Positions 1 to 20,000 of a DNA stretch of 20,000 nt are shown piece by piece (position 1 is the stretch's first letter; the number at the start of each line of letters is the position of its first letter). Origin of the DNA: an uncultured virus (IMG/VR IMGVR_UViG_3300001344_000002) (lineage: Duplodnaviria; Heunggongvirae; Uroviricota; Caudoviricetes); the IMG/VR virus record IMGVR_UViG_3300001344_000002. One strand, 5' to 3'. The translations under genes were made by a program, and so were the position numbers. The notes below the pieces were generated by a model. The model searched no databases. It had not been told where the DNA came from and saw only the letters and a program-made list of their open reading frames with translations.

Positions 1-3000
1 CTTCTTTAACTGCCTTATCAAAAGAAGGTGGGTTTTCTTGTGTAGCAGATATCTCTAGTGAATCTTTTAGCTCTTGAGAGATTAAATCTTTTGCATTAAA
101 CATAAGATTCATTCTCATCAAACCATCCTGATCTGGAACATTGTAACCTTCTATTGCTTTTGGGATCTGTATTACATCACCTGTCTTAGTAGTAATTTCT
201 TGAAAAGGTAAATTTCCTTCCTCACTATTTTCTCTGACAATTCTATTATACTCATTTTCTATAAAATCAGATACATGACCTAAGTAGTCAGGAGATATTC
301 TTAACCCTTCATCTACTGCTTTTACAACAGGTAATAATACTTGATCATTTGTATTAGAAGATTCCATTATCCTAATTAAGATTGGTGCTACTGCAGCAGA
401 ATCCATTTTAGTTTTTAAAGTGTTATTCCTAGAGTTATAATCAAACAAGTAATTGTTTATAATAGATGTAGTAAGTTGTTTAGGTGTAAAACTGCCATAC
501 TCTGTTGTACCTATAACACCATCTTGATATGAATCTAGATTAGCACTTCTATCTAATGTCTTAACTTCTTTTAAACCAGATAACCTTAAAATTTGTAGCT
601 GGTTAGCTTCTGACATGCTTAAGAATTCTTCACTATTTAATAGATAATTATTTTGTAAAAATTTATCTGATTCTAATCTATTTATCTCAGCCTCTTTATT
701 TAAATTATAAACTTTTTCTAAATGAAATGTAGGCTTCTGATGTGCATTGACTAAATCACCATTTACATTTCTAAATACTGACAAACCAACTGTCTCATCA
801 AGCAATGCATTATTAACAGCTAATTTTTTTAATCTTGAAATTGCCCCTTCATTTTCTGAATTAAATAAATCTCCATTTTCTTTAATAATATCTTGTAGCC
901 AAAACATATCGGCTGCTAGAATAGGCTTTACTTCATTATTGAATTGAAGTATAGATTCTTGATTGCTAGTTTCTGTTTGATTTGAGGCAGACAATATACT
1001 ATACTTAACATACAACGGACTTAACTTAATGCCCACACCTTCAAATAAATCTTGTGCTAATTTTTTAGATATGTTATCTAAAGGAACATCCTCATACCCT
1101 TCTGGTTGAATTAACTCATCATAAATAGCATTAACTGATCTTGTAGCAGCTTTTTTCTTTTCTTTATTTATTTTCCAATCTAAAGACTTAGTTGTATAAG
1201 CTTGACCCCATAGTTCATTTTGAGTATGTGTGTCATCTCTCTCAGCCGCTGAAAAAGATATTACTTCATTGGTATTGTCTTGTTGTAAGAATATCCAATT
1301 TACTTTATAGTTAGTAAATCCTTTTGTAATTTGATTAAACAACAAAGGATTTTTGATTTCCTGAGGCAGTTGTATATCAGATATCTCAGATACATCATGA
1401 TAATTTATTCCTATATCATTAAATATGCTTTCTACTGCAGCTTTAGTATTAGGGTTATTACCACTAAATGTATACATGCGTTGTAATATCTTTAGAGGAT
1501 CTGTCTCATTCTTAACAGATTTGATTATACCATTGTAAGTTTTAAAAGAGTTTATTGGTATAACTAATTTTTCACCACTTTCTAATTGCTCATTACCAAA
1601 TGCATCTGTATATGGCATTGTTATAGTAGAAAGGTATTGTCTTATATATGTTGGTAAAGATGCCAGCCCTCCACTCATATATGCTTCTTTACCAAACTGA
1701 GTTACATTTCTTAATCCTTCATTGTTTTCATACTCATCAATATTGTTATCAATGATTTGTTGTTGTACATCTATAAGTTGTAAAACTTCAAATACAGATT
1801 TGTATACTGGGCTATCTTCAATCTTTTCTGATGCATTAAATGTAAGTGCATCATGTATTCTTTCAAGTTGCTCAATGGCCGCTATATTAGAAGCTTCTTG
1901 AGAAGAATTATACTTACTATTAATTGGGTTTGTTACGTTATATAACCAAGCAAAATCTTCTAGTACATCTTCAAATATATCTGCATTACTTATTTCTGGA
2001 TCTATGTTTTCAGTTTTTCTACTAACATAACTAGCAGCCATACTACTAATTAAATTATTAGCAATGTTACTATCTAGATATAAATAACCTTTACTACCAT
2101 TAACTTGCAAACCTTCGTATGGTAATATAGCATTAGCTATAATTACTTGTGGGCTTGGGTCTAATGTAAAATCATTAGCAACTACTGATGCTTGTGCATA
2201 TTTGGCAGAATCAATATTCTCAAACAATGTTTGCAGTTTATTTTTATTGTATGTACTAAATAATGATTTAAACCATTCTATTATTCTTGTAAAGAATGAT
2301 TTAACTTCTGCATCTATTTTTGTTTCTTTAGGATTAGTTTTAAATATTTCAAACTGATCCGCCATGTACTCTTCATAGTATCTGTTTTCTAATTCTATAT
2401 CAGACATATTAGCATAAGTGTCTGCAGAGTTTCTGAACTTTTTTAGTTCAGTTGAAATTGATTTGCCTTCTGACCTAAGTGATTCTCTCTTTTGTTTTTT
2501 AGCAAAAGACAATAAACTTTTTTGTTCTTGTGGTGTAAGTAGCATCCTATATACACCATGAAAAGCTTCATGATATCTAAAAGGATTAGATGCTCCAGTA
2601 TATAATGTACCACTTGCTCTTAACCCCCCACTTACAGAAGATAGATCTAAAGCAAATGCTCCAACTCTAACTCCACCAGCTTTCATATTATTACCTAGTG
2701 ATTCAATATCAGCTATATTAATAAATGAAGGCAAGTTTGTTTTAGCCCACTCAGTAAATATATTGATGTCTTCTACATCTCTTTTGGATAACCTAGGAGA
2801 TAAAATTTTATTAGCTGGACCAATCAGGTCCTCTCTTTGCTTTAATAAGTCTTGATATATTTTATCTTTTCTTAATGCTCTTACCTTTTTCTTTTCACCT
2901 ACTTGTTCAGATATCTCTAATTCTCTTTCAGCTATCTGATTATTTATTGCATCTATAGGAGTTTGTGCAATTAGAGTAAGGTCAATATCATTTTTTTGAT

Positions 3001-6000
3001 CTTTAGTAACTGTAACTTTTAATATATCTTCAATCTCTTGACTCTTGGCTTGACGTATTGCCCTCTCTCTTTGTGAAAGTTGTTGACCTGTTTTAATTTT
3101 ATCAGCAATAGATTGTATTACTTTAATTTCTACTACACCATTATTAGTAAATTCTAAAAATGCTTCACTAGATATAGTATCATCTTCAGACTTGTCAAAT
3201 GCTTTTTCAACATTTTCTTGACTTATCTTATCACCAAGATTAGTAATTGCTCTAGCTCTTGCTCTAGCAGGATCCTCTCTTCTTTCTTCAGTATCTTCTA
3301 CTCTTTTTAATTTATCTGGCTCAAGTTCTGTTCTAGGTCTAGCTAAGAATATACCTTTATCTTTTGTAGCTTGGATAGCACTAGCACTTGCCTCAACATT
3401 AATAAACTGACCTGTTCTAATTTCTGGACCTAGCTTGGTAACTAAGTCTTGCATTAACATGTCTATAGAAGCATCTAATGGTATTGACTTTCTAAAGTTG
3501 TTGATACTTAAAGTCTCTACACCAACCTCATTTCCTTTTGGATCACTAATAATCTTTTCAGAAAATCTTTCCAAATGCTGTATTGTAGTTCCTTGCTTTT
3601 GTTGATCAGCTGCATTATAATATACTTTGCCTTTTTTACCTGTATACTTATTAAATAGATCTGCTCTTAATGCCCCATCAGGTGCAACATCTATAGTTAC
3701 ATTTACTCCTTTTGGCCCACTAATAAAGAACTCACCATAATCTTTAATAAATTGTAATTTAAACTCATCATTAAAACCTTTGTCTTTAATAACTTTCTTA
3801 CCATTCTTAGTAGTCATGTTATCTTTATTAGCAACACTTGCTTGCTGCAATAAATCATTAAACATTTTAATTACAGTATCTTCTTCTACTCTAATTGCTT
3901 TTGCAGTTGCTAATGTCATTAATCCGTTAGGCTGTTCAATAGGCATTATATATCTATCAGTATAACCTCCATTTGGACCAGTCTTATCACCGCTTATCAT
4001 TTTATTCCAAAGACCTGCATCTTTAAGATTATTTTCTATTCTATCTGCCAATTCAGTTTTAGCATCAGATTTTAAATTAGATATAATTGTAGGTTCATCA
4101 CCTACCATATTACCAGCAGAATCTCTTTTTATATCATAGATAATTATAGCACCATCTGTAGTAGTACTTTGAGATAATTGACTTAATGAAATTTCTGGGT
4201 TAGTTCCTTTTTTATAAGCAGGTATACCATCACTTCTTGTTATCTTTAACCCTTCTGATAAAGTACCTACAGTCTGATCCTTAGATATCATATCATTAGC
4301 AAATGAAACTAGAACTGCCTGTGTATCATAATCATTACTAACTTGATCTAATGCAGATTGCATACCTTGATTGTTGCTTGAAGGTATAATTATGTTTTTA
4401 GCAAAATCAGTTGTCATAGCTGATGGAACAACAACCTTACCTTTAGCATCAACAAAATATAAAGAATCATTAGGTAAGAAAGCAATAGTACCTTCACCCC
4501 TTTCATTTACAAGCCTGCCTTCTATTATAGGTAGCTTGTTGTCTGTTAGCATTTTATTAAAATCTACAGTCTGATCTTTACTTAACTTAAGAGCAATAGT
4601 ATATCTCTCTCTTTGTTTTTTAATATATGGGTTAGCCTTACTTTCATCATTACCATAAAATCTATTATCCTTTATAGGCTCATTTATCATTTCATTCTCT
4701 TGAATGTCCACAATTAAATTTTGGAAATCAGCAGGTGTCAATGAATTAAGAAGAAACTTATAAGCTTCTGGTGATAAAGGAGTGTATGCTTTGGTTACTC
4801 TATCAGAGTATAACTTGTATGTATTAGTTGGCAAAGTATCAAAAGATAATTTTTCTAATTCATAATTAACAAAGAAATCTAATTCACTTACAGGTTTACT
4901 ATTGTTGTATCTTGTCTTATAGTCATTAGTATAAAACTCAGAAGGAACAATACTAATCATACCTCCCTTATTAGCTGTACTATTTATTCTAAATTCTTCA
5001 CCTGTGTTTTTATCATATATAGACATGCCTTTTGACACAGCTTGTCCATCAAACATAAACGTAGAACCATCAGATATTTCTCTATCAAGTATATCCAATA
5101 ATCTTTTAGCTTTAGATAGATCTGTAAAAGTACCTGTCTCTCTTATATCTGTTGATATAATATCTAACTGAACTTGTGATAAGCTACCTCCTTGTTTATC
5201 TATAATCTTATAAAATGACCCACCATCAGTTACTACTTCTGTAATGTCAAACATTACACCTTCTGCTACAGGGGGTTTTGATTTAGATACAGTTTGACTA
5301 TTTTCAGTAGTAAATATATCCATTGTTAGGTCTAATGCATTAAGTATATCTACAACTGTTGGATCTTCTAATGCTACTTTACTATTTAAATAATCTTGAA
5401 ATCCTTTTTCTGTATTTAAATCTTTCTGAGTTGGTACTCTTCTACGTGATACTTGTTGACCATTTTCTGTTACAAAAATATCATATCCTTTACCCCATAC
5501 TCTTTTTAATGCATCATATGCGGTTTTAATTCTTTTACCATCATCAGAAACTCTCCAATCTGCAAATTCTTTTGCATCTTTAGTAAATGCAGATTCTTTA
5601 TATTTACGGTACTCTGTTTCAAGTATATTCTTTAACATAGGTGATCTTGTAGTATCTCCTATTTGTATATCATCTATGCCTGCATCCTGTAAAGTTTCTT
5701 CAACATCTATTTGTTGCTGAGTGCTTTCATTAGATTTAAGGTCTCTAACATCTTGTTCTCTTTCTGTTAAGAGTTTATAATTTAATATTTCAGCAATTAT
5801 CTTTTTCTGTATTTCTTGATCTTCATTTAACTGTATAGCACCACCAAGAGCTCTACCATCAATACTAAACTCACCTCTATTTAAACCTTCATATAAACCC
5901 TCAACGCCTATTTCACCAGATAAAAAATCTCTAATTAGTTCAGGCTTCATGTAAACATCATACTGAGCTATGGCATTTATTAACTTATTTTTTTTATCTG

Positions 6001-8959
6001 CCTCTAAGTATTGTTCTGTTTGATGTCTATATATTTCTTTTCTATTCTTAAATAAATATTCAAAGTACTCTACATTTCTTTGAACAATCTCAGCAGTAAC
6101 TTCTGGGTTTGCCATAATGTTAACTGTTTGAGAAAATGCAAAAGCATCTTCTTGTAGTGCCTGATGATCAATTAATTTTTGTAATAAAGTATCAACTACT
6201 TCTGGATTAACATAATCAGACTTATCACCTGCAATACCATTTAAATAAGTTTGTAAAGCACTCTTTATTGTTTTTGTTTTTGCTCTATTAAAGAAACCTT
6301 TCTTAGTTAGATTTTTAGGGTCAGTTAAAACAGCATAATATCTTTTTAAATCTTTTAACTTTCTTTTATCTTTCTTAAGTTCAGAGGCTGGTGTACCAGC
6401 ATCTTCTTTAGCTTTAATTTCTCTGGTAAGCATTTTTATTTCTGTATCAATGCTTTCTGCATTAACAAGAACTCTTACATCTCCATACTTTTGCTTTGTA
6501 AAAATAGGCTCATTCTCAAAGGACTGTTCTATATCAGCTTGTCTTTTTACTGCATCTATAAATGATTCTTTAGAAAATATATATAACATCTTTGCTTGAT
6601 CAACAGCTCTGTTATGAAACATAGCATCTCTATACCCTTTACTTGACTCATCATACTCTGATACATCAATTTTCTTTTGTTCAAACATTTCATCTGTTGA
6701 CTTTGATGCTATCCTTTCACCAAATTCATTTATCCTACCTAACTCAGCTATAAATTCTTCTCTTAACTTTTCTGGACTTCTACCAAAATCTTTTATGTCA
6801 AATGCTTCAGCTAGTTCAGTATCAGACATTTTAGAAAAATCAGTAACCATATCTCTATATAAACCCATGGTACCCTTTTTATACTTACCGTATAAATTAT
6901 AAAAACGTGAAAAGTTTCTACCATTCATATAATCATACTTATCATTTAAAGCAATAGATAAGTTTGCCATACCTGCTTCTTGGTCCTGCAATGCAGCACT
7001 CATTTTAGCAGGGTCTAATAGTAAATCAAGTTCCCCCAACTGTGTGCCCATCTGATTAGCTTGAGATATTACATCATCAATTACAGATTCTTCCTTTTCT
7101 CTTTGTTGTTTAGCATAATCAACAACTTGTTTATCACCGCTTGGATCAAAATATTTGCTATTAGAAACTTTAGCACGTGCAGTACTAAAAATAGAAGGTA
7201 CTCCTGTAAACAAGACTTGTTGATATGGTCCCATCATACCACCAATTAAAAATCCAGATGCAAATGTTTCTAATCCTTGCTTAGTAAATATTTCTTTACC
7301 AGCAGCACCATAGAATCCAGACATAGTAAGAGCACCTCCCTGTGTAGTTTCTCTTAATGCTGCACTATAGTATCCTCCTACTGCAGCTGATATTGCTTCT
7401 TGAGATACTTCTTGTGTACCCTCAACAAGACCACTAGCACCATATCTAAACATCATGCCTCCTGTAGCTTTTGCAGCACCTTTCCAAGAACCTAATTTAA
7501 ATCCTGCCTTAATTTCTTGTGGAATAGACTTAAGCATGTATTTGCTTTTCTTTGCATATTGACCAGGGCCAACTCTTAACATTCTATTTAACTGAGTAGT
7601 TGTTCCTTGATTTAATTTTTTTGCCCAACTTCCAAATACATTCTTAAACACAACCCTGTTGGATGCTGCTATTATTGCAAAATTAGGTGCTAGCGTTTTC
7701 CAAGATGCTTCAGATGAAGCTAATTGAATTTCTTTCATTTCTTCTGGAGACACACCGTTACCATCAGAATTAAAGTTAGCATATCTCATACCATTATTTA
7801 AAACAGTATTATAAACTAGTCCCGCTTCCATTTTAGATTCAGCTAATGCAGCATTATACATTCTCATATCTCTATAAAATGCACCAAATACTTCTGTATT
7901 CTTTCCTATATTATAAGCATTCTGAAAAGTATTACCCGTAGTCTTCCAATTTTTTATTGTATGAGCCAGCTCAGGAGTTAAGAGATGAAGTCCTCCACGG
8001 CCAATACTTCTTAAAGATTTACCACTTTTGGCAAAATCATAAAACTTTTTAGCATAAGCTATATTATCAAAGTTTTTTACTAGATTATAAGAAGCTTTAA
8101 AACCATTTGCTATTGTCTTAGGTATTCTTGTAAGTGTAGCTAAATTCTTTAAAGTTAAAGCACCAAATGCTGCTAATGAACCACCCCCTGTTGGTGCAGC
8201 TCCTGCAGCTGCAAGACCTGCAGCAATTACTTCTTCTACTGCAATCTGATAAACTATACCTGCAGAATAAGCCCAATTCAAAGCAGTGTTTGCAAAAAAA
8301 CCACCTACACTACCTGTAGTACTACCACCCAATCTCATTGCTTCTTCCATAGTAACTGCACCCTCAAGATCTGGAGCAGTTGTATATCCTTCACCATCAA
8401 ACAAATCACTTAATGATCTGTAATTTGCAAATCTACCACTTCTAAACAGGCTGAAAAAATTAGGTGTAAATCTAGTTAAGAAATCACCGCTTGTCTCATT
8501 TTGATTATAGACTTTATCCATATCTGCATATGGGGTAAATCCTATATCACTAAATATATCTGTAGGGTAGTACTTGTCAAAATTAATTGACTTAGCATTT
8601 GCCCAAATAGGATTGGGAAGTTCAACAGTTGTTTCTAAAGGTGTTTGCCAAATTTCATCAAAGGCAGATGTAGATCCTAATTCTGTAGGAATAGAAGGGG
8701 CAGCATTTATAACAGAAGAATTAGCACCGGCTGATATGTTAGCTAATGTAGCTGGTGATATATTATCCATAAGACCTTTATACATAGATATACTCTTATC
8801 ATACTCATCACTTACTTCATTACGCATGTCAGGAATTAAATCTTCTATGCTCTGATAAGGCAATGATGTATCTATTGGATTTACATCTACTGCGTCCTGT
8901 GCTATTCTCTGTTGAAGATCATAATCAGGCTGAGGCATTTTTATATTCTCGTCTGCCAT
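1..8959 (-). CDS. Giant virion cargo/ejection protein (at least 2986 aa, 3'-truncated by the window edge) with a zincin metallopeptidase motif; probable crAss-like virion RNA polymerase-associated polyprotein
   Basis: ATG at 8957-8959 (minus), 9 nt after the TAA of the upstream gene. Translation starts MADENIKMPQPDYDLQQRIAQDAVDV, and the same frame is open at the left edge (...ENPPSFDKAVKE). Every segment I translated was stop-free, and an internal stop would have made the ORF track report an ORF starting at 8959. Contains EGTQEVSQE (7397-7423), HEAFH (2558-2572), EEYMADQF (2351-2374) and SFFTRIIEWFKSLF. No RNAP catalytic DxDxD motif was seen in the parts translated, so the RNAP link is inference. 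Confidence 0.9.
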   Translation of the reverse strand, partial: MADENIKMPQPDYDLQQRIAQDAVDVNPIDTSLPYQSIEDLIPDMRNEVSDEYDKSISMYKGLMDNISPATLANISAGANSSVINAAPSIPTELGSTSAFDEIWQTPLETTVELPNPIWANAKSINFDKYYPTDIFSDIGFTPYADMDKVYNQNETSGDFLTRFTPNFFSLFRSGRFANYRSLSDLFDGEGYTTAPDLEGAVTMEEAMRLGGSTTGSVGGFFANTALNWAYSAGIVYQIAVEEVIAAGLAAAGAAPTGGGSLAAFGALTLKNLATLTRIPKTIANGFKASYNLVKNFDNIAYAKKFYDFAKSGKSLRSIGRGGLHLLTPELAHTIKNWKTTGNTFQNAYNIGKNTEVFGAFYRDMRMYNAALAESKMEAGLVYNTVLNNGMRYANFNSDGNGVSPEEMKEIQLASSEASWKTLAPNFAIIAASNRVVFKNVFGSWAKKLNQGTTTQLNRMLRVGPGQYAKKSKYMLKSIPQEIKAGFKLGSWKGAAKATGGMMFRYGASGLVEGTQEVSQEAISAAVGGYYSAALRETTQGGALTMSGFYGAAGKEIFTKQGLETFASGFLIGGMMGPYQQVLFTGVPSIFSTARAKVSNSKYFDPSGDKQVVDYAKQQREKEESVIDDVISQANQMGTQLGELDLLLDPAKMSAALQDQEAGMANLSIALNDKYDYMNGRNFSRFYNLYGKYKKGTMGLYRDMVTDFSKMSDTELAEAFDIKDFGRSPEKLREEFIAELGRINEFGERIASKSTDEMFEQKKIDVSEYDESSKGYRDAMFHNRAVDQAKMLYIFSKESFIDAVKRQADIEQSFENEPIFTKQKYGDVRVLVNAESIDTEIKMLTREIKAKEDAGTPASELKKDKRKLKDLKRYYAVLTDPKNLTKKGFFNRAKTKTIKSALQTYLNGIAGDKSDYVNPEVVDTLLQKLIDHQALQEDAFAFSQTVNIMANPEVTAEIVQRNVEYFEYLFKNRKEIYRHQTEQYLEADKKNKLINAIAQYDVYMKPELIRDFLSGEIGVEGLYEGLNRGEFSIDGRALGGAIQLNEDQEIQKKIIAEILNYKLLTEREQDVRDLKSNESTQQQIDVEETLQDAGIDDIQIGDTTRSPMLKNILETEYRKYKESAFTKDAKEFADWRVSDDGKRIKTAYDALKRVWGKGYDIFVTENGQQVSRRRVPTQKDLNTEKGFQDYLNSKVALEDPTVVDILNALDLTMDIFTTENSQTVSKSKPPVAEGVMFDITEVVTDGGSFYKIIDKQGGSLSQVQLDIISTDIRETGTFTDLSKAKRLLDILDREISDGSTFMFDGQAVSKGMSIYDKNTGEEFRINSTANKGGMISIVPSEFYTNDYKTRYNNSKPVSELDFFVNYELEKLSFDTLPTNTYKLYSDRVTKAYTPLSPEAYKFLLNSLTPADFQNLIVDIQENEMINEPIKDNRFYGNDESKANPYIKKQRERYTIALKLSKDQTVDFNKMLTDNKLPIIEGRLVNERGEGTIAFLPNDSLYFVDAKGKVVVPSAMTTDFAKNIIIPSSNNQGMQSALDQVSNDYDTQAVLVSFANDMISKDQTVGTLSEGLKITRSDGIPAYKKGTNPEISLSQLSQSTTTDGAIIIYDIKRDSAGNMVGDEPTIISNLKSDAKTELADRIENNLKDAGLWNKMISGDKTGPNGGYTDRYIMPIEQPNGLMTLATAKAIRVEEDTVIKMFNDLLQQASVANKDNMTTKNGKKVIKDKGFNDEFKLQFIKDYGEFFISGPKGVNVTIDVAPDGALRADLFNKYTGKKGKVYYNAADQQKQGTTIQHLERFSEKIISDPKGNEVGVETLSINNFRKSIPLDASIDMLMQDLVTKLGPEIRTGQFINVEASASAIQATKDKGIFLARPRTELEPDKLKRVEDTEERREDPARARARAITNLGDKISQENVEKAFDKSEDDTISSEAFLEFTNNGVVEIKVIQSIADKIKTGQQLSQRERAIRQAKSQEIEDILKVTVTKDQKNDIDLTLIAQTPIDAINNQIAERELEISEQVGEKKKVRALRKDKIYQDLLKQREDLIGPANKILSPRLSKRDVEDINIFTEWAKTNLPSFINIADIESLGNNMKAGGVRVGAFALDLSSVSGGLRASGTLYTGASNPFRYHEAFHGVYRMLLTPQEQKSLLSFAKKQKRESLRSEGKSISTELKKFRNSADTYANMSDIELENRYYEEYMADQFEIFKTNPKETKIDAEVKSFFTRIIEWFKSLFSTYNKNKLQTLFENIDSAKYAQASVVANDFTLDPSPQVIIANAILPYEGLQVNGSKGYLYLDSNIANNLISSMAASYVSRKTENIDPEISNADIFEDVLEDFAWLYNVTNPINSKYNSSQEASNIAAIEQLERIHDALTFNASEKIEDSPVYKSVFEVLQLIDVQQQIIDNNIDEYENNEGLRNVTQFGKEAYMSGGLASLPTYIRQYLSTITMPYTDAFGNEQLESGEKLVIPINSFKTYNGIIKSVKNETDPLKILQRMYTFSGNNPNTKAAVESIFNDIGINYHDVSEISDIQLPQEIKNPLLFNQITKGFTNYKVNWIFLQQDNTNEVISFSAAERDDTHTQNELWGQAYTTKSLDWKINKEKKKAATRSVNAIYDELIQPEGYEDVPLDNISKKLAQDLFEGVGIKLSPLYVKYSILSASNQTETSNQESILQFNNEVKPILAADMFWLQDIIKENGDLFNSENEGAISRLKKLAVNNALLDETVGLSVFRNVNGDLVNAHQKPTFHLEKVYNLNKEAEINRLESDKFLQNNYLLNSEEFLSMSEANQLQILRLSGLKEVKTLDRSANLDSYQDGVIGTTEYGSFTPKQLTTSIINNYLFDYNSRNNTLKTKMDSAAVAPILIRIMESSNTNDQVLLPVVKAVDEGLRISPDYLGHVSDFIENEYNRIVRENSEEGNLPFQEITTKTGDVIQIPKAIEGYNVPDQDGLMRMNLMFNAKDLISQELKDSLEISATQENPPSFDKAVKE
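2160..2760 (-). other. Zincin-like metallopeptidase domain inside the giant ORF
   Basis: GTLYTGASNPFRYHEAFHGVYRMLLTPQEQ gives HExxH at about residues 2130-2134. It is followed by YYEEYMADQF (candidate third Zn ligand) and the amphipathic helix FFTRIIEWFKSLF. This layout is typical of zincins in phage polyvalent proteins and crAss-like giant proteins. Confidence 0.8.
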
Positions 8960-8968
8960 AAACTTTAG

Positions 8969-11900
8969 TTATTGTTGTGGTTTATAATTCTTAGCTTGAT
9001 TATACATATCTTTTGCTTGTTCAGTAGTAGAACCAGGGTTATTTAACATATAATCTTCAATAAACTTTGTTTCAGATAATTGTTTTGCTCTTACCTGATA
9101 AATGGCTAAATTATTTAATCTATCAAGTTCTTTAAAGTTTTGTTGTAACTTTATAAATCTACTATTTAAATCAGCTGCATAATTTATATTACCTTTTTTT
9201 AGTATAGCAGCATTCATAGGTTGTCTTGTATACTGCATACTTACATCAGTAGAATTAGGATTATATACATTAGTATATCCACTAATACTTATTGTTCCAT
9301 CTCCCAAATCTTGAAAAACTATTTCTCCTGGAGAAAACCCTGCTGTTAAATTTGTTTCATCTTTATAACTAAAAGATTGAGTATTACTCAAATTCATCAT
9401 TTGTTCAATGTAAGATGAACCTTGTATAATGTTTAAGTTGTTAGGGTTTATATCTTTATTACCACTTCTATCAAAAACCATTAAAACACCCTGATTCATT
9501 ACTTTAGTCCAATCTGAAAAAGCTTCAGAATCATCTTTATAAATCTTTTTTATCTCATTTTTAAATGCAGTACTAAAGTTATGAATCTTATAACCACCCA
9601 TAGGACTTCTAGTTTCATCATCAATCTTAGTAGCTCCTAAGTTTGGATAGTATGTCATTGTAAATTCTCCTTTAGTTGCTCTATTTTGTAAGCTTGAAAA
9701 TATTTTTTTAGCAATAATATTTTCATCTTCAGACAAATCTACCCCAGCTTCAATATTAAAATTATTAAAATCTTTTATGTCCGTTGGAGCAGGTAAAAAA
9801 CTAACCCTTGTTTCTGGATCAGCTGTTGAACTAGCTAATTGATTTAATGCAGTACCTAAAACTTTATCCATAGCAGATCCTGCTTCTGGTTTTACAGAAC
9901 CTGTAGCACTCATTGTTGGTACAAAACCAATATTGCCCCATGGTGAATTAGGATTATACCCAGCTGTTAAACTAAGATAAGAATTACCACCTATAGTTTC
10001 ATAGCTTGAATTTATTTCTTCTGCATAAGCCGTCCATAAAGCTTTAGACTTACCAGCTATTGCAGCCTCATCTACAATAACACGCTCATTATATGTACCT
10101 GTTTTTCTACTACCAGTTTTTTGGATTTTTGACCAATCTTCTCTATCAGCACCAGCATTTTGATCTCCACCAATACCTGACACATCAAAGTTTTTTATTT
10201 TTCCAGATAATGCTTGATCTTTAAAAAGTTTTTGGTATTCAGAAAAAGTCATAAAACGCTTAATGCCATCTTTTTCTGTATAAGGCTTTGGATAATTAGC
10301 TTCTATCATCTCCCTCTTCCACGTAGTCTTACCATCCATCATCTTCATCTCAGCAGCTTTTGCTTTATTATATAATTCATTGTCATACTTTTCTATCCTC
10401 TGAAGATATATATCTTCTCTTAGATTTAAACCTAATGCCTCAGGATTATTTGGATCATTACCAAATAATAGTTTATACATGACATCATATTGACTACCAG
10501 GTTTTACAAAAGCTGGAGTATGTTGAGCAATTACAGCATCCTTATTAGCAAACCATTTTGATTGTTCCTCATACATCCTTAGTATATCTGTCTCATACTT
10601 TAATGCATTTGGATCTTCAGTTACCTTTGTACCATCAATAATTGGTTTCTTCTTAAGTAAACGGTCAGTTATGGCTGAAGGAGATAAGTTAAGCATTTCA
10701 CCATCTAACGTTACGGTAAATGTTTGTTGGTCAGGATATCTTGCTTTAAGCATTTGACCAAGTAGTCTAGCTTTTTCTGTTAAAATATTTTGCCCATCAG
10801 TTGCAATCATTTCAGCATTAGTATCATAAGGGTCAGCATTATTAGCTACCTGCCCATCTACAATTACATTTAAATTTGCTCTAGGATCTGAATAATCAAT
10901 TACTGCACCAGATTGAGCTTGTTCTGTTAAGCTTTCTAAATTTTTTGCACCGTCTAATTGAGATTTTAAAATTTCCAAATTTGCATCTATGCCAGCTTGT
11001 TGGTCTTTTAGTAATTTATCAGCATTATACTTAGCAGCTATTTCTTGCAAATTAAATTTATGCAGATCTTCATTTATAACATATTTATTTTCTCTAACTA
11101 CAGTCTCTGCATTTTCTCTACTATAGTTGTATGCAGCACTCTGTAAATCTTGACTTATATTATAATTACTATTTAAACTATATGCTTTGTTTATCAATGC
11201 TTGATCATCCTTATCAGGTGTATTTGCAAATTCATTTACCTTTAAAAGATTGCTTAGATTAACTCTTAACTGCTCTGCTTCTGATAATGACTGCCCAACT
11301 AAATTTTGTTCTGCTGGTGTTAAACCATTTAATTTTCCAAAATTACCCCAGTTAGTTGTTTGTTGTACTATTCTTTGAATCTCATTATCTAGACTATTAT
11401 ATCTTTCACTGTTTGCTAATGCAAGTCTTTTTACTTCTGCATCAGACCACATTGTTAAACCCTCTGTTATTGTTTTTATTGATCCATCCTGAACACCTTG
11501 TGTAGCAAAATCCATTGATGCTACATAAGCTTTTGCTTTATAAAACTCTTGTACTCTAGGATCATCAGTTAAATCAGTCATTACTCTTCTATATGCATCA
11601 CCTTCAATAAGCTTACCGTTAGTATCTGTAATAATCCATCTATTTACAACCCTATCATCTGGTGTACCCATCACACCATCTGCACCAGCATCCATTGTGA
11701 AATGATCTTTCTTTTGTGTAAATCCTTTTCCTTCTAAACCTAAACCTCTCAAATATTCTTGAGCATATTGTGTTAAATCTGCATCTTCTACATACTTAGG
11801 TAAAGGCATATTTATTAGTTGATTTCTATCAGCTTCTTGAAACTCTTGCATTCTATATTGCATGTTCTTTATTCCAACTGGATTATAAAGTTCCCTTACC

Positions 11901-12292
11901 CTTGGGTCAGGAGAATCTGCAAATTGATTAGCTCTTTGCAATTCTTTTTTATACGTTGAAGTATATACAATATCTTTTACTACAGCTTCATCTTCAAAAA
12001 ATGGTGCAAACACAGACTTTGCAGCATCAACATTTGTTTGTAATGATAAATCTAATCCAGAAATTCTAGATAATTCAGGAGCTAAATTTTCTATAAATTG
12101 TTGTTGGAATTCTTTATTGTCTGAGTGTGACAAATCAGAATAGACTCTACTATATAGGTCATTAGTAGCTTGCCACCCTGCATTATATTTATTTTCTCTT
12201 GCATCTAATGCTGCACTAAGAAACTTATAATCCGGTGTAAACGGCTTGATGTCCGGGTAGTAATTTTTTTCTCCTTTTATATAATTTGCCAT
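8969..12292 (-). CDS. 1107-aa putative virion internal (cargo/ejection) protein, crAss-like
   Basis: Long ORF in the track, in the same operon-like run. The N-terminus (YYPDIKPFTPDYKFL...ENKYNAG...SGLDLS...NV...VFAPFFEDEAVVKD) resembles, from memory, the protein that precedes the giant RNAP-type genes in crAss-like phages. Mostly predicted helical/coiled-coil; no catalytic motif recognised. Confidence 0.8.
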   Translation of the reverse strand: MANYIKGEKNYYPDIKPFTPDYKFLSAALDARENKYNAGWQATNDLYSRVYSDLSHSDNKEFQQQFIENLAPELSRISGLDLSLQTNVDAAKSVFAPFFEDEAVVKDIVYTSTYKKELQRANQFADSPDPRVRELYNPVGIKNMQYRMQEFQEADRNQLINMPLPKYVEDADLTQYAQEYLRGLGLEGKGFTQKKDHFTMDAGADGVMGTPDDRVVNRWIITDTNGKLIEGDAYRRVMTDLTDDPRVQEFYKAKAYVASMDFATQGVQDGSIKTITEGLTMWSDAEVKRLALANSERYNSLDNEIQRIVQQTTNWGNFGKLNGLTPAEQNLVGQSLSEAEQLRVNLSNLLKVNEFANTPDKDDQALINKAYSLNSNYNISQDLQSAAYNYSRENAETVVRENKYVINEDLHKFNLQEIAAKYNADKLLKDQQAGIDANLEILKSQLDGAKNLESLTEQAQSGAVIDYSDPRANLNVIVDGQVANNADPYDTNAEMIATDGQNILTEKARLLGQMLKARYPDQQTFTVTLDGEMLNLSPSAITDRLLKKKPIIDGTKVTEDPNALKYETDILRMYEEQSKWFANKDAVIAQHTPAFVKPGSQYDVMYKLLFGNDPNNPEALGLNLREDIYLQRIEKYDNELYNKAKAAEMKMMDGKTTWKREMIEANYPKPYTEKDGIKRFMTFSEYQKLFKDQALSGKIKNFDVSGIGGDQNAGADREDWSKIQKTGSRKTGTYNERVIVDEAAIAGKSKALWTAYAEEINSSYETIGGNSYLSLTAGYNPNSPWGNIGFVPTMSATGSVKPEAGSAMDKVLGTALNQLASSTADPETRVSFLPAPTDIKDFNNFNIEAGVDLSEDENIIAKKIFSSLQNRATKGEFTMTYYPNLGATKIDDETRSPMGGYKIHNFSTAFKNEIKKIYKDDSEAFSDWTKVMNQGVLMVFDRSGNKDINPNNLNIIQGSSYIEQMMNLSNTQSFSYKDETNLTAGFSPGEIVFQDLGDGTISISGYTNVYNPNSTDVSMQYTRQPMNAAILKKGNINYAADLNSRFIKLQQNFKELDRLNNLAIYQVRAKQLSETKFIEDYMLNNPGSTTEQAKDMYNQAKNYKPQQ

Positions 12293-12296
12293 AGTT

Positions 12297-12327
12297 CAAA
12301 TTTACTATTATTTATAAAGTTTACAAA
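12297..12327 (-). promoter_or_regulatory. Bacteroidota housekeeping-sigma promoter (-33 TTTG / -7 TAnnTTTG)
   Basis: The minus strand reads TTTG (12327-12324), a 19-nt spacer, TAAATTTG (12304-12297), then AACT-ATG. This matches the TTTG-N19-21-TAnnTTTG consensus, lies in an intergenic gap and points toward the 1107-aa gene. Confidence 0.6.
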
Positions 12328-12351
12328 CAGATATAAATAAACCTTTAATGT

Positions 12352-15345
12352 TTATGCACCCATCTTTCCTGTATAGAATGGATAAGCATACTTTTTAATT
12401 TCATTACCCCTTTTAGCATTGTATCTAACAGAAGGAGCATACCCTAAATCTTGTGGATCTGTTACAACATCATTTTGAGCTCTGTTATTATAATCATCTG
12501 CTACCTTATTTTTACTTTTGTTATCAGCATATGAAGGAAGAATGTACTCTAAAGCCTTATCTATACTATCACTATCAGCATCTTTAAATTGTTCCATCAG
12601 TAAATTTCTTTCTTTAATATACTGATTACGTCTTTGCTCCTGTTCACTAACATCTACATTAGGATCAACCTCAAGATTTTTGCTGTCTTTCATATTAATA
12701 ATACCTCCATCTTGTGGGCCAATTTTCATAACATCTTTTAACTGATTAAGGTTGAATGTGTTAGCTCTATTAGTTATTGCTTGATTATATAGCTCATTTG
12801 TTTTTTGCTTATTCCAATTCTCAAAATCAGTGTATCTACCTAATGCAGTAACAGTACCATCATACTCATCTTTATATGCCTTTGCGTTTTCTATACCAGT
12901 TCTTAGATTTAATTGTGCTTGTGGTAATGCAACACTATTCATAATTTTAATGTTGTTAGTATTAACTGATCCTACATCTTTAGCTAATTGATTAACTGCT
13001 TTACCAAACAAATTAGAACCAGCTACTTTACCTTTACCAAAAGCTCTTAAGTTCTTAGCCATAGTATTAAGAGCAGCATTAGTCATATTAGCTCTACCTG
13101 TCCAATCATCTAATACATAATCTATTTCTGTATTTGGTAGTCTAGGTACGTTAGGTAAGAACAATGGGTTCTCTAATGAATTCTGAGTTGCTAGATTATT
13201 AACATCTTGCCACCACCAATCTGGCTTGTCATAAAATTGTGGATCCTCACCTTCTGGTCTTTCTTTAGTTGGATCATCTATTTCAGCCATTAAACTTTCA
13301 GGATCTTCAGTTCTAATATAACTTCTAGCTTTATTAAAAGTTAACATACCAAACTTACCATCTACATTACCTGCATCACCACCTGGAAATAATTGTCTAG
13401 GTGTACCACTCTCTCCAAAGTTATCATAATGAAATTCATTTTCAACTTGTTGCATTGCATTTTGCACTGCTTCCCATTGCTTTTGATATGCTATTGCTTG
13501 AGCATCTATTGGTGTTGAAGCGTCTGATGACCACTTACCTTTAGGCATGTCATAATCAAACTCAATTCCAGATGCAACAACTTTATCAATTGCATCACCC
13601 CATCTTAATGTAAAATCTTTTTCTGCTTTGTCACTAGTTAAATCTCCACCATAAGAGTTTGCACCAGCTTTACTTGACTGTGTACCAACAGTACCACTCC
13701 TAGAATAAATACCTTCTCTTACTCTAACATTATCTCCAAATGCACCATCTTGATATACACCAAGCAATTCTTTTTCTAAATCAGTATATACATCTCTTTT
13801 ATCTCCAGTACCTGTTACCTCAATATTTTCAAATTCAAAATCACCAAAGTCCTCAAATTTATTTTTAGTTAGTGGTTTAGTTACAGTAAATGTTGTTTTG
13901 CCTAAACCTTGATCATATACTTTAGTTAATTGCCAACCATTATTCAATGCTTTTTCAAAAGCTTCTCTATCAGGATGACCAACAGGCAACGGATTACATT
14001 TATAACCTGTACATCTATTAGTTTCAGATTCAACAGTCTCATCTAATACAGTCTCAGTTCCATCAACACTTGCATCTTCAACCATCTCATCTGTAACCTT
14101 AGCATCATCATTAGAGACAACAGTCTCTTCACCTGGAGTTCTTGAAAAACTTTCATCTCTATCAGCACGGGGGTCCATTGGACTCCACCCTTCTCGTGGT
14201 TTTTCTTGTATAGCTGTATAATAAAAATCAACTTCTTCAGGAGATAGTTTCAGATTTTCTATTATATTACGGCCATTTTCTTCTACTCTTAGGTTGCCGT
14301 TAATATCTCTATGCATACCAGCTCTTATAATAAAATCAAGATATGTATTTCTATCTACTGTTTCTCCATTTATTTCATAGACACTTGATGTTCCTGGACC
14401 AAATCCAGTAGTCTCTCCTGCTTCTTGATATTTTAATAACTCACCGCCGTCTTCTAAAGTAGCTTCTAATGAATTTTCTTGACTAGCTAATGCAGACATG
14501 TCTTGTGCATCTTGAGAAGCTTGTACCTGACCAGTAGGCTCATTTGATTGTCCTGCATTGGGATTTTCTATTTGTTGCATCATTGCCTGCAACCTTAATA
14601 TCTGATCTTGTTTTTCAGGAGGTAAAGATGCTATAAAATCTAACTCTGCTTGTTGTTTGGATTGTTCTGTTACTTGTGCTGTAAATTCTATTGGGTCTAT
14701 ACCTTGCTCTTGTAGATATGGGTATGACGCTAAAGGAACACCGTCTTCAAAATCTTTTTTTAATTCTTGACCAAATGCCAACTTAGAAAGATTATACATG
14801 TTCTTACTTAACATCAACTCTGCACTCTTAGTAGATATGTCATCTGCATATTGACTATTAATTTCTCCATAGAATTGATTTAGCGGATACTTTTTAGATA
14901 TTTTAGCAGGTGTAATTTTTTTTCTACTTTCTATACCAAACTCTGCCATCTCATTTTTATCAAACTTCATTGAGTTAGTGTCAGAAAAAACAAAAGATTG
15001 TTCTGGTAAAAACATTGGTACTCCACCACTAGAATGTCTAGGTCCTTTTATATCATACAATCCAAATTGATTATTTCCATTTAAATCAGTTAATACAGTT
15101 TCTCCACCTTCTGCTTCTAAGTTAGCATCTTCTCTAGGTACACTTGATAAACTGTATCTAACAGATTGATCATCAGTGTTATTAAAGTTAGTACTTCCAT
15201 AAAACTCTTGAGGAGTTGTAACCAAACCATAATCAGCTTGATCACCAGTGGTCATACCACCATCTCTTTTAATGGCTTTCTTTTTAACCTTGCCATCAAC
15301 TAATCTAAATCCTTCCGGTAACTTATTTATTTTTACTTTTGCCAT
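12352..15345 (-). CDS. 997-aa putative virion cargo/structural protein, crAss-like
   Basis: Long ORF starting 2 nt after the upstream TAA. N-terminal domain ANLEAEGGETV...IKGPRHSSGGVP...SFVFSD...TPAKISKKY...LAFGQE, which I recognise as a recurring motif set in crAss-like virion proteins. Then Q-rich and acidic linkers and an N/Q/A-rich helical C-terminal third. Confidence 0.8.
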   Translation of the reverse strand: MAKVKINKLPEGFRLVDGKVKKKAIKRDGGMTTGDQADYGLVTTPQEFYGSTNFNNTDDQSVRYSLSSVPREDANLEAEGGETVLTDLNGNNQFGLYDIKGPRHSSGGVPMFLPEQSFVFSDTNSMKFDKNEMAEFGIESRKKITPAKISKKYPLNQFYGEINSQYADDISTKSAELMLSKNMYNLSKLAFGQELKKDFEDGVPLASYPYLQEQGIDPIEFTAQVTEQSKQQAELDFIASLPPEKQDQILRLQAMMQQIENPNAGQSNEPTGQVQASQDAQDMSALASQENSLEATLEDGGELLKYQEAGETTGFGPGTSSVYEINGETVDRNTYLDFIIRAGMHRDINGNLRVEENGRNIIENLKLSPEEVDFYYTAIQEKPREGWSPMDPRADRDESFSRTPGEETVVSNDDAKVTDEMVEDASVDGTETVLDETVESETNRCTGYKCNPLPVGHPDREAFEKALNNGWQLTKVYDQGLGKTTFTVTKPLTKNKFEDFGDFEFENIEVTGTGDKRDVYTDLEKELLGVYQDGAFGDNVRVREGIYSRSGTVGTQSSKAGANSYGGDLTSDKAEKDFTLRWGDAIDKVVASGIEFDYDMPKGKWSSDASTPIDAQAIAYQKQWEAVQNAMQQVENEFHYDNFGESGTPRQLFPGGDAGNVDGKFGMLTFNKARSYIRTEDPESLMAEIDDPTKERPEGEDPQFYDKPDWWWQDVNNLATQNSLENPLFLPNVPRLPNTEIDYVLDDWTGRANMTNAALNTMAKNLRAFGKGKVAGSNLFGKAVNQLAKDVGSVNTNNIKIMNSVALPQAQLNLRTGIENAKAYKDEYDGTVTALGRYTDFENWNKQKTNELYNQAITNRANTFNLNQLKDVMKIGPQDGGIINMKDSKNLEVDPNVDVSEQEQRRNQYIKERNLLMEQFKDADSDSIDKALEYILPSYADNKSKNKVADDYNNRAQNDVVTDPQDLGYAPSVRYNAKRGNEIKKYAYPFYTGKMGA

Positions 15346-15347
15346 AA

Positions 15348-18014
15348 TTATATAATTTCTATATCAGCACCAGCTGCAATTAATTGTGCAATCATATCTT
15401 GAGATAATTCTACTATCTCTCCCCCTGTTTTTGCCATACCATAACTATTTGGTGAACCTGCAAAGTTCATATAGTAACCAGGTGTTCTTTCTGCCTCACC
15501 TTGTAATTGTCCTGAGTTGGCATCATAAAAACCTTCAGAAAAAGGATCAGAAGTTGTTACACCATATTTATAATCAGCACCAGATCTTTCTTCCATTTGA
15601 TCTAATGCATCATTATATGCTCTTTTATCAAATACTCTGTTAACAAACCCTGCTGCATCTACAAGAGATTTAGAACCACTTGTAAAAGCTCTAAAGTTTG
15701 GGTTATCATTAATTCTATTTAAAGTACCTTCAAGTTTATTTGTAACATTAAACTCTGGGCTAGTTACTACATTTTCAAACAACATATCTGCTGATGGATT
15801 ACCAACCGTACCAAGAGCAGCTTCTCCCGTACCATCTCCTCCATCTACATCAATAGTGTCAGGAATGCCATCATTATCCATATCTATAACTTCATCTTCA
15901 TTCATTAAACTATCATCCTCTGTTATAAATGGGTATGTTTGATAAGGACCTTTCTCTTCAAAAGGACCCATTGGAAACTTTTGTTCTATGCCGGCTTGTG
16001 CTTTACCTTCTTGTCTTGCTATAGCTCTTTTAATAACCTTGTCTCTATTTTCAAGATAAGAATTCTCACCACCCTTTTCATTTTTTGGTACAGCTAAGTA
16101 AGAACCATAACCTGTTGCATCAAGAAAAGGAAACGTGGCACCTAATTCACCATGAAAATTAGGATCATGTTCATATATATAAGGTAAAAGACCTGATGCA
16201 TTAACATTTTTAGCAAGGTTATACATTCTTTTGCCATAACGCATATCTCCTATATAGTCAGAAGGATGATAATTTGATATAATTGTATCTGTGTCAAGGT
16301 TTGCTCCATTTTGGATTAATGAATATAAAATATTTTTAGTATCTCTTTTATTTGTTCCCCAAGTTTTAGAATAGTCTTTAACATCTTTTTTACTTGCTTT
16401 ATCTCCACCCAATGACATATTGCTAAGTATGTTATGTTGTGCTTCTGGTGGCAATGCTTGAAATCCTGGGTTATTAACACCCCCACCTTTTTTCATTTTA
16501 CCTGTTGTTTTCTTCCACAAGTTTTGTAATAAGTTAACAGCATTTTCAGACATCTTATTAATATCATGTCCAGCGTCTTGTGCCCATTCTGAAAATGTTC
16601 TTTTATCTTCTTCAATTGGTACACCTGAAACATCTGAAATAACTTCAGCTTGTTCGTCAAGTTGTCTTTGCTTGTCCATATCCCATTCCTTAGCTTGCTG
16701 TACTGCCCAGTCAACATATGCTTGCTGGTTTTCTGGAGATGACATTTTTGAAGTATCTACATCAACATTATAATATAAAGGTTTTAAAGCCTTATGCATT
16801 TCCATTTTAGACATGCCGGAACCTGCATCTGGATCTGGATTACCTTTAGTAAGTTGAATCTTTTCACCTTTCTTAAAAGGATTATTAATACTTATACCTT
16901 CTCCTCTTTTATTTATATCAAGAAAAGCACCTTTACGGTTACCATAGTCATCTACCTCATTGGAAAATAATTCATTGTTTATTGTAGAAGCTGTATTTAT
17001 AAAGTCAGCTAAAATATTTGTAGATGGTGGTGGCATAAGTGGTGCAACAGAATAATTTTGATTAGACATGTATTCATTCTTAGGCCTTTTCAAATTATTT
17101 GCTAATGTGGTTTTATCCATATTAGATTCATCAGGAATAAAGACACCATTAATGTACTGTCCTGTCTCTGTTCCATTTTGTGCTTTAGGAGCATCATGGC
17201 CATACCCTGCATCTTTAAGTCTAAGATGAGTAGCCATATCATTAGCTTTTATTTTTCTATCTCCTTTATACATGAAGTGTGGTTTAAATTCACCACCTTC
17301 TTTTCTAAATCTTGGATCTAAAGTGTACTTTCTATTAGGAGGATTATAAGAACCTTCTCTTTGTCTTACTCCTTCTGTATAGTTAGATGATTCCCCACCC
17401 TCTTGTTTTTTCCACTTAGCTGCATTACGTGCAAAATTAGCCATCTTAACTACAGATGGAGGATACTTACCTTTATTAGCTAAAACCTTTCTAGCAGCTT
17501 CCTGTACACCCATACCACGTTTCTTTGCCCACGCAGTAAACTTGCCTTCATTTTCTGGTTTAATTTCTATACCAGATTTAGCTATTGTCCTTACCTGCTC
17601 TGAAATGTCCACTTCTTGTTCTTGAGATTGTGCATTTGCTGCAGCCTCTCTTTCTCTTTTAGCTATATCTTTATTTCTAGCTAAGAGTTGTGGATCTCTA
17701 TCAACTTCTTGAGGTGAAGATGGTTCAGGCGGAGCATTTACTGTTTCAAATATTGTTACAATATCTTCTTGCTCCATACCACCTACCATAAGTGCTTGAC
17801 CAATAAGTTCTTGCTCAAGTTCTTGTGACATTAAATCTTTAATAATCATAACAAGATCTTTACCTTCATCAACTCCTTGTTTAATCAATTGAGTAATTTG
17901 CATTACTTTAGGATCAACCTGAGGTTGTTGAGGTGTATTTATCATACCAGGACCATCTTCAATCATTGATCCTCCCACTTGTTTTAAACTTATTTTGTTT
18001 GCTTTCACACTCAT
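15348..18014 (-). CDS. 888-aa modular putative virion protein with repeated xxxGG(E) motifs and short basic micro-domains
   Basis: Long ORF in the track. About ten GG-type motifs (KQVGG, AKSGIE, KQEGGE, RKEGGE, AQNGTE, MKKGG, MSLGG, NEKGGE, AQAGIE, AKTGGE) flank short self-contained segments. Also contains an acidic DMDNDGIPDTIDVDGGDG motif. Confidence 0.8.
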   Translation of the reverse strand: MSVKANKISLKQVGGSMIEDGPGMINTPQQPQVDPKVMQITQLIKQGVDEGKDLVMIIKDLMSQELEQELIGQALMVGGMEQEDIVTIFETVNAPPEPSSPQEVDRDPQLLARNKDIAKREREAAANAQSQEQEVDISEQVRTIAKSGIEIKPENEGKFTAWAKKRGMGVQEAARKVLANKGKYPPSVVKMANFARNAAKWKKQEGGESSNYTEGVRQREGSYNPPNRKYTLDPRFRKEGGEFKPHFMYKGDRKIKANDMATHLRLKDAGYGHDAPKAQNGTETGQYINGVFIPDESNMDKTTLANNLKRPKNEYMSNQNYSVAPLMPPPSTNILADFINTASTINNELFSNEVDDYGNRKGAFLDINKRGEGISINNPFKKGEKIQLTKGNPDPDAGSGMSKMEMHKALKPLYYNVDVDTSKMSSPENQQAYVDWAVQQAKEWDMDKQRQLDEQAEVISDVSGVPIEEDKRTFSEWAQDAGHDINKMSENAVNLLQNLWKKTTGKMKKGGGVNNPGFQALPPEAQHNILSNMSLGGDKASKKDVKDYSKTWGTNKRDTKNILYSLIQNGANLDTDTIISNYHPSDYIGDMRYGKRMYNLAKNVNASGLLPYIYEHDPNFHGELGATFPFLDATGYGSYLAVPKNEKGGENSYLENRDKVIKRAIARQEGKAQAGIEQKFPMGPFEEKGPYQTYPFITEDDSLMNEDEVIDMDNDGIPDTIDVDGGDGTGEAALGTVGNPSADMLFENVVTSPEFNVTNKLEGTLNRINDNPNFRAFTSGSKSLVDAAGFVNRVFDKRAYNDALDQMEERSGADYKYGVTTSDPFSEGFYDANSGQLQGEAERTPGYYMNFAGSPNSYGMAKTGGEIVELSQDMIAQLIAAGADIEII

Positions 18015-18068
18015 AATATTATAATATTAATATACAAATAATTACTCAGAATCACTAATTTATTAGGT

Positions 18069-20000
18069 TTAAGAATTGCCTAGCAGGTTAGTCATTATGT
18101 AATTCTGCGGTGACAATCCTCTTTGTTTTGCATCTCTATAGTGTATTCTATTTAATTTATCATAAATTTTTTCTGCTTCTATTTTATCATTACCTGTATA
18201 ACCACCATTCATAAACTTTTTGTAAGTAAGGTATTTATTAATTGAACCACCAAATTCTTTTTTGCCTATAAATTCATTATAACCTTTTAAAAATCTATCA
18301 TAATGATTCTTATCTGTTCTATTATATGTATCCATGTAGTAATTATACAATGCTTTAGGATCTTTACTAGATGGCAATGGATTTTTATTTGTTCCATATT
18401 GATATCTTGATGCAGCAACATTTGCTTTTATATCATTACGTAGATGTTCATCCATATGCTCTAGATCATAACCCATACTGTCAAACCAATCTATATATTT
18501 TTTTTGACTTGCAGTATAATCATTTGCACCTTTTCTCATTTCAAACATATGCTTATAAGCTATATCATCTATTGACATAGGACCCCTTGTATAATCTCTA
18601 CCATAAGCATCTGCATTAGCCCCATAAGAATTTTCCATAAAAGCAGTCATAATTAACAAATCTCTTAAGTTTTCATCTCCTCCTTGATCATTTACTATAA
18701 AATTAATTGCATCAGTAAGTTCAGTTCTTCTTGTTTGAGATTCTTCATCTATATCTCTATATGGGTTATATGTCTTTTTAGCCAACTGTTTGTTTATAGC
18801 ATCTAGATTTTTCTCTACTTCTCCTTTGTCTTGGTATTCTTCTAAAGACTCACCGCCTTTCTGTTTGTATATATTAGGATCAGTCATATCAAACATACCA
18901 TTATTACCTATTGATGATTTCATTTGATTATTAAAAGGAGTTACTCCTTCTTGTAAAGGGCTGTCTATAGCTCTTAAAAAATCTCCACCTTGATCAATAA
19001 AACTTTCTTTTACTGGATTTCTAGGAAAATTCATTTTTATAAAACTAATGATGTCGTCATCTGTTTTAAGCCATTGATTTTGTTTAATCAACCTTTTTCC
19101 TAGATCACTAGCTTTCCAATCAGCTAATGAAGGTAAGTTATCCATAATTTTACCAAAGTTTCTATAATCTAAAATATCATCAGTAGTGAGTGGATTTTTA
19201 GCATTAATATAAAGCTCATATAAATTTGCTGTAGGTTTATCAGTCCCACTCTTACCAGCTATCTTTTTGGTTCTATTTTTATTTGGATTAGCATAAGATT
19301 TGAGTATAGCTTCTTTATCAGTGCTTGTATAAACACCCTTTCCATATTCACCACTATAAAATTTACTTTCATCAAAGATATCAAACTTACTACCACTGCC
19401 ATGATAGTTTATTAAAGGAGACCCACTATCATCTAAAAGGGCATTTGGAAAAGCTTTTTTATAATTACTACTTCTTATCTGTACCCATTGCTCAGGTGTG
19501 CCTTTAAACATAGAGCCATCTGGATTCTTCATCCATGTACCATCTGCTTTTCCAATTTTTTCAATAGCATTATACTCTTCCATGAGAGATTTATTATTTG
19601 GTATTTCTTTATTCCATTTACTCCAATTTGGTCTTACTGATGGAATTCTACCCTTAACATTTGCATTAGCATTGCTCATTGACCTACTTGTATTTGCTGC
19701 AATCTTTTGTAAAGGTGTCTTAAGATTTTTTGCAGCTACTAAAGATGCTGGTATAAAGGGTAAAGCACCCAAGGTGTTAAAGGTTGCATTTAAATACTCT
19801 TCTTCTTTAAAATCTTGAGCAGCATTTTCTCCATACTGATACCATGCAAAAGGATTTAAAATATCAACAACCATGTCAAAGTTATTTCTATTAGGATTAT
19901 TAACATCTAATCCATCAGGAATATCTTCACCTCTTACACTATAACCAAAAGAAGTAAAAGGATTTGCTAAATAGTCTGCTGCTTTTTCATACCAAGCTGG
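18069..20000 (-). CDS. Polyvalent phage protein (at least 643 aa, 5'-truncated): pre-toxin-like segment, ADP-ribosyltransferase (ART-PolyVal-like) and lysozyme-like domain
   Basis: The track calls 18069..19874, but the frame stays open to 20000 (PAWYEKAADYLANPFTSFGYSVRGEDIPDGLDVNNPNRNNFD-MVVD...), so the true start is probably outside the window. ART motifs: PLINYHGS, YGKGVYTST, KSYA, LYINAKNP, QEGVTPFNNQMKSSIGNNGMFD. Confidence 0.85.
   Translation of the reverse strand, partial: PAWYEKAADYLANPFTSFGYSVRGEDIPDGLDVNNPNRNNFDMVVDILNPFAWYQYGENAAQDFKEEEYLNATFNTLGALPFIPASLVAAKNLKTPLQKIAANTSRSMSNANANVKGRIPSVRPNWSKWNKEIPNNKSLMEEYNAIEKIGKADGTWMKNPDGSMFKGTPEQWVQIRSSNYKKAFPNALLDDSGSPLINYHGSGSKFDIFDESKFYSGEYGKGVYTSTDKEAILKSYANPNKNRTKKIAGKSGTDKPTANLYELYINAKNPLTTDDILDYRNFGKIMDNLPSLADWKASDLGKRLIKQNQWLKTDDDIISFIKMNFPRNPVKESFIDQGGDFLRAIDSPLQEGVTPFNNQMKSSIGNNGMFDMTDPNIYKQKGGESLEEYQDKGEVEKNLDAINKQLAKKTYNPYRDIDEESQTRRTELTDAINFIVNDQGGDENLRDLLIMTAFMENSYGANADAYGRDYTRGPMSIDDIAYKHMFEMRKGANDYTASQKKYIDWFDSMGYDLEHMDEHLRNDIKANVAASRYQYGTNKNPLPSSKDPKALYNYYMDTYNRTDKNHYDRFLKGYNEFIGKKEFGGSINKYLTYKKFMNGGYTGNDKIEAEKIYDKLNRIHYRDAKQRGLSPQNYIMTNLLGNS
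18270..18722 (-). other. Probable lysozyme/transglycosylase-like domain
   Basis: A helix ends in a Glu (LLIMTAFMENSYG, Glu at 18633-18635). It is followed by a GxMQ-like strand (RGPMSID), then NVAASRYQY, PLP and YYMDTYN. This is the motif order of lysozyme-superfamily folds, but the matches are divergent. Confidence 0.5.
18867..19538 (-). other. ART-PolyVal-like ADP-ribosyltransferase domain
   Basis: WMKNPDGS...PEQWVQIRSSNYKKAF leader; YHG (His at 19401-19403); GxGVY; YA; YINAKNP; candidate catalytic Glu at 18948-18950; C-terminal QMKSSIGNNGMFDMTDPNI, matching the QIKS..GNNG.FD...pdI signature of this family. Confidence 0.8.

Follow-up and report, generated by a model that had tools for sequence, protein, structure and literature searches.

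The window analysed here, a stretch of 20,000 nucleotides from an uncultured tailed virus, encodes on its minus strand three consecutive proteins punctuated by a short glycine-containing motif, and the question is what this punctuation does. The preliminary description had proposed that it marks module boundaries in virion proteins, acting either as a double-glycine cleavage site or as a tag that docks cargo in the capsid. The genes concerned are the following.

18069..20000, minus strand: cargo polyprotein A; the contig end truncates the gene, leaving the final 643 of its 1217 amino acids
15348..18014, minus strand: cargo polyprotein B, 888 amino acids, ten motif copies
12352..15345, minus strand: 997-amino-acid protein, likely counterpart of crAss001 C1 (gp45) from gene position and structural and feature matches
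8969..12292, minus strand: 1107-amino-acid protein without the motif, internal control (1016–1198 amino acids in complete relatives)
2558..2572, minus strand: HExxH zincin-type motif in the 4553-amino-acid polymerase-associated polyprotein (available text of 10.1101/2020.03.07.982082)

The motif and its distribution

The motif is real. All 14 plain and degenerate copies that we checked from the first list were found in place on the minus strand. The pattern originally described, x-[KQESMR]-x-G-G, is enriched: the three proteins together have 17 copies, shuffled sequences gave 5.2, and 0 of 1000 shuffles reached 17. It is absent from the 1107-aa protein, as had been noticed, and occurs 5 times in the 4553-aa protein (5.7 in shuffles). 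A matrix built solely from non-redundant relatives found 16 sites in these proteins, compared with 1.59 in shuffles (0 of 300 shuffles). Of the 16, one duplicates an overlapping site, and three fall within the conserved C1-type domain and hence are not seams. The matrix score stayed at background in the muzzle, the 1107-aa protein and the polymerase-associated polyprotein. Among relatives (37–49 per class), the motif was enriched 7–10-fold in the three cargo classes and showed no enrichment in the muzzle, 1107-like and polymerase-associated classes. The copies in the window and the modules around them are listed below with their matrix scores.

18891..19433, minus strand: ART-PolyVal ADP-ribosyltransferase module of protein A (Pfam PF18760, E 1e-12)
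18819..18866, minus strand: tandem seam KQKGGE...YQDKGE after the ART module (score 11.3; predicted cut K|QKGG)
18264..18683, minus strand: phrog_3108 module of protein A (E 6.9e-9)
18243..18260, minus strand: seam KEFGGS, at the start of the conserved C-terminal domain of protein A (score 11.6)
18201..18215, minus strand: FMNGG, low-scoring copy within that domain (score -1.6)
17967..17984, minus strand: seam KQVGGS, behind the 11-residue basic N-terminus of protein B (score 12.8)
17406..17582, minus strand: AKSGIE seam and basic IxIK micro-module, net charge +11 (phrog_20603)
17391..17408, minus strand: seam KQEGGE, positional homologue of gp45 N424|A-F-G-G (score 18.8; predicted cut K203|Q204)
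17289..17306, minus strand: seam RKEGGE; the relative L005 lacks the cassette between KQEGGE and RKEGGE
17166..17183, minus strand: degenerate seam AQNGTE (score 15.2)
16482..16496, minus strand: seam MKKGG (score 12.6)
16404..16418, minus strand: seam MSLGG, where alignments end (score 2.1)
16065..16082, minus strand: seam NEKGGE (score 10.2)
15984..16001, minus strand: degenerate seam AQAGIE (score 11.7)
15417..15434, minus strand: seam AKTGGE, preceding the conserved C-terminal peptide of protein B (score 15.9)
15256..15270, minus strand: seam KRDGG, opening the C1-type domain (xxxGG here in 118 of 120 homologues)
14701..15267, minus strand: compact domain of C1 type, its His and Glu residues invariant (putative protease or reader of the motif)
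14413..14457, minus strand: tandem seam LEDGGE...YQEAGE of the 997-aa protein
12400..12417, minus strand: seam AKRGNE, preceding the conserved 20-residue C-terminal peptide of the 997-aa protein (score 11.5)

The consensus is [AKYMFL]-[QKEAR]-x-G-[G/I/K/N/T]-E, and a strict GG is not required: the second glycine is present in 505 of 782 sites and replaced, often by bulky residues, in the other 277. Two copies from the first list, FMNGG and MSLGG, score poorly; at the former Y-x-x-G is mostly kept among relatives, and at the latter alignments between relatives stop despite the low score. The degenerate forms YQDKGE and YQEAGE do exist, but lack the first glycine and are the second units of tandems, for which 9 residues is the commonest short spacing. 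Two tiny basic proteins are almost pure arrays of the motif.

The cargo region and its C1-type protein

The genes lie within the cargo region of a Crassvirales phage. The order typical of that region, muzzle, cargo genes and virion RNA polymerase genes, was found, the 1921-aa protein matched gp49 (E 2e-17), and a complete relative (G003) carries Crass_capsid, Ring_1, Ring_2 and a gp20-like portal. An identical locus (L003) supplied the full 1217 residues of protein A, with further motif copies at G91, G557 and G566; there its gene directly adjoins (downstream) the muzzle gene, identified by position and size. In phi14:2, motif-bearing genes at the same position (gp081 and gp080) are annotated as structural by MS/MS. 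The designation of the three products as virion proteins thus stands as an assignment to virion cargo by homology; from homology and gene order, they are likely packed into the particle.

Relatives of protein A range from 406 to 2276 aa, with conserved N- and C-terminal domains around variable modules. Protein A itself has an HExxH module at residue 281 besides ART-PolyVal; such a motif is carried by only 14 class A proteins out of 49 and by none of the 49 in class B. In this it resembles the polyvalent proteins (Iyer et al. 2017, PMC5512222), described in the available text as injected proteins built of several modules, ART-PolyVal and zincin among them, for which proteolytic release of domains has been proposed. 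That text gave 0 matches to 'glycine' and 'GG motif' and no junction motif. Several unrelated effector domains in one chain, as in polyvalent proteins, were found only in protein A.

The 997-aa protein is likely the counterpart of crAss001 C1. As with the cargo genes here, that of gp45 (PMC10172136; PDB 7QOG chain M; PF25725) follows the muzzle gene, and its product carries AxGG copies (at G209, 263, 332, 373, 427, 562 and 828). Both phages have the IxIK micro-module between motifs (gp45 about 365–423, 42% identity, pairwise E 1e-9), and the compact domain is likely shared as well. The C1-type domain gave an Atlas feature match to a PF25725 cluster (0.94). Its alignment-based fold reached pLDDT 74 (39 from the single sequence), with residues 1–42, including the motif, at low confidence and uninformative on motif binding. 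This fold aligned to 7qog_M with Z 5.6 (rmsd 4.4, 89 aligned residues, rank 18 among helical matches) and gave weak matches in BFVD and no match to the PDB with Foldseek. Comparison of the domain with PF25725 and gut C1 by Pfam, HMM and hhalign was not significant, nor was any comparison among marine C1, gut C1 and tape-measure domain profiles. An Atlas search with the gut C1 domain and PDB sequence searches with the 888- and 997-aa proteins returned no match; by tblastn against cultured phages the 997-aa protein gave none and its domain alone one weak match. The order of the His loop and Glu strand differs between gp45 and the domain here, and crAss001 has one motif-bearing gene against three here, with ART and other enzymatic modules.

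The motif at module borders

The claim that the motif sits at domain edges was borne out: KQKGG begins 9 residues past the ART-PolyVal match (190–370), and KEFGG 2 residues past the phrog_3108 match (440–579). The latter module had been called lysozyme-like, but its match is to a family without known function. That the modules are swappable, as had been suggested, was also supported: breakpoints fall on the motif, and the motif-to-motif cassette is missing in L005. Homology breakpoints lay ≤8 aa from a motif in 50–52% of cases for A and 34–59% for B, against backgrounds of 7% and 12%; roughly half of the internal breakpoints between relatives thus coincide with the motif.

Module swaps that stop at the motif could reflect a recombination scar in the DNA, the peptide being its chance translation. 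Gly codons and GG dicodons at the motif are, however, about as varied as background, and what is shared with gut crassviruses and phi14:2 is the peptide and not the DNA. This explanation is largely refuted and we regard it as scarcely tenable. The motif is conserved as protein, not as DNA, and is a protein-level seam that joins swappable cargo modules.

Such a seam might also stay uncut, as a short glycine turn that caps modules or as a break point for unfolding during tail threading. Cargo must unfold to pass the tail according to the available text of PMC10172136, several motif positions are tolerant, and none of the 49 virion-region proteins of G003 matched a Pfam family of maturation proteases. 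Against this, a hinge needs neither conserved residues at -3, -2 and +2 nor a 9-residue tandem spacing, matching flanks recur in gut C1 and tape-measure proteins, and other ejected proteins lack the motif. We consider a purely structural role quite unlikely.

A docking or loading tag, the second of the original proposals, would have uncut copies bind a pocket on the portal, scaffold, capsid or C1 domain and tether long cargo chains during assembly. It would fit the class B copies near the protein ends (median distance 14 aa at the N-terminus, 25 at the C-terminus), the tiny proteins made nearly wholly of motif, and the fact that gp45 A425–G428 is ordered in the portal-bound structure. However, the 1107-aa and polymerase-associated proteins lack the motif although the crAss001 neighbours gp46–gp50 are cargo, and it is thus not a general loading signal; a tag is not needed at every internal border, and the T5 look-alike discussed below is a cut site. 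The tag is, in our judgement, unlikely.

Position and agent of a predicted cut

In T5, pb2 matures by a cut after R1127 into pb2* and pb2C (Linares et al. 2023, PMC10038345); the available text names neither a motif nor a protease for it. Residues 1127–1131 read R|AEGG. Among 115 tape-measure-like C-termini chosen solely on VGExGPELFxP, x|AxGG precedes that sequence, and with it the GExGPE domain, by 11 or 13 aa in 106. In gp45 the resolved domain (425–552) starts at the alanine of N424|AFGG; this seam and K203|QEGG here both come after the shared micro-module. The start of the model at A425 may also mark only the point where the chain becomes ordered. The two resolved pieces of gp45 lie inside predicted fragments, as do the four peptide regions that the available text of PMC10172136 quotes.

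The likeness to the T5 tail-ruler site suggests that the motif likely marks where proteins are cut. Taking the register from T5 pb2 and from where the resolved gp45 domain begins, we lean towards a maturation-protease site at which the cut falls two residues ahead of the first glycine (K|QEGG, K|QKGG, K|RDGG).

The tape-measure-site matrix found 33 sites in gut C1 proteins against 3.8, and the marine matrix 50 against 10.9. In the marine classes the tape-measure matrix gave little or no enrichment (7 against 5.2, 5 against 3.0, 0 against 3.5) and 0 sites in the three window proteins, so that the link to T5 runs solely through gut C1. Ala occupies the predicted P1' in 108 of 113 tape-measure sites against 87 of 494 marine ones, which mostly have Q or K; the Ala form is found in gut C1, and the marine sites share the GG at P3'-P4'. 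HMM and hhalign comparisons gave no significant match of C1 domains to the tape-measure C-domain, the GExGPE domain is absent behind most seams, and a homologue search starting from T5 pb2C yielded nothing beyond near-identical T5 relatives. Like pb2, the present proteins are probably ejected virion proteins, but pb2 is a siphophage tail protein with one site, and the podovirus-like head and tail cargo here has 3–10 per protein.

Adenain, ASFV pS273R and C39 peptidases act on GG-punctuated virion or precursor proteins, cutting after the glycines and requiring small residues there. A classical cut of this kind after G-G, by a ubiquitin/SUMO-type, adenain-type or C39-type cysteine protease, would suit the commonest marine form, Q-x-G-G (182 of 494 sites), which resembles SUMO-type ends. 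Here the second glycine varies, no invariant G-G occupies P2-P1, and the best register lies before the motif. The resolved gp45 domain begins A425-F-G-G, so its Gly-Gly is uncut, T5 pb2 is cut before A-E-G-G, and none of the three protease types was found among the 49 virion-region proteins of G003. Double-glycine cleavage, the part of the earlier interpretation that fell while module boundaries, swappable cassettes and cargo by homology stood, is very improbable.

Under the register before the glycines, each cargo polyprotein would be loaded whole, probably by its conserved terminal domains, and cutting at the seams would then free separate small modules for ejection. Two candidates could supply the protease: the C1-type domain, bound at the portal, and the zincin of the polymerase-associated polyprotein, whose HExxH is the one protease motif that can be recognised in a conserved virion gene. 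No Pfam maturation protease was found in G003, where the scan of 49 virion-region proteins gave only a tail-fibre S74 chaperone and an amidase, and phmmer with the crAss001 gp66 aspartyl protease against the genome gave no match. A cut has so far been observed in no crassvirus protein; Bayfield et al. 2023 model gp45 as one intact threaded chain, and the available text (PMC10172136) mentions neither motif nor cleavage for it. The literature searched, with most subscription papers outside it, describes neither the motif nor cleavage of these proteins.

In the accessible data of a published crAss001 virion gel (PMC6235969), peptide fingerprints scored against shuffled decoys left gp45 no better than the decoys in all 13 bands; the portal, 12-copy like gp45 and of similar size, was found (12 matches against 3.2). 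This argument is weak, as 13 bands were cut in all and gp46, without the motif, gives one peak. Of the five half-tryptic gp45 peptides predicted in range, only one coincided with a peak, and gp36 dominated that band.

A bolder and rather unlikely extension is that siphophage tape measures and crassvirus cargo share an old code, x|[AQK]-x-G-G. Its reader would be the following His/Glu domain, self-cutting in the tape measure, with twelve portal-ringing C1 domains cutting all cargo into ejectable pieces; any gene placed between two motifs would become an injected effector.

If the motif is indeed cut, crassviruses would eject pre-cut pieces instead of the single long threaded C1 chain of the current model, and the swapping of injected effectors such as ADP-ribosyltransferases would be accounted for. 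In lambda, the site and catalyst of gpH cleavage are stated to be unknown in a 2025 paper (PMC12617516). The motif predicts F733|A734-T-G-G, leaving 120 residues, near the reported 14-kDa piece, and through this prediction the finding bears on the old question of gpH cleavage.

The cargo region and its motif

The window forms the end of a virus contig 73 kb long and carries five large genes, all on the minus strand. The first encodes the C-terminal 643 residues of protein A (1217 aa in full), whose gene lies immediately downstream of a muzzle-like gene in the identical locus L003; the genes run muzzle, 1217 (A), 888 (B), 997, 1107, 4553 and 1921 aa. The 1921-aa protein matches crAss001 gp49 (E 2e-17), and crAss capsid, ring and portal proteins are encoded in a complete relative, G003. 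The window genes are the Crassvirales cargo region as in crAss001, where it is described in the available text of PMC10172136. The phi14:2 genes that carry the motif at the same position have a structural annotation from MS/MS, and we infer a virion location for the window cargo proteins. Three further features were observed:

L003:2-3622 and, in a relative, L005:2-3364: muzzle-like protein; by eye, a variable, von Willebrand A-like insert with flanking Cys-rich repeats
L003:3624-7277: protein A, with an HExxH module (residues 281-285) outside the window, found in 14/49 class A relatives and twice in phi14:2 gp081
L316:7177-7485 (+): GroES (Cpn10) gene of G003, immediately before the 729-aa gene preceding portal

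All 14 listed motifs checked were present where the preliminary description had put them. Its pattern, x-[KQESMR]-x-G-G, occurred 17 times in the three cargo proteins, well above the shuffled background (5.2; 0/1000 shuffles reached 17), and as it had said was not above chance in the 1107-aa protein, nor in the 4553-aa protein. From the best 80 of 302 related loci we dropped the five nearest, de-duplicated the remainder to 37–49 proteins per class (homologues of each gene) and used only classes A and B to train a matrix. This matrix gave 16 matches in the three cargo proteins (one a duplicate, three inside a conserved domain) compared to 1.59 in shuffles (0/300 shuffles), and 236 against a background of 33 in the untrained 997-like class. 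It stayed at background level in muzzle (9 vs 10.6), 1107-like (33 vs 23.8) and 4553-like (46 vs 52) proteins. The sites follow the consensus [AKYMFL]-[QKEAR]-x-G-[G/other]-E. The complete relative has 12 strong matches across its three cargo genes and 4 more spread over two tiny basic proteins; six other genes with a match, muzzle included, hold one each. The motif observation is confirmed. Tiny basic proteins of this kind, outside the window, lie at:

G000:C1:34877-35125 (-), source contig: 82 aa, 18 K/R
G000:C1:36869-37105 (-), source contig: 78 aa, 17 K/R
L319:3220-3441 and 4949-5206 (+): also such a pair

Each has four xxxGG copies 12–23 residues apart; if cut, they would yield short basic peptides, candidate DNA-condensing core peptides.

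Module borders and gut crassviruses

The motifs had been placed at module borders, and internal alignment ends indeed lay near them well above background in classes A and B. In class A the motif was ≤8 residues from 52% of the 807 alignment starts and 50% of the 782 ends, against a background of 7%; class B gave 34% of 569 starts and 59% of 729 ends (background 12%), and the 997 class 6% of 127 starts and 27% of 1392 ends (background 7%). A shared motif may pull a pairwise alignment end by a few residues; this does not account for the seven-fold excess. The proposed module swapping was borne out by these ends, by the range of class A lengths, 406–2276 aa with conserved domains at both ends (complete 1107-like proteins, 1016–1198) and by the absence from L005 of the cassette between KQEGG and RKEGG. 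As Gly codons are near background, the constraint acts on the peptide, and a DNA scar is extremely improbable. In the relatives L017, L034 and L043, the B-like sequence that separates protein A from the 997-like gene is split into two ORFs (443+434, 188+705 and 222+971 aa), which would be expected of modules that can also stand unfused.

In crAss001, the cargo protein C1 (gp45) has AxGG-type copies at G209, 263, 332, 373, 427, 562 and 828, and 28 non-redundant gut C1 proteins have several copies each; the marine matrix was enriched there (50 vs 10.9). The motif extends beyond the lineage of the window phage. A basic micro-module, motif-bounded on both sides, is common to protein B and gp45 (42% identity), and it makes K203-Q-E-G-G in protein B the positional homologue of gp45 N424-A-F-G-G. 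The C1 compact domain is likely present in the 997-aa protein: the evidence is weak, but an Atlas feature match, a match to 7qog_M (Z 5.6, 89 residues aligned) and BFVD matches agree with one another; sequence profiles did not confirm this domain.

Position of the predicted cut

The preliminary description read the motif as a double-Gly cleavage signal or a docking tag, and was partly supported: a protease site is predicted, at somewhat better than even probability, with the cut before the motif. A docking tag is possible but unlikely. Cleavage after Gly-Gly would fit badly and is very unlikely, since the second Gly is present in only 505/782 sites and the resolved gp45 domain 425-552 opens with A-F-G-G intact, a start that suggests a cut before Ala; the motif is not a member of cut-after-GG systems.

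The motif's likeness to sites in tape measure proteins served as the basis for a test. Proteomics and intact-mass data place the cleavage of T5 pb2 after R1127 (PMC10038345, available text), where its sequence is R↓A-E-G-G. We drew 120 loci by the downstream pattern VGExGPELFxP only, from one of 64 parts of the collection (117 non-redundant; 115 with enough upstream sequence), and took them as tape-measure C-termini because their profile matches T5 pb2 (E 2e-5) and the pattern is near the stop codon. AxGG, preceded by R, F or K, stood 11 or 13 residues upstream in 106/115 loci. The resulting matrix was enriched in gut C1 (33 vs 3.8), with no sites in 13 other crAss001 virion proteins. It had 0 matches in the three cargo proteins of the window and barely scored their relatives, and at the predicted P1' marine sites have Ala in 87/494, fewer than Gln (182) or Lys (139). 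T5 and the window are therefore linked in two steps, via gut C1. Domain homology between the tape-measure C-domain and the C1 domain was not detected. The motif sites would work like tape-measure maturation sites but fail the strict Ala test of a T5-type site. Their use would also resemble the way in which domains are proposed to be released from polyvalent proteins (PMC5512222, available text). No description of the motif was found in the literature searched; the accessible parts of PMC10713586, the bioRxiv version of the T5 paper and PMC11972413 discuss tape-measure cleavage without naming it.

Two further sites were observed:

G000:C1:26429-26611 (-): 60-aa ORF with FATGGPT, the genome's best match to a tape-measure-type site (score 16.5); possibly a third small protein with the motif, possibly a shadow ORF
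L083:1543-4104: lambda gpH, with F733-A-T-G-G 120 residues from the end, and Y778-A-T-G-G

These gpH sequences predict its cleavage site: a piece from A734 would have 120 aa, and a 14-kDa piece is reported in the available text of PMC12617516.

Virion data and candidate proteases

The resolved gp45 pieces (214-245 and 425-552) and four peptide regions quoted in the available text of PMC10172136 all lie inside predicted fragments. The same text models gp45 as one chain, which counts against processing. An uncut hinge is quite unlikely. When the virion-gel MALDI lists in the accessible part of PMC6235969 were re-matched against decoys, 11/13 bands were clearly muzzle, polymerase subunits, portal, tail fibres, capsid or gp36, one was a weak gp29 and one had too few peaks. 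gp45 was at decoy level in 13/13 bands, and portal (93 kDa, also 12 copies) gave 12 matches vs 3.2 for decoys. This result is in line with processing but only suggestive, as few bands were cut, stronger proteins may suppress others, gp46 gives one peak and only one of the five in-range predicted half-tryptic gp45 peptides was matched.

No maturation protease family was found among 49 virion-region proteins of the complete relative. One candidate protease is the zincin (HExxH) in the 4553-aa protein, a type discussed for phi14:2 gp65 (10.1101/2020.03.07.982082, available text); another is the C1-type domain, whose His and Glu are invariant in both the marine and gut groups, each a closely related set.

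Gln is the commonest predicted new N-terminus (182/494; window 15348-20000 and relatives) and could cyclise to pyroglutamate, hiding from N-terminal sequencing. Pyroglutamate is a common end in Bacteroidota.

The C1-type domains of both groups contain a His loop and an E-x-G-x-E/E-x-G-E strand:

window 14701-15267: marine domain
L006:32260-32643: gut domain

The order of the two elements is reversed between the marine and gut domains, pointing to a permutation or to relocation of a loop.
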